Origin: an uncultured Verrucomicrobiae bacterium
Lineage (GTDB): Bacteria; Verrucomicrobiota; Verrucomicrobiia; Limisphaerales; Palsa-1400
DNA: 64,000 nucleotides
NCBI GenBank assembly: GCA_963702845.1
Contig: OY969763.1
Location: forward strand, 3,328,001-3,392,000
Reading direction: 5' to 3'
Numbering within the stretch: position 1 is the stretch's first letter; each line of letters starts with the position of its first letter. A program made the position numbers and the translations under genes. The notes below the pieces were generated by a model. The model searched no databases. It saw only the letters and a program-made list of their open reading frames with translations, and was not told the DNA's origin. Below, in pieces: positions 1 through 64,000 of the stretch.

Positions 1-195
1 TGGTTCGACCCGGAACTGGGCAGAGGGATTGAAACGAACGCGAATCACGACTTCAAGGTGACGTCAGACAAGATTGCGATGCCCGCACCTCCTGCAAAAC
101 CGGCCGTTCAACGAGTCACCGACCATCATCATCAGGTCATCATCGAGAAGCTGGTGTCGGTGGAAGGACTTGACGGCCCACCTGATGCTGGCTGA
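1..195 (+). CDS. 3' end of a hypothetical protein (partial, runs off window start)
   Basis: Frame 1 is open from base 1 (WFDPELGRGIETNANHDFKV...) to TGA at 193-195. Confidence 0.5.
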   Translation, partial: WFDPELGRGIETNANHDFKVTSDKIAMPAPPAKPAVQRVTDHHHQVIIEKLVSVEGLDGPPDAG

Positions 196-212
196 GCTGA
201 AACGATCAACGG

Positions 213-590
213 TCAATGCTCCTCCACTGGATACCGCGCCGCCAAATCCCTAATCGTCGCGCCAATCCGCTCAATCAGCTGCAGAGGTCCCACCACCGCC
301 GCACGCACACCCCGACTCAACACCCACCGCTCCACTTCTTCCAACCCGCTTAACCGCATCCGCATCCTCGACCCGCCGCCCGGCATTTCCGTGATCTCCT
401 GACTTGAATGCCATTTCCGGCCGCGCAATTGGTCCGTTGCAAACGCGTCGAAATCAATCACCACTTCGTAATCACCGTCTCCATTCATCATACCGTGGCT
501 GTCGCGCAAATACTTCGCCGGATCAAAACTGTGGGGCCGCGTAAACCGATCCGACAACACACGCGGTTTCTCAATGCGCGCAGCTATCCG
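213..590 (-). pseudogene. C-terminal remnant (end of WYL plus WCX domain) of a WYL/PafBC-type regulator
   Basis: ARIEKPRVLSDRFTRPHSFDPAKYL...EVVIDFD...RKWHSSQ...LEEVERWVLSRG..A.VVGP..L is typical of WYL-protein C-termini. An in-frame stop lies just upstream, and HTH and WYL core are absent. Confidence 0.7.
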
Positions 591-691
591 CCAATTTCAA
601 ACACCCGTTTAATCATTGCCACAGCCTCGTCTTTACATCTATTCTCATTCTGTCAAGTGAATATTAATACTTCAAAAAAGGCACTGGTTAT

Positions 692-1003
692 ATGATATCA
701 AACGAGCACTCAAACTCCAACCTGCGTCCCGCCTACAACGAACGCTCCCAGAAAACTGAACGCTCCTATCAAACGAAACCCGGCAAACCACACGTTCAGG
801 AGGACACCCTCAAAACCGAATCAATTCAGATCGAGCGCAAAACCTTTATATTTACCCTGAAGGAGAATCCTCGCGGGCGTTTCCTCCGCATCACCGAGGA
901 TGTCGGCGGTCGCCGCGATAACATCATCGTTCCATCCACCGGCCTGGAAGACTTCGCGAGGATCGTCGCTGATATGGCACAGGCAGCCGGCCAGCCCGCT
1001 TAA
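692..1003 (+). CDS. PUR (Pur-alpha/PurA-like) ssDNA/RNA-binding protein
   Basis: Single PUR repeat: IQIERKTFIFTLKENPRGRFLRITEDVGGRRDNIIVPSTGLEDF. Confidence 0.8.
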   Translation: MISNEHSNSNLRPAYNERSQKTERSYQTKPGKPHVQEDTLKTESIQIERKTFIFTLKENPRGRFLRITEDVGGRRDNIIVPSTGLEDFARIVADMAQAAGQPA

Positions 1004-1319
1004 CCTTATCACCAAAACCGTCCGCGCGCTGTTGAAGCGGTATTTGTAACCAATCCTTTCTGGCGTGTAACATTATACAAATAGGGTTTTCCCTCGCATT
1101 AGTGTCGCTATTCCCGTGACAACAAAATTCCTTTCGTTTTCTGGACAACATTTTGGGCCTGTGTGAGCATCGCGCAGCTTCCGATGGCGGAACTGGGCAC
1201 GTGCAAAGCGATCCGTCGCTAATTCGAAATTTGGGCAATCCAGACGAGTAACGCACAACTGACTCGCCATCGGGCTTTTTTCTGTACCGATATCGAGTCT
1301 CAGCGCAATCTAGGTCCCC

Positions 1320-2366
1320 CTATAGAGTTCGTCCCCGTCGCATAAAGTTTTCCGGCTGCATTCGTAACGATGACCACGTGACCTTGATCGCGCAGCGCCT
1401 GTTCAACCTACAGCCTTCGTTTTTGTTACCGGCGCAGCCGTCTTTAGTCTTATAATTCGCATTCCTAAATTCGGAGCGCTTTCCACGCTTTGTCCTCGTA
1501 GCGACTCGGTGGATTGCCGGATCATTATCATCCAGAAGGGCTACAGCCGCGGGCAATGTTTTTACCGCGTTAGTTCCAAGCTTCGTCAGGCCCACCAGTG
1601 CGCAACTCCGCACATAACTGCTTTTATCGTGCAATGCGTCGATACCAAAAGTAGCGATTTCATCAGCACTAGTATTGATAGCAAGCAGACAGGCCAACGC
1701 GCTTCCTCGTGTTTGTTCGTCCGGGTCGGACAGCAACTTGGTTATCACCGGGTTCGCAACTTTGGAATCGGCCCCAACCATCGCGATCGCACTCAACAGT
1801 TCGTTACGAAAGTAAGCATCCTTACCTGCTAGTGATAGCGCCGCGAGCATATCCGGAACCGCAACGCGCGCGCCTGGGCTATACGACTGAATTAACACGG
1901 AGCGACGAATCACTGTTGGTAAGATACGGCGCAACATCCGCCGACAGCGAAGCAGCAATGGCCCCGACACACGCGCTGCTGCAATGCCATCCCAGTTATA
2001 ATAATAGGCTGGTTTGAGTCTCAGTTTCGCCGCTTTCTGATTTCCCAACCACGCTAGGAGACGTTTTTTCCATGCATAGTCGCGACGCTCCAGCATGCTC
2101 TGCACCGCCGCCAACCCGTTCGCGCCGATACTACGAATTGCAGATTCCGTCTTCCGCCGTTTCTCCTCCTGCCGAAGATAAAAGTCTTTGCTGCCGTCCG
2201 AAGGTTTGAATCGCAGTTCATCAATCCAACTGGTCAAACTCCGCCCTTCAAATTCCGGCTCTCTGGGTAACACCAAATAACCGAGCACTCCAGCAAGCGT
2301 GATTGCGATTACTACCACCCCGATTCGTTTGGCGCGCAGGTACATATCCGATAACTGCACACACAA
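1320..2366 (-). CDS. Membrane-anchored HEAT-repeat protein, probably degraded or frameshifted
   Basis: N-terminal TM followed by REPEFEGRSLTSWI, then HEAT repeats (LLSDPDEQTRGSAL, LHDKSSYVRSCAL, LLDDNDPAIHRVA). The middle segment reads better in another frame and the C-terminus is non-HEAT. Confidence 0.6.
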   Translation of the reverse strand: MCVQLSDMYLRAKRIGVVVIAITLAGVLGYLVLPREPEFEGRSLTSWIDELRFKPSDGSKDFYLRQEEKRRKTESAIRSIGANGLAAVQSMLERRDYAWKKRLLAWLGNQKAAKLRLKPAYYYNWDGIAAARVSGPLLLRCRRMLRRILPTVIRRSVLIQSYSPGARVAVPDMLAALSLAGKDAYFRNELLSAIAMVGADSKVANPVITKLLSDPDEQTRGSALACLLAINTSADEIATFGIDALHDKSSYVRSCALVGLTKLGTNAVKTLPAAVALLDDNDPAIHRVATRTKRGKRSEFRNANYKTKDGCAGNKNEGCRLNRRCAIKVTWSSLRMQPENFMRRGRTL

Positions 2367-2574
2367 ATATTCGAACGCATCCGAAACAACGAGGGATTAG
2401 CATCGAGGGCATTACCTTTTCGTGCACCTGGCCTCGAGCGCCGGCAGCGCAGTTACAGGTTTATGCAACCAATCCTCCGTCATGGTGTTTTCTTGTCACA
2501 CTTATGCCGATCAATCGACATGTTGACTATTGAAGTAGTTGAACAGCGTTGCATTTTAGTTAAATACCATCCCT

Positions 2575-3021
2575 GTGCTTTGCCAAAAGTGTCAGCAAAA
2601 AGAAGCTAAGGTCCATTTCACTACCATTGGGGGCAGTGCGAATAAGGAGACGGTTCACCTCTGCAAGGACTGCGCCCCACCAATGGGATTCGATCTGGAT
2701 ACGCTAGACCTCAAACAAATTCAGGCCTTGTCCGTTGCCGACAAGAAGTGCGAGTTCTGTGGCCGTGAGGCGTATTCTGGGGAGATGCGTGCAGATGGTC
2801 ACGCGATTTACTGGTGTTACGATTGCAGTCTGGAGCGTGGTAGCATCCTCATCGAATTGATCAGCACTGAGCAGGTTGATTTGTTCTCGCGAGGCAACGG
2901 TGATATTTTGTCTCTCTGTTCCAGCCCTGAATTGCTGGCGTGGTCAGCCTCTGCAAGTGAGAGGGCGACGCAGAAACTGAAAGAGAGAAGACGCCAAGAC
3001 GGTCGAGACAAAGACAACTGA
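2575..3021 (+). CDS. McsA-like zinc-finger protein (no UVR domain)
   Basis: MLCQKCQQKEAKVHFTTI...HLCKDC matches the McsA N-terminus. A second CxxC...CxxC pair follows. Confidence 0.6.
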   Translation: MLCQKCQQKEAKVHFTTIGGSANKETVHLCKDCAPPMGFDLDTLDLKQIQALSVADKKCEFCGREAYSGEMRADGHAIYWCYDCSLERGSILIELISTEQVDLFSRGNGDILSLCSSPELLAWSASASERATQKLKERRRQDGRDKDN

Positions 3022-3329
3022 GATATACGACTAGATGGAGTTGGCTTACGCCGCCATCGCCACCGGATGCACGACAATTTTCGCCGCTCGCTCACGTTCC
3101 ACATTTGCTTTGAAGCCGCTGACGCTCTCGGGCACGACCGCAAACCACCGCTCCGCATCCACAGGGCGGACGAGCTCACGCTACTTCGAGTTGATAATTC
3201 TTTCACGAACCCCGCCGCAGAATTAATGAGCAACGAGCGGCCGTCATCTTCGCCGCTGCCCGCGGAAAGATGTGGAATCTTGCGAAGAGATGCAAAACCG
3301 TGAGAATTCTTGCGGATAAAACCTGTAAC

Positions 3330-4529
3330 TTACTTCGCCCTGCGAAACTCCACCCAGAAACGCGAGCCTTTCCCGGGTTCCGACTCCACGCCCACGTTAC
3401 CGCGCATCTTATCCACCACTTTGCGCACCAGCGCCAAACCGACACCGGTGCCGTCATATTGGGTGCTCACGCGCTGGAACATCTCGAAGACGCGGTCGTG
3501 TTGATCACTTGCAATTCCCACCCCATTATCTTCGATCCAAATTCGCACGACCTCACCTCGAACCTCTGGACGCACCCGAACCTCCGGCATTTTTCCTGGC
3601 TCCACAAATTTCACTGCGTTACCAATGAGGTTCGAAAAACACTGGGTTAACCCGGCCTGGTTTACCAAGACTGGTGGAATTGTTTCAATAATCTGGATGT
3701 CCGCGCGCGGCAATTGAAATTGCGGATAAGACTCGAGCATGCCGCGCAACAAAACATTCGGGTCGACCGGTTCGAGGATTAATTCGGTCTGCACCGCTTT
3801 CGCATAATTCAATGAATCGACGATCAAACGATCCATGCGGCTGGCAGCCTGAATGATGCGCCGCAGATAATCAGCCCCGGCTGAGTCCAAATGCGTCGTG
3901 TATTCGTCAGCGAGAATCTGAGCGAACGCATGCATGGCCCGTAACGGCGCGCGCATGTCGTGCGTAATCGTGTAGGAAAAATGTTCCAATTCCCCGACCA
4001 ACTCCTGCAACTTCGCCGTCCGCTCGGCAACGAGACGCTCCAGTTCCTCCCGGCTGCGCGCCAATACCGCCGCAGCCTCTCGGTGCTCCGTCACATCACG
4101 AGTTGTTCCCGAAATAAATTCAACTTCGCCGTCTTCACCGATCACCGGACTAAAGATGTATTCGTAAATCCCGTAGACACCTGTGCGCGGCGCTTTGAAG
4201 GGCACTTCGCCTTTTATCAATCGCTTCGTTTTGATCACCTGCGCGATTTCGCGCATATGCATGTCGTGATGCCATTGCTCATAACCCAATTCGAGGCACG
4301 TTTTGCCGACAGCATCCGAAAGTTCCATACCCCACACCTCAAGTAACCGGCGATTGGCATAAAGAAAACGTCCCTGCAAATCGAACGCATAAACGAAGTC
4401 CGGCGTGTTCGCGGTAACACTTTCCAAAAGACGCACCTGCTGCTGATAACGCTCCAGATCCTGACGAAGATCGCTGTTGGGCCTCTGCGAAATTTCCGAT
4501 GAAACGGTGGGTGAGCAATTGCAGTTCAT
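3330..4529 (-). CDS. Cytoplasmic PAS-domain sensor histidine kinase
   Basis: PAS (DFVYAFDLQGRFLYANR), H-box FSYTITHDMRAPL, N-box NLIGNAVKF, DNGVGI, GTGVGLA. Confidence 0.92.
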   Translation of the reverse strand: MNCNCSPTVSSEISQRPNSDLRQDLERYQQQVRLLESVTANTPDFVYAFDLQGRFLYANRRLLEVWGMELSDAVGKTCLELGYEQWHHDMHMREIAQVIKTKRLIKGEVPFKAPRTGVYGIYEYIFSPVIGEDGEVEFISGTTRDVTEHREAAAVLARSREELERLVAERTAKLQELVGELEHFSYTITHDMRAPLRAMHAFAQILADEYTTHLDSAGADYLRRIIQAASRMDRLIVDSLNYAKAVQTELILEPVDPNVLLRGMLESYPQFQLPRADIQIIETIPPVLVNQAGLTQCFSNLIGNAVKFVEPGKMPEVRVRPEVRGEVVRIWIEDNGVGIASDQHDRVFEMFQRVSTQYDGTGVGLALVRKVVDKMRGNVGVESEPGKGSRFWVEFRRAK

Positions 4530-4813
4530 GGGGGTGAATGGCCAGCTGGCTCAAGATGGACGCAAAACTTGCATCTCGCCAGCCTATCAGCCCAGATTGC
4601 AGGAGAAAATCGGGGGTTTCCCTGATATTTTTCCGCGACTAGTGAAGCTTCGCAAAGGTTATAATGGTGCAGTTTCATACCCGCCGCGGATTTCGAATTG
4701 CGGCATAATTGGATGACCTCCGATTACTTCTGATTACATCCGGTTACCTCTTTCACGGTTTTTCAGGCATGGACCGTAAACTGAACTTTTCTTTACATTT
4801 TCTGTACGTTTTT

Positions 4814-4916
4814 TCGTTTGAACCGTGTTCATTTTACGAAGGGGACAAAAGTTTACCGTTTCTTTACCGAAATTTGACCGGTTTCGCGTGAAGGACGCGA
4901 CAAGTAGGAGGCGAAG
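4814..4916. repeat. Dispersed intergenic repeat, copy 1 (copy 2 at 8673-8783)
   Basis: tcgtttgaa..gttcattttacga.ggg.caaaagtttaccgtttct..accga..tttgaccggt...cgcgacaag.aggaggcgaag is shared with 8673-8783. Confidence 0.8.
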
Positions 4917-5729
4917 AACGCGAGCCAATAGGTGCACGTGACCAAAGATGACTGAACGTGACTGAACGTTGCCGGCGATGCATTTTGTAACAGCCTCGAT
5001 TTGCAGAAATGAGGCAAAAATAGTGCAATTTTCGTTTTGAAGTTCTCGCGAAGGGCGCAACGGCCGCGAAGTTTGCGATGATCTTTGGCCCGGAGTTCGA
5101 GGAACCTGGATTTAGTGTCTGAAGCATGCATTCGTTAAGACAAGTTGAGGGTTGAGGGTTGATCCGCCTGCGTCTGACTTCGGCGCGACAGATAGTTGGG
5201 CGAACGCGATGTCTCTGTCATGTGTGTATAGGGTGAGCGTTTCGCCGCTGGGCGTCTAGCGAAGCAACGCGAAACAAAGCGAAACCATGCGACATTCGGG
5301 CAGGTTTCTGAGGATGGCTCATACTGGCGGGCTGGCACCCTCTTCTGCTCAGCACGTTTGCGTTGAACATTCGCAGCTTGCTTATCCGACTGTGGATGTG
5401 GCACCGGCTTCGCCGGCGCGTTGGGAAACTGATGGCTCTTGCTCATGCGCAGATTTTTATCACACCTTTTTGAAAAATTTTCCGAAGCCCTTTGTGTGAC
5501 GTGCACCTGCATGCAGGGACGTGCCGGAACGTGCACAGACGCGCCATTTCTCATCCACAAAAAGTTTGACAGGGTTTTCACGGTCGCATTCCGGTGCTAG
5601 TTTTTAGCACATGTATTTCTGAATTTTTTCGAAGCTGAAGAGGTTGGTTCTCTTTATCGCGTAGCGATTCTTGAAGATAGCCGTGGATTTCAACCGGTTT
5701 CAACCCATGATCAAGCCTTATCACGCTTT

Positions 5730-7403
5730 CTAAGGTCTGGCCATGGTTTCGGCCAGGTACTGATGCAGAAGCGCGACAGCCACTGAGCCCTCGCCCACGG
5801 CCGAGGCGACACGTTTGAAGGAGCGGTAGCGCACGTCTCCTGCGGCAAAAACCCCAGGCATACTGGTTTCCAGAAGCCGGGGTGGCCGGCTCAGCGGCCA
5901 ACTTCCAGGAAACTGGCCGTCGCGCATCAGATCGCCATCGGTCAGAATATAGCCTTTCGGGTCACGCTCCACGCAACCATGCAACCAATCCGTATGTGGG
6001 TCAGCCCCAATGAGGACGAAAAGAGCGGATGCCGGTAGCCGCTCGGCGGCGCCGCTCGCGCGGTTCCGAACGACGATGGATTCAAGACGTCCGTCCCCTT
6101 CGGCATCGGTTACGTCGACGCCAAATCGGACGGTGACATTGGGTGCGTGTCGCAGCTCGGTGACCAGGTAATCCGACATGCTCCGGGCCAGACTCTCGCC
6201 ACGAACCAGCAGGGTCACCGAAGCGGCGTATTTGGCCAGATGCGCTGCTGCCTGACCCGCCGAATTGCCCGCGCCGACCACACAGACTGACTGTCCCTGC
6301 AGGGCACGGGCCTCGCTCCCCACTGCGCCATAGAACACGCCGGCACCAAGCCGAGCTTCCAGGCTGGGAATACCCAGCCGCCGCCACGCTACGCCGGTGG
6401 CGAGAATGACAGCCCTTGCCGCAGCTCGCCGACCGTCGGCGAGCTGCACCACTCGCTCCGAGCCCGAAGCCCGCAATCCAACCACCTGCTGCGTAAAGAC
6501 CATGTTCGCTCCAAACAGCCAGGCTTGCTCGCACGAGCGATACGCCAGTTCGCTGCCGCTGACACCCCACGGGAAACCGGGGAAATTGCGAATGCGAGAA
6601 CTGGCTCCGGCCTGGCCTCCGGATATGGCCTTCTCCAGCACCAGCGTGTCCAGTCCCTCGGATGCCGCACAGACGGCTGCCGCCAGTCCGGCCGGCCCCG
6701 CCCCAACAATGACCACGTCGTGCACCCCGGAGCCTAGTTGGGTCCCACCTCCAATTGCCTCGATCAAAGCAGTGTCCGTGGGCTCAACCAGCACGCGGCC
6801 GTCCTGTCGCACTGCCACGGGAAACCGCGTGCCGTCCTGACCAGCCTCCCGCAGCAGCTTCTGACCCGCGTCAGAATCCGGAGCGTAGTAGCTAAACGGC
6901 ATGTTCATGCGGGTGAGCAAGTCACGAATCTCATGACCGCGCGCGCCCCGGTCCGGACCGACAATGCGAAACATTTCCGGCCCCCGCTCCTGCGCACCTG
7001 CCCCTGAGGCCAGGAACTTGCTTACGGCGGGGTAGAGGCCCAGCTCCAGGTTCCACGGCTTAACCAGGTGGTAATCGATCTGGCCCAGCATCATGGCCGG
7101 CACAATCGGGTTCGCGCGGGTGTAGTCCCTCTCGACCACCAGGACGCGGCTGGCCATCGGGTGCAGTTGATGAGCGCGCACCAAAAAATCGATCCCGCTC
7201 ATTTCGGGCATGCGCTGGTCGGCCATGATCACGGCGACGGGCCGTGCCTGGGACGAAAGCGTCTCAAGGACGGCCAGGCCTGCTGTGGGAGCGTTCTCGC
7301 TCAGGATGCGGCAATCATTTCCAAAACGCCGGTGAATGTCACGTTGAAGCACCTTCAGCAGCGACTGTTCCTGAGACACGATAAACAAGACTGGTAGTTC
7401 CAT
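5730..7403 (-). CDS. Response-regulator receiver fused to a thioredoxin-reductase-like FAD oxidoreductase
   Basis: REC (IMADQRMPEMSGIDFL...YHLVKPW), VIVGAGPAGLAAA, VVGAGNSAGQAA, TSMPGVFAAGDVR. Confidence 0.9.
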   Translation of the reverse strand: MELPVLFIVSQEQSLLKVLQRDIHRRFGNDCRILSENAPTAGLAVLETLSSQARPVAVIMADQRMPEMSGIDFLVRAHQLHPMASRVLVVERDYTRANPIVPAMMLGQIDYHLVKPWNLELGLYPAVSKFLASGAGAQERGPEMFRIVGPDRGARGHEIRDLLTRMNMPFSYYAPDSDAGQKLLREAGQDGTRFPVAVRQDGRVLVEPTDTALIEAIGGGTQLGSGVHDVVIVGAGPAGLAAAVCAASEGLDTLVLEKAISGGQAGASSRIRNFPGFPWGVSGSELAYRSCEQAWLFGANMVFTQQVVGLRASGSERVVQLADGRRAAARAVILATGVAWRRLGIPSLEARLGAGVFYGAVGSEARALQGQSVCVVGAGNSAGQAAAHLAKYAASVTLLVRGESLARSMSDYLVTELRHAPNVTVRFGVDVTDAEGDGRLESIVVRNRASGAAERLPASALFVLIGADPHTDWLHGCVERDPKGYILTDGDLMRDGQFPGSWPLSRPPRLLETSMPGVFAAGDVRYRSFKRVASAVGEGSVAVALLHQYLAETMARP

Positions 7404-7419
7404 GATCCCAACCTTTCGT

Positions 7420-7442
7420 CATTCTATGGTTTGACCCCCTTT
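7420..7442 (+). repeat. Solo copy of the Y1-transposase end motif
   Basis: cattctatggtttgaccccctt matches the element end at 13019-13043. Confidence 0.65.
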
Positions 7443-7617
7443 GGGGCTGATTTATAAACCCGCAAGAACCTCGTGCAATACCTATCAAACAGGAAGAGGA
7501 GACTAATTCGATTCTATCGATCCTCTCGCAGGTTGGCGTTAGATGCTTTGAGGTTGATATTGATACACGCTCCGCGGCGCGCTCGACATCCTGCGCGCTC
7601 TCTTTTATTTTGCGACC

Positions 7618-7926
7618 ATGGCTCAGACCGCCACGCCCGAAGTAGCACCGGCCCCGATTCAAACGCCCGAAGAAAAGACTGAATCCGGTTTGGAACCGGG
7701 CTACCTCGTCATCTGTTGGGACGATCCCGTAAACTTGATGGATTACGTCACCCATGTCTTCCAGGTTGTTTTCGGCTGGGCTCGCAAAAAGGCCGAGTTC
7801 CACATGCTGCAGGTCCATGAACAGGGCAAAAGCGTTCTCACGCGTGACAGCATGGAAAAGGCCGAGCACTACGTGCATCAATTGCAAAAGTACAGCCTGC
7901 ACGCCACCATGGAGTGCGACGAGTGA
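7618..7926 (+). CDS. clpS: ATP-dependent Clp protease adaptor ClpS
   Basis: YLVICWDDPVNLMDYVTHVFQVVFG...AEFHMLQVHEQGKSV...EKAE...LQKYSLHATME. Confidence 0.93.
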   Translation: MAQTATPEVAPAPIQTPEEKTESGLEPGYLVICWDDPVNLMDYVTHVFQVVFGWARKKAEFHMLQVHEQGKSVLTRDSMEKAEHYVHQLQKYSLHATMECDE

Positions 7927-8396
7927 AACTGATCCGCGCCACCAAAGGCAATTTTCTCTTTCAACTCGGCAAACTCGAAAAACTTCGCCTGTTGCAGGTC
8001 CTGCGCCTCTATCCCAGGATCCCTCCGGCGACATTTCGTCTCAGCAAATCCGACAATCTGCCCGATGCCGAAGCCAATCAGCGTTTGCTCGACGAATCTT
8101 TGACCGAACAACGCGCGGAAAATCGCAAGACTTTGCAGACCTTCCTTACCGACCCGCGCCGTTTCATTGATAGTGCATCGGGCTCGCACCTTTCGCTTAC
8201 ACCATCGGAACTCGAATGGCTTCTGCAAATCCTGAACGATGTTCGCGTCGGAAGCTGGACTATCCTTGGCTCTCCCGAGGAGGGTATGAAATTGAAGATG
8301 TTGAACGAAAAAACCGCCTCCGATTTCTGGGCTATGGAAATTTCCGGACAATTCCAAATGTACTTTCTGAAAGCGCTCGAAAAATGCGAAGGTTGA
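7923..8396 (+). CDS. DUF2017-like protein
   Basis: GTG start overlaps the clpS stop. Motif LSLTPSELEWLLQILNDVRVGSW. clpS-DUF2017 synteny is known from Actinobacteria. Confidence 0.6.
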   Translation: MKLIRATKGNFLFQLGKLEKLRLLQVLRLYPRIPPATFRLSKSDNLPDAEANQRLLDESLTEQRAENRKTLQTFLTDPRRFIDSASGSHLSLTPSELEWLLQILNDVRVGSWTILGSPEEGMKLKMLNEKTASDFWAMEISGQFQMYFLKALEKCEG

Positions 8397-8635
8397 TCGT
8401 CCGAATTATTCGACGTTGGTTTTGGTTGATCCGAAATTTTCTCCCGTCTTTGATCACCCAACGGCATGGTTTCTGCGGCCCGATGGGCCGGTCGCGAAAA
8501 CATGCATTTGATTCGTCCTGGTGGAGAAGTCGAATTCATTTGGTCCAAGCTAAAGACTGATAATGAAGCGCGAACCGCACCGAGCGCAGCGACACTAAGT
8601 GAAATCGCGAAGAGTGGATTGAAACATCACCGAAC

Positions 8636-8660
8636 GAACCATGCTATGGTTTGACCCCTT
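8636..8660 (+). repeat. Solo copy of the Y1-transposase end motif
   Basis: gaaccatgctatggtttgacccctt is nearly identical to 13019-13043. Confidence 0.8.
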
Positions 8661-8672
8661 TTGCCCCTTTTG

Positions 8673-8783
8673 TCGTTTGAAACGAGTTCATTTTACGAGG
8701 GGCAAAAGTTTACCGTTTCTTGACCGAATTTGACCGGTAAGGGATTTCGCGCGGCGCTCCGGCGCGACAAGAAGGAGGCGAAG
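8673..8783. repeat. Dispersed intergenic repeat, copy 2
   Basis: Aligns by eye with 4814-4916, with an internal indel. Confidence 0.8.
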
Positions 8784-8990
8784 TGAGACACGAATTTCAC
8801 GAATTGGCACGAATAGTAATTGGAGATTTGAAATCTGAAAAGAAGGAGGACGACGCGGCGAGTCAGAACAAATTGGTCGATGGCACGGCTGATCGCCGGA
8901 TGCCGGTTCGTCCCTACCTTTAAGAATCGCTACGCGGTGGTGGGGCCGGTTGAAAGCCGGCACTCCACCACCGGGTGAAGAATAGAGAAA

Positions 8991-11835
8991 TTACTTTGCT
9001 TTAAATGTCCAGATGGCGGTGAGGGAGGAGGTCCAGGTTTCGCCGGGGCATGAGATTGTGCCGGTGATTTGTTTGCTGGCGCCGGTCCAGTCGAGGTGCA
9101 GGTTGATTGCAAGATCGGGTTTGGATGCGCTCGATCGGCTGATGGTGGTGGTGCTGTTGCCAGCAAGATCAAAGGTTCCCTTGATCGAGTAGCTTACGCC
9201 ATTGAGGTAGAGTTTGCCGCTATAAACGCGTTGCATGGCCACAGAGGCTGTGAGTGTTCCGGCGCTTTGGATATTGATAGCCGGCGAACCGTCGCCGTTG
9301 GTTTGACAGAATAGGCCCTGATACGTGCCGGTTACAGAGGCTGGTGTGCCGTAGTAATATGTCTGGTTGGTGGCCGCGCTAGGATTGCCGCGATAGTCAA
9401 AGCATCGGACGCTGAATGTGTTCCATCCCGGCGTCAGGGTGATGTTCGCTGTCCAATTGGTGAGTTTAGTTATGGTCGCCAGTTGTGGGGCATTGCCGTT
9501 CAACGAGTATAAAACAACCGCAACACCGGTTTTCACTTTGCCGGCCGTATCTTTTGCAATTCCTGAGACTGTGACGTTTGGTGAATTGCTGAAGATGGCG
9601 TTGTTGTGCGGTGAAGTGATCGTCACCACAGGATTGTTGGTATCGAGTGGATTGCCACTGCCTGAAATCACCAGTGTATAAGTCGCACCGCCTGTGCAGC
9701 CATTCGTATCAGTGGCGGTAACGGTGATGGTGTTTGTGCTTAAGCCAATCGGCAAGCCTGCAAGGGTTCCGTTTGAGGTGAGCGTCATTCCATTCGGCAG
9801 CGAGCCGCTCGTCACCGCATACGAGTATGATCCAACCCCGCCACTCGCGGTGATGTTTTGGTTATACGCCGACGCCAGTGTGCCGCCGGGCAAGGTCGCG
9901 GGATTTAGGATAATGGTTGGGCATGCAGTGGTGATACTGTAATTACCGGCGCCGCTGCAGCCGTTGGTGTCTGTCGCTTCGACTGTAAAATTAAACGTTC
10001 CAAGTGTCGTGGGACTACCCGAAATAGCGCCGCTCGTCGATAAGTTCAACCCGGGCGGCAGCGAGCCTGCGGAGACGGCAAATGTATATGGAGCAGCGCC
10101 GTCGCTTGCTGTGATGTTTTGACTGAATGCCGCCGCCAGTGTGCCAGCGGACAATGTCCCTGGATGTAGTGAAATGGTTGGGCAATTAACGGTGATACTG
10201 TAATTGCTGCTGGCATTACATCCGTTGGTATCTGTTGCCTGAACTACAAAATTAAACGTTCCAAGGGCCGCGGGCGTACCTGAAATAGCGCCGCCCGTTG
10301 ATAAGTGCAATCCGGTTGGCAGCGAGCCTCCTGTGACGAGATAGGTATACGGAGCAGCGCCGCCGCTCGCTGTAATGTTTTGGCTGTAGGCTGCCGCCTC
10401 CAGTGTGCCGTCGGGCAGTGTCGCTGGGCTTAGTGCAATGGTTGGGCAATTAACGGCGAGACTGTAATTGGTGCTGCCATTACATCCGTTGGTATCTGTC
10501 GCCTGGATTGTAAAATTAAACGTTCCAAGTGCCCTGGGCGTTCCCGAGATAGCGCCGCCTGCCGACAAGTTCAACCCGGGCGGCAGCGAGCCTGCGGTTA
10601 CGGAATACGTGTATGCAGCAGCCCCGCCACTGGCAGTAATGTTCTGGCTGTAGGCCACCACCGCCACCGTGCCGGCGGGCATTGTTGCTGGACTCAACGA
10701 GATGGTCGGGCAATTAGGCGATCCTTTCCGGATCGTCTCATTATAGAAGTCGGCGACATAAACGTTGCCCGAGGAATCGGTCGTGATACCTTGCGGCCAG
10801 TCGAACGTAGCCGAGCTACCTTTTCCGTTGGCGCTGCCCGTGACTCCGGGGACACCTGCCAACGTCGTTACGACACCGTCCGGTGTGATCATGCGAATCG
10901 TTTTGTTAAAACCGTCCGTCACGTAAACGTTATCCGAAGAATCGGTCGCGACTGCCCAAGGGGCGTAGAATCTGGCGGCGCTGCCAACGCCGTCGTCGCT
11001 GCCTTGAGCTCCGGCCAGGCCCGCTATAGTTGTGACATGACCGGCAGGGGTGATTTTACGAATGTTGTTGTTGTCGTAATCAGCCGCATAAATATTCCCA
11101 GCCCCATCGATCGCCAGGCCAAACAAGCCGGTGAACGTTGCTGAACTGCCGTCGCCGTCATTGGAACCTGGAATTCCAGGCGAACCGGCGAACGTCGTGA
11201 CATCGCCCGCAGGTGTGATCTTACGAATTACACGGTTTAAGCCGTCAGCTACGTAGAGGTTGCCTGAGGTATCGATCGTTAGACCTCTCGGCATCGCGAA
11301 AAACGCGTTCGAACCGTTGCCATCAGCAGCGGCCCAAACTCCCGCCCGACCGGCGAATGTTGTCACCACTCCTGCGGGCGTAACTTTACGAATAGTGGCA
11401 TTGTAAGTATCGGCCACATAGACGTTCCCATTCGTATCCGGCACGACCGCGGTCGGCGAGTAGAACTGCGCCGCGCTGCCGGTGCCGTCAGCGCTGCGCC
11501 GCGCTGCCGGTGCCGTCAGCGCTGCCTGAAACTCCAACTTGACCGGCTAAGGTCGTTACGACGCCAGCAGGCGTGATTTTGCGAATCACCTGATTGTTGA
11601 AATCGGCGACGTATATATTGCCGGTCGAATCGGACGCGATGCCGGAGGGACTGAAAAACTGTGCCGCACTACCGGTGCCGTCAGCGTAGCCTTGTACACT
11701 CCCGGCAAACGAGGTGAAGGTGTAAGGCTCGTAGTTTACATCCGCGCGAAGTTGGACTGCGGTTAGGGTGATGATGCCAGTCAGGCAGGCGCCTGCGAAT
11801 CTGGCAATGGTTTTGGTTTTGTATATAGGTTTCAT
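8991..11835 (-). pseudogene. Secreted NHL-repeat (beta-propeller) protein with four putative Ig domains, frameshifted by a 28-bp tandem duplication
   Basis: The signal peptide and first NHL repeat (11488-11835) continue into ORF 8991-11537 (GNVYVAD..N..IRKITPAGVVTT repeats; four Y.QNITASGG.APYTY.V..GSLP.GL.LS..GAISGTP units). Exact 28-mer duplication at 11466-11521. Confidence 0.8.
11466..11521. repeat. Exact 2 x 28 bp tandem duplication
   Basis: ctgcgccgcgctgccggtgccgtcagcg at 11466-11493 and 11494-11521. Confidence 0.95.
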
Positions 11836-11973
11836 TTTGACCTTAATGAGCTGTTACTGTTTGCCAAGAGCCATGTGCGTTTCGTCCCCAGGGGCGCAAG
11901 GGAGTGGTTTCTGGGATTGTCAGGGATTTTCCCTGATAAGGGCAAGCTTTTATATTTGACAAATTTTCGCAAC

Positions 11974-13043
11974 AAGGGTCAGACCATAGCATGGTTCATT
12001 TTGTTTGACACGGATTTGGCGCGCTGTAAAACCGAAGCATGCCCCGCAAGCTTCGTGTTGAATATCCGGGCGCGATTTACCACGTCATGAGTCGCGGTGA
12101 TCGCCGCGAAGATATTTTTGTGGGCGACGTCGATAGACACGATTTCATCAAAACGCTGGCTGAAGCCTGCCAGAAGACCCGCTGGCAAATTCACGCCTAC
12201 TGCCTGATGCGAAACCATTTTCATTTGGTTTTAGAAACGCCCGAAGCCAATCTGGTCAGCGGCATGCGTTGGCTTCTGAGCAGTTATACCATTCGGCTCA
12301 ATCATCGCCACAAGCTCTTCGGGCACGTCTTTAGTGGACGATACAAGGCGCAGATCGTCGATGGCAGCGGCAACGGCTATCTGCGCACAGCATGTGATTA
12401 CGTCCACTTAAATCCCGTGCGCGCAAAACTTTTGCCGCGAGACCAGCGACTCATCAGCTATCCATGGAGCAGCCTCCTTTGGTATCTGACCGCGCCGCAA
12501 CATCGTCCTTCTTGGATTCGAGTCGACCGGCTCTTGGGCGAACACGGCATTAACCAGGATAATGCGTCTGGACGCGAACAGTTCGAGCGGCGGATGGAAG
12601 CGCATCGCACGTGGGAAGATGACCAAAAAACGCTCGCTCCATTACGCCGCGGCTGGTGCCTGGGGAGCGAAGAATTCCGCAAAAGCCTGCTGCTGCGGAT
12701 GCAATCAAAACTGGGCGACAACCACTCAGGCCAACTGCGTCGTCAAAGCGCGGAAACAAAAGCCGAGGAGATTATTGGAAAAGAAATGGCTCAGCGCCGT
12801 TGGACCGAAGGCCACCTCAAAAACCTGCGCAAAAGCGATCCAGAGAAATTGAAGATCGCGGCACGGTTGCGTCGCGAAACGGTCCTGCCACTGAAATGGA
12901 TTGCGACGCGCCTGCATCTTGGAACGTCCAAGAGCGCCAACGCCAGGATTCACGCATGGATGAAGAACCAGAAACCTCAATCACACGCCAATTCGTGCCT
13001 AAACCCTTAACAAAAAATGGACCATGCTATGGTTTGACCCCTT
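11974..13043 (+). mobile_element. Y1 (HUH) transposase element with imperfect inverted ends, each containing a small hairpin
   Basis: Left aagggtcagaccatagcatggttc (11974-11997) and right ggaccatgctatggtttgacccctt (13019-13043) are inverted copies flanking the transposase gene. Confidence 0.8.
12039..13010 (+). CDS. REP-associated/IS200-like tyrosine (Y1) transposase with C-terminal extension
   Basis: MPRKLRVEYPGAIYHVMSRG, AYCLMRNHFHL (HUH), GHVFSGRYK, YVHLNPVRA, YPWSS, C-terminal HTH-like LPLKWIATRLHLG. Confidence 0.92.
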   Translation: MPRKLRVEYPGAIYHVMSRGDRREDIFVGDVDRHDFIKTLAEACQKTRWQIHAYCLMRNHFHLVLETPEANLVSGMRWLLSSYTIRLNHRHKLFGHVFSGRYKAQIVDGSGNGYLRTACDYVHLNPVRAKLLPRDQRLISYPWSSLLWYLTAPQHRPSWIRVDRLLGEHGINQDNASGREQFERRMEAHRTWEDDQKTLAPLRRGWCLGSEEFRKSLLLRMQSKLGDNHSGQLRRQSAETKAEEIIGKEMAQRRWTEGHLKNLRKSDPEKLKIAARLRRETVLPLKWIATRLHLGTSKSANARIHAWMKNQKPQSHANSCLNP

Positions 13044-13228
13044 TGATGATGGTTGGTTTCCACGATGCCTACCAGTTGGGCCTCCGGGTGTTCGGCGATG
13101 TGCGGGATAAAGCCGCCCGCATGGTCATGGTTCAAGCCAAGAATGGCAAACCGCACCGGGCCGGATTGGTCCGCATAGACGGTGACGACCGCGAGCGAGA
13201 GAACACAGAGAGTAACGAATCGCTTCAT
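13044..13228 (-). pseudogene. 5' fragment of a secreted Gfo/Idh/MocA oxidoreductase truncated at the element end
   Basis: Signal peptide, then PVRFAILGLNHDHAGGF...AQLVGIVE (Rossmann start). Reading then runs directly into the element's right end. Confidence 0.7.
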
Positions 13229-13379
13229 GGCCCGAGGGTAGATATTCTTTTTCTGGAAACCAACCGTAGTGTTGAGAATCTGTGGCCGTCGACAGGTTAG
13301 CTATTAGACTTGGTATATCGGCGAAGCCACTAATTTGATTTGTTCAACAATGTTCCCACCCGTAGACTGAATAGCTCGA

Positions 13380-14102
13380 ATGAAAACATTCGCTGATTTG
13401 GGATTTCCGGGCCGATTGATCGCCGTCGAAGGATTGGACGGCTCCGGCAAATCCACGCAGATTTATCTACTGAAACGCTGGCTCGAATTGCAGGGACTCA
13501 AAGTCTTCTTCAGCGAGTGGAATTCCTCAGCTCTCGTCAAAAACGCCACCAGCAAGGGCAAAAAGCGCGAACTACTCACGCCGACGACGTTCAGCCTCAT
13601 TCACGCCACCGATTTTGCCGACCGCTACGAACGCCACCTCGTTCCCTTGTTGCGCGCCGGTTACCTCGTTCTCTGCGACCGCTATATTTATACGGCGTTC
13701 GCTCGCGACACCGTCCGCGGCTGCCCACCTGAATGGGTGCGGCGGATTTACGATTTTGCGGCATTGCCCGATCTGACCTTCTTTTTCAAAGCGGACCTCG
13801 AAGTGTCGCTGAATCGCATTTTGGATAATCGTCCCGAACTCAAATATTTCGAAGCCGGCATGGACATGCGCCTTTCGACCGACCCATACGAGAGCTTCCG
13901 CATTTTCCAAGGGCGCATCCTGGAGCAATACCTCGGCATGCGCGACGAATTCAATTTTGTGACGATCGACGCAAACGCCACCATCGAACCGCAACAACAG
14001 CGAGTGCGCGAACTGGTGGGTAAGCGGATCGACCTGTCGAAGTTCGCCATGCACATTCACACGAAGCCCCCTTTCCTGACTCATGCCGCCAAAAAACGCT
14101 AA
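13380..14102 (+). CDS. Thymidylate-kinase-family protein 1
   Basis: LIAVEGLDGSGKSTQ P-loop, VLCDRYIYT, LPDLTFF. Confidence 0.88.
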   Translation: MKTFADLGFPGRLIAVEGLDGSGKSTQIYLLKRWLELQGLKVFFSEWNSSALVKNATSKGKKRELLTPTTFSLIHATDFADRYERHLVPLLRAGYLVLCDRYIYTAFARDTVRGCPPEWVRRIYDFAALPDLTFFFKADLEVSLNRILDNRPELKYFEAGMDMRLSTDPYESFRIFQGRILEQYLGMRDEFNFVTIDANATIEPQQQRVRELVGKRIDLSKFAMHIHTKPPFLTHAAKKR

Positions 14103-14811
14103 ATCCACAACTGCGAAACGTCAGTCGCGCCGGTTTTACGGACAAGGAATTCCTGGCGTCGATCTTACTAAACTCGCCGGCAAACTGATTGTCGTTGAAG
14201 GCGCCGATGGCTCCGGTCGTTCAACGCAAATCGAACGACTGGTGCAGTGGCTCGAAGGTTGCGGTCACGCCACCGTGCAGATCGGCCTGAAACGTTCGAC
14301 TCTCGTCAGCGAAGACCTCGACAAAGCGCAGGAGGGCAACATTCTCAGCCACCGCACGATGAGCCTGTTCTACGCGACCGATTTTGCCGATCAGTTGGAA
14401 AACAATATTCTGCCCGCGTTACGTTCAGGGTTCATGGTCATGGCCGACCGTTACATCTACACCTTGATCGTGCGCGATCTCGTCCGGGGCATGGACGAGC
14501 AATGGCTGAAAAATATTTACGGAATTGCGCTCGTTCCCGACGCTGTGTTTTACCTCGATGTTGCACCAGTTGAATTGATCGATCGCAATTTTGCCAAGAA
14601 CCATGCGCTCGACCATTGGGAAAGCGGTATGGACCTCGGCCTTTCCCCCGAAATTTTCGACAGCTTCTTAAAATATCAATCGCTCGTCGCCGCGCGCTTC
14701 AAGGACCTTCAGGCCACCTACGGGTTCACCATCGTTGATGGTAATAAATCACCAGACGATGTTAACCTGGAACTGCGAACAAAAATCGAACGGCTGCTCA
14801 ATTCGAATTAA
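14083..14811 (+). CDS. Thymidylate-kinase-family protein 2 (P-loop Lys to Arg)
   Basis: LIVVEGADGSGRSTQ, MADRYIYT, VPDAVFYL. Overlaps the end of paralog 1. Confidence 0.85.
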   Translation: MPPKNAKSTTAKRQSRRFYGQGIPGVDLTKLAGKLIVVEGADGSGRSTQIERLVQWLEGCGHATVQIGLKRSTLVSEDLDKAQEGNILSHRTMSLFYATDFADQLENNILPALRSGFMVMADRYIYTLIVRDLVRGMDEQWLKNIYGIALVPDAVFYLDVAPVELIDRNFAKNHALDHWESGMDLGLSPEIFDSFLKYQSLVAARFKDLQATYGFTIVDGNKSPDDVNLELRTKIERLLNSN

Positions 14812-14826
14812 TTCCCACGCGAACGC

Positions 14827-15786
14827 ATGAGCACTCCCGCCCCAGCCTCCGGCTCAGTTCGACGCGCGGTCATCGACATCGGAACGAACTCGATCAAACT
14901 TTTGGTCGGCGATGTCAAAGACGGATTCATCACACCCGTTTCCGAGGGCAGCAAGCAAACGCGACTTGGAGCCGGATTCTATCGCGATCATCGGCTGCAA
15001 CCAGAAGCTATCGCCAATACTGCCAAAGCCGTCGCCGACTATGCGATCGAAGCGCGGCAGCAAGGCGCGCAGTCGATTCTGGTCATCGCGACCAGCGCAA
15101 CTCGCGACGCTCAGAATGCCCAGCAGTTGTTAGACGCAATCAAAGACACCGCTCAATTGCCCGTGCGAATCCTGTCGGGCGACGAAGAAGCCGAATGGGT
15201 CTTCGGCGGAGTGATGACCGATCCAAAATTATCCGCTGAATCCCTGTTCATTATCGACGTCGGCGGCGGCTCATCCGAAATCATACTCGGCGAGAATGGC
15301 CATAAATCCTGGTCCGGCAGTTTCAATATTGGCGCGGTCCGTCTATTGGAACCGTTACAACTCTCCGATCCTCCCGGTTTATCCGCACTCGAAAACTGCC
15401 GCGGTTCATTGCGAGACTTTTTTGCAAATGACGCCGCGCCCAAGATCGGCAATGCCGTGCAGCAATCGGGCAAGAAAATGCAATTCATCGGCGTCGGCGG
15501 CACGGCCACCATCCTCGCGCGCGTTGAACAGCAGCTCGACACATTTGATCGCGACCGCATCGAAAATGCGCGCGTGCCCCTTACAAAACTAAAGCACGAC
15601 CTGGAATCCCTTTGGCAGAAGTCTCTGGCTGAACGTCAGCAGGTAGTTGGCATTCCAAAAAAGCGCGCCGACGTCATCCTGACCGGCATGGCCATTTACG
15701 AAGCAGTGATGACGCAATTTGGCTTTAACGAAGTCCGCGTCAGCACTCGCGGATTGCGCTACTTTGCGCTGCTCCAGGCTCACTGA
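14827..15786 (+). CDS. ppx: Ppx/GppA family exopolyphosphatase (short form)
   Basis: AVIDIGTNSIKL, ATSATRDAQN, ILSGDEEA, IDVGGGSSE, GVGGTAT, RADVILTG, GLRY. Confidence 0.9.
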   Translation: MSTPAPASGSVRRAVIDIGTNSIKLLVGDVKDGFITPVSEGSKQTRLGAGFYRDHRLQPEAIANTAKAVADYAIEARQQGAQSILVIATSATRDAQNAQQLLDAIKDTAQLPVRILSGDEEAEWVFGGVMTDPKLSAESLFIIDVGGGSSEIILGENGHKSWSGSFNIGAVRLLEPLQLSDPPGLSALENCRGSLRDFFANDAAPKIGNAVQQSGKKMQFIGVGGTATILARVEQQLDTFDRDRIENARVPLTKLKHDLESLWQKSLAERQQVVGIPKKRADVILTGMAIYEAVMTQFGFNEVRVSTRGLRYFALLQAH

Positions 15787-17033
15787 CCTGCCAGAAAGCG
15801 TTGCCTCCATTGAAAGCGTGAGATTTTTCCACGTTGTGGATCAGCCAGAGAAGACACAAAGCTCCAATGCCGCGGCACTTGCGTCGATGGAAGCACCTTC
15901 AATAAAAATTGTTTCAATTCCTCCGGCTCCACTGGTGCCCGGGACGTAACGCATGCCGCAATCGTTTCATTTCGCGCGCTGTCCCCAGCCGGAACTCCAA
16001 ATACCACGCACTCGCTGACCAGCGGATGTTTCAACAACGCTTGCTCAATCGTATCAGGCGAAATTTTCTGCCCGGCGATATTGATGACGTCGGTATCTCT
16101 CCCCAGCAATCTCACTCTTCCGCCGCAAATCTGCACTCGATCGGTGGTCTGGAAAACACCGTTGGAAACTGTCGGCTGCGGCGTTGGCCAATAGCTCAGC
16201 GCCACAGCCTTGCTGCGCACGCGCAAACACCCGTCGGAATTCAAATCCACATCCACATTCGTCATCGGCGACCCAACGTCCTGCGCACACTCGCGAGGAA
16301 CAGCTGATTTGTCGTAGCAAATTCCCCCGCATTCACTGGCTCCGTAGAAATTGTGAATCTTTACTCCCGCTTCATCAGAAATCGTCCGCTTGAGATCAAT
16401 CGGCAGAGGCGCGCCAGCCGAGATTGCCAGTTTGATTTTTGGCGTAACGACTTTCGCTTCGTGCCAAATTTTCCACAGAGCAGGAACTCCAGCCACCGTA
16501 ACAAACTCAAAAGGTTCCGTGGCCAACCGAAACGCCTCGGGCAGACGCGATGGGCACAAAATGAGCGGGATACCGTGAAGCAAAAGTGGCAACACCAAAT
16601 TCGAAAAGCCGTACGAGTGTGCAATAGAAATTGCGGCGACATTCGGCCAGTCGCGGCGCAGTCCCATTGTAGCGACGATATTATCAGCATCCGCCCAAAG
16701 CTGCTCGGCAGTGAAGGCAATGAATCGCGGGTCGCCAGTGCTGCCGGAACTGGTTTTCAGATGAATGCAACCATCAGGAAATGGCACGGAAACCTGAGGA
16801 AGCGTTTGTTGTGCAACGTCCACAGGACAAACCAGCCGTTGATTCCTCCAGCCTTGCAGCACTTCGATGATAAACCGGCTGGAGATTCCGGTTGGATAAA
16901 CAACGGCGGGCAGCTCTACCTTTTTTTCAGCCTCAGCAGCGAACTGAGCAAAGGTCCATTTGTGCCCAGCCTCAACCAGCGCGACATCGTTGCGGTGCAA
17001 CTGAACTGTCTTGAGCCACGCTTCGTAAAGCAT
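15780..17033 (-). CDS. AMP-dependent acyl-CoA/acyl-ACP ligase (ANL superfamily)
   Basis: TSSGSTGDPR, AHSYGF, SAGAPL, FYGASECG, FQTTD, GRDTDVINIAGQKI, RGKI. Confidence 0.88.
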   Translation of the reverse strand: MLYEAWLKTVQLHRNDVALVEAGHKWTFAQFAAEAEKKVELPAVVYPTGISSRFIIEVLQGWRNQRLVCPVDVAQQTLPQVSVPFPDGCIHLKTSSGSTGDPRFIAFTAEQLWADADNIVATMGLRRDWPNVAAISIAHSYGFSNLVLPLLLHGIPLILCPSRLPEAFRLATEPFEFVTVAGVPALWKIWHEAKVVTPKIKLAISAGAPLPIDLKRTISDEAGVKIHNFYGASECGGICYDKSAVPRECAQDVGSPMTNVDVDLNSDGCLRVRSKAVALSYWPTPQPTVSNGVFQTTDRVQICGGRVRLLGRDTDVINIAGQKISPDTIEQALLKHPLVSECVVFGVPAGDSARNETIAACVTSRAPVEPEELKQFLLKVLPSTQVPRHWSFVSSLADPQRGKISRFQWRQRFLAGQ

Positions 17034-17109
17034 TGTCAGAGTATTAGGAGCGCACTACCTTTTGTGCAAGCGATATGCAACCAACTGTGGACGAGTCGAG
17101 ACCGAACAA

Positions 17110-17826
17110 ATGCCGCGAGAACAATCGCGAGCTTTTGACTTCGACCAAGACACCTTTGCGTTTCCAAACGAGCTGGTCTGGGAATATCGAATTGATCCAG
17201 TTACGCGCAAAACCACAGTTTTCAAAAACGACCCACCACCGACTTACGCACATCATTGCTTTGTTGTTGTGCGGGCGGCCAAGCAGTTTTTCCTGCACGC
17301 GACCTTTGTTCCTTCCGAAGCGCCATTGACCGATTCGCAATATACCACTGTCATCCGTAGATTGATGAGACGCAGTCCGCAAATTGCGTCACTCGATAAA
17401 ATTTCAATTCCGGGCTTCGCAAATCTGCGCGAATTTACTGCAGCCAAAAAAGAACTGCTCCAGTCAAACTGCGGAGGAGCCTGGCAGAGTTACGTGCAGC
17501 GTGGGAACTGGCGGATGGTATTTCCGTTTTCACGTTCGCATCAGGAGCGCGAAGCAAAGAGTCTGCTTAAGCCGGATCACAACGTTGCCCATCGTCCACA
17601 TCGTTACGTTTCCGCGCTTAAAAATTAATCATGCGATCATGTTGTTCGACGCACGTGATTCAGAGGACCGGGTGGAGTTTTTAGCCTACGACCCAAACAT
17701 CATTGATCGGCCAGCTCAGCTTGTTCTTCGACAAGGCCAAACGTAGCTTCAATTTCCCGCGAAAACCACTATTTCTCGGGTGGCAAAGTCAATGTTTAGA
17801 AGATTTACCGCGGCTTATTTTTGTGA
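17110..17826 (+). CDS. Hypothetical protein, possible papain-like fold (frameshifted)
   Basis: Joining ORFs 17062-17628 and 17384-17746 plus a tail gives FAFPN...YAHHCF...PIVHIVTFPRLKINHAIML...LAYDPN, a Cys-His-Asp order. Confidence 0.5.
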
Positions 17827-18828
17827 GCTGGCTTTTTGCGCCAGAGGCTTACCTGCGAATAGAGGAATGCGAAGAAACAACAAGCCGCACACATTGATCC
17901 CGGCGGCGAAACCGATCTTATACATGTGCCCGACGTTGTTAGGCGCATAAATTTCGACGTCGAATCCACCCACGAGATTTGGCAGCGCACAAGGCGTCAA
18001 CGCGCCGTGCAACATACCAAGAAAGAAACCAGCGGGTTCTTTCGTCGTGCCGGGCTTGGCGGTATGGTTCAAAATCCAGCCGACAATCAAACCAACAATA
18101 ACAAACTGTAGAATGGATTCGGCCGCATTGAGCATCAGCTTGAATGCAGGAGGCGTCTCACGCGGCAAACTGCGGAACCATTTCAGCCATCGAATCGTGT
18201 CGCGGACCACGTCAATGTTACTGCGTTCATTTGCGTAGATGACCTGAACGGGAATTGCTTCAATCGACTGCGCATTCTGCGAGAACAACACGAGCATTTC
18301 CGAATCAATCTCAAACCGGCTCGTTTCAAGTGCGTCTTCAGAAAAAGCGCTCAGTTTCACCAAACGATAACCGCATTGTGTGTCCGGAAGAATGCGCCGG
18401 GTATAATTGGACAACAACCAACTCATCGTCGCATTGGTCAATCTGCGTAGCAAAGGCATCGTTTTTGGATTCGCCATCCGATTGCCAACAATGAAAGGCG
18501 CATGACTTTTTTCCGCGGCGGCAAAAAACGCCGGAATGTCGCCAGGCGAATGTTGTCCGTCGGCATCCATCATCAAAGCCCACTCGTATCCAAGCTTGCG
18601 GGCTTCGCGAAAACCAGTGATCAACGCCGCTCCTTTGCCGCGGTTTTTGTCGTGGCGAAAAACTTGTGCGCCAGCTTTGGCGGCCGCATCCGTTGTCGAG
18701 TCAGTCGATCCATCATCAACGACGATTACGTTCGGCAAATTATTGCGCACTTCGGCAATGACTCTGCCAATCTGACCCGAACCGTCCCGGCACGGCATAA
18801 TGACGACACACTTTTCTGACCAATTCAC
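17815..18828 (-). CDS. GT2 (DPM synthase-like) glycosyltransferase with C-terminal membrane domain
   Basis: VIVVDDGSTDST, NRGKGAAL, MDADGQH, DTQCGYR, RFEIDSEML, followed by hydrophobic helices. Confidence 0.88.
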   Translation of the reverse strand: MNWSEKCVVIMPCRDGSGQIGRVIAEVRNNLPNVIVVDDGSTDSTTDAAAKAGAQVFRHDKNRGKGAALITGFREARKLGYEWALMMDADGQHSPGDIPAFFAAAEKSHAPFIVGNRMANPKTMPLLRRLTNATMSWLLSNYTRRILPDTQCGYRLVKLSAFSEDALETSRFEIDSEMLVLFSQNAQSIEAIPVQVIYANERSNIDVVRDTIRWLKWFRSLPRETPPAFKLMLNAAESILQFVIVGLIVGWILNHTAKPGTTKEPAGFFLGMLHGALTPCALPNLVGGFDVEIYAPNNVGHMYKIGFAAGINVCGLLFLRIPLFAGKPLAQKASSQK

Positions 18829-18980
18829 GCGCGCAACCTACAAGGTGAATCCATCAGGCAAAAGCCAAAACGGTTCTCCGAAACACGATATTTCGACGGG
18901 GAAATTCCCGATATATTTGATAGGCGCTTAAAAAACTAAAAAGAGTTGCGCCTCCGCACGAGCTTAGTAAAGCTGTTCTT

Positions 18981-19991
18981 ATGTCCATGGCCTTTTTCCC
19001 CGGCCTCGACCAGTTGACAGCGACCGGGGCCGAACAAGAACAGTTGCACGAGCAAGCTGCATCTGTTGCACGTCAAAATTTTGGAAAAAAAGTATTCGTC
19101 CGTGCCGTGGTTGAGATTTCCAATTTCTGCCGCGAAAACTGCCAGTATTGCGGCATGCGCCGCGACAATCGAAACCTTCGCCGTTTTCGATTCAAGGTGG
19201 ACGAACTGGCCGAATTAATCGTGCATCATCGGCCCGCGAGTGTCACCGACATCAATCTGCAAGCGGGCGAAGATCCGGTGGCGGTCCGCGAAGTTGCCAT
19301 TCCGCTTATAAAACTAATTCGCGAGCAAACGCCGCTCGGGGTCAGCGTGTGCCTTGGCACTTTGAACGAATCGCTTTACGCCGAGCTCCAGGATGCCGGT
19401 GCATCGATTTACATCATTAAGTTTGAAACCGGCACGCCCAATCTCTACGCGCGCTACGAATGTCCCGGCACGTTCGATGAACGTCTTGCGCATATTCGAT
19501 TTCTTCGCGACAAAGCCTGGAACGTCAGTTCGGGTTTCATTTGTGGTCTGCCCGATGAGATCGGGGAAGATTTGCTAAACGATTTCCGAATCGCCTCACA
19601 ATTACCGCTGCAAGGTTGCAGCGTCAGTCCTTACATTTCCGGTGAAGCAACCCCGCTCGCGAAAAACAAAAATGCTTCAGTCGATCTTGCCCTTAATTGC
19701 ATGGCTGCTTTGCGATTGATGCGACCTGACTGGATCATTCCGGCGGTGAGCGCGCTCAACCTGGCTGGCGGAACCTGCGGCTATCAACGCGGCCTTGCCA
19801 CCGGCGCAAACCTCGTCACCATCAACATGACCCCGACGAACGAACGGGGCGACTATCTGTTATACAAGCGCGATCGCTACATCATGACGGAAGAACGGAT
19901 CTTAAACGCCATCGAAGCGGAAGGATTGGAAATATCTACTGAAGGTTTGGCGGAGTACTATCGCAACGCCTCAGTGGGAACTTTTAAATAG
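18981..19991 (+). CDS. Radical SAM protein, HydE/PylB/BioB-like clade
   Basis: VFVRAVVEISNFCRENCQYCGMRRDN (CX3CX2C), LQAGED, GANLVTINMTP, YLLY. Confidence 0.85.
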   Translation: MSMAFFPGLDQLTATGAEQEQLHEQAASVARQNFGKKVFVRAVVEISNFCRENCQYCGMRRDNRNLRRFRFKVDELAELIVHHRPASVTDINLQAGEDPVAVREVAIPLIKLIREQTPLGVSVCLGTLNESLYAELQDAGASIYIIKFETGTPNLYARYECPGTFDERLAHIRFLRDKAWNVSSGFICGLPDEIGEDLLNDFRIASQLPLQGCSVSPYISGEATPLAKNKNASVDLALNCMAALRLMRPDWIIPAVSALNLAGGTCGYQRGLATGANLVTINMTPTNERGDYLLYKRDRYIMTEERILNAIEAEGLEISTEGLAEYYRNASVGTFK

Positions 19992-20009
19992 AGCTCGGGA
20001 GAGAAAAAA

Positions 20010-20087
20010 TGGTCGGGGCGGTGAGATTTGAACTCACGACCTCGTGGACCCGAACCACGCGCGCTAGCCAGGCTACGCTACGCCCCG
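20010..20087 (-). tRNA. tRNA-Pro(CGG)
   Basis: Reverse complement: CGGGGCGTAGCGTAGCCTGGCTAGCGCGCGTGGTT-CGG-GTCCACGAGGTCGTGAGTTCAAATCTCACCGCCCCGACCA. Confidence 0.95.
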
Positions 20088-20150
20088 CGACCAAGGCAGA
20101 GAAGGTCGCTGATGCCCGCGGTGTTTGCAATGTTTTTCTGAAGCACGCGA

Positions 20151-21131
20151 TTAGGCATTTTTCTCAATCGTCACGTCGCCACCAATAATGCGCTCGAGAT
20201 GTCCGTGCTCCGTCCGCAGCAGCATCGCTCCATCGGCATCCAACGCTTCTGCTCGCCCTCGCACCACGCGTTCACCAAGCCGAATGCTGACAGCCTGTCC
20301 AATCGTCGTGCATCGTTGCTGCCATTCATCGGCGATGTCGGCAAATTCACCGGCACAAACGCGCGCATAATCGCGGTCCAGTTCGCGCAGCATGGCCGCA
20401 GCCAGAGCCGGACGATCGACGTGAGCACCGGATTCGATTTTCAACGATGTCGCGATTTTGCGCAGGTCCGCCGGAAAATCATCAATGTTAACGTCCACGC
20501 CGATTCCCAGCACGATGTCCTTCACCCGCTCCAGTTCCGCCGTCAGTTCAGTCAGGATACCGGCCACCTTTTTCCCGCCGATGAGAATGTCATTGGGCCA
20601 TTTAATTTCCGGCACAATTTCAGTCTGCTGCTGAATGGCGCGCGCCAAGGCTGTTGCCGCAGCAACAGTCAGCTGAGTGGCAGCTTGCGGTCGCATTTCT
20701 GGACGCAGCAAAACGGAAAACCAAAGTCCTTTGCGCGGTGGTGAAACCCAAGTCCGGCCGAGACGGCCACGCCCTTTTGTCTGAGCTTCGGCGAATATAA
20801 CCACGCCTTCTTTCACCCCGTCCTGGGCGAGTCGAGCGGCGATGTCGTTGGTGGAAGTGGTTTTTTCGAAAACACGAATATCGCGGCCAATCGCGCGCGT
20901 GCCTCCCAAACGCGCCATCAAATCGTCGGCGTGAAGGACGTCAGGCGTGCTGATCAAACGATAGCCAACATGTGGGCCGGCTTCGATGTCATAGCCCAGC
21001 TTCCGTAGATCCTCGATGCGTGCCCAGATAGCTGCGCGGCTGATGCCGAGTCGTTTTGAGAGTTCCGCACCTGAAATCCCCATTGATCGGGACTCGCGTA
21101 ACGCAGCAAGAATTTGTGCGTCGGCCGTCAT
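20151..21131 (-). CDS. birA: Bifunctional biotin--acetyl-CoA-carboxylase ligase/biotin repressor
   Basis: HTH (SGAELSKRLGISRAAIW), TSTND, QTKGRGRLGRTW, IKWPND, KKVAGIL. The ATG at 21131 overlaps the nadC stop. Confidence 0.95.
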   Translation of the reverse strand: MTADAQILAALRESRSMGISGAELSKRLGISRAAIWARIEDLRKLGYDIEAGPHVGYRLISTPDVLHADDLMARLGGTRAIGRDIRVFEKTTSTNDIAARLAQDGVKEGVVIFAEAQTKGRGRLGRTWVSPPRKGLWFSVLLRPEMRPQAATQLTVAAATALARAIQQQTEIVPEIKWPNDILIGGKKVAGILTELTAELERVKDIVLGIGVDVNIDDFPADLRKIATSLKIESGAHVDRPALAAAMLRELDRDYARVCAGEFADIADEWQQRCTTIGQAVSIRLGERVVRGRAEALDADGAMLLRTEHGHLERIIGGDVTIEKNA

Positions 21132-21979
21132 AGAAAATCCAACGCGATATCGACGGCGCGCGCCGAATGCGTGATCGCGCCAATCGAAATAAAATCGACG
21201 CCCGCTTCGGCCACGGCACGCACATTGGCCAAAGTAATGCCTCCACTTGCCTCGGTCTTTGCTCGACCGGCAATCCACCCAACGGCCGTCCGCAATTGTT
21301 GAGGGTCCATATTGTCCAAAAGAACGGTATCCGCTCCCGCGAACAGCGCCTGCTCCACCTGTTCAGGAGTATCCGCTTCAACTTCCACTGGCAAATTCGG
21401 AAACCTCTCGCGAGCCCGGCGCACCGCTGCTTCGATCGCATTCGGCGGTTCGTTGCGCAGCATGGCGAGATGGTTGTCTTTGATTAAAATGGCATCGAAC
21501 AATCCAATCCGATGATTCGTTCCACCACCGCATGCAACGGCGTATTTCTCAAATCGTCGCCAGCCGGGCGTTGTTTTGCGCGTATCAAGAATCTTCGCAT
21601 TCGTGCCTTTAATGGCGTCGACAAATTTCGCCGTCATCGTCGCCACACCGGAAAGCCGTTGCACGAAGTTCAACGCTACACGCTCCGCCGTCAGCACCGC
21701 GCGCGTCGGGCCAGTGATGTTCAAAATAGTTGCGCCCGCATCGACGCGTTTTTTGTCAGTCGCGACTCGCTCGATTTTCACATCGGACGCAAGCTCAGAA
21801 AACGCACATTCGGCGAACTCAATCCCGCAAACAACCAGCGGTTCGCGCGCGACCATCAGCGCGTTGGCGACCGCGTGCTGGGGCACCGTCGCAAGGGTCG
21901 TCACATCCCCTGCTCCGACGTCCTCGGCCAGCGCGGCTCGAACTGCTCGTTGGATTTCTTCTCTTGAGATCGGCTCCAT
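21128..21979 (-). CDS. nadC: Quinolinate phosphoribosyltransferase
   Basis: ALAEDVGAGDVTT, ERVALNF, DTRKTTPG, NHRIGLFDAILIKDNH, LLDNM, EASGGI. Confidence 0.96.
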   Translation of the reverse strand: MEPISREEIQRAVRAALAEDVGAGDVTTLATVPQHAVANALMVAREPLVVCGIEFAECAFSELASDVKIERVATDKKRVDAGATILNITGPTRAVLTAERVALNFVQRLSGVATMTAKFVDAIKGTNAKILDTRKTTPGWRRFEKYAVACGGGTNHRIGLFDAILIKDNHLAMLRNEPPNAIEAAVRRARERFPNLPVEVEADTPEQVEQALFAGADTVLLDNMDPQQLRTAVGWIAGRAKTEASGGITLANVRAVAEAGVDFISIGAITHSARAVDIALDFL

Positions 21980-22276
21980 GCGTAAACCCATTTTCCACAA
22001 AACGTCGCGATTGCAAGCATTACAAATCAGCAACCGAATACTTTGCGCACGTATTCGCAGCTGCGTTTGTGATTTTTCACGACATCACCGGTGATTTTCG
22101 CTCCCTTTTCGATAGCAAATTCCACAGTGTAGGGTGGCGACAAATGATGTGTGCGAGCGTATGAGGCAATCGCCACGTAATCGAGCCAACTAACAATTTG
22201 AAGTAATTGTTCAATATTCTTTATCGTATAATAAATATTATTGACTTACTATGTTCATTTGGTAAGTTTTCGTTGT

Positions 22277-22564
22277 ATGAAACGATTACCGACTTCGTGT
22301 CCGAGTTGCGGTGGTTGCCTGGCGGTTAAACGGCTGCACTGCGAAAGTTGTGAGACCGAAGTCGAAGGTCTCTACGCCCTGCCCCTCCTTGCTGGACTGC
22401 CACAGGAAGATCAGGATTTCATCGTCGAATTTATCAAGAGCAGCGGCAGCCTTAAAGATATGGCCAGCCTGCTCGGCGTAAGCTATCCGACCGTCCGCAA
22501 TCGCCTGGACGAAATCATTTCAAAACTCAAACGGTACGAACCCAAAACAGAGGACAAGAAATGA
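22277..22564 (+). CDS. DUF2089 family zinc-ribbon/HTH protein
   Basis: CPSCG..LAVKRLHCESCET...FIKSSGSLKDMASLLGVSYPTVRNRLDEII. Confidence 0.85.
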   Translation: MKRLPTSCPSCGGCLAVKRLHCESCETEVEGLYALPLLAGLPQEDQDFIVEFIKSSGSLKDMASLLGVSYPTVRNRLDEIISKLKRYEPKTEDKK

Positions 22565-23553
22565 ATGCTCAACAGCCACAGAACAAAACCCTCACCTTTC
22601 TTTTCAATCCATTTTTCTACGTCGCTGGTGTTCAGGCATTAATTCTCGGTCTGATCGCCATTCTGTTAACAGGACTCATCTCATCGTTCGGCAACACGCA
22701 CTTCGACGGCGTGCTCGACACCCACGTCGGCGCAGCAGCACCGCTCTGGGTTTTCTTCGCAGAAGGACTGATCGACTGGATCTGCCTAGCGATAGTGTTG
22801 TGGATCTGCGGCAAAATTATTTCAAAAACGATGTTTCGCACCATCGACATTTTCGGCACGCAGGCATTAGCGCGTTGGCCAATGATCTTCATCAGCATGC
22901 TTGTGCTGCCCGAAGCATATCGTCGCTCTGGCGCCGAATTCGTCGCGCAACTTCAGCGCGGTGATTATCACCTGAACGTGCCGCATGTTGCCGTGTTCCT
23001 CGCCTTAACTCTTGCGACGCTCCCCTTCCTCGCCTGGGCGGTGCGGCTGATGTATAAATCATTCAGCGTTTCGTGCAACGTCTCAGGCGGCAAAGCGATC
23101 GGCGTATTTATTGTTGGCCTGATCGTAGCGGAGATAATCGCCAAAGCGTGCATCGTTCCGATGGCTCTGCACTCCATAGCGAAAGAAACCAAGGGGAACG
23201 CATCGACCACCGCAGTTGCGACTGCGGATAATTTCACCAAAGCAGGTTCAGAGTTTGTCACCCTGATGGTAAACGATCGGTTCGCCGATGCAGTGTCGAA
23301 ATTCGACGATACCATGAGGAAATCCATGCCCGAAGCCGGTCTAAAAAAAGCGTGGGAAGAGCTGATTACGAAAGTTGGCCCGTTTCAAAAACAACTCGGC
23401 GTCAAGGCACAGGACGACAATGGCTACAAATTGGTGTTGGTCACGTGCCAGTTCGAACGTGAACCGATGGGCATCCGCGTCGTCTACGACACTAAACAGC
23501 ACGTGTCCGGACTATGGTTTGTAGAACCGGATCCCGCAGTGATTTCGAAATAG
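22561..23553 (+). CDS. Polytopic membrane protein (Yip1-like) with C-terminal DUF3887-like domain
   Basis: About five hydrophobic helices, then FDDTMRKSMP..LKKAW...GPF...VTCQFE...VSGLWF. Confidence 0.65.
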   Translation: MNAQQPQNKTLTFLFNPFFYVAGVQALILGLIAILLTGLISSFGNTHFDGVLDTHVGAAAPLWVFFAEGLIDWICLAIVLWICGKIISKTMFRTIDIFGTQALARWPMIFISMLVLPEAYRRSGAEFVAQLQRGDYHLNVPHVAVFLALTLATLPFLAWAVRLMYKSFSVSCNVSGGKAIGVFIVGLIVAEIIAKACIVPMALHSIAKETKGNASTTAVATADNFTKAGSEFVTLMVNDRFADAVSKFDDTMRKSMPEAGLKKAWEELITKVGPFQKQLGVKAQDDNGYKLVLVTCQFEREPMGIRVVYDTKQHVSGLWFVEPDPAVISK

Positions 23554-23567
23554 CAGCAGCGCAGGAC

Positions 23568-25595
23568 TCAGCTCAACCCCGGCTTTGCATCCAACGGCAA
23601 CGAAACACGCACCATTCCCGCTTGTCCCATCTGCGCAGGTGGAATCTCAAGCGTCCCGCGATGCGTCTGGATAATCTTGGTGCTGACCGCGAGGCCAAGG
23701 CCGAGACCGACGGTGCGCGTCGTGAAAAAAGGCTCCGTGGCCTTTCTCGCCGATTCGGTCGTAAAACCTGTGCCGTTATCTTGAACCTCAATTTTTGCCC
23801 AGCGGGAGCCGGAAGCGTCGATCTCAGTTCTCGCCCGCACTTGCACCTGGCAAGGCTGCGAATTGGTTTGCAACGCGTTCAGAATGATTTCCGCAAACGC
23901 ATGTTGCAGGCCTTTCGCGTCACCCGGCAACGTCACTTCACCAGTGCCTTCAAACTGCAACAAAACGCTCGATGCCGGATGATAAATGCGCGCTTCACGG
24001 AAAGCGTTCTCAATCATTTCTTTTACGTGAACCGGCTGTGAACGCTCGACGCTATCCTGTGCCAGGAAACGCATCTGATTCACCAAACGCGTCACGCGTT
24101 TCACCGCATCTTCCATCGTCGATGACAATGATTTCTGGAACTCCGGATCACTTGCCTGTTCTTGCAAAAGCTGTTGATGCGTCGAAAGCGGCACCACGGC
24201 GTTTCCAATCTCATGCGCGAGGCGCTCCGCCATTTGTTTCACAAGACGCAGGTTTGCCGTTTCCACTTCCAACTGCTGCACTCGCTCAATCTGGGTGAAA
24301 TCATCCGCAACAAACAAAGCAACGTCAGCGTTGCCAGACTCGCCTTTGCGAATCGGGGTGATGTTGATGTGCAAAATCCGGCGCGTCGGCGAGGTCATCT
24401 CATGGCGGAAATTTTCAACACGCACACCGCTGTTCAACACCTCAAAAATTTTACTGCCAACATTTTGCGGAAGGTCGGCAAACTTGATCAGTTTCCCGAA
24501 CATCGTCGCCGCCATTTCGTTGGAGTGCAGCACCCGCAGTTCGCGGTCAACGACGATGCAGGCACTGTTCAGGTGTTTGAGCACCGACGTCATCAGCCGA
24601 TTATTCGTGCCGAGGTCCTCGTGCAATTGCACGTTGCGAATGGCCATGCCGATTTGCTCAAGCAAATGGAACAACAACGCCAATCATCGCTGCTGTAAGC
24701 TTCGCCAGTCACTCGGCCGTCAAAAACAGCCACGCCGATCAGCGATTCGCGATCCAGTATCGGCACCGCAATCTGACCGCTCAACAGTTCAAACTCCCGC
24801 TGGATTTGCGGATCGTTTTGAGCATCCGCGCCATCGCGGCGCAAGATGCGGCCGTAGCGCTGAAGAAATCCACCGATACCCGACTTCAACGACAACTCAA
24901 ACTGATCCAAAAACCCATGAGCGAGCCCAACCGCACAAGCCGAACGCAACGTTCGCGTTTCAGGGTTGCGCAAAAAGATAGCCGCACGATTAACGCGAGT
25001 GATGACACGAACCCGCAGCAGGAATTCCTTCAACAACGCATCCTGGCTCAGGCTGTGCGAGAGAATTACAGAATGTTCGCGGAACAGCTCCAGCAGCTTT
25101 GGGCTGGCATGATTACTCTCCCCTGCAGGTAACGTTTGCGGCGCGATATAAGGCGTCACACCGGCAGCCGGAAGTCTTCCAGCGGGCTGAGCGCGACTAT
25201 AGTCAGTGGATTGCGCTGACCCCTGATTAGGCGTCGTGCTCGTCAACCACAACCGATCAAGCAAGGCGGTCAGCAATTTTGTGCGCACCGGTTTGTTGAG
25301 CACGTGAGTTGCTCCAAGCAAATACGCTTCTTCCTGGTACATCCCATTGCGCCTGGTTGGTGTAAATAATCAGCGGACAGTTCGCAAAAGTTCGGCGAAT
25401 TTTTTCCACGACCCGAATCGGCTGCACGTTCGTCAATTCGGCATCGAGCATGCACAAGTCGACGCCGGCCGGGTTCACGGAATCTTCATCCTGCAAATCG
25501 GTTTCGTGCAGAACTCTGTATTGCTCGCGGTCCAGCAAAGTGCTGAGCGCGGCGGCGAGCGCGGGCGTTTGGGCGATGACGAGAATGGTTTTCAT
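23568..25595 (-). CDS. Hybrid REC-GAF-PAS histidine kinase (frameshifts near 25340 and 24685)
   Basis: Three consecutive ORFs give a REC-like domain, a GAF domain (IAVPILDRESLIGV), PAS, LAHEIGN, EIILNALQ, DNGTGF and FFTTRTVGLGLGL. Confidence 0.8.
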
Positions 25596-27874
25596 GCGGC
25601 AGCAATTCGGGCAGGCGCGGGTGCTGCGGGCAGGTCCCTCGCCCCGCCGGGTGGCGGAACTGAATCTGTGGAGCCGTTTGCGGGATGTTCAAACAGCAGG
25701 GTCTGCCGCGCAGATTGCGGCTGGGGTTGGGTCGTTGTTTCTGAAACTAAAAGTTTGCTGGGCAGGTCCAGGCGCATCGTCGTGCCCTTATTCACCTTAC
25801 TGACCACACTCAAATCGCCGCCATGCAGAGTGGCGATCTTGCGACAAATGGCGAGGCCGAGGCCGAAGCCGCGCGCGCTGTCGCCTGTGGTTTTCGTTGT
25901 AAAGTAAGGTGCGAAAATGCGATGCAAATCTTCAGGGCTGATCCCTTCACCGTGGTCGATGACCTCGACACGATACCAATCCCGGCTCATTTCCGTCTTC
26001 GGCAACGCCGCCAAGGCGATTTCGATGCTCGACCGGTCCTGCGACGCATCCACTGCATTGGAAAGCAAATTGCAAATCAAACGTTTGATCAACGTCTGGT
26101 CCATTTCGATCGCCGGTTGCAGGTCGCTCGTAAAATTTATTGAAATGTTCTTTAGATCAGCGCGCGTTTGCACCAACTCGGCGGCTTCTTTGATCGTTTC
26201 GTGCAACGGCGTCAATTTCGCGTTCAGCTTGTTCGTGCGCGAGAAGAATAATGCTTCATTGATGTAAGTGCGCACGGTTCCCAGATTACGCAAAGCCACG
26301 GGCGCGAGTTCGCCATACGGGCCGGCGGCTTGTTCCTGCTCTTGAAACAATTGCAGGAATGTGTGCACCGGCGTCAGCAAATTATTCAGATCATGCGCCA
26401 GTCCACGCGACATCCGTCCCAACAACTCCTGTTCCTGCGACTTCTGCACCTGGTCGCGCAACCGGACCTGGTTTAGCAGCAGACCAAGATCCGTCGAAAA
26501 CTCGCTCAGCAGCCGCAGGTCATACGGCGTGAACACTTCGTGGTTCGACTTGGGCCCGAGCAACATCAATCCCACCAACCCGTCCGACGAAAAGAATGGA
26601 AAACAAAATTCCGGCTCAAACGGTTCCAACAAAACCCGCGCGGCGCGCTCGACTTCCGTGCCCTCGTTTCGTGTATAGGTTGCGTTGCAAGAAAGATACG
26701 GAGCGCGCGTCTCAAGAAAATAGCGCGCCACCGCTGAGTCCATCTTCAGCTCTGGCAATGCCACATGCGGACGCGATGGAAACGAGTGATACAACATGAA
26801 CCCGCGCGACGTCTCATCAAGCAAGATCAACTCGTAGCTGTTCACCCGCATCGTTTTCGAGAGCAATTCGTTCATTTCCTCCAACAAAATTTCGGGGTCA
26901 GGATACGAACGCATCATGTCGATCAAACCCTGCACCCGCGCGTGATATTCAAAACGATCACCCAAAATTTTACGTTCCAACGCGTCGGTTCCCTTGCCAA
27001 AGAACTGCGGGAAAAAGAGCGAAGCCGTAAGGGCGCTTGCGAAGACAACGCCCAGCGCCGCAAAGAAGGAAAAAGCGGTGAACGAATCCTTGTACATTTC
27101 TTTAATCACCAGAAGCATCATCAAACCCACGATGAACATGAAGCTCATGCGGACGATTTGTGCCGCGAATCGACTGAGCGTGACGTGAATGTCGAGCAGT
27201 TGGTGCTGTAGCACGCTGTAGGCAACCACCGTTAAATAGAACATCGCTGCCAAATGTCCGAGCGGGTAGAATGGCCAGTTCGTTAACGGATACTTGTCGA
27301 TGTGCAACAACGGCATCAAGTCGTTCGTTCCACATAACCAGAGCATGAAAATTGCGATCAACATCGCGCGCAGCCGCGTCCGCAAAAGCGGTGCGGCAGT
27401 CTTTTGCTTGATGTAGAGCACCGAAACCAGTGCGACCGTTTCAATGACGTAAAAAATCGAAAACACGTGAAACATCGGTCCGGGAACCGCGTAATAGCCG
27501 AAGTGCAACATGCGCACGCCGACTACGAATTTGTCGAAGAATAAACTGACGGCGATGATCGAATGAGCCGCATAAATCCAGGGAGCCCACCGGCGCACAT
27601 CAACTCCCGCGACCAGCATGCACAAATGAGAAATGCTCAACGGCATGAAGATGACGCCCAATTGCAACACTTTCGCCCAAACGAACGCCTCAGCCGGCGG
27701 CAGCGGCACGGTGCGGTTCAGAAAAATCGATCCAATATTCCAAAGCGCAATGCACGTCCCCCACAGCAAGTACACTTGCTTCAGCCGCGACCGAACGTCG
27801 CGTCCGACAACCAACAGCGTCAACACGACATTGAAAATCGTGACGCTTAAAGCTGTGATTTGCAGGAAATTCAT
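25592..27874 (-). CDS. N-terminal 7TM + GAF sensor histidine kinase (PrsK-like architecture)
   Basis: Multi-TM N-terminus, GAF (CFPFFSSDGLVGLMLLGPKSN..FTPYDLRLL), GLAHDLNNLL, NLLSNAVDA, FTTK..GFGLGL. Confidence 0.9.
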   Translation of the reverse strand: MNFLQITALSVTIFNVVLTLLVVGRDVRSRLKQVYLLWGTCIALWNIGSIFLNRTVPLPPAEAFVWAKVLQLGVIFMPLSISHLCMLVAGVDVRRWAPWIYAAHSIIAVSLFFDKFVVGVRMLHFGYYAVPGPMFHVFSIFYVIETVALVSVLYIKQKTAAPLLRTRLRAMLIAIFMLWLCGTNDLMPLLHIDKYPLTNWPFYPLGHLAAMFYLTVVAYSVLQHQLLDIHVTLSRFAAQIVRMSFMFIVGLMMLLVIKEMYKDSFTAFSFFAALGVVFASALTASLFFPQFFGKGTDALERKILGDRFEYHARVQGLIDMMRSYPDPEILLEEMNELLSKTMRVNSYELILLDETSRGFMLYHSFPSRPHVALPELKMDSAVARYFLETRAPYLSCNATYTRNEGTEVERAARVLLEPFEPEFCFPFFSSDGLVGLMLLGPKSNHEVFTPYDLRLLSEFSTDLGLLLNQVRLRDQVQKSQEQELLGRMSRGLAHDLNNLLTPVHTFLQLFQEQEQAAGPYGELAPVALRNLGTVRTYINEALFFSRTNKLNAKLTPLHETIKEAAELVQTRADLKNISINFTSDLQPAIEMDQTLIKRLICNLLSNAVDASQDRSSIEIALAALPKTEMSRDWYRVEVIDHGEGISPEDLHRIFAPYFTTKTTGDSARGFGLGLAICRKIATLHGGDLSVVSKVNKGTTMRLDLPSKLLVSETTTQPQPQSARQTLLFEHPANGSTDSVPPPGGARDLPAAPAPARIAAA

Positions 27875-29139
27875 TCGCCGTGACCGCTATATTGTTTGAG
27901 AACCAGGCACGCGTAACGACCACCAAAACCCGCATTGAGATTCACCGCCACACGCACCGGATACGGGCGCGATTTCCCACTGACATAATCCAAATCGCAA
28001 GCCGGATCTGGATCGCGCAAATTAATTGTCGGCGGAATTTCCTGATGAAAAATCGACATGGCGCAAATCGTGGTCTCGATCGCTCCCGATGCGCCCATCA
28101 AATGGCCGGTGATTGGTTTCGTGGCGCTGACCGCAAGACGCTTCGAATGGCCGTTGAAAACCTTGCGGATAGCGCGCGTCTCAATCGGATCGTTCAATGG
28201 AGTCGCCGAGCCGTGCGCGTTGATGTAATCAACCTCATCCGGATTCACTCGCGCCTGGCGCAATGCTTTCTCAATCGAACGAGCATAACCAATCCCTTCC
28301 GGATGCGGATCCGTCGCGTGATACGCTTCGCAACTGCGTCCGTGTCCAACAACCTCCGCATAAATCCGCGCGCCGCGGCTCAACGCATGGGTCAACTCTT
28401 CTAAAACGAAAAATGCCGCGCCTTCCCCCAAAACAAATCCATCGCGCGACTTGTCGAACGGCTTCATTGCCGTGTGTGGGTCATCATTGCGTTCCGTCAT
28501 CGCCCGAATTCGGCAAAAGCCCGCGTGCAACATCTCCATCGACTCCTCCGCGCCCCCCGCAACAATCACATCCACTTCATCCGACCGAATCATGTGCGTC
28601 GCGTAACCAATCGCATCGTTACCCGAGGCGCAACCGGAACAATATGTCATCGCATGGCCGCGGATCCCTAAATGCAAACCAATCGTGCTGCTGCCCTCAC
28701 CGCAATAACCAGCGACGACATTGTAAGGATGTAATGATCGATAATTCTGATCGTGGCTGTTAAATGAATCCCGTGCCTTGATGATGCTGCCGGCGCCGCT
28801 GATCGTCGTGCCTTCCACCACACCGAGCCGATCCGGATCAAGTTCCGTAAGAGCAATCTTCGCATCCTCCGTCGCCAACGTTGCGGCGGCGACACCATAT
28901 TGAACCGTGCGATCAAATCGCCCGGCCTTGTTCGTTTTCAGATAATGTGTGACATCGAAATCCTTAACTTCCGCGGCAATCTTCACCGGCATATCACTCG
29001 CATCAAACCGGGTCACCGGCGCAGCGGCGCTATTGCCTTCGCGGACGTTCGTCCAAAATTCCTTGAGGTCCTTCCCGCATGGGGAAATTACTCCCATACC
29101 AGTGATGACAACTCGACGCGACGGTAGGTCTTTGGTCAT
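27871..29139 (-). CDS. Beta-ketoacyl-ACP synthase II family (FabF-like paralog)
   Basis: RRVVITGMG, catalytic Cys (SGCASG), INAHG, TGHLMGASG. Stop overlaps the start of the kinase. Confidence 0.92.
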   Translation of the reverse strand: MTKDLPSRRVVITGMGVISPCGKDLKEFWTNVREGNSAAAPVTRFDASDMPVKIAAEVKDFDVTHYLKTNKAGRFDRTVQYGVAAATLATEDAKIALTELDPDRLGVVEGTTISGAGSIIKARDSFNSHDQNYRSLHPYNVVAGYCGEGSSTIGLHLGIRGHAMTYCSGCASGNDAIGYATHMIRSDEVDVIVAGGAEESMEMLHAGFCRIRAMTERNDDPHTAMKPFDKSRDGFVLGEGAAFFVLEELTHALSRGARIYAEVVGHGRSCEAYHATDPHPEGIGYARSIEKALRQARVNPDEVDYINAHGSATPLNDPIETRAIRKVFNGHSKRLAVSATKPITGHLMGASGAIETTICAMSIFHQEIPPTINLRDPDPACDLDYVSGKSRPYPVRVAVNLNAGFGGRYACLVLKQYSGHGE

Positions 29140-29369
29140 TTGGATTTGGGTATTCTGTATTTAAAAATGGCTGTAGTTAGTTGTAATCGCCGATCAGTCT
29201 CTCCAACCTTCTCGACTAGCGTGTTCTCCTCGAATCTCAATTGCATTTCCAATGCCGATAGCAATGCCAAAGCCATCGCGCAACACGCGAACATGGCTGA
29301 CACAGACACTATCGGTAAAAGCCCTAAACTCATCGCCGGGTTTTTACTGTATAAAAACAAGAAAATCAA
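29136..29369 (-). CDS. Possible small membrane protein
   Basis: Hydrophobic 77-aa ORF whose stop overlaps the FabF-like start. The start is uncertain. Confidence 0.25.
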   Translation of the reverse strand: MIFLFLYSKNPAMSLGLLPIVSVSAMFACCAMALALLSALEMQLRFEENTLVEKVGETDRRLQLTTAIFKYRIPKSK

Positions 29370-29568
29370 ATGTAATGACCAACTATTTCCATGCCAATTC
29401 CTCTCTTTTTACCTATGAAAACACAATCGCCAACCGCGTAAGGAAGTCAGTTACAAAGTAGCGCCCTGTATAAAATACAGTGACCCCTGCTCATTCCCGG
29501 CAAGGGTCACCATATTTAAAGGAATTCGCAGCCTTGACCTACATCAACATTCAGTCGAGCCCGCTGGC

Positions 29569-30837
29569 TTAGAAATGGAAGCCGAGACTCGCAGACAACG
29601 CATGGCTGACAAACCGGTAAGTTCCATTGATCCCCGGCTCATCGGTGATCGTTCGGTCCGGCCCGTATGCAAATTGATACGTCACGTCCCAACTGATGCA
29701 CTTGTAGCTTTTGCCAAAACCAAGACTAAAAATGTGCCGGTCCGAATCCGGAACAACCGGATTGAAGTGCTCGTCCGGCGTCGAGTTCATGCTGTAGATA
29801 TAACCACCGCTAACGTGCCAATTGTTCTCCAGGTAGCGCGTCGCGCCAAATTCCAACATCCACGACGATTGCCAATCCAGCGCCAACGACTTTACACCAG
29901 TGAATTGTTTCACAAGCGCGAGGCTTTTCAACCGATGCCAATCCGTCCAATCGGCATCAAATTCGAAATTCCAATTCGTATTCGGCCGGTACGAATAACC
30001 AGCCACAATCGTCTGTGGAAACTTGAACGCAGTATGCGCGTCTTCACCTTGCACATTTAACGAGAACGGAACCACCAGCTTCGTATCTGAGTGCCCGGTC
30101 AGGTCAAATGTCGTTTCGCTGCGATACGTCACACCGAACGAATGCTCACAACAAGGTTGCCAGAGAGCGCCGATATTATAACCCCAGGCATCATCACGTC
30201 CGCGAAAACGCGCGTGATCCACCCCAAACGGTTGAAACACCAATTCCGATTCCGCATGGTTCCATGTCGGTCCCGCCGCGATCGATAACGTCTTGAACGG
30301 CTTGAACGCAATCACCGGGTTCACCGTGATATACATCAGTTGCCCTTTCTTAGGCACATTGAACGCCGACGCCGGATTGTTCAAAAATGGCGCATTATCC
30401 TGCCACTCCAGTCCAAGTCCGTATGGCGAATAAACACCCAAACCCAACGACAACGGAACATCCGTCGGCAGCTTCGCCGTCATATAAAACTGCGGCACCA
30501 CCTGCAGCTTCTGCTTCGTGTTCACCGAATCCGCGCCATTCTCGAAATGGTCGTTCATGTAAATCCCGTAAATTCCGCTGCGCGTATTAATTCCGTCCAA
30601 CTGGGTGATTCCGGCCGGATTGTAGTAAATAGCAGATGGATTATCTGCCGTAGCTACAAACGCATTACCACGTGCAGTGGCAAAAGCGTCCTGGTCAGGT
30701 AGCCGAAGGCCTAACGCAAAAATGTGCGCGGGCAAAAGCAGGGTTGAAATGGTTAATGCGAAACCAAAAGGTTTCGTCACCTTCAGGCGACTCGCAATTG
30801 TTTTCAAAATAAAAATTTTGTTGGTTGACAGCTGCAT
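29569..30837 (-). CDS. OmpP1/FadL/TodX outer-membrane hydrophobic-compound transporter
   Basis: ARGNAFVATADNPSAIYYNPAG signature, SPYGL, beta-barrel pattern, terminal Phe. Confidence 0.92.
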   Translation of the reverse strand: MQLSTNKIFILKTIASRLKVTKPFGFALTISTLLLPAHIFALGLRLPDQDAFATARGNAFVATADNPSAIYYNPAGITQLDGINTRSGIYGIYMNDHFENGADSVNTKQKLQVVPQFYMTAKLPTDVPLSLGLGVYSPYGLGLEWQDNAPFLNNPASAFNVPKKGQLMYITVNPVIAFKPFKTLSIAAGPTWNHAESELVFQPFGVDHARFRGRDDAWGYNIGALWQPCCEHSFGVTYRSETTFDLTGHSDTKLVVPFSLNVQGEDAHTAFKFPQTIVAGYSYRPNTNWNFEFDADWTDWHRLKSLALVKQFTGVKSLALDWQSSWMLEFGATRYLENNWHVSGGYIYSMNSTPDEHFNPVVPDSDRHIFSLGFGKSYKCISWDVTYQFAYGPDRTITDEPGINGTYRFVSHALSASLGFHF

Positions 30838-30853
30838 ACGAGCCACGGACAAG

Positions 30854-30869
30854 AGAAATATTCGTGCCA
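30854..30869 (-). promoter_or_regulatory. Possible sigma54 promoter of the fadL-like gene
   Basis: Reverse complement TGGCAC-GAATA-TTTCT. The -24 element is perfect; the -12 element has one mismatch. Confidence 0.3.
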
Positions 30870-31182
30870 GTCTCAGAAGCGCGAAACACCGCTCGTTACT
30901 AACTGACTATGTGACACTTATAGAAGATTAGATACAGAGCCAGAGTTACCCGAAAGTTCGTAAAAATGGGCAATCCACCGTTTTTTTGACAGAAATCACC
31001 CTTTCGCCTCCACATTCGCGGCAGAAGTCGCGCGTGAAATCGTGAAGCTGCTTTTTCAGTTTCCAGAGCTTTTGCGTCCGAAACGCAGCCGCTTTATTTC
31101 CCGTGTTCTCATTCAAAGTTCAGCGTTCGACGTTCAAAGTTCATCTTTTCCCCTTCGCATCCTTCGCGCGAAACCTTCTCCC

Positions 31183-31226
31183 AAAAAACAAAAAGCTCCC
31201 GTCCAGTCTTGCGACTGAACAGGAGC
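31183..31226 (-). terminator. Intrinsic terminator
   Basis: Minus strand GCTCCTGTTCAGTC-GCAA-GACTGGACGGGAGC followed by TTTTTGTTTTTT. Confidence 0.85.
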
Positions 31227-32052
31227 AAATTGGGGGATGGGAGTGCGCCACTCTCTCTTTCCCGCACCGATGTTAGGCACCTTGCAAGCAAGGTCACCGG
31301 TTTCCCGACGCCATTCTCCACGGCAAGCGGAGTTTATTTCGGCCTCATAGCAGGGCCGTTGATCTCGGTTGCCCGGACCAAATTTGAGTGAGGCCTCTTG
31401 GCTCGCTTAGGCTGGCGTTTGCACCGCCGGCTTACGAACCAGGTCAAGACACGCTTGTGACTGCGGCTTCGCGTCTTAACCACTTTGCGCTGGGTCGGCC
31501 ACCGCTTTTGACAGTGCGTTGGCCCAGTGCTACGGGTCTGACCTCTTAACTCTCAGGTTGCTTTTCGCTCACAAGCCAGCGGTTCTTTTTTTAGAATCGC
31601 CGACGTTTCGGAAGGTTTCAAAGGCCTTGCCTTGGCCAGGTTGTCCTTCCCGGTTCGCTCGCTCACTTTGTCCCATCTTTCGATGTCTTTCGTTTGGCCG
31701 ATGCAAAAATTAATCTGCAACGCCAGAGTCGTTCGAACCGTGCTGATGCACAGTAGCAACCGATTACCCTCTGGGTAACTGCGATTCGCTCAAATCCGAA
31801 ACAGACTTGAACTACTGACTCGACTCGGAACGGTTTCTATTTCGTTCCTGATCGCTCAGTTCCTTTTTCGCGTTTACTGATGGCGCGCGAACGCCACCAG
31901 AGGAACTAGTGAATCCTGCCTCCGGTCTCCGCTCCTCACGGATCGGACTTAGAGGGACCAAGCGAACCAGCCTCGCTCGATCTTTCCCCGGTTGCCCGGG
32001 ATTATCCTTGGAACGCGTCTGACTTTCTTTCGTCCGTCTTTCGCATCCCAGC
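31183..32052 (-). ncRNA. Large (about 860 nt) structured non-coding RNA; MISL-motif candidate or new family
   Basis: No credible ORF. About 20 helices on the minus strand with GNRA, UUCG and CUUG loops and G-U pairs. Ends in the terminator. Confidence 0.75.
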
Positions 32053-32107
32053 TCTTTCAATGAACTGAAATGACTTTATCAGGAAACTCACAACTGACTA
32101 CTGAATC

Positions 32108-32250
32108 TTGCTCACAAGGTTATTCACCGTTTCCAAAAATTATTCACAACCAAAAACCTCAATAAAATCAATGTTTTCGCGGCTTTTTTGACGTTTTGTG
32201 TCAATTGCACAAACCGCATAATTCACAACTCGTGCCCTGACCGTGGATAA
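32108..32250. promoter_or_regulatory. Cluster of DnaA-box-like 9-mers
   Basis: TTATTCACA 32140-32148 (fits TTWTNCACA), TTATTCACC 32120, TAATTCACA 32219, TTATCCACG (minus strand, 32242-32250), TTGCTCACA 32108. Confidence 0.5.
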
Positions 32251-32522
32251 GTTTTACCCTGATGTTTGGTGGAATACTTACCTGATGAGTGCACGCGAAC
32301 TTCACTGTGAGTTTCCTCAGGGGAAACTCATTTAGCTCTATTTTGTGTTGGTGAATAGAAAGGCCTCACCTCACCCCGACACTCGGGTCAGACGAGCTGT
32401 GCCATGCCAACGTCCGAGGGTCCTGTGAAACCATATTGTGCCAAAACAGGGTGAAGACTGTTGTATTGACAGGGGTTTACCGGCGACATACCGTCAACAA
32501 AATACTGCATCGGGTTACTATT

Positions 32523-34010
32523 ATGAAAACAGGTCTCTTCTTGCTCGGGCTTACGTCTGCTCTAATGACGGCAATCGCCGCAGACGCCCAAATCCTCATC
32601 AGCCCAGCCAATCAGACTCTCTTGGCGGGCGACACCCTCACTCTCTCCAACTCCTCAGCGGCACCAAATCTGTCCTACCAGTGGACGCACAATGCTACGG
32701 ACATTGCCGATGCAACGAATGATACCTTGGTCATCACCAACGTCCTTCGCGCTACCGCAGGTAGCTACACCGTTGTCGTTACCGGCGAATCGTCGACGAA
32801 CAGTGATCCGGCATTCGTCACTGTCATTGACCCCGTTATCACGAATCAACCCACCAGCGGCAACGCGCCAATCGGCACGAAGTACACTCTGAGTGTGGGG
32901 GTCGCCGGCACGCCGGTTCCAGGTTTCGCGACCGGATTACATTATCAATGGTACTTCCAAAAATTCGGTGGACCGGCCGCAAAGCCGATGCTCGGAAGAA
33001 CCAACCCGACGCTAAAGTTTACAGCCATCGACGTGATCAATGCGGGTTCGTATTTTTGTGTTGTGACAAATCGCTTTCTGCCCGGCGAAATCGTCGTGCC
33101 GAATGGCAACATTGTTACGAGTGCGGTGGCCACGATCACGACCTTCTATCCGCCAGCGATAAGGGCTCAACCCACCAACATCGTCAGGACCGCAGGCAAC
33201 AATGCTCCGTTCGTTGTTTTGGCTTTTGCCACCGCGCCCTTTCACTATCAATGGAGCTTCAACGGTGTAGAAATTCCAGGTGCAACGAACAGTTCATACA
33301 CACGGCTCGACGTTCAGCCTGCCGATGCGGGCACTTACATCTGCACCGTCACGAATACGCTGGGCGCAAGCACACACACCTCGATCTCGAACGGCCACTT
33401 GATCGTGAACCCGGACAGCAAAAACCCAGCGTCATTCATTACTTATCCTTCGACCGCAACAATTTTGACGAACGGCGTCGTTCGTTCGAACTCGATGGTC
33501 ATCGCCACAGCTCCGGATACAGTCATCGCCGGGCGCGTCACCGACGACGGGTCAATCACCAATGTCACGCTGGTTCGGACCTTCCCACCGTGGGCGACCA
33601 ATTCGCAGTGGGACGTAACGCCACACGGTCAATCGCCCACTCGGCAAACGTGGGTAACAAACGTCACGCTGGTTGATGGAACAAATACCTTCGTTGCCAC
33701 CGCCACCGACAACACCGGCAAGACCAACCAAAGCAATCCGCGAATCATATTCCTGCGCACGCGTGAGCCGTTGGTCGTAAACGTGAACGGCAGCGGAAAG
33801 ACTGTTCCGGTCGGCACGTACTTCGGCGCGGCAAAGAATGGTGCATTGTTAGATGTGAACCGCGGTTATGCCATAAAAGCTGTGGCGACTACTAACGGCG
33901 TCAACTTCGTCAGATGGACTGATGGCGACGGAACCTCGCTCACCAACGGCATTACTCTACAGTTCATCATGACGAATGGCCTGATCTTAAACGCCAACTT
34001 CGATCACTAG
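32523..34010 (+). CDS. Secreted immunoglobulin-domain protein
   Basis: Signal peptide, three Ig units (YQW...AG.Y...VT), LVDGTNTFVATATD Ig-like unit, FVRW...LNANF C-terminal repeat. Confidence 0.8.
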   Translation: MKTGLFLLGLTSALMTAIAADAQILISPANQTLLAGDTLTLSNSSAAPNLSYQWTHNATDIADATNDTLVITNVLRATAGSYTVVVTGESSTNSDPAFVTVIDPVITNQPTSGNAPIGTKYTLSVGVAGTPVPGFATGLHYQWYFQKFGGPAAKPMLGRTNPTLKFTAIDVINAGSYFCVVTNRFLPGEIVVPNGNIVTSAVATITTFYPPAIRAQPTNIVRTAGNNAPFVVLAFATAPFHYQWSFNGVEIPGATNSSYTRLDVQPADAGTYICTVTNTLGASTHTSISNGHLIVNPDSKNPASFITYPSTATILTNGVVRSNSMVIATAPDTVIAGRVTDDGSITNVTLVRTFPPWATNSQWDVTPHGQSPTRQTWVTNVTLVDGTNTFVATATDNTGKTNQSNPRIIFLRTREPLVVNVNGSGKTVPVGTYFGAAKNGALLDVNRGYAIKAVATTNGVNFVRWTDGDGTSLTNGITLQFIMTNGLILNANFDH

Positions 34011-34195
34011 TCAAACGACTCGCCAAAACACCATAGTGCTCGATGTCGACGGCACCAAACTTTCCAGCGACTGGTATCTGCGGTTTGCCGGTCAAATCAA
34101 CCCGATGCTTCTGAACACACCAACCGCGACGACGAGGTGAGTCCCCGGGCTGTTTGCGTTCTTGCGATTAAATAAATTCCGCTAACATCGCCGCG

Positions 34196-34942
34196 ATGCA
34201 TTTCGGTTTTATTCTTCTGCTTTTCGGCGCCGGCCTCTGGGCTGGCACCCAAAACGCATTGGCTGGTGGCGGTTCGTTTGTCACGTTGCCAGCGTTGATA
34301 CTGTCAGGATTAACCGCCCGCGCAGCAAACATCACTTCCACCATCGCACTCTTCCCCGGCCAGGTCACCACCGGCTGGGCGGGTCACAAATCTGCCACCG
34401 GCACCGCGCGCCTCTCCTTCAAAGCCTTCTTCATTATCAGCTTGATCGGCGGCGCATTTGGCGCGTTTCTGCTGCTGCTCACTCCGCCGAGTTTTTTCGC
34501 AAAACTCGTTCCGTGGCTCGTCCTCTTCGCCACCAGCATTTTCACCTGGGGCAGTTTTTTCCGAAAACAATCACCCGATCACGAACCGCTCAGTCCGTGG
34601 CTCGCCGGCGGCGCGCAATTACTCATTGCGATCTACGGCGGTTACTTCGGCGGCGGTATTGGATTTCTCATGCTCGCCGCTCTGACAATCGCCGGCCTAA
34701 AAGTCCGCGCCGCCGGTGCAACCAAAAACGTCCTCGCCGCGGTCATGAATGCTTCAGCGGTGGTCATCTTCCTTTTTTCAAAAGAAATTGCATGGCTCAA
34801 TGCCGTTATCGTCGGCTTGGGCGCAGTCATTGGTGGATTGATCGGCGCGCACCTGCTCCAGCGCGTCAACGAACGAGTCCTCCGCATCGGCATCGTTGTC
34901 CTCGGTCTCGCACTTACTGTCGGCCTGTTCCTGCGTCAGTGA
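34196..34942 (+). CDS. TauE/SafE family sulfite exporter-like membrane protein
   Basis: NALAGGGSFVTLPAL...AANITST; YGGYFGGGIGFLMLA; TKN. Confidence 0.9.
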   Translation: MHFGFILLLFGAGLWAGTQNALAGGGSFVTLPALILSGLTARAANITSTIALFPGQVTTGWAGHKSATGTARLSFKAFFIISLIGGAFGAFLLLLTPPSFFAKLVPWLVLFATSIFTWGSFFRKQSPDHEPLSPWLAGGAQLLIAIYGGYFGGGIGFLMLAALTIAGLKVRAAGATKNVLAAVMNASAVVIFLFSKEIAWLNAVIVGLGAVIGGLIGAHLLQRVNERVLRIGIVVLGLALTVGLFLRQ

Positions 34943-35113
34943 CGCGAGCACGAGCCGTCGATAAAACACCCGACACCCGACGTCATCAAGTTCTCCTGAG
35001 CCGCACACAAGCGAAGCCTGAACGCCTCTCCGTAAAACCCGCATGCACCCGTTCATCCCGTGCCCGATTGGAGCCCACCTCACGTTTGTTAAACTCAAAA
35101 TGATTTACGACCT

Positions 35114-36247
35114 ATGATTATCGGGAATTACGGCAAATACGCTTTGTGCTGCGCCACCACCGCGCTGCTACTCACCCTTCTGCACGCCTCGGCCGCCGTC
35201 GCGCAGACCTTTGGCACCGGCACGTTCCAGGGCATCATTTACTCCGATAGCGACAACGATGAAGGTTTCGGTTCCATCAGGCTGACACTCAATAAAACCG
35301 GTTCATTTACCATGTCCTTTAACGTCGGCGTCAACAGCGTCGGCCATCATTACTATAGCCGCGTCGGCAAGTTCGATCAAAGCGGCCATTATTCATTTTC
35401 AGGCCCAGCGCCGACCGACACTCGCTACGAAATTCCAGTCAACATGGACCTGCAACTGGACTCGACCGATTCACCCACGCGCATCACAGGTCAACTAAAC
35501 GATTATACCCATTCATCGCACATCGAGTTGGAAAAGATTTTTGTCGCGAGCCGTTTCAATCCCTGCCCCGAAGCGGGCGTTTACACCTATCTCTTTTCCG
35601 CGACACATCAACCCGACCCGAACGGCACTGGCTACGGTCGTGTCATCGTCAATACATCAGGCTATCTCTACGCTTATGGATACACGCCGGATGGCCGTTT
35701 CTTCGCCCAGAGCGCAAACGTCACCGTCAATGACCGTTGGCCCGTCTTCACAAAAATGTCAGGCACGATTAACGGAGTCTTTTCTGGCTGGCTGAATTTC
35801 CAGGACCAATCTGATACCGATTTTAGTGGCCAACTCACATGGATTGGGCCCGAAGAACCTGGTCCCAACCACGCGTTCGTCCCGCAATTCGTCACCAGCA
35901 TCAATGTCGCCGGGAGCCGCTACGTCTACACTCCGCGCATGACCGCGCTCGACCTTAACTCCAGCACCAACAACATTCACCTCACTTTCACCGATGGCGG
36001 ATTGGAAAACGAAATCGATCGTGACCTAACGCTCAACCAATATAATCGAATCATTTTCTCCCCGCATCAAATGGGTGATTCAATGTGGGTCTCACCAACC
36101 ACTGGTTTATTCGGCGGCACTTTCATGCACACCGATGGCCGTATCTATGGATTTCATGGAGCCGTCCTGCAAAAGCAAAACATCGGCGGCGGCCAATTCG
36201 TCACTCGAGATCACAACTCCGGCGCCGTGAGTTTCACTGCGAATTAG
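35114..36247 (+). CDS. Secreted beta-rich hypothetical protein
   Basis: Signal peptide. GTFQG...GSIRLTLNKTGSF...GKFD..G; GVYT...GTGYG.V.V...G; TGLFGGTF...FHGAVLQ....GGQF. Confidence 0.7.
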   Translation: MIIGNYGKYALCCATTALLLTLLHASAAVAQTFGTGTFQGIIYSDSDNDEGFGSIRLTLNKTGSFTMSFNVGVNSVGHHYYSRVGKFDQSGHYSFSGPAPTDTRYEIPVNMDLQLDSTDSPTRITGQLNDYTHSSHIELEKIFVASRFNPCPEAGVYTYLFSATHQPDPNGTGYGRVIVNTSGYLYAYGYTPDGRFFAQSANVTVNDRWPVFTKMSGTINGVFSGWLNFQDQSDTDFSGQLTWIGPEEPGPNHAFVPQFVTSINVAGSRYVYTPRMTALDLNSSTNNIHLTFTDGGLENEIDRDLTLNQYNRIIFSPHQMGDSMWVSPTTGLFGGTFMHTDGRIYGFHGAVLQKQNIGGGQFVTRDHNSGAVSFTAN

Positions 36248-36263
36248 CGTTAAACAAGCGCGA

Positions 36264-39200
36264 TTACCAATTTGCGCTGTTGCTCCAAATCGGCACGGAG
36301 TTGTTGGTGGCTTTGCGAATAATCACGCCGTTGCCAGGGACAAATACCGGTGTGTTGCCGACATCCGTCGAACCCGCGCCGACCGATCGCCACGCGTTGT
36401 TCCAATAATAATAAACCGCCGCCGCCGATTTATTTTTCGCGATGACGGTGTTGTCGAACGTCAGCAGTTCGTCGGTGCGGCTTCCCGGGATGGGGCTCGC
36501 CATAAACGCGCCGCTGCTGATCAGTCCAGATTCGTTCAGGGTCAGAAAAGTGGGGCGAGCGAGGCCGATGAAGTTGTCTTGCCCGACAGACATTTGCGCG
36601 CGCAACGGGATGGAAATTTTCGCCGCGTCAACCATGCCAACCGCGGTCCAAGTGGTGTTCGTCGCCACGTTGTGACGAACTATAAACTGCGAGTTCGGCG
36701 GGATTATGTCATCGCCATGATCGGTATTCCCCTGCCCGACGATTTTCCAAACGCCGGCGTTGAAGAAATAAATTTTCGCGGCACTGAGATTGATGCCCGC
36801 GCTGGCCAAGTCCGGCATGAGCAATTCGCTGTTACGCGTACCGAGGGTTGGAGAGACGTTGATAGCCGAGGCGCCATTGAATACTGATGTAAACGACCAA
36901 TTTGGTTCGACCGACACGATATCGCCAGGTGAAAGCGTCGACAGATCGCTGGCCGACAAATCGACCGTGAGCGAATTTGCATTGTTCGCGACGACCGGCC
37001 AGATACGACCCTCGGCGGTGCCCGAGGTCAGCCGCACGTAATAATGATTCGTCTGCGTCCCGGCAGAATAGACAAACTGGTTCGCAGCCCAGTCGGGAAA
37101 GCCGGTAATGGCGATGACGTTGCTGGCGATGAAACTGATTTGCGCCGGTGTCGCTCCTGGCCGAACAAATGGGACCGATACGAAATTGTCCGAGTTGCTG
37201 AAAAACGGCAGACGCATGTAACCCGCGATTTCGCTGAATCCAGCCACGGATTCGATTCGATAAAAGCGCTGTGAGTTGGTGGCACTGTCGGTCACCGTGA
37301 TTCGCGAACCGGACGGCGTGAGCCCGTTGCTGAGCGTCAACCATTGCGGGTTAACTAATGTGTCGTTGTAACGAAGACTGTAGCTATTGCCGGCAATCGC
37401 GTTCCACGTGAACGTCATGCCGCCGCCTGAATTCGGTGTCGCATTGATAAGCCGCAAGCCGCCAAGAACGACGCTCATCGTATTCGTGACTGCGCCTTGG
37501 TATTGCGGGTCAACCACGGTTGCGACAACGGTGTAAGCGCCGGGGTTGGTCGGCGCGACGGACAAGCCGTTGTAAGTGACGTAAGTGTTGAGACTTGGCG
37601 GTATCGTAGCGACAGAAACGGTTTTGGCTGTGCCGTCGTAATTCTGGACAAGGTTCGACAGCGAGACCGTCGCATTGCTAACGACCGTCGCCATCGACCC
37701 AACAGTGAAACTGCCGCTGACGACGTTGCCGGATTTCAGCGTCAGGATTTGGTCTGGCACAATCGGGGTGGTGAAATCGTCTGGCAGACTGACCTGTTGA
37801 TTAACATAGAGCACCGTGCCCTGGCTGTTCGTACCACCGCGGCAATGGAACCGTTGTGATGAACTGAACGCAACGCGCAAACCATCGCCTTGCGACGAAG
37901 TAAGACCGGCCCAATTGCAGTCGTATTTGGTCGAGTCGAAATCAAACGAATTCGGCGCCCACATTCCAGTGATGTCAGCGTTCATGGACGCGGGTGTGGC
38001 AGCGCCGGTCGGTCGCGCGATGCTGGTGTTCGGATAATACGACCAGCGTGAGGCGCGGTCCCACGAAAAGTTCGTGTAGGTCGTCGGCATCTGGAACGTC
38101 CATCCGAGTTCTTGCACGATCCAATTGGCCCCAGTCCAATTGATAGCGTAAGAGAACTGATTGTTGGTGTATTGCGCCGTCAGTGTGCCGAGCGTTGACG
38201 CGCCGCCGTTGCCGCCAACGATGTTGCCGGAGAGGCTTTGCAGTTGGCTGAGGTTCGTTGCATTTACCGGCGTGATGACAACGTTCGCCAGCGTCGATGG
38301 ATACCGGTTTACTTTTTGCCAATAGTTGGGATCCGAAACCGTCTGCCGCACAATGACGTTGAGGTGCGGAATCGGCAGGTTTGCCGGAAGCGTGGTATTC
38401 AGTGAAGAGGTCGTGATGTTCGCGATGACGAACCGGCCGGCGACAATATCGTTACCATCGGGATGGATGAAGTCGACCTGCAGCGAATCAGCGATGGCCA
38501 GCGCGTTTGTCGGCACCGAAATTTGCACGACGCCATTACTGCGCGGCGGCACGGACGTAGTCGTAGTGCCGGATGCAAGGGTGACGGCACCACGTTGCAG
38601 TTGCCACGCGATTGTTAAATACGATAGGTCGGTGAACGAGTACCGATTCGTAATCGGAAAAGATAATTGGCCAGACGCTGAGATGGTCAGCACGTTGGCG
38701 AATTGAATCGGCGAATAAATCATTTTTGCCTCGTAAACACTCGGGCGCGGATTGCGGAAACCATCCGTCATCCCCTTGCATTTCAAAAGGTGAATGCCGG
38801 TTTGCGGGAAGTAGTAGAGCAATTGCACGCCAGTGCTTTGATACGTGTTATAGCTGGAGTCAGGATTCGGATCGGCGACGGCACGATCTGACCACTCGAA
38901 CGGGAACGTGCCGATGATCGTGTCGTATTGCATACAAACCTTCCAAACACGTTGCTGCGCCAGGCCCCAGCGTTCCCACATACTCGCATCGGCTGCGAGA
39001 CGGACATCCCACGTATTCGGCTGTTCCATATAAATATATGGATGACCCGTGGACGGTGCCGCGAGCGCATCACTGATCATCGTATTGGTTGTCGGATAAT
39101 GACGATCGCCGAGTTCGACGTTGTATTGCGACGCGTCGAACCTAGAGACAAGTCGCGGGCGGGTTGGGTCGATGGATTTGATCAAGTCCGCGGTAACTTG

Positions 39201-42200
39201 CAGGTTTGTCCCCGCGGCGTTTTCGTTGCCGATTGCCCAAATGACAACGGATGGATGATTGCGGTCGCGTCGAAGCGTTTCGCGCGTGCGTTGTTCGAAG
39301 GCGGAGCGGAAACCGAGATCAGGCGTTTCGTTGTCGCACCAGCAGAGCGGCAGTTCATCGGCAACATACATGCCGAGTTCGTCACAGAGATCATAGAAGC
39401 CGGCGCCAAACGTGTAGTGCGTGGTGCGGATGGCGTTAATGTTCGCCGCTTTCATTTGAAGAATGTCCGCACGCCATTGATTGGAGCCGATGGCGTTGCC
39501 GTAAGCAGCCCATGAATCGTGATTGCAAACGCCAGCCATTTTCACGGGAACCCCATTAAGCAGCAACACGGCGTTGCTGATGGTCAGTTCGCGAATGCCG
39601 ACGCGATTGATGACCGTTTCGAGAAGTTGCCCGGCGCCGTTATGGAGTTGAAGTGTGTATGAATACAGATTCGGAAATTCAGCGGACCAAAGTTTTGGTT
39701 GATCGACGATTTGTGAAAAAACGGCTTTGCCGTTAGCTGCATTCGTTGTGATGGTAACGTTGTTGAACGTCAGCGAAACGAGAGTTGAGGCATCGCCGCT
39801 GTTCACGGCAGTTGTGACGTCGACTTCGGCCTGGTTGTTCGGGAGCAGATACGTTGTGACCTGGACATCGGCGAAGTTGGTGTATGGGACTGAGAAGCAC
39901 GTGACCGGTCTGAAAATTCCGCCGAGCGCAAAATAATCGCCGGTATCGAGATCGACTGATGCCGCTTTTTTGACGACGCGCACCGCGAGAAGGTTGGACG
40001 TGCCGAATTTAATTTGCGGTGTCAGATCCACATTGAATGCCGACCAACCACCTTCGTGATAGTTGCTGATGCCCCAAGTCGGCTCGTCGACCGAAACCGA
40101 CTGACCGTTCAGCCAGATTTCGACGCTGTCTTGCACGCCATCAAAGTTCAGATAGATAAGCCGGCCGCGCCACGAATCAGGAACGGTCAGCCAATAGCGG
40201 TAGAGGCCGGAGGTGTTGTCGATGCCGGTGTAGGTGCAGGGTGAAAAGCCGCCCATTTCCCAATTACTCGGAACGGCGATGTTGGTCCAGGACGCCGTTT
40301 CGACATAGTTGGTTTGCTGGAACAATTCGCCTGAGTCGGTGATGAAAATGTTCGGCACTGAGCCGCTGAAGTAACTGGACATCCGCTCGAGGTCGAAACG
40401 CCACGTGCCATTGAGCGACATGACGTAATTGGTATCCGTCGGCACTACGGCCAACACATTTGAGCTTTTCAGGTCGAGATAAACTGTGCCGCTAGCGGTA
40501 AGTCGGCCATCGGTGATGGTGTAGTTAAAGGAGTCATCCGCGTAAAGCGGGCCGGCATAGTAAATGTTCGTGCCGTCGGTCGTGACGCTGATGCCGTTGG
40601 CGCTCGTCGAATTAACACCGTTGAACGAAACAGGATCGTGGTCTGGATCACTCCAGCCGGCGAGGGTCGCCAGATTAGTGATCGCAATTTGGTAGCTGCC
40701 GCCAGGCGTCGGATTGTTGGTGATATTGTTTGCGATAACGGGCGGGTGATCATTTGTGATGACGAGATACAACTCGCTCGTCGCGACGTTCAACGAAACG
40801 TATTGGCCTGACGCAACGCCCCCGCCGCTCACCGTCACTGGCGGAAGTCCGGCGCCGGAAACAGCACCAGCCGTCGTGGCTGAGATGATTTTGTAATTGC
40901 CGGAAGCCAATGGCGCGCCGGTATTGTTGATTTTGAACGTCGTGCTGGAATTCAGCGTGAGCGTGCCGTTTGAAATGGTGAACGATGGTGTGCCAGAATA
41001 ACGCAGCGAGAGGATGCCCGGGCCGGAGTTGATGTCGCCGGCGAGAATTGCGCCGGAACTGCTATTGCTAACCGTTTGGCCCGGAGCAATCGTCAGCGGA
41101 GACGTGAGGCCGGACGTGTCGAGAGTTGCGCCACCGGCAACAGCGATCGTTGATGTGTTGTTGATGTAACCGCCGCCGTTGAAGGCAAGCGTGCCTTGCG
41201 AAACCGTCGTGTTGCCGCTGTAAGTATTAGTTACCGCCATCGCGACGGTGCCCGGACCGTTGATCACGAAACTTCCGACGCCACTCCATTGGCTGCTCAG
41301 GGTGATTGTGCGCCCCGGTTCAGGTGCAAAGGACACATAACCAACCCCGCCAAGTCCGTCGATGGTATCGGTGAGATTCACTGATTGGCCGGACCACGTC
41401 CAATTCGCGCCATCACTGAGCACCGAACTGATGTCCCCGGGAAACGTTGGCACCTGTGCAACCATGTCTAGGGTGTGGAAGGTGCCGCCGGAAATGTTGA
41501 CCGATGAAATACCCGCTTTCGCACCGCTGATGCCGTCGGAGCCGATGTAGAGATCGCCGCCGCTGACATTGAATTGTTCGTTTTGCACAACGTTGCCAGT
41601 GCTGAATGCAATGCGATTGCAGTAGAGCGTGCCGCCGCTGATATTAGCGACTCCGTTGATACCAGCCTGCGCGAGATAAAAACCACGGGTGTTGTTATTT
41701 TCGTTGTTAGCGTTGCGCAGTACGTAAAGCGTGCCGCCGGTCATGTTAAAGATGCCCGAGCCAGTGAGTGTGCCTTGGCCACGGCCGGGCTGGAACCAGG
41801 AATGGGCGACCACGGTGCCGCCGTTGACATTGAATACGCCGGACCCGTAGAAGGCGATTTCAACTCCACCGAAGAAATTCGCTGCACCGTTGCTGATGGT
41901 AAAAATGCCGGTGGAATTCAGCGCCTGACCGAGAATCAACCCGTCGCGGACGCCATTCTTTTCAACATTGAGCGTGCCGCCAGTCATGATGAACGAGCCG
42001 CTGCTGCCAATGCCGGTGTTCTGGCCTGAGCCGCCAATAAACAGACTATTGGTGGAAACCCAAAGTGTCCCACCCATCATATTAAATGTGCCAGAGCTGT
42101 TGTTGACTGTTGCGATGTAAAGTTGGCCGTTGGTGTAGGAGCCGTTGAAACTGACCGTGCCGCCGTTCGTGATCCACGCATTGGAATTGTTGTCGGCGGG

Positions 42201-42431
42201 GACGGTGTTCGGGGACCAGTTGGCGCTGACTGAATAATTCGCCCCAGATCCAGCGGAATTGGTCCAAAAATAAGTTGTTGCGCCAGAGGCAGATTTGGCC
42301 AGCGACAAAACACTCACCACTGTGAAAATCGCGGTGAAAATAAACTGGCAACGACAACGATTGATAATCGTCAAGTAAACCAAAAATCGAGACCATCTGT
42401 CGATTTCAAAGCCGCGCCTCCCATAAGTCAT
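36264..42431 (-). CDS. Large secreted GH2 (beta-galactosidase-like) multidomain protein with C-terminal TIGR02597-like domain
   Basis: Beta-helix with NTYSGNTTVSQGTL repeat and cadherin-like unit (SDPDHD...DSFNYTITDG). GH2: SLNGTWRF, LNFDGV, WSAEFPNLY, NINAIRTTHY, RDRNHPSVVIWAIGNE. MBG-like unit, then a TIGR02597-type tail. Confidence 0.88.
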   Translation of the reverse strand: MTYGRRGFEIDRWSRFLVYLTIINRCRCQFIFTAIFTVVSVLSLAKSASGATTYFWTNSAGSGANYSVSANWSPNTVPADNNSNAWITNGGTVSFNGSYTNGQLYIATVNNSSGTFNMMGGTLWVSTNSLFIGGSGQNTGIGSSGSFIMTGGTLNVEKNGVRDGLILGQALNSTGIFTISNGAANFFGGVEIAFYGSGVFNVNGGTVVAHSWFQPGRGQGTLTGSGIFNMTGGTLYVLRNANNENNNTRGFYLAQAGINGVANISGGTLYCNRIAFSTGNVVQNEQFNVSGGDLYIGSDGISGAKAGISSVNISGGTFHTLDMVAQVPTFPGDISSVLSDGANWTWSGQSVNLTDTIDGLGGVGYVSFAPEPGRTITLSSQWSGVGSFVINGPGTVAMAVTNTYSGNTTVSQGTLAFNGGGYINNTSTIAVAGGATLDTSGLTSPLTIAPGQTVSNSSSGAILAGDINSGPGILSLRYSGTPSFTISNGTLTLNSSTTFKINNTGAPLASGNYKIISATTAGAVSGAGLPPVTVSGGGVASGQYVSLNVATSELYLVITNDHPPVIANNITNNPTPGGSYQIAITNLATLAGWSDPDHDPVSFNGVNSTSANGISVTTDGTNIYYAGPLYADDSFNYTITDGRLTASGTVYLDLKSSNVLAVVPTDTNYVMSLNGTWRFDLERMSSYFSGSVPNIFITDSGELFQQTNYVETASWTNIAVPSNWEMGGFSPCTYTGIDNTSGLYRYWLTVPDSWRGRLIYLNFDGVQDSVEIWLNGQSVSVDEPTWGISNYHEGGWSAFNVDLTPQIKFGTSNLLAVRVVKKAASVDLDTGDYFALGGIFRPVTCFSVPYTNFADVQVTTYLLPNNQAEVDVTTAVNSGDASTLVSLTFNNVTITTNAANGKAVFSQIVDQPKLWSAEFPNLYSYTLQLHNGAGQLLETVINRVGIRELTISNAVLLLNGVPVKMAGVCNHDSWAAYGNAIGSNQWRADILQMKAANINAIRTTHYTFGAGFYDLCDELGMYVADELPLCWCDNETPDLGFRSAFEQRTRETLRRDRNHPSVVIWAIGNENAAGTNLQVTADLIKSIDPTRPRLVSRFDASQYNVELGDRHYPTTNTMISDALAAPSTGHPYIYMEQPNTWDVRLAADASMWERWGLAQQRVWKVCMQYDTIIGTFPFEWSDRAVADPNPDSSYNTYQSTGVQLLYYFPQTGIHLLKCKGMTDGFRNPRPSVYEAKMIYSPIQFANVLTISASGQLSFPITNRYSFTDLSYLTIAWQLQRGAVTLASGTTTTSVPPRSNGVVQISVPTNALAIADSLQVDFIHPDGNDIVAGRFVIANITTSSLNTTLPANLPIPHLNVIVRQTVSDPNYWQKVNRYPSTLANVVITPVNATNLSQLQSLSGNIVGGNGGASTLGTLTAQYTNNQFSYAINWTGANWIVQELGWTFQMPTTYTNFSWDRASRWSYYPNTSIARPTGAATPASMNADITGMWAPNSFDFDSTKYDCNWAGLTSSQGDGLRVAFSSSQRFHCRGGTNSQGTVLYVNQQVSLPDDFTTPIVPDQILTLKSGNVVSGSFTVGSMATVVSNATVSLSNLVQNYDGTAKTVSVATIPPSLNTYVTYNGLSVAPTNPGAYTVVATVVDPQYQGAVTNTMSVVLGGLRLINATPNSGGGMTFTWNAIAGNSYSLRYNDTLVNPQWLTLSNGLTPSGSRITVTDSATNSQRFYRIESVAGFSEIAGYMRLPFFSNSDNFVSVPFVRPGATPAQISFIASNVIAITGFPDWAANQFVYSAGTQTNHYYVRLTSGTAEGRIWPVVANNANSLTVDLSASDLSTLSPGDIVSVEPNWSFTSVFNGASAINVSPTLGTRNSELLMPDLASAGINLSAAKIYFFNAGVWKIVGQGNTDHGDDIIPPNSQFIVRHNVATNTTWTAVGMVDAAKISIPLRAQMSVGQDNFIGLARPTFLTLNESGLISSGAFMASPIPGSRTDELLTFDNTVIAKNKSAAAVYYYWNNAWRSVGAGSTDVGNTPVFVPGNGVIIRKATNNSVPIWSNSANW

Positions 42432-42548
42432 TTACCTGACGGGGCTCAAGGGTTTGTCCGCACGTAGAATCCGCTGCTCACCCGATTTGTTGGAAACATC
42501 AGATAAGCCATTATTCGAGTCACATCCGACAACAACGGAGTTTATCAA

Positions 42549-43379
42549 GTGACGGATTTACTGGCTTACTGGAATTTGCGCGAAAGGCCCTTTGAAGCAA
42601 CATGGGACACGCGTTTCTATTTTCAAAGCCGCGATCATGACGAGGCGCTCAATCGGCTCGCGTATCTCGTCGCCGAACGCACGATGAATCTCGGTATGCT
42701 GACCGGTGAGGTCGGTTGTGGCAAGACGCTGACGCGCGCGGTGTTCACGGCGCGGCTGGACCCGAAACAGTTTGCCATGATCGTTCAGGATACGTCGGCT
42801 TTTCCATTCAAAGACTTACTTGGAGCCGTTTTAGGGACACTCGATCCGACCGGCGAGGGGACGACGAAATTTGCGCGGTGCGATCGGCTGGCCAAAGCGA
42901 CCAAGCGTTTGAACGATGAAGGTCGGCACCTTGTTCTTATCTTCGACGAGGCTCAGGAGATGTCGCCTGCGACGATGAACGATCTGAAGATGCTTACCAA
43001 TTTGAACGGTGGCGGGCAGAACTACTTGACGATCATACTGCTAGGTCAACCTGAGCTACGCAGTAAGGTCGTCAAGCTGCCCGCTATCGACCAACGTATC
43101 AGCCTGCGGTTTCACCTCAATCCGTTGAACGTCACGGAAGCCGGGGCTTACCTCGTGCATCGCCTGAAAATGGCGGGGCATTCGAGCGGCGATGTGTTCG
43201 CTCCGGATGCGGTGGCGCAATTGTTCAGCGCGTGTCACGGAGTTCCACGTGAACTAAATCGTCTGGCAAAACTCGCGCTGGAAGTGGCGTGGTTGAGGCA
43301 GATGCCCCTGGTCGGCGTTCCGGCCGTGGACACTGTCATCCGCGACTTGAGCCGGCACCAAAACCTCTGCGCTGCGTGA
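42549..43379 (+). CDS. ExeA/GspA family AAA ATPase
   Basis: LTGEVGCGKT, LIFDEAQ, ILLGQPEL, QRI, GVPRELN. Confidence 0.92.
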   Translation: MTDLLAYWNLRERPFEATWDTRFYFQSRDHDEALNRLAYLVAERTMNLGMLTGEVGCGKTLTRAVFTARLDPKQFAMIVQDTSAFPFKDLLGAVLGTLDPTGEGTTKFARCDRLAKATKRLNDEGRHLVLIFDEAQEMSPATMNDLKMLTNLNGGGQNYLTIILLGQPELRSKVVKLPAIDQRISLRFHLNPLNVTEAGAYLVHRLKMAGHSSGDVFAPDAVAQLFSACHGVPRELNRLAKLALEVAWLRQMPLVGVPAVDTVIRDLSRHQNLCAA

Positions 43380-43445
43380 AATGAAAACTCCAAGCTCAGA
43401 ACCGGAGCGAATTTTAACAGTGCTGCCGTCAGCACGAGTAAACGG

Positions 43446-43490
43446 CCCTCCTCTCCCCAACCTCTCCTCTCCCAAAGGGAAGAGAGGGAG
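43446..43490. repeat. Pyrimidine/purine-block palindromic intergenic element
   Basis: ccctcctctccccaacctctcctctccc-aaa-gggaagagagggag. Confidence 0.5.
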
Positions 43491-43522
43491 AAGAAAGAGC
43501 CGAGGCACCAATTTTAACCCCT

Positions 43523-45700
43523 ATGCCTGAGACCACAGAGCTAAGTATAAGTGAATTGCGGAAGAACCGCGGTGCGTCCGTTTTGTCTTCTGATCAGCCT
43601 GATGGCAAGTCCGATGCGCACGACAATGACAATGGCAATGGTTCGACGTTCGCCAGCCGCTCACGCGCTTCGGCACAAGCCCATCCGCTAGCCACGCGGC
43701 CCGCGACACAGACGCGTGCCTTGCAGCGGGCGACGCCGCTTGAGTTCGATACACAACCGGAAGGCGAAGCTCCAATGAATCTGCCGTTCGACCCGATGCG
43801 CGTGGTCGAAGCAGTCTTGCGGAATTGGTGGTTGTGTTTGCTCATAGCCATTGCATTTGGCGGCGGGGTTGGCGCGTTCATGTTTACGCGTCCGCACACG
43901 ATTGCGACGATAGAGCTTATCAAAAAGGATGCTCCGACACTGTTCCGCGCCACGGAAGGCGGAGAATCTTACAAACCGCCGCAATACGCGGATGGAACGC
44001 TGGTCAATTTGATGAAGTCCCCAGAGGTGGTTCGGCGCGTGAGCGCTCGCACGCCAATGGTGGTGGGCAAGATGATTTCAGGTGCGGAACTGGGCCGCCA
44101 GTTGTTGGCGAACCAGGAACCGCAAAGTGATTTGGTGCAACTGGCCTACAAAGGTGACGAGAACATGACCGTCGCGTCGAAGCTCGTCTATATATTTGGC
44201 GAAGAAATCGTGCAGTTCATGCGCGAGTTGCAGGCGCGTGAGGGCAATGACATTGCGACCTTCATCGGCAAGAAATTGGAAATTGTTGAGCGTGATCTGG
44301 CCGACAACGAAAAGCAACTTGCGTCAGTTCCACCGGAGTTACGCACGCTGGATTCTGATCAACAGCTGCAAGCGTATCTCAAACAGTTAACCGAGTTGGA
44401 CACGCAATATTCAATGGCTGAAATCGATGTGCGCGCCGCGAATCCGCTGCAGGAAAAGCTTCAAACTGAGAAGGACGCGTTGGTCGCGCTGCAGGCAAAA
44501 TACACGGATGAAAATCCATTAGTGCAGGACCAGATGGCCAAGATCAAAGCCATGGAGAAACAGGCGGATAATCAGAACAAAGGGCCAACTCCCAAGGGAT
44601 TCGATGGAAAAACAGCGCTCAGCAACTACGCGCCGAGCAAAGCGCTCCTCATGAAGCTGGAGCAAATCGACAAACTTCGCAAAGAGACGCAGAAGAAAAT
44701 CGACGCGCTTTCACACAACAACATGGGTTACGTCATCATCGAAAAACCGGCACACGGCGCTCGATCTAATGCGCACGATGTTGATGAGCCGGCAACGCGA
44801 GGCACAACTTTACGCGCAGGATGCGTTGGGCTTTTACCAAATTTTTCCAAAATCCGAACGCGCCAGTGATAAGCCTGATCTCAAAAAAGGAATCATGTTC
44901 ACTTTCGCGGCGGCGGTTTTTGGATTGTTCCTGACAGCGGGTTTAGTGATGGCGCGTGAAGTGTTCGACCCACACATAAAATCACAGGCTGATTTGGAGA
45001 GAATCAGCGGGCTGCCGGTGCTCGCGACGTTGGGCGACCTGTCCAAAATGTCGGATGATGACAAGAAACGTTGGGCGTTCCGCACATGGACGATCCTTAA
45101 AGGGAAAATTACCGAAACGCAGAATCATTCGTTAGTTTGCGGGCTGATTTCGGCGCGACATGGCGAGGGACGGACAACGTGGACGCAAATGCTTGCGCAG
45201 ACCGCGTTTCAACGTGGATTGCGAGTGCTGGTCGCCACGACCAAGCCAAGCGCGGAACCGGCAATGCATCCGCACGAAAAGGCGGAAAAACCCAACGCAG
45301 CCACAGACGCGGTGACAGGCACTGCGGTTGCGCCGAGCGTGCTCGCATTTCCATTTCAGGCAGCGCGTCAATTGAACGATCCGAACACCCATTCCATTGT
45401 GCAAATTCCGTTGCCGGGATGGGTCTGGAATCTGGAACGCCGCGAACAATGGCAAGCTGCCCTCGCGGAATGGCAGAATATCGAGAACCTCGTTTTCCTT
45501 GTCGAATTGCCGCCCGCCAACGAGCCGGAAGCAATTCTGCTCGCCGAAAATGTTCCGCAACTCATCTGGCTTTGCCAAAGTGGCAAGGTCACCGTCTCGG
45601 AAGTGCGCAGCCAGTTGGAAACGTTAAGGCATGCGGGATGCAATCTGGTTGGCGCAGTGTTGAACCATGAGCCGACTTCTTTCGTGCGCCGGCAAGTTCT
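43523..45700 (+). CDS. Wzc/GumC-like polysaccharide co-polymerase with degenerate BY-kinase domain (frameshift near 44750)
   Basis: TM (RNWWL...), coiled coil with KYTDENPLV, second TM, LERISGLPVLATL, SARHGEGRTT, GAVLN. Confidence 0.8.
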
Positions 45701-46778
45701 CAAAATTCGCCATCATTCTGGCGTTGGGCTTCGCATTTCAAAACACCATGGCGAACGATGCGCCCAAGGGTCGAAAATCTGCGCGCCGATGCTCCCGCCC
45801 CATTCAGCGCCGGCAGCGCACTTTGTGGACAACAAATACCGTCGCCACACATCTACTACACGAACGCCCCTGCCCCACGCTCGCAGTGGCAGCAGCGGCT
45901 TACGCTCGGTCCTGGAGATGTTTTGAATCTCGGTTTCTTCGGAGAAACAAACCTCGCCAAATTCGACGTGGTTGTCGGCATGGACGGCCGCATCAGTTAT
46001 CTGCAAGCCCAAGGCGTGATGGCGGCAGGACTGACCATCGACGAACTGCGCAATCGTCTCAACGAGGACCTGAAAAAATATCTTCCGCACACCGCGCGTC
46101 ATCGTCAGCCCGGTGGCATACCATAGCAAAAAATATTACGTCCTCGGCAAAGTCGGCCAACGCGGCGTCTATGTTTTAGACAGGCCCATCACTATTCTCG
46201 AAGCCGTGTCACGCGCGCGCGGTCTCGAAACAGGAATCCTGAATCGCGACGCCGTTGACCTCGCCGACCTGCAGCACAGTTTTTTGGTTCGCAGCGGCAA
46301 ACGCGTTCCGATTGATTTCGAGCGATTATTTTTCCAAGGTGACTTTTCGCAGAACGCGTACCTCGAACCAGATGATTTCCTGTTCTTCCCACCGGCAGCC
46401 TTGCAGGAGGTTTACGTTTTGGGTGAGGTCCGCAATCCCGGCATTGTCGTGTGGAACCCGAAATTGACGGTTATTAAGGCTATTGCTGACCGAAGTGGAT
46501 TCAACGATCAAGGGTGGAAACATCACGTGCTGGTCGTGCGCGGATCGTTGCAGCATCCGGAAACGTTCATCGTCAATACCTGGGCCGCGCTCGACGCGCG
46601 CGAAGCTGATTTCAAACTCAAATCGCGCGACATCATCTATGTGGCGAGGCGACCGTGGGCTCGCGCCGAAGAGTTGTTGGACACTGCGTGCATTGCTTTT
46701 CTACAATCGGCGGTGACCGAGTGGTCTGGAGCAAACATTGGGCCGATCATTGGCAAACCATTCGTCCCCAGCCTATGA
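45700..46778 (+). CDS. OPX/Wza-type polysaccharide export domains (Poly_export + SLBB), frameshifted, possibly fused to the upstream Wzc
   Basis: LTLGPGDVL, DGRISYL...AAGLTIDEL, SKKYYVLGKV, YLEPDD, VYVLGEVRNPG, LKSRDIIYV. Confidence 0.78.
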
Positions 46779-48001
46779 AGACCTCTATCGGAATGCTGAC
46801 TCTAGTCCGCTTCAACATCAAACCATTCAAGCCATGCTTGAATCGAAGTGGACTAAAGTCCGCGCTCCGTGGCATCGGTCTCTTAGCGGTATTCGTTCTT
46901 TTGACCGGCTGCCAATACCCCGGACCACGTAAATTTGATCCCACTATTCCGCCCGCCGCACTGACGTCTGACCAAATCGACATGACCGGCTTCACCACCA
47001 AGCTCGATCCAGGTTTGCTCAAGTTGCCGGACCAGCCCTTCACTCTCGGCCCTGGCGACAAGATCGAAGTGGATGTCATAGGTGAACCGGGCACTGCCGC
47101 CCTGCTCACCGTCGGCCCCGACGGAAGAATATATTATGGAATGTTAGCGGGCCTGGATGTTTGGGGCCTGACGATGGCGCAGACGCAGGAGCTTCTTCAA
47201 AAAGAACTCGGTCGCTACGTCCGCGGGAAAATAGATGTCGAAATTGTTTTGCGTGAAGTGGAAAGCAAAAAAGTCTGGATGCTTGGCCGAGTCGCGGCGC
47301 CCGGCGTCTATTCGATGAGCAATTCGATCACATTGATGGAAGCGATTTTTAACGCCGGCGGCCCGCTTAATCTTTTAGGTGCCACCGGCAGCGGAGGCAC
47401 ACGAGATATTAACACAATCGGCGTGAATGAAGACCTGGTGGATTACAAACATAGTTTTGTCCTGCGTGATCGACACATGCTGCCCGTAGACATCGGCCGA
47501 CTCGTTAAAGGCGATATGTCGCAGAATATATATATGCATCCGGACGACTACGTCTACCTAGCGCCGGGCTATTCCCAGGAAGTCCACATATTTGGAGCCG
47601 TAGGTGCGCCGCGAACGTTACCCTACCGCCCGGGTCTGACACTGCTTGCCGCCATCTCTGATTCTGGCGGCGCGTGGAACCGAGATGCCTACTTGCGCCA
47701 GGTCGCGATTATTCGCGGATCGCTTCATGCGCCGGAGATTGCCTTGATAGATCTTAACAAAATTCAGAGAGGCGAAGCGCCTAATGTATATTTAGCCCCC
47801 GGAGACATAGTGTACGTCCCTCAGACGCCATATAAGAAATTCAAACAGTATTGGGACATTGCGACTTCGACCTTCGTTGGGGCGGTGGCTATCAACGAAG
47901 GGGCTAATTCCGTATTATCGCACCAAGCCCAGCCAACGGGCGTTTTTATCCCTTTGGGCAGTGGCATTACCATTACGCCCCCTCCGCCTGTGCTTAAGTA
48001 G
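46775..48001 (+). CDS. Polysaccharide export lipoprotein (Wza/OPX family)
   Basis: Lipobox LLTGC, FTLGPGDKI, VGPDGRI, LGRVAAPG, LAPGDIVYVP. Confidence 0.88.
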   Translation: MKTSIGMLTLVRFNIKPFKPCLNRSGLKSALRGIGLLAVFVLLTGCQYPGPRKFDPTIPPAALTSDQIDMTGFTTKLDPGLLKLPDQPFTLGPGDKIEVDVIGEPGTAALLTVGPDGRIYYGMLAGLDVWGLTMAQTQELLQKELGRYVRGKIDVEIVLREVESKKVWMLGRVAAPGVYSMSNSITLMEAIFNAGGPLNLLGATGSGGTRDINTIGVNEDLVDYKHSFVLRDRHMLPVDIGRLVKGDMSQNIYMHPDDYVYLAPGYSQEVHIFGAVGAPRTLPYRPGLTLLAAISDSGGAWNRDAYLRQVAIIRGSLHAPEIALIDLNKIQRGEAPNVYLAPGDIVYVPQTPYKKFKQYWDIATSTFVGAVAINEGANSVLSHQAQPTGVFIPLGSGITITPPPPVLK

Positions 48002-48120
48002 TTTCGGGCTTTCAGACTTGAGAAACGTCGGATCAGGGGAATAGCCTACCATCCCTCGTATTTCCCCTGAGGCGACCCCCATTTGTAGTGTTGAACTATG
48101 GTTTTTCTTAAGATAGAACA

Positions 48121-48136
48121 TGGCACAGGGGTTGCT
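48121..48136 (+). promoter_or_regulatory. Sigma54 -24/-12 promoter of the pilin gene
   Basis: TGGCAC-AGGGG-TTGCT is an exact consensus, about 105 bp upstream of the pilin ATG. Confidence 0.8.
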
Positions 48137-48240
48137 AAACCATAAGTGCGGTTCGTCAGAGGCAATAGAGTGAACGAATGTATTAATAATAACACGCCTC
48201 TGACACGTTCACTACCGCATAGAAAAGAAAGATAAATACT

Positions 48241-48630
48241 ATGCAAATGAAAACCAGCCGCAAATCGGGCTTCACCCTCGTTGAAATCATGATCGTTGTT
48301 GCGATCATCGGTCTGTTGGCCGCTATCGCGATCCCGAACTTCGTTCGTGCTCGCCAAACCTCCCAAACCAATGCTTGCATCAACAACCTGCGCTTGATCG
48401 ACGGTGCGAAGCAGCAATGGGCTTTGGAAAGCAAGAAGACCTCGACGGACTCCCCAGTTGATACCGACCTTCAGTCGTATCTCGGCCGCGGTACTGCTGG
48501 CCAATTGCCTTCCTGCCCACTGGAAAGCAACATCGACCCGGTAGTCGCCTTTAATGCCTCTTATACGATCGGCAGCGTGGGTATCTCCCCTGTCTGCAAA
48601 AAGGACGCGACGAACCACTTGCTCCCGTAA
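48241..48630 (+). CDS. Type IV pilin-like protein with N-methylation motif
   Basis: KSG-FTLVEIMIVVAIIGLLAAIAIPNF; CINNLR; C-terminal cysteines. Confidence 0.93.
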   Translation: MQMKTSRKSGFTLVEIMIVVAIIGLLAAIAIPNFVRARQTSQTNACINNLRLIDGAKQQWALESKKTSTDSPVDTDLQSYLGRGTAGQLPSCPLESNIDPVVAFNASYTIGSVGISPVCKKDATNHLLP

Positions 48631-48663
48631 TGATATCTTAGTGAGTTAAAAGCTCACACCGCG

Positions 48664-48699
48664 AGACCCAGGAGAAATCCTGGGTCTTTTTTTGTTTTT
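48664..48699 (+). terminator. Intrinsic terminator after the pilin gene
   Basis: agacccagga-gaaa-tcctgggtct followed by a T tract. Confidence 0.9.
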
Positions 48700-48746
48700 A
48701 ACGGGCCTTGAACTTTGAACGTTAACCCGTAAACTTTCTCCCGGTG

Positions 48747-48833
48747 GCCGATGTGGCGGAATTGGCAGACGCGCCAGACTCAAAATCTGGTACTCGTGAG
48801 AGTGTGTGGGTTCGACCCCCTCCGTCGGCACCA
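48747..48833 (+). tRNA. tRNA-Leu(CAA)
   Basis: GCCGATGTGGCGGAATTGGCAGACGCGCCAGACT-CAA-AATCTGG, long variable arm, GGTTCGACCCC, CCA end. Confidence 0.95.
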
Positions 48834-48931
48834 CCTAACCGTTAATCTTTCTCCAGTTTTCAGCGGGGATGTCCCAAAAGTGGCATGTGAGAGTAAAAAC
48901 TGTGCGAAGGCACCCGTTTCCGAAACATAGT

Positions 48932-50248
48932 TTACGTTTTCGCTCGTGCACGTAGTCTTGCAAGTCGTTGAGTAAGGACTTCAACATCATGCAACGTAAT
49001 TGTCTGCTCGATTTCTCTGCCAAATATCAGATCCAGCGTCCAATCCATCATGACTCGCAATTTTTTCGACCACCTTGGCAGCTTGGCGAGATAGACGGTT
49101 CTCCAGAAAAACCACGCGATAAATCCCGAAAACTTAAATCCGAAAACCATTGCGACTCCCGTACGCCGCCCGATGGTCGCGAGTTGTCCCTGTGTTCGGT
49201 AAACGAATGCTTTAAGTGGGCGACCGAGAACTGTCGCTTCAATATTGCGTGCTGCGGCCAGAGCTTCGCGCAAGCCGTGTTGAGCGGTTGGTGGGAAAAA
49301 CTTGCCAGTTTTAACGTCCGGGACCGCCGCTGCATCGCCAGCGGCCCACATGCCGGGAAATTCCGCCACGGCCAAAAACTCGTTCACCAAAATGCGGCCT
49401 TTTTCTTTTCGGCAAGGAAATGAATCGATGACCGGGCTCGGTCTCACGCCAGCGGTCCATAAAAGCGTTTGGGCGGGAATTTCCAGTCCGTTATTAAGCG
49501 TAACCACATATCCGTCGTAGGCCGAAACGCGCGTGTGCTTTATCACGTCGACTTTGCGCTCGCGCAATTTCTTTTCGGCATAGTTGCCGAGTTCCTCGCC
49601 CAATTCCGGCAGCAAAAAACTGTCGGGATGCACGACGATGATTCGAACGCTGTCCTCGCTCAGTTCGGGGTAATAGCGCAACGCATCGCGGACGTAGTCG
49701 TTTAGCGAACCCGTGGTTTCGACTCCAGCAAAACCGCCGCCAGCCGTAACGAACGTGAGCAACCGCTGACGCACAGCCGGATTGGTCCGCAAACTCGCCT
49801 GTTCCAAAAGGGCCACGATGCGATTACGGAGAAACGCAGCGTCGTTCAACGTTTTGATGGTCACGGCCCAATCGCTCACGCCAGGAAGATCAAAGAACTT
49901 TGTTTCGGAACCCAGCGCGAGCAGCACGTGATCGTAATCCAGGTTAAATTCAACAGGTTCCACTCCCGATACGCACTTAACGAATTTCTCTTTGCGATCG
50001 ATCGATTGCACCTCGGCTTCGACAAATCTGACATGGCGAAGAACGCGTCTAATCGGGTTGATGATGTCGCCGGCGGAAAGTTCTCCAGATGCGACCTCAT
50101 GCAGCATCGGCGTGAAGAGCGTGAAATTCTCACGGCTGACAAGCGTCACCTCGATATCATTTCGTCGAGCCAAGCCTTTATCGAAATGTATCGCCGCACG
50201 AAGGCCGGCGAAACCTCCCCCAACAATGACAATTTTCGTCGTCTTCAT
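48932..50248 (-). CDS. ndh: Type II NADH dehydrogenase family
   Basis: IVIVGGGFAGL, FTPMLHEVASG, GGGFAGVE, WTAGV, AGDAA, PPTAQH. GGAGGG RBS before the ATG at 50248. Confidence 0.9.
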   Translation of the reverse strand: MKTTKIVIVGGGFAGLRAAIHFDKGLARRNDIEVTLVSRENFTLFTPMLHEVASGELSAGDIINPIRRVLRHVRFVEAEVQSIDRKEKFVKCVSGVEPVEFNLDYDHVLLALGSETKFFDLPGVSDWAVTIKTLNDAAFLRNRIVALLEQASLRTNPAVRQRLLTFVTAGGGFAGVETTGSLNDYVRDALRYYPELSEDSVRIIVVHPDSFLLPELGEELGNYAEKKLRERKVDVIKHTRVSAYDGYVVTLNNGLEIPAQTLLWTAGVRPSPVIDSFPCRKEKGRILVNEFLAVAEFPGMWAAGDAAAVPDVKTGKFFPPTAQHGLREALAAARNIEATVLGRPLKAFVYRTQGQLATIGRRTGVAMVFGFKFSGFIAWFFWRTVYLAKLPRWSKKLRVMMDWTLDLIFGREIEQTITLHDVEVLTQRLARLRARAKT

Positions 50249-50370
50249 TCCCCTCCCTATAACAATCACCCGTGCAGGCGGACGGGTCAAATGACCGTCC
50301 ATAGCGATAACTCATACCCAGCTGTAACCGCAGCTTCCACTCGTAGCGTCTCTTGCGTATAACAACTTAA

Positions 50371-52461
50371 ATGCACCGCATTCATTTCTCTACAGGCAGG
50401 CTTACACTCGCGTTTTTTCTGAGCGCTGTCCTCGCGGTAAATGCTCAAGCGCAGGCCACAACCATCAAACCAAACATCATTTTCATTTTGACCGACGACC
50501 TGGGATTCGGTGATCTCGGCACTTTCTTTCAGCATTTTCGAAAAGAACAGAACGACCGATCCAAGCCGTGGCAGAACACTCCGAACCTCGACAGGATGGC
50601 TGACGAAGGACTCAAGCTGACTGACCATTACTGCCCTGCCCCGGTGTGCGCACCGTCACGTGCGTCGCTGATGCTGGGCGTCCATCAAGGGCACGCGAAT
50701 GTGCGCGATAATCAGTTCGACAAAGCATTGGAAAATAATCACACGCTCGCGACAGTGATGAAAGCCGCGGGGTACAAAACAGCGGCGATCGGCAAATGGG
50801 GGTTGCAAGGTAAAGGCAAAGATCCGACTTCATGGGCGGCGTACCCGACAAAGCGAGGGTTCGATTACTATTTCGGATATGTCCGACACAGTGACGGTCA
50901 CGAACATTATCCAAAAGAAGGTCTTTACCAAAAGCCGAAACAAGTTTGGGACAATGACCACGAAATTTCGGCAGAACTGGACAAATGTTATACGGCGGAT
51001 TTGTGGGCCGCACGCGCGAAGAAATGGATTGTGGATGAACAAACCACAAATGCTGCACAGCCTTTCTTTGCCTATCTCGCGTTTGACACTCCGCACGCGG
51101 TCATTGAACTGCCTACGCAAGCGTATCCTTCCGGCAGCGGTGCAAAAGGCGGTTTGCAGTGGCTCGGCAAAAGCGGGCACATGATTAATACAGCAAGCGG
51201 GACGATCGATTCGTGGATTCATCCCGATTACGCGAATGCAACCTGGGACAATGACAACAATCCAAAAACGCCAGAGGTGGCGTGGCCTAATGTCTGCAAG
51301 CGTTACGCGACGGCTGTCCGGCGAGTTGATGATTGTGTCGGTGACGTTCTCCAACTGTTGCGTGATTTACATTTGGAGACGAATACCTTGGTTGTTTTCA
51401 GTTCCGATAATGGACCGTCAAAGGAATCGTATTTAACAGCGCCGTATGCGCCGACGTTCTTCAACAGCTTCGGGCCGTTCGATGGAATTAAACGCGATTT
51501 GTGGGAAGGCGGATTTCGCGTGCCGACGATTGTGTGGTGGCCTGGAAAGATCAAAGCCGGCACGACTTCGTCTCACCCGACCCAATCGCACGATTGGATG
51601 CCGACGTTTGCGGAAGTGGCTGGAGTTCCGGCACCAGCGCGTAGCGATGGCGTTTCGCTCTTGCCTTTGCTAACGGGCAACGGCGAGCAGCGCGATTCGA
51701 TCATCTATTCTGAATATTTCCACAACGCCAAAACGCCCGACTACTCACAATTTTCAGCGGCGCATCGTGGACGGGCCCGGCAGCAGATGCAGGCCATTCG
51801 CATCGGAGATTTTCAAGGCGTTCGCTACAATGTGCAGTCGCATTCCGACAATTTCGAAATCTACGACGTTGCCCATGATAAAGGCGAACGGATCAACGTG
51901 GGGGAGAGTGCCGAATATGCACGGCTACAGCAACAGATGAAGGACGCGGTTTTGCAATTGCGCCGGCCTGATGCTGAAGCAGCACGTCCTTACGACAAGG
52001 AGTTCGTACCTGCGGCAGATCCGCATGACGCCAAGCCAGGTGTCCAATGGTCCGCTTATGAAGGTCGATTTCCCTGGGTGCCACAATTTGCCGGGTTGCA
52101 CGTGACAAAGAACGGAATCGCCGCGCAGCCAACGACCGACGTTCGCACGCGAAACAACGACGTTGGCTTGCTTTTCACCGGGCTCATCAACGTTCCCTCC
52201 GATGGTAATTACACCTTTTATTTAGATGCGGACACCGCTGCACTTCTACGTATTCATGAGGCGACGGTGGTTGATGCGGATTTTGGTTACAAAGGTGGAG
52301 TGGAAAAGTCCGGCACAATTCGTTTGAAAGCGGGCAAACATTCTTTTCGTCTTTCTTACGCAAAACAAAGCAAAGGTGAGCCGTCGTTGAAAATGTCGTG
52401 GAGCGGACCGGGTTTTGAAAAACAAGTTGTGCCGGAGAAGGCTTACTTTCACAGCAATTAA
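50371..52461 (+). CDS. Secreted formylglycine-dependent sulfatase with C-terminal PA14-like domain
   Basis: PNIIFILTDDLG, CAPSRASL, IGKWGL, SSDNG, KRDLWEGGFRVP; FTGLINVPSDGNYTFYL. Confidence 0.93.
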   Translation: MHRIHFSTGRLTLAFFLSAVLAVNAQAQATTIKPNIIFILTDDLGFGDLGTFFQHFRKEQNDRSKPWQNTPNLDRMADEGLKLTDHYCPAPVCAPSRASLMLGVHQGHANVRDNQFDKALENNHTLATVMKAAGYKTAAIGKWGLQGKGKDPTSWAAYPTKRGFDYYFGYVRHSDGHEHYPKEGLYQKPKQVWDNDHEISAELDKCYTADLWAARAKKWIVDEQTTNAAQPFFAYLAFDTPHAVIELPTQAYPSGSGAKGGLQWLGKSGHMINTASGTIDSWIHPDYANATWDNDNNPKTPEVAWPNVCKRYATAVRRVDDCVGDVLQLLRDLHLETNTLVVFSSDNGPSKESYLTAPYAPTFFNSFGPFDGIKRDLWEGGFRVPTIVWWPGKIKAGTTSSHPTQSHDWMPTFAEVAGVPAPARSDGVSLLPLLTGNGEQRDSIIYSEYFHNAKTPDYSQFSAAHRGRARQQMQAIRIGDFQGVRYNVQSHSDNFEIYDVAHDKGERINVGESAEYARLQQQMKDAVLQLRRPDAEAARPYDKEFVPAADPHDAKPGVQWSAYEGRFPWVPQFAGLHVTKNGIAAQPTTDVRTRNNDVGLLFTGLINVPSDGNYTFYLDADTAALLRIHEATVVDADFGYKGGVEKSGTIRLKAGKHSFRLSYAKQSKGEPSLKMSWSGPGFEKQVVPEKAYFHSN

Positions 52462-52591
52462 AGCAATCTCACTTCGGGTTTGTCGCTCCTCTTCAGTTAA
52501 GATTTCCGCCGAAAACAACAAACCGGCAAAATGACGAGTTCGCAACACGCTCTCGACATTTCTCCACGAAGCGCTAATGTCGCGCCGCTGC

Positions 52592-53413
52592 ATGAATCTG
52601 GAAGACAATATTGGTGACATCATTCGTAAAGGCCGGTTGGCATCGAACGCAACTGCTGCGACTGCGACCGCAGCGGCAGGCCTTTCCGAAGCGGAATTGG
52701 CCGCGATCGAGGAATCCGGCCAGATCACAAAACAACCCAACTGGGCCGCGCTTGGCAAAGCTATTGGCCTCGACGCCATTAAGCTTCAGCGCATCGCCGG
52801 AGGTTGGAAACCCAGCGGCATCGATATTTCTGTTTGGCGCGAATTGCGTCAGATTACCACGGCTGGCAACGGCATAACCGTTAATTGCTATCTCGTTTGG
52901 GATGAAGTTAACCGCGAGGCCGCCCTCTTCGACACCGGATTTGACGCCGCGCCCATCTTTCAACTCATCGACGAGAATGGCTTGAACCTGCGCCATCTCT
53001 TCATCACGCATTTGCATGAGGATCACGTTGCCGCGATGGAACCGATTCGGCAGAAATATCCAAAAATTCATTTGCACGTGAACTCGAAAACCGTGCCGCC
53101 ACAACATCGCACGCGAGCGAATGACTTCCTGCACCTCGGCAGTTTGCGAATGACCAATCGCGAAACACCGGGGCACGCCGAAGAAGGTGTTACCTTTATC
53201 GTTGGAACCTGGCCCGAAGACGCACCGCACGTCGCAATCGTTGGCGATGCCATTTTCGCCGGATCGATGGGCAGCGGCAAAGAACACTGGGATTTGGCGA
53301 AACAAAAGGTTCGCGAACAAATCCTATCTCTACCGCCAGAGACTTTGATTTGCCCCGGTCATGGGCCAATGACAACCGTTGCACAGGAAAAGGAAAACAA
53401 CCCGTTTTTTTGA
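52592..53413 (+). CDS. Metallo-beta-lactamase fold hydrolase with N-terminal HTH-like segment
   Basis: THLHEDH, TPGH, GDAIFAGS, PGHGP. Confidence 0.88.
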   Translation: MNLEDNIGDIIRKGRLASNATAATATAAAGLSEAELAAIEESGQITKQPNWAALGKAIGLDAIKLQRIAGGWKPSGIDISVWRELRQITTAGNGITVNCYLVWDEVNREAALFDTGFDAAPIFQLIDENGLNLRHLFITHLHEDHVAAMEPIRQKYPKIHLHVNSKTVPPQHRTRANDFLHLGSLRMTNRETPGHAEEGVTFIVGTWPEDAPHVAIVGDAIFAGSMGSGKEHWDLAKQKVREQILSLPPETLICPGHGPMTTVAQEKENNPFF

Positions 53414-53415
53414 GC

Positions 53416-54249
53416 TCAGGCACCCGCGTGCGCGTGCTCAGGCTCGTTTTCCCGGCCGACATCGGCGTCCATTTCGTCCCACACCTTGCGCAAGACGTCA
53501 CGGCTGTATTGCAAGTAGTGGTGATCTTTCGCAAACACCTCGAGTGTGATCGTTTCATCGTAACCGGCTTGCTTCAGAGCACGAATGCAGCCGAACAAAT
53601 CCAAATTGCCTGTGCCTAAGGGCAAATGGAGATCAGCGGTGCCGCCTTTGTTATCGTGGAGATGAACGTGTTTCAGGCGTGAACCGTAGGCCGAAATAAG
53701 TTCTTCGTAGGAATTGCCGGTTTCTGATCCGAGCAAATTGCAGTGCCCGATGTCGAGGTGCAGCCCCAGATCCGGCAACGGATCCAAAAGTTCCGATAAC
53801 TGTTCAACGGAATTAAAATGCATCGGGACATTCTCCACCATCAGGCCAATGCCGGCATCACGCGCAATCGGCAACAGTTCACCAAACGTCTCTAGATTGA
53901 AGCCAATGATGTCTTCACGCTCGTGCAGATGTTGTTCGCGGTCGGGATGGATATTCATCCACTTCGCTCCGAGAAAAGCAAAAATCTCGATGCACTTTTT
54001 CAGCTCCTCACAGGTAGCCTTTCGCAAACTGCGGAAGGGGGAGCCGATCGGTAGATAGTATGCTGTGTGTCCGACGACCGGCAGCTTGCGTCGTTGCAAA
54101 ACGTCGCGAATAGCTTTTGGATTAATCTGCCACGACGCGGCGGACGGCGGCTCGAGCGTCAGGTCGACGAAGCCCAAGCCCATGTCGGCCATCCATTGAA
54201 TTTCCGTCAACGGATCGCAAGCCGGATGATTCATCGCTCCAATCAACAT
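53416..54249 (-). CDS. Sugar-phosphate isomerase/epimerase (AP endonuclease 2 TIM barrel)
   Basis: MVEN, LDIGH, HVHLHDN, DLHLPLGTG, ITLE. Confidence 0.88.
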   Translation of the reverse strand: MLIGAMNHPACDPLTEIQWMADMGLGFVDLTLEPPSAASWQINPKAIRDVLQRRKLPVVGHTAYYLPIGSPFRSLRKATCEELKKCIEIFAFLGAKWMNIHPDREQHLHEREDIIGFNLETFGELLPIARDAGIGLMVENVPMHFNSVEQLSELLDPLPDLGLHLDIGHCNLLGSETGNSYEELISAYGSRLKHVHLHDNKGGTADLHLPLGTGNLDLFGCIRALKQAGYDETITLEVFAKDHHYLQYSRDVLRKVWDEMDADVGRENEPEHAHAGA

Positions 54250-54293
54250 GTTCCACTCCTTTTCGCCAAATCTCCCAAAATATTTCGGACGTT

Positions 54294-55148
54294 CTAAACC
54301 TGCAGCAAATCTGTTCCTTGCCCCAGCGGCGCAAACCAACTGCGCGAATCCAAGAGCGTCGCACGAATGCGGGTCACCTCATCGTCCTGACCAAGCATCG
54401 CTGGCGGAAGCCCCGCCCGCGCTCGCACAAATGCGGGGATCTTTCCCGCTCGATCGGGGCACAGCCATTCGAACATGTGCAACAAGCCGAAAAGCAGCGC
54501 CTCGTCTTCACGCGCACGGTTGATCAAATGCTCCCAATCCAAAAGATGCCCGGACACGTACAGAATATTGATCACATCTGGCCAGTCGCAACGGTCTCTT
54601 TGCATCACGTACATCTTCTGCCAAAGCATTTCCTCGGCAGGAATGACCCTGAGTTTGTCCCCGTGGATGGTCAGTTCGTGCGACCGTTCGAACCACACGT
54701 CGTCAATATCCGCCCGGCGGTTAGCCATCCGGAAAATCAGATCGACGATGAAATTGTCCATTACGCTGCGGTAAATCCAACGACGGTCGTACGCCACCTT
54801 GGGATAATAATCCTCAAATCCAGCGCGGGCCAAAGCGGCTGCAGCACGCGGCGCGTGTTCGGGAAGTATAAAAAAGTCGACATCCTTTGTATCCCGCAAC
54901 CGGCCAGTGTAGGACGCCAGCCCGTAAGCACCACCGAGGAGAAAATCCACCTGTTCTGCGCGCAAGACATCAATCGCCCGTTTACAAATCGCCCATTGCT
55001 GCGGGCTGATTAGACCGGTCCAAGCCGGCTCGTTGAATTCGCCTACTTCTAGCCTCTCGAGCCCCTCGGCCACCTCTTTCACACTACCAAGATACCCTTT
55101 CATCTCATTCGCGCAAATCGCCGCGTCTTTATCAACCAATCCGTTCAT
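54294..55148 (-). CDS. Pol-beta-superfamily nucleotidyltransferase-like protein
   Basis: FLLGGAYGL..YTG..RDTKDVDFF, VDLIF, RDRCDWPD. Confidence 0.8.
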   Translation of the reverse strand: MNGLVDKDAAICANEMKGYLGSVKEVAEGLERLEVGEFNEPAWTGLISPQQWAICKRAIDVLRAEQVDFLLGGAYGLASYTGRLRDTKDVDFFILPEHAPRAAAALARAGFEDYYPKVAYDRRWIYRSVMDNFIVDLIFRMANRRADIDDVWFERSHELTIHGDKLRVIPAEEMLWQKMYVMQRDRCDWPDVINILYVSGHLLDWEHLINRAREDEALLFGLLHMFEWLCPDRAGKIPAFVRARAGLPPAMLGQDDEVTRIRATLLDSRSWFAPLGQGTDLLQV

Positions 55149-55300
55149 ATACCTCCATCTCTTCTTTTTCGGCGTCTCAGGTGTGTGTAAAGCACGAGCT
55201 CGGCCAAAACAAAAATTTGCGTTGCGGCAAAGTGCGGCGATATTCCAGCGCCAAAAAGCTTAACGGAGAATCGGGGTTTGGCTTATGAGACATAAAAAAC

Positions 55301-55855
55301 ATGAGCAAATTGTTGAGAACGTTTCGCACGAAATATTGCAAGCTGGCGCTGCTGGTCGGCCTGGCTGGTCTCTCCGGCTCGTCTTACGCTGAAACTCCCG
55401 AGCATTTCGCTCATCGTTTCGCCAATTTCAAATTCGAATACCACGCCGATGTTCAGGACCCGGCTGTGTTCCTGAAAACGAAAAAAGGTGACTGCGACGA
55501 TTTCGCCACTTTGGCGCACGACACCCTGTCGCGCGAAGGTTACACCACCCATTTGATCACCGTCCGCATGCCCGGCGAAACTCACGTCGTCCTCTATGTC
55601 GACGAAGTTCACGGTTATCTCGATTACAATTTCCGCAGCGCCAAACATCCGTGCTTGCCGAGCGACGGCAAGTTGCAACACATCGCGTCGCAAGTGGCCA
55701 GTTCGTTTCATCAACCATGGTTGGCCGTTTATGAATTCAACTACTTTCGCAAGATGAAGCACCTCGTCACTGACATTGTCATGAACAACGACGGTCATTC
55801 GACACACGGCCCGATCCAAATCGCGGCCGCGGGTGGCCAGCATCCACGACACTGA
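55301..55855 (+). CDS. Secreted transglutaminase-like cysteine-protease-fold protein
   Basis: Signal peptide, KGDCDDFA, ETHVV, YLD. Confidence 0.7.
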   Translation: MSKLLRTFRTKYCKLALLVGLAGLSGSSYAETPEHFAHRFANFKFEYHADVQDPAVFLKTKKGDCDDFATLAHDTLSREGYTTHLITVRMPGETHVVLYVDEVHGYLDYNFRSAKHPCLPSDGKLQHIASQVASSFHQPWLAVYEFNYFRKMKHLVTDIVMNNDGHSTHGPIQIAAAGGQHPRH

Positions 55856-55995
55856 CCTGACGGGTCACTCGGCGCTCAACTTTTATGTTGACAGCAACCA
55901 GGTATGGAACGATTGTGCCTCTCCCTTGCAAGCAACAGCCTGATTCTCTCCCTCTCGGAGGCTCCGGGAAAACCGTGGTATAAACTAAACGTGTC

Positions 55996-56436
55996 ATGTT
56001 GCAACTTCCTCCGCCGCATCGGCTTAAGGCCGTCGAATTGGGAATTATCGAGCCCGAAGCCGTCGTTCCTCGGGAATGGATCTACGACCTTTGCGTCCTT
56101 TGCCCGGCCTCTCCTGAAGATTTCGTCGGTTTCTTTCGGCACTATGGCGCGACAAGCGAAGTCGACGACAACACTTATATTGCACTCGTTGCCGGCGGAT
56201 TTTTCCGGAAGACCCTGGATGCCACGGCGGTCACCGCTCTTTTAGCCAAACGATTTGCTAACTACACAAGAGTCGACGCCGGTTTGCGCGGGTGCATGGA
56301 ACAGTTGAGCAACGAATTCACCAGCGCCCAACGTGCCACGGAAATTTGCGTCGAAGTTCTGACGCCCTATCAAGCGCTCGCCGATCGCCTTCTCGGCGAC
56401 TTACCCGCGCCGGACGAGTTTTCCTTTTGGCAGTAA
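55996..56436 (+). CDS. Hypothetical protein
   Basis: 146-aa ATG ORF filling the intergenic gap; no recognised motif. Confidence 0.45.
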   Translation: MLQLPPPHRLKAVELGIIEPEAVVPREWIYDLCVLCPASPEDFVGFFRHYGATSEVDDNTYIALVAGGFFRKTLDATAVTALLAKRFANYTRVDAGLRGCMEQLSNEFTSAQRATEICVEVLTPYQALADRLLGDLPAPDEFSFWQ

Positions 56437-56505
56437 TTGAATGCGGACGGGCAAAAAACTTGCGCAAGCCACAACCTGTGGCAACTTATCTTCAGCTTTT
56501 TCCTT

Positions 56506-56844
56506 ATGCAGAAACCTAAGATTGTTGCTTACCTGAAACCGACTTGTGGCTGGAGCCAAGGTGTTCGCGCCGTTATGCGCAAATACGAATTGCCCTTTGA
56601 AGATCGTGATATCATCAACGATCCCAATCAGCGCCAGGAGATGATTGAGAAAAGTGGCCAGATGCTCAGCCCCTGTGTTGAAGTGAACGGCAAAATGCTC
56701 GCCGACATCAGCGGTGAAGAAGTCGAAGCATATTTGCTCGCGAATACTTTGGTGCAGAACAATGACCGCGTGCCTGACGCACCGATCAATCAGGCTTGCG
56801 CCCACGAAATGCCGCAAGCTGCGCCGCTGAATTTCAAAGTTTAA
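56506..56844 (+). CDS. Monothiol glutaredoxin-like protein
   Basis: YLKPTCGWS, SGQMLSPCVEVNG. Confidence 0.8.
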   Translation: MQKPKIVAYLKPTCGWSQGVRAVMRKYELPFEDRDIINDPNQRQEMIEKSGQMLSPCVEVNGKMLADISGEEVEAYLLANTLVQNNDRVPDAPINQACAHEMPQAAPLNFKV

Positions 56845-56851
56845 TACTTTC

Positions 56852-56913
56852 GTAGCCGCCGACGTGAGGAGGCGGAGGCATTCCGTGAAGTGCCTCCTGA
56901 CGTCGGCGGCTAC
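56852..56913. repeat. GTAG-type REP-like palindrome
   Basis: gtagccgccgacgt-gaggaggc...gcctcctg-acgtcggcggctac. A degenerate half-copy lies at about 60726-60749. Confidence 0.75.
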
Positions 56914-56919
56914 ATTTTT

Positions 56920-58063
56920 ATGGAAGCTCCCTCGACTCTCACCGTCGGCACAAAGCTGACACTCACGATCGACGACATCGCCTTCGGAGGCGAAGGCGTT
57001 GGCCGTGTCGGTGAGTTTGTCGTGTTCGTGCCATTTGTGGCCGTCGGCGAGACGGTCGAGGCGGAGGTGATTGAGGTCAAAAAAAGTTTCGCGCGCGCCA
57101 AGCTTTTGCAGGTGACGCAACTTCCCCTCAGCGCGTCACCCCACAATGCCAATACTTCACTGCATGCGGCGGCTGCCAATATCAACATCTCGATTACTCA
57201 ACGCAACTCGCGTTGAAGCACAAACAAATCGTCGACTTATTCCAGCGCGTCGGCGCGTTTGAAAACGCTCCCATCGATCGCTGTTCTCCCCTGCCCTCAA
57301 CCCTACGGCTATCGCAATCGCATCATGATTCGAAGCCAATGGAATAAACCAGAGCAGAAAGCTAAACATCGGCTTCATCCGCGCCGACTGCGGTCTGGTC
57401 GAAGACATTCACGAATGTAAAATCGCTGAGCCCGCGCTGAACGAACAAATTCAGCACGTCCACAAAAACCCGCCACCAAAAGGCGGCATCAAAGTCGTGC
57501 TGCGCATCCAGCCCGAAGGTTGGGAAGTTCCGCGCGATTCATTTTTCCAAAACAACTTTTTCCTGCTGCCGACACTTGTCGACGTGCTGCGCGAGCGGAT
57601 CAAAGATGCTGGCACGAAACACTTGATCGATGCCTATTGCGGCGTCGGTTTCTTCAGTCTCGAGCTCGCGAGCGCTGTTGAACGCTTCACCGGAATCGAA
57701 CTCGATGCGCTGGCGATCAATGCCGCCCGTCGCAACGCCGAAACGCGCAACGCCACCAACGGCGAATTTATTTCCGGCAGCACGGAGCAATTTCTGCCGC
57801 AGGTCTTACAAAAAGCTGAACCGGCAAAGACGACGATCATTTTGGATCCTCCGCGCGTGGGGTGTCAGCCGCAAAGTCTCGAGCTTTTACGCCTGCTTAA
57901 ACCGGCGCAATTGATTTATGTCTCGTGCCATCCCGCAACACTTGCGCGCGACATCAAAATTTTGACCGAAGGCGGAGTTTTTAAGCTGAACAAAGTCATT
58001 CCGCTCGACATGTTCCCGCAGACCCAGCACGTCGAGTGCATCTCTGATTTGCGTGCGCAGTAA
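56920..58063 (+). CDS. TRAM-domain RNA m5U methyltransferase (RlmD/TrmA family), frameshifted
   Basis: IDDIAFGGEGVGR (TRAM), CGGCQYQH in another frame, SFFQNN, DAYCGVG, LDPPR, YVSCHP, DMFPQTQHVE. Confidence 0.85.
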
Positions 58064-59530
58064 TCAGGCGAGGATACTCTTCACCACGTTGCGTTCTTCT
58101 ACACCCGTCAGCCTTTGATCGAGGCCCTGGAACTTATAGGTCAGCCGGCGGTGATCGATACCCAGGCAGTGCAGAGATCGTCGCATTGATTTCGCTGATG
58201 TGCACCGGGTCTTTGACGACGTTGTAGCTGAAATCGTCCGTCTCACCGTGAACGACGCCGCCTTTAATTCCACCGCCTGCCATCCACATCGTGAAGCAGC
58301 GCGGATGATGGTCGCGGCCGTAATTGTCGCGTTCGAGTTTGCCCTGGCAATAAACCGTGCGGCCAAATTCGCCGCCCCAAACGACGAGCGTGTCATCCAG
58401 CATGCCGCGTGATTTCAAATCTTTGATCAGAGCCCATGCAGGCCTGATCGACATCGCGGCATTGCAATGGCAAGTCGCGCGTGAGATCGCCGTGATGGTC
58501 CCATTCGCGATGGAAAAGCTCGATGCAACGCACGCCACGTTCGGCCAAGTCGTCGGGCCATGAGTGCACTGTGGGCAAATGTTCCAGGCGTTGTGACATC
58601 AGGGCCATAAAGGTCGAGCGTCGCTTTAGTTTCCTTGGAGATATCGACCAGGTCCGGCACGGAGGCCTGCATGGCAAACGCCATTTCATATTGCGAAATG
58701 CGCGTGCTGATTTCCGGGTCGCCGACTTGCGGTGATATTCGATCTGGTTCAGCTTCGCCGAGCGCGTCGAGCATGTCGCGGCGTGCCTTTGCGATCAACG
58801 CCAGGAGGATCATTGATGTAAAGAACCGGATCGCCTTTGGCGCGCAGGCTCACGCCGGCGTGTTTCGTGGGCAGAAAGCCTGCGCCCCACAAGGCGTTGA
58901 TAAAGGGCCTGCGCATCGCGCTTAGCTGACCAACTCGGTGTCATGACGACGAACGACGGCAAGTTGTCCGCCTCGCTGCCAAGTCCGTAGGAGAGCCACG
59001 AACCAAGACTCGGTTTGCCAGGAATTTGGTTTCCAGTCTGGATGTAAGTTACCGCCGGGTCATGATTGATCGGCTTCGGTGTAAACGCTTCTTACGACCG
59101 CAAGTTCGTCGGCAACCTGCGCGGTTTGTCCATCAGTTCGCTGAACCAAATCCCGGATTTCCCGCGCTGCTTGAATTTGTATTTGGAAGGCGCAATCGGA
59201 AAACGCGTTTGGCCCGAGGTCATCGTCGTCAGTCGTTGCCCATGCGGATCGAGTCCGGCAAATCGGTGTCGTAAATTTTGTCGAGGCCCGGTTTGTAATC
59301 GAGCAAATCGATTTGCGACGGCCCGCCGTTCATGAACAGATAAATGAGCCGTTTCGCTTTCGGCGCAAAATGCGGAAGTCGCATTCAATGCCGCGATGCG
59401 CTTTGCCCGGCAAGCCTGTTCCAACGCCCGCAGCGCGCAACAAATCAGGGAACATCATTCCCGCCAGACGCGATGTGACCCAGCGCCATGCCGGTCGATT
59501 TAAAAAAGTGCCGACGTGTCAACGCATGTT
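58064..59530 (-). pseudogene. DUF1501-family protein, multiply frameshifted
   Basis: Fragments: [63 protein letters not shown]...VVKSILA. Confidence 0.8.
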
Positions 59531-59596
59531 GATGTTGTTGAAATAGATCCACGAGTATTATCTAAGACGTTTATTCGCTGGGTAACATTCGGTATT

Positions 59597-60268
59597 TTAT
59601 GTCGCCGTGTTGCGCGGCGCAAGCGATTGCTCGTCCAATGTTTCCGATACTTCAAACATTCGGCTCGGCCACATCCTTCGCATTCAAAATCGCTGAAACC
59701 ACACAAATCCGCGTCGCACCTGCTGCCAGCACCTCATCGATCGTTTGCAAATTGATCCCACCAATCGCGAACCACGGAATTTTCACATTGTCTCCGCCCA
59801 ACTCACATACTCCAAAGTCACCGGCTTCGCCGTCGGCTTCGTCCCTGTCGCAAACACAGGCCCAATGGCAATGTAGGCTGGTTCAGCGGCGATCGCGCGC
59901 GCTGCTTGTTCCGGCGCATGGGTGCTTAAACCAATCGAACGGACGGCTTCCCGTCGCAAACCTGCGAAACATTGGTGAAGCCGGCATCAAAAAAGTCTTC
60001 CTGGCCTAAATGACAGATGTCCGCTCCAACTTTCACCGCCACGTCACAAAAATCATTGATGACCAACCGCACTTGGCCGCCCGCGTCACCGGCAGGATCT
60101 GTTCTGCCATGCGGCAGACTTCATCAGCAGTTGCAGTCTTTGCGCGCAACTGGATGATGTCGGAGCCGCCATCGCAGAGTCGGCGCGCCACCTCCGCCGG
60201 ATCGCGTCCGTGCAGGTACGCGGTGTCGACAAAGGTATAGAGCTGGCACTGGGCAAGCGGTTTCATCA
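59597..60268 (-). pseudogene. thiE: Thiamine-phosphate synthase, multiply frameshifted
   Basis: LYTFVD...[50 protein letters not shown], spread across frames. Confidence 0.78.
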
Positions 60269-61118
60269 TCGGTTCAAACAACATTCAGGTCGAATTAGGT
60301 CGAAATTACTCGAAATAGGCCCACTTTGACAAAGTTTTGTCAAAGAACGATCTCCAGTCGAGGTCGGCGACCCGGGTCGATTGTGATTATTTTTAACTCC
60401 CGTTTAGTCCCGTTAGCTCCCGTTGACTCTCGGTAACTCGGGTTTCTAAACTTTGGACCTAACATCTTTTTGTTTTAGTTTAAAAAGGGTTAAAAAGGTT
60501 GAATTGGCTGCGACTCGCGGCATCGGTGCGGTGACGAGTGACAAGTGGCGATAGGGCACTCCCCACCCACCCCCTCTGGACCCGTCACCCCGTCCCAAGG
60601 CCTGTAAACACTGGCGTTTTCTCGGTTTTGACCCGTCCCGTGGGACGGGTCACAGGGTCACGCCCGAAACTCGAAGCCCGAAATCCGAAACGGTTTTTGA
60701 GCGCAATTGAGCACGAACGGGCCATCCGCCTCATCACTTCGGCGGCTACATCGTATGTCAAAGAACGATCCCCCAATTACGGGGATGCCGGTAGCGACTG
60801 GCTGCTTCTGCATACTGTGTAGTGAAGCTACGGTATTGTCAAGCGGAACGTCCGCCTCGCGACGAAAGATGGAACAACATGACTTGATGCACCTCTCGAG
60901 GATGCTGTCGGCTTCGGTATTTTGCGGAGACGGTTCCTCCTAATCTTGGGGGTAGTCGAAACGGACCATACCCTGGTTTGACCCATTTCACTTTCATTTA
61001 GACGAAACATGCTGAGGAGTAGGGATGAGCACTGGATACAATAAAGATTGTGCGCGCCCACAACTAATGTGAAGAAACCTGTAGCAACGGTGTAACGTCT
61101 CCTGAATGATAGTTTCGC

Positions 61119-62516
61119 ATGAATCGAACTGATAACAGAGTCTCCTACTGGTTGGTCGCGCTTATTTGCCTGCTGCTCAACATGCGCACGAATGCTGAAC
61201 CTGTGCCCTCGCGCGGAACTGTTGTGATTATCAGCATGGATGGCCTGGCCGCTTTTTATCTGAACGATCCGAAGGCTGACCTGCCGACTCTGCGGCAACT
61301 CGCCAAAGAAGGCGCATTCGCCGAGCGCATGGAAGCATCGCTGCCAACGATGACGTGGCCGAACCATACAACGCTCATCACTGGCGTCACACCGGCAAAA
61401 CACGGTGTCATCGGCAATCGATATTGGGATCGCGACACGCAAAAGAATATTCAACTCATCCCCGACCCGATCTATAACAAAGACGAAATCGTTAAAGCGC
61501 CCACGCTCTATGACGTCGCGCATGAAAATGGTCTGACGACCGCTGCTATTTGCTGGCCGGCGAGTCGCGGCGCGACGACGCTTGACTGGACGTTTCCCGA
61601 TGTCCAAAAAGACCAGCTCTTCCAGAAGTACGCCACGCCATCGTTCCTCGCTGAATGCAAAGCCGCAGGAATACCGGTTGATAAACAGGAGACATGGTGC
61701 AGACAACCCGATGGCGGCGAGTTGCGCGACAAGATGTACACGCAGATGGTGATTAACGCATTAACGAATCATCATCCAAATCTCGTCTTGCTGCATCTGG
61801 TCGAAATCGATCATAAGGAACACGCTTTTGGTCCACGTAGCGCTGAAGCTTATAAAGCGATTCACTTCGATGATGCGTGTGTGAATGAGATTCTGCAGAC
61901 GCTCAAAACGCATTTCGGCGCGAGCGCCACTTTGATTGTCACTTCAGATCACGGGTTCGCCTACATGCGTCAACAGATTCTGCCGAATGTGAAACTTCGC
62001 CAGGCCGGCTTGTTGAAGAGCAGAGCCAAAGGCAACGACCGGCGCGTCTTCTCCGTGGACCAGGGCGGCAGCACCTTCATTTACATCACCGACAAAGAGC
62101 ATCGCGGTGAACTGATCGAAAAGGCGGCTGATGCGTTCAAGGGCGTTGAGGGAATCGATGAAATAATCAAGCCCAAGGAATTTCATAAACACGGCCTTTC
62201 GACCGCGGACGAAGATCCTCACATGCCCGACCTCATCCTCACCGCGAAGAACGGCTACGCGTTCTCAGACGATGCGAACGGCGACACCGTCGTCACGGCA
62301 AAATCCGCGCAGACCAAAGGAGCTCACGGCCACAGTCCGACGTTGCCTGACTTGTATGCAACGTTCGTTGCGTGGGGATCTGGCATCAAACCCGGAACGA
62401 AAATCCGCGAAATCAAAAACGTCGATGTCGCTCCCACTGCTGCGACTCTGCTCGGCATCTCAATTCCAAATGCCGACGGCCGCGTGCTTAAAGAAATTTT
62501 GACGATTAACAAGTAG
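61119..62516 (+). CDS. Alkaline-phosphatase-superfamily nucleotide pyrophosphatase/phosphodiesterase
   Basis: IISMDG, PTMTWPNHTTLITG...HGVIGN, DHKEH, TSDHG, GAHG. Confidence 0.92.
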   Translation: MNRTDNRVSYWLVALICLLLNMRTNAEPVPSRGTVVIISMDGLAAFYLNDPKADLPTLRQLAKEGAFAERMEASLPTMTWPNHTTLITGVTPAKHGVIGNRYWDRDTQKNIQLIPDPIYNKDEIVKAPTLYDVAHENGLTTAAICWPASRGATTLDWTFPDVQKDQLFQKYATPSFLAECKAAGIPVDKQETWCRQPDGGELRDKMYTQMVINALTNHHPNLVLLHLVEIDHKEHAFGPRSAEAYKAIHFDDACVNEILQTLKTHFGASATLIVTSDHGFAYMRQQILPNVKLRQAGLLKSRAKGNDRRVFSVDQGGSTFIYITDKEHRGELIEKAADAFKGVEGIDEIIKPKEFHKHGLSTADEDPHMPDLILTAKNGYAFSDDANGDTVVTAKSAQTKGAHGHSPTLPDLYATFVAWGSGIKPGTKIREIKNVDVAPTAATLLGISIPNADGRVLKEILTINK

Positions 62517-62655
62517 GACGCGTCGCTCAATCTTTCAACGCTTCGCCGTCAAATCTCGCTTTCGTTTATTCTGCTACTCATCCAATATCGCTGGCGAATG
62601 ATCTTATTGGGAGTCGCATCAGTTAACCAGAAAATCGGTTGTCAATCTGCATAGC

Positions 62656-63279
62656 ATGAAAGGCGTCACCGTCATCTCGCACCCGTTAGTGCAGCACAAT
62701 CTCACCCGGTTGCGCGATAAGCGAACGCGTCCCCAGGAATTCCGCCGCGTCCTGAGCGAGATGTCCGCGCTCATGTTGCACGAAGCCACCCGCTCGTTCA
62801 CGCTGCGGCCCATAACCGTGCAAACGCCGCTCGCCAAAGCGAAGGGCTTCCAACTGGAACGCGAGATCGTGCTCGTGCCGATTTTGCGCGCCGGGCTCGG
62901 CATGCTCGATTCCATCCTGCAACTGATTCCCAACGCACGCGTCGGCTTCATCGGTCTCAAGCGCGAGGAAACCACCCAGCGCGCGATGTTCTACCACAAA
63001 AGCCTGCCACCGGATTTAACGGACTTTGAAGTGGTGCTCATCGACCCCATGCTGGCGACCGGCGGCAGCATCGTCGCCGCGATGGATTTGCTCGTTGAAC
63101 TCGGCGCCAAACACGTGCGCCTGGTCAATCTCATCGCCTCGCCCGAAGGCATCCGCCACGTCCGCAAATTCTATCCGCGTCTGCCGATCTTTACCGCTGT
63201 GGTCGATGAAAAGTTGAACGACAAAGGTTACATTCTCCCCGGCCTCGGCGATGCCGGGGACCGGTTATTCGGCGTGTAG
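62656..63279 (+). CDS. upp: Uracil phosphoribosyltransferase
   Basis: HPLVQH.LT.LRD, VPILRAGLGM, DPMLATGGS, GYILPGLGDAGDRLFG. Confidence 0.97.
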   Translation: MKGVTVISHPLVQHNLTRLRDKRTRPQEFRRVLSEMSALMLHEATRSFTLRPITVQTPLAKAKGFQLEREIVLVPILRAGLGMLDSILQLIPNARVGFIGLKREETTQRAMFYHKSLPPDLTDFEVVLIDPMLATGGSIVAAMDLLVELGAKHVRLVNLIASPEGIRHVRKFYPRLPIFTAVVDEKLNDKGYILPGLGDAGDRLFGV

Positions 63280-63535
63280 ATCATTGGTAGTCGGATTACT
63301 GAGCCTCATTTTGCATTCTGCATTTTGAACTCGGAATTTGCGCAGGTGTGACTCGACACGCAGCTACTTCAGCACGCGATCTGAAACCATCCTATCGCTG
63401 CGGCGATCACGACCGCTACAACCAGCCCCAGGAAAATGCCCAATAGAAGAACTACGCAACGCAAAAAAGATTCCCATCCGGAGATGTTTTTATGTGGATC
63501 CACTTGCGCGGTTTTTGGAACGGAAACAGACTCGG

Positions 63536-64000
63536 TCATGGCTTTTCCTCTTTCCGATGTTTTATGCGTTGGGTGATTTCGTTGGCGATGTCGTCAGCGG
63601 AAAATCCCGCCTGCTTGACCATCTTCAATATGGCTTCAGAGGTAGGGCCGTCGGGACGAGAGGCTTCTACGAGCGCAAACGTTCTCACGGCCCGACGGCC
63701 TGTGCGGCAATAAAGCAGGGCCGGCCGCTGTTTGTCAGAAAGCGCTTCCCGCAATACGGCGACCGACTCGTCTGGAATGCTTTCATGCGGCACGGGGATG
63801 TAAAAGAATTTGAGCCCGCGCGGTTCCGCAGCATTTCTCATGGCAGTGGAAGAAGGTTGATCCTTGGCTTCACCATCCGGGCGAAGATCGATGAGAGTCA
63901 TGATGCCCTGGTCGGTCAGCCTGCGGATATGTTTCGTTTGCAATTGAGCGGTAACAAAGACATGGTCGCTGATCCGTTGCAGTGTTGCGCTGGGAGGACG
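63536..64000 (-). CDS. DUF442/Blh-like phosphatase or sulfurtransferase (partial at window end)
   Basis: VFVTAQL...TLIDLRPDGE..DQP...YIPV...PALLYCRTGRRA (CX5R-like loop). Confidence 0.8.
   Translation of the reverse strand, partial: RPPSATLQRISDHVFVTAQLQTKHIRRLTDQGIMTLIDLRPDGEAKDQPSSTAMRNAAEPRGLKFFYIPVPHESIPDESVAVLREALSDKQRPALLYCRTGRRAVRTFALVEASRPDGPTSEAILKMVKQAGFSADDIANEITQRIKHRKEEKP

What the first reader, a model, noticed from the sequence alone, without database searches (positions are those of the whole stretch)
31183..32052. About 860-nt highly structured non-coding RNA with its own terminator
Seen: no credible ORF on either strand. Read on the minus strand, it folds almost end to end into helices: 5' UGGGAUGCG/CGCGUUCCA; CCCGG-GCAA-CCGGG (31987-32000); GAUCGAGCGAG/UUCGCUUGGUC; GCG-UUCG-CGC inside AGUUCCU/AGGAACU; a GAGUCG/CGACUC-closed multiloop; CAUC-GAAA-GAUG (31674-31685); GGAAGG/CCUUCC; GGUUAAGACGC/GUGUCUUGACC; GGCCUCA/UGAGGCC; CCUUG-CUUG-CAAGG (31280-31293). 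An 8-bp long-range match GCUUGUGA/UCACAAGC (31569-31576 vs 31453-31460) could be a pseudoknot or alternative fold. GNRA/UUCG/CUUG loops and G-U pairs make sense only on the minus strand, which ends in a stem plus U-tract terminator. Known: I saw no RNase P, tmRNA, rRNA or group II intron hallmarks. Large RNAs of unknown function exist (OLE, GOLLD, ROOL, and MISL, which I recall being reported from Verrucomicrobia). Inference: a stand-alone large ncRNA, either MISL-like or a new class.
Basis: partly seen in the sequence, partly recalled or inferred. Interest (0 to 1): 0.9.

Follow-up and report, generated by a model that had tools for sequence, protein, structure and literature searches.

The report
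Known MISL RNA gene, full length
The flagged stretch is a real gene for a large, intricately folded non-coding RNA, but it belongs to the already catalogued MISL family of Verrucomicrobiota, whose job is still unknown.

Summary
Window 31183-32052, minus strand, is a highly structured, ORF-free RNA gene with its own intrinsic terminator. It is not a new class. Rfam's MISL model (RF03079) matches 31240-32007 end to end at 573 bits, against a cut-off of 274.6. This scan has already found MISL in at least 20 other genomes.

Beyond the Rfam model I found:
- a conserved 5' hairpin and terminator;
- a second long-range helix, GGUUGC/GCAACC.

The gene is single-copy. It occurs in 44 of 61 related genomes, and its neighbours vary.

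Upstream of it:
- a leader word, GUUCAUUGAAAGA, resembles this lineage's rRNA boxA;
- the densest cluster of DnaA-box-like sites in the 6-Mb genome sits at fixed positions that are conserved across relatives.

Function remains unknown. My best reading is a stand-alone trans-acting structural RNA that is transcribed rRNA-style and possibly regulated by DnaA. Family-level novelty is nil, so interest is modest.

The parts
32120..32250 (.). Cluster of four DnaA-box-like 9-mers (TTATNCACA, at most 1 mismatch) upstream of the MISL promoter: 32120-32128, 32140-32148 (perfect), 32219-32227 and 32242-32250
   Evidence: 32140-32148 is the only perfect box in the 64-kb window; this is the only 140-nt window in the 6.03-Mb genome with 4 boxes; 7 windows have 3; boxes sit at fixed positions upstream of MISL in relatives, at 19/kb against 0.67/kb and 17.7/kb against 0.44/kb. 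DnaA binding is inferred, not shown.
32073..32081 (-). Predicted extended -10 promoter element (TGaTAAAGT). The transcription start is predicted near A32066.
   Evidence: TGnTAnnnT is conserved at this place in relatives; a TAnnnT hexamer ends 5-7 nt before the leader word in 62 of 106 loci, and 41 of those have TG. The start site is predicted, not mapped.
32053..32065 (-). Leader word GUUCAUUGAAAGA, a candidate boxA-like (rRNA antitermination-type) element at the 5' end of the transcript
   Evidence: AGTTCATTGAAAGA is invariant in 28 relatives. GTTC[ACT]TTGA is present in 106 of 109 loci; all 6 rRNA operons examined carry TC[AT]TTGA[AC]A once in the 16S leader and once in the 16S-23S spacer; a 9-mer is shared with this genome's own 16S leader. 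Function is inferred.
32009..32050 (-). 5' hairpin lying outside the Rfam model, with the conserved loop ACGAAAGAAAG
   Evidence: a hairpin forms in 29 of 29 relatives with an intact 5' end. helices 1-2: 8 of 9 and 3 of 3 pairs change on both sides.
31240..32007 (-). MISL RNA core as modelled by Rfam RF03079
   Evidence: 573.3 bits, model positions 1-751 of 751; 161 of 171 mapped pairs are canonical; 90.3% of cells are paired, against 35-43% when the partners are slid, and 102 of 207 pairs change on both sides, against 53 +/- 3.6 in shuffles.
31569..31574 (-). Pseudoknot 1, 5' strand (UUGUGA), pairing with 31455-31460
   Evidence: helix 17; 102 to 106 of 106 sequences are paired at each of the 6 positions, with several Watson-Crick pair types at three of them.
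31455..31460 (-). Pseudoknot 1, 3' strand (UCACAA), in the loop of the GGUUAAGACGC/GUGUCUUGACC hairpin
31756..31761 (-). Long-range helix 2, 5' strand (GGUUGC), pairing with 31556-31561
   Evidence: 630 of 636 cells are paired in 106 sequences, all six pairs occur as more than one Watson-Crick type, and slid controls give 19-49%; 100% of 180 cells are paired in A2, and 0 of 500 shuffles reach the observed score.
31556..31561 (-). Long-range helix 2, 3' strand (GCAACC)
31185..31226 (-). Intrinsic terminator: a 14-bp stem, a GCAA loop and a U-tract
   Evidence: helix 31: 12 pairs, 9 of which change on both sides, and 98.6% of cells are paired across 30 relatives.

Best explanation
This is the single-copy gene for MISL RNA (Rfam RF03079), a large structured non-coding RNA of Verrucomicrobiota. 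The transcript is about 880 nt.

Shown:
- It is a full-length family member.
- It folds into the family's multi-domain structure.
- It carries a 5' hairpin that the Rfam model omits, two covariation-supported long-range helices and an intrinsic terminator.

Inferred:
- It is its own transcription unit, starting near 32066 from an extended -10 promoter and ending near 31186.
- Its first 13-14 nucleotides carry a boxA-like word of the kind this lineage uses in its rRNA leader and spacer. I put the odds at about 0.55 that this recruits NusB/NusE-type antitermination, which would let a long untranslated RNA escape Rho and fold as it is made.
- The conserved DnaA-box-like sites just upstream put the promoter under DnaA control (odds about 0.5 to 0.6).
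- The mature RNA acts in trans as a structural scaffold, a ribonucleoprotein core or a catalyst. It is not a cis-regulator and not a base-pairing small RNA.

Its cellular function is not known.
For: - **Identity.** The match scores 573.3 bits against a cut-off of 274.6 and covers the full model.
- **Structure.** 161 of 171 Rfam pairs are canonical. Across 30 relatives, 90.3% of pair cells are paired, against 35-43% when the partners are slid. 102 of 207 pairs change on both sides, against 53.1 +/- 3.6 in shuffles, and 0 of 500 shuffles reach that.
- **Extensions.** The 5' hairpin is present in 29 of 29 relatives. The terminator is found and supported (helix 31).
- **Long-range helices.** Pseudoknot 1 is supported and helix 2.
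- **Stand-alone gene.** There is one full copy per genome in 41 of 61 relatives above the cut-off. Flanking genes differ between loci: FadL-type porin, Ig-domain protein, PALP enzyme, integrase, ThrRS, M23 peptidase and others. No ORF is conserved.
- **Leader word.** It is invariant in 28 relatives and present in 106 of 109 loci. It matches the boxA words of all 6 rRNA operons examined, including the A at position 6 seen in this family's 16S leader.
- **DnaA boxes.**
- **Transcripts in nature.** RNA-library contigs from 4 soil or rhizosphere metatranscriptome runs, belonging to 4 studies, match the MISL interval at 90-100% identity.
- **Not a stand-in for another RNA.** RNase P RNA and tmRNA are present elsewhere in the genome.
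Against: - No transcript ends were mapped. The runs laid are assembled contigs from mixed communities, so they cannot give strand, ends or level, and they do not show that this organism's copy is expressed.
- The boxA reading rests on sequence likeness alone. The word has A (or C in Opitutales-type copies) at position 6. Passages of PMC3177189 report that a U6G transversion in lambda boxA is not tolerated.
- The outer bases of the word, GUUC...GA(A/G)C, could instead form a small 5' hairpin.
- The loose boxA pattern occurs 84 times in this genome against about 18 expected, so it is not specific to rRNA.
- DnaA binding is untested, and another factor could read these sites.
- In G000 the third conserved box position is degenerate, with 2 mismatches, as read from the sequence.
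- 17 of 61 related genomes gave no match. Some of these are more than 95% complete, so the RNA is not universal even within the order.
- Nothing found here points to a specific function.
Confidence: 0.85

Rival explanations
1. The DnaA-box cluster is mainly a DNA element of replication control, such as a DnaA-titrating or DnaA-recharging site of the datA/DARS kind. The MISL gene merely lies beside it, or MISL transcription through the region modulates it. It is not a plain promoter operator for MISL.
For: It is the densest DnaA-box cluster in the whole genome. No cluster of 3 or more boxes lies at dnaA or at the skew-inferred origin. dnaA lies 44 kb away in G000 and 155 kb away in the one other single-contig relative.
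Against: The boxes keep a fixed distance and orientation relative to the MISL start (-96, -76 and -64) whatever the upstream gene is. That is what a promoter-bound regulator looks like. In 3 of 5 relatives dnaA and MISL lie on different contigs. The locus is not at the GC-skew origin, which is near 4.75 Mb, or at the terminus, near 2.2 Mb.
Confidence: 0.12
2. The conserved leader word is not a boxA. It is a short 5'-terminal hairpin (GUUC...GAAC) or an initial-transcribed promoter element that stabilises the RNA or sets promoter strength.
For: The outer four bases are complementary in most copies: GUUC/GAAC, or GUUC/GAGC in this window. Position 6 departs from the U or C of the E. coli and Aquifex boxA words. 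The word sits at the very start of the predicted transcript, which is unusual for boxA.
Against: The loop bases are as conserved as the stem. That points to sequence-specific recognition. The same 9-mer, UCAUUGAAA, occurs in this genome's own 16S leader at the place where all 6 rRNA operons examined carry their boxA word.
Confidence: 0.35
3. The region is a long cis-acting leader (a riboswitch or attenuator) of the downstream FadL-type outer-membrane transporter gene at 29569-30852 on the minus strand.
For: The gene is on the same strand and lies about 330 nt downstream.
Against: A strong, conserved intrinsic terminator ends the RNA. The downstream genes differ among 38 loci, and a FadL-type gene follows only in this genome. 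Rfam types the family as 'Gene; sRNA'.
Confidence: 0.02
4. The region encodes one or more small proteins, and the apparent structure is incidental.
For: Mechanical ORFs of 45-82 aa exist on both strands.
Against: ORF position and length are not conserved in 38 homologs. Neither of the two small ORFs scanned, the 82-aa one inside the RNA and a 56-aa one just downstream, hit any Pfam family. 102 base pairs show compensatory changes, which coding constraint does not produce.
Confidence: 0.01

Closest known systems
MISL RNA (Rfam RF03079). From recall, it is one of the motifs of Weinberg et al. 2017, NAR 45:10811 (PMC5737381). The main text does not contain the word and the supplement could not be read.
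   Same: Sequence and consensus secondary structure match over the whole model. The homologs lie in contigs titled Verrucomicrobiota. It is a stand-alone gene of unknown function.
   Different: Nothing at family level. This copy, like its relatives, extends beyond the Rfam model by a 5' hairpin, a leader word and a terminator. Two long-range helices are not visible in the structure line that cmscan prints. Whether Rfam or the original figure annotates them as pseudoknots could not be checked.
Other large orphan bacterial RNAs: OLE, GOLLD, ROOL and raiA. I saw abstracts or listings of 10.1101/2024.12.08.627333, PMC12968392 and PMC5737381, and passages of PMC5737381.
   Same: It is large, ornate and conserved, has many invariant unpaired nucleotides and has no known function.
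   Different: There is no sequence or structure match: no Rfam hit at E <= 1 other than MISL. GOLLD and ROOL are often in prophages or near tRNAs (PMC5737381, passages). MISL here is a single-copy chromosomal gene. A tRNA follows it in 4 of the 20 loci scanned.
rRNA operon leaders with boxA and Nus-factor antitermination (PMC3177189, passages; abstracts of PMC10250234 and PMC4807359)
   Same: A boxA-like word lies close to the promoter of a long untranslated structured RNA. It matches this lineage's own rRNA boxA words, and a hairpin follows it directly.
   Different: The word sits at the very 5' end. Its order, word then hairpin, is that of lambda nut rather than rrn (from my knowledge of those systems). 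No boxC was identified, and binding is untested.
DnaA-regulated promoters, such as dnaA and nrdAB in E. coli (from established knowledge, not checked in papers here)
   Same: Several 9-mers fit TTATNCACA. They are clustered just upstream of or over the -35 region, at conserved spacing and in one orientation.
   Different: The target is a non-coding RNA gene. I know of no described DnaA-regulated large ncRNA. A full-text search for MISL together with DnaA gave one irrelevant paper.

Membership tests
MISL RNA (RF03079) | Covariance-model score above Rfam's gathering cut-off over the full model | tested here: met
   573.3 bits against 274.6, model positions 1-751 of 751, not truncated
MISL RNA (RF03079) | The consensus secondary structure can form and is maintained by compensatory change | tested here: met
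   161 of 171 mapped pairs are canonical. 102 of 207 pairs change on both sides, and 0 of 500 shuffles reach that.
MISL RNA (RF03079) | Occurs in Verrucomicrobiota | tested here: met
   Of 80 listed contigs holding the MISL core pattern, all but 4 are titled Verrucomicrobiota or one of its lineages; those 4 MAGs carry other labels. The family is present in 44 of 61 relatives of this genome and in 9 of 151 genomes of a phylum-wide sample.
MISL RNA (RF03079) | Independent gene (Rfam type 'Gene; sRNA'), not tied to one neighbouring gene | tested here: met
   It has its own terminator and a conserved promoter region. The flanking genes vary.
GOLLD, ROOL, OLE, RNase P, tmRNA, group I/II introns | Match to the family's covariance model | tested here: not met
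   No family other than MISL reaches E <= 1 in 30900-32400. RNase P RNA and tmRNA lie elsewhere in the genome.
boxA (Nus-factor antitermination signal) | Sequence matches the organism's own rRNA leader or spacer boxA, with G2 and C5 conserved | tested here: met
   GUUCAUUGAAAGA compares with GCUCAUUGAAAAU in the 16S leader and GUUCUUUGACAAC in the spacer. The role of G2, C5 and position 6 comes from passages of PMC3177189.
boxA (Nus-factor antitermination signal) | Bound by NusB-NusE and confers resistance to Rho termination | not testable with these tools
   Needs a binding assay and a reporter.
DnaA box | 9-mer fitting TTATNCACA, clustered and conserved | tested here: met
DnaA box | Bound by DnaA, with an effect on transcription | not testable with these tools
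   Needs ChIP or EMSA and promoter mutants.

The most novel reading that the evidence does not exclude
MISL is a growth- or cell-cycle-coupled housekeeping RNA. Its promoter carries the strongest DnaA-box cluster in the genome, and its leader recruits the rRNA antitermination machinery. Either DnaA status sets the level of a large orphan RNA, or the locus titrates DnaA. Either way a large structured RNA would be tied to replication control in Verrucomicrobiota.
Probability: 0.2. Interest if true: 0.7.

Novelty: already known. Interest (0 to 1): 0.3.

Why it matters
As a find, it does not matter much. The RNA family has been in Rfam for years, and this scan has met it in many genomes.

What has some value is the set of handles it gives on an orphan large RNA:
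- corrected ends, giving a transcript of about 880 nt rather than the 751-position model;
- two testable long-range helices for structural work;
- a conserved promoter architecture (DnaA-type boxes plus a boxA-like leader) that suggests when and how the RNA is made.

Together these give concrete experiments for a family whose function nobody knows.

Tried and rejected
- **Supplement of Weinberg 2017.** It should describe MISL, but it could not be read. What that paper says of MISL is therefore recalled, not seen.
- **Shared 10-mer CAAGGATAAT.** It occurs in both MISL and this genome's rRNA leader. I rejected it as chance, because it is absent from the rRNA leaders of 5 relatives.
- **Upstream similarity in all six frames.** 15 of 30 loci share it, which suggested a second RNA. 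Rfam found none. It is a divergent protein gene with an M23 peptidase domain and a weak SecDF-head-like match, and it is not present beside this window's copy.
- **All-against-all covariation scan of 106 homologs.** The split between two large clades swamped it: 294 apparent pairs fell outside the known structure, and the stack filter was too loose because of G-U pairs. Only GGUUGC/GCAACC survived a closer look. GUUGCU/GGCGAU and GCUGGU/GUCAGU consist mostly of wobble pairs, and I dropped them.
- **Metatranscriptome contigs.** They cover only 31212-32043 and none of the flanks. These are contigs of runs chosen for holding this stretch, so the empty flanks are not evidence for the transcript's ends.
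- **Linkage to dnaA.** The distances are 44 kb here and 155 kb in one relative, and dnaA is on a different contig in three others. That is too few cases to call.
My count was misregistered by one base and I did not repeat it.

Full report
**What is there.** On the minus strand, window 31240-32007 matches Rfam's MISL RNA model (RF03079) at 573.3 bits. The family cut-off is 274.6, E = 1.8e-173, and model positions 1 to 751 of 751 are covered without truncation. A permissive scan of 30900-32400 found no other family at E <= 1.

**Checking the observation.**
- The 870-nt interval folds at -360.7 kcal/mol on the minus strand. Twenty dinucleotide shuffles give -300.1 +/- 8.7 (z = -6.96). The plus strand gives z = -4.24.
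- A terminator-like site with a 14-bp stem (31226..31195), a 4-nt loop and the tail TTTTTGTTTT closes the RNA.
- I mapped the Rfam consensus structure from the cmscan alignment onto the sequence. It gives 171 pairs, 161 of them canonical.
- No ORF is conserved. In 38 homologs the longest sense ORF varies from 52 to 140 aa and starts anywhere from position 6 to 705.

**Relatives and covariation.**
- The model finds one full-length copy in 44 of 61 related genomes, including this one. In 41 the match is above the cut-off.
- It finds a copy in 9 of 151 genomes drawn across the phylum.
- It never found more than one full-length copy in a genome.
Of all pair cells, 90.3% are paired, against 35-43% when the partners are slid.
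- In that count 102 of 207 pairs change on both sides. Shuffles give 53.1 +/- 3.6, and 0 of 500 reach the observed value.

**Beyond the Rfam model.**
- nhmmer with the 870-nt interval aligns end to end in most same-family relatives.
- *5' hairpin.* The hairpin at 32050-32009 lies upstream of model position 1. It forms in 29 of 29 relatives with an intact 5' end and covaries heavily (helices 1-2).
- *Terminator.* It is 98.6% paired across relatives, and 9 of its 12 pairs change on both sides (helix 31).
In 106 distinct homologs each position is paired in 102 to 106 sequences. Pair types include UA 31 / CG 67 / AU 5, UA 35 / UG 27 / CG 42 and GC 57 / AU 44. One further reader pair, 31575/31454, is not supported: 10 of 106 paired. 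The eighth, 31576/31453, was not counted, because C31453 already pairs within the Rfam hairpin stem.
- *Helix 2.* A second long-range helix, GGUUGC (31761-31756) with GCAACC (31561-31556), is paired in 630 of 636 cells, and all six pairs occur as more than one Watson-Crick type. Slid controls give 19-49%. In A2 it is 100% paired, and 0 of 500 shuffles reach the score.
In the broad set it is only partly kept.
- I could not check whether Rfam or the original figure already marks either long-range helix as a pseudoknot.

**Context.**
- Downstream on the same strand, after about 330 nt, lies a FadL/TodX-type outer-membrane transporter gene. Upstream and divergent lies an Ig-domain protein gene.
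- Across 38 loci the neighbours differ: a PALP enzyme, a tyrosine recombinase after a tRNA, ThrRS, a sigma factor and others. An M23-peptidase gene lies divergently upstream in about 15 loci, but not here.
- This pattern fits an independent, trans-acting gene. It does not fit a leader of any one operon.
- RNase P RNA and tmRNA are present elsewhere in the genome, so MISL does not stand in for either.

**Promoter and leader.** Notes from earlier agents of this scan mentioned an rRNA-style leader and DnaA-type sites in other genomes. I tested both here.

*Leader word.*
- Aligning the 120 nt upstream in 28 relatives shows an invariant AGTTCATTGAAAGA directly 5' of the hairpin. A TGnTAnnnT element precedes it.
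- GTTC[ACT]TTGA is present in 106 of 109 loci. A TAnnnT hexamer ends 5-7 nt before it in 62 of 106 loci, and 41 of those have TG.
- This predicts a transcription start at about 32066 and an RNA of about 880 nt.
- All six rRNA operons examined (this genome and five relatives) carry TC[AT]TTGA[AC]A once in the 16S leader and once in the 16S-23S spacer, where boxA is expected. This family's leader version, GCUCAUUGAAAAU, shares UCAUUGAAA with MISL.
- Opitutales-type MISL copies carry GUUCCUUGAUAGAAC instead.
- Passages of PMC3177189 name G2, C5 and position 6 as critical in boxA. G2 and C5 are kept. Position 6 is A or C.
- The word could also be a small GUUC/GAAC hairpin.
- The loose pattern occurs 84 times in the genome against about 18 expected.
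- I put the boxA reading at roughly 0.55.

*DnaA boxes.*
- Four 9-mers fitting TTATNCACA with at most one mismatch lie in 32120-32250. One of them is the only perfect match in the window.
- Genome-wide this is the only 140-nt window with four such boxes. Seven windows have three.
- In 37 relatives' loci the -160..-40 window holds 85 boxes (19/kb), against 88 in the rest (0.67/kb). They sit at fixed positions (-96, -76, -64) in one orientation.
- In 64 usable loci out of 80 fetched from named genome records, the figures are 17.7/kb against 0.44/kb, and 60 of 64 loci have at least one box.
- The locus is not at the skew-inferred origin (about 4.75 Mb) or terminus (about 2.2 Mb).
- dnaA lies 44 kb away here and 155 kb away in one relative. 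In three other relatives it is on a different contig.

**Expression.** Twenty RNA-library runs from 17 studies of soil or rhizosphere communities hold parts of the stretch. I laid four of them, from four studies. Their contigs match the MISL interval at 90-100% identity. This shows that MISL-family RNAs are present in metatranscriptomes. It does not show the ends, the strand or the level of this copy.

**Verdict.** This is a true, full-length MISL RNA gene. The family is already known, and its function is still unknown. My most likely mechanism is a stand-alone structural RNA that is made rRNA-style and possibly under DnaA control, and that acts in trans, probably with proteins.

**Literature.** Full-text searches found no paper on MISL function. 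The only uses seen were Rfam-derived: a chemical-mapping example in the Ribonanza preprint (passages) and one genome report that cites the accession (listing).

Noticed in passing
L002:1496-1630 (+), which is G000:C1 about 3154350-3154484, outside the window and 205 kb from the MISL gene: A 135-nt copy, about 90% identical, of the 3' end of MISL (model positions 674-750 plus the terminator hairpin and T-tract). It sits 6 nt after the stop of a PAS-domain histidine kinase gene and is convergent with the MISL gene. It could be a borrowed terminator module or a remnant of a rearrangement. One relative (G049) also has a partial match to positions 605-750.
   Followed up: partly
G000 genome-wide, for example C1:184473, 742602, 2666935, 3772502 and 4520048: The boxA-like pattern G[CT]TC[AT]TTGA[AC]A occurs 84 times, against about 18 expected. 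Many hits are in stretches without long ORFs. Some form recurring longer words such as CCCCGGTTCGTTCTTTGAAAACCGCAC. This may be a widely used leader element or a repeat family.
   Followed up: no
L004, L008, L020 and L026 (one genus of relatives): A tRNA gene follows the MISL terminator by about 100 nt on the same strand, and a tyrosine recombinase gene lies next to it. This looks like an integration hotspot beside MISL.
   Followed up: no
G000:C1:3403852-3404334, about 12 kb beyond the window's right end: The only dnaA gene lies 44 kb from MISL. It is about 1.35 Mb from the origin that cumulative GC skew suggests, near 4.75 Mb.
   Followed up: partly
window 20013-20087 (-) and 48747-48830 (+): Two tRNA genes found by the Rfam scan.
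   Followed up: no
Genome-contig loci L064, L079, L088 and L123: Four MISL-bearing MAG contigs are titled Bifidobacteriaceae, Dongiaceae, Saccharimonadales and Bifidobacterium. These are probably binning or labelling errors rather than MISL outside Verrucomicrobiota.
   Followed up: no
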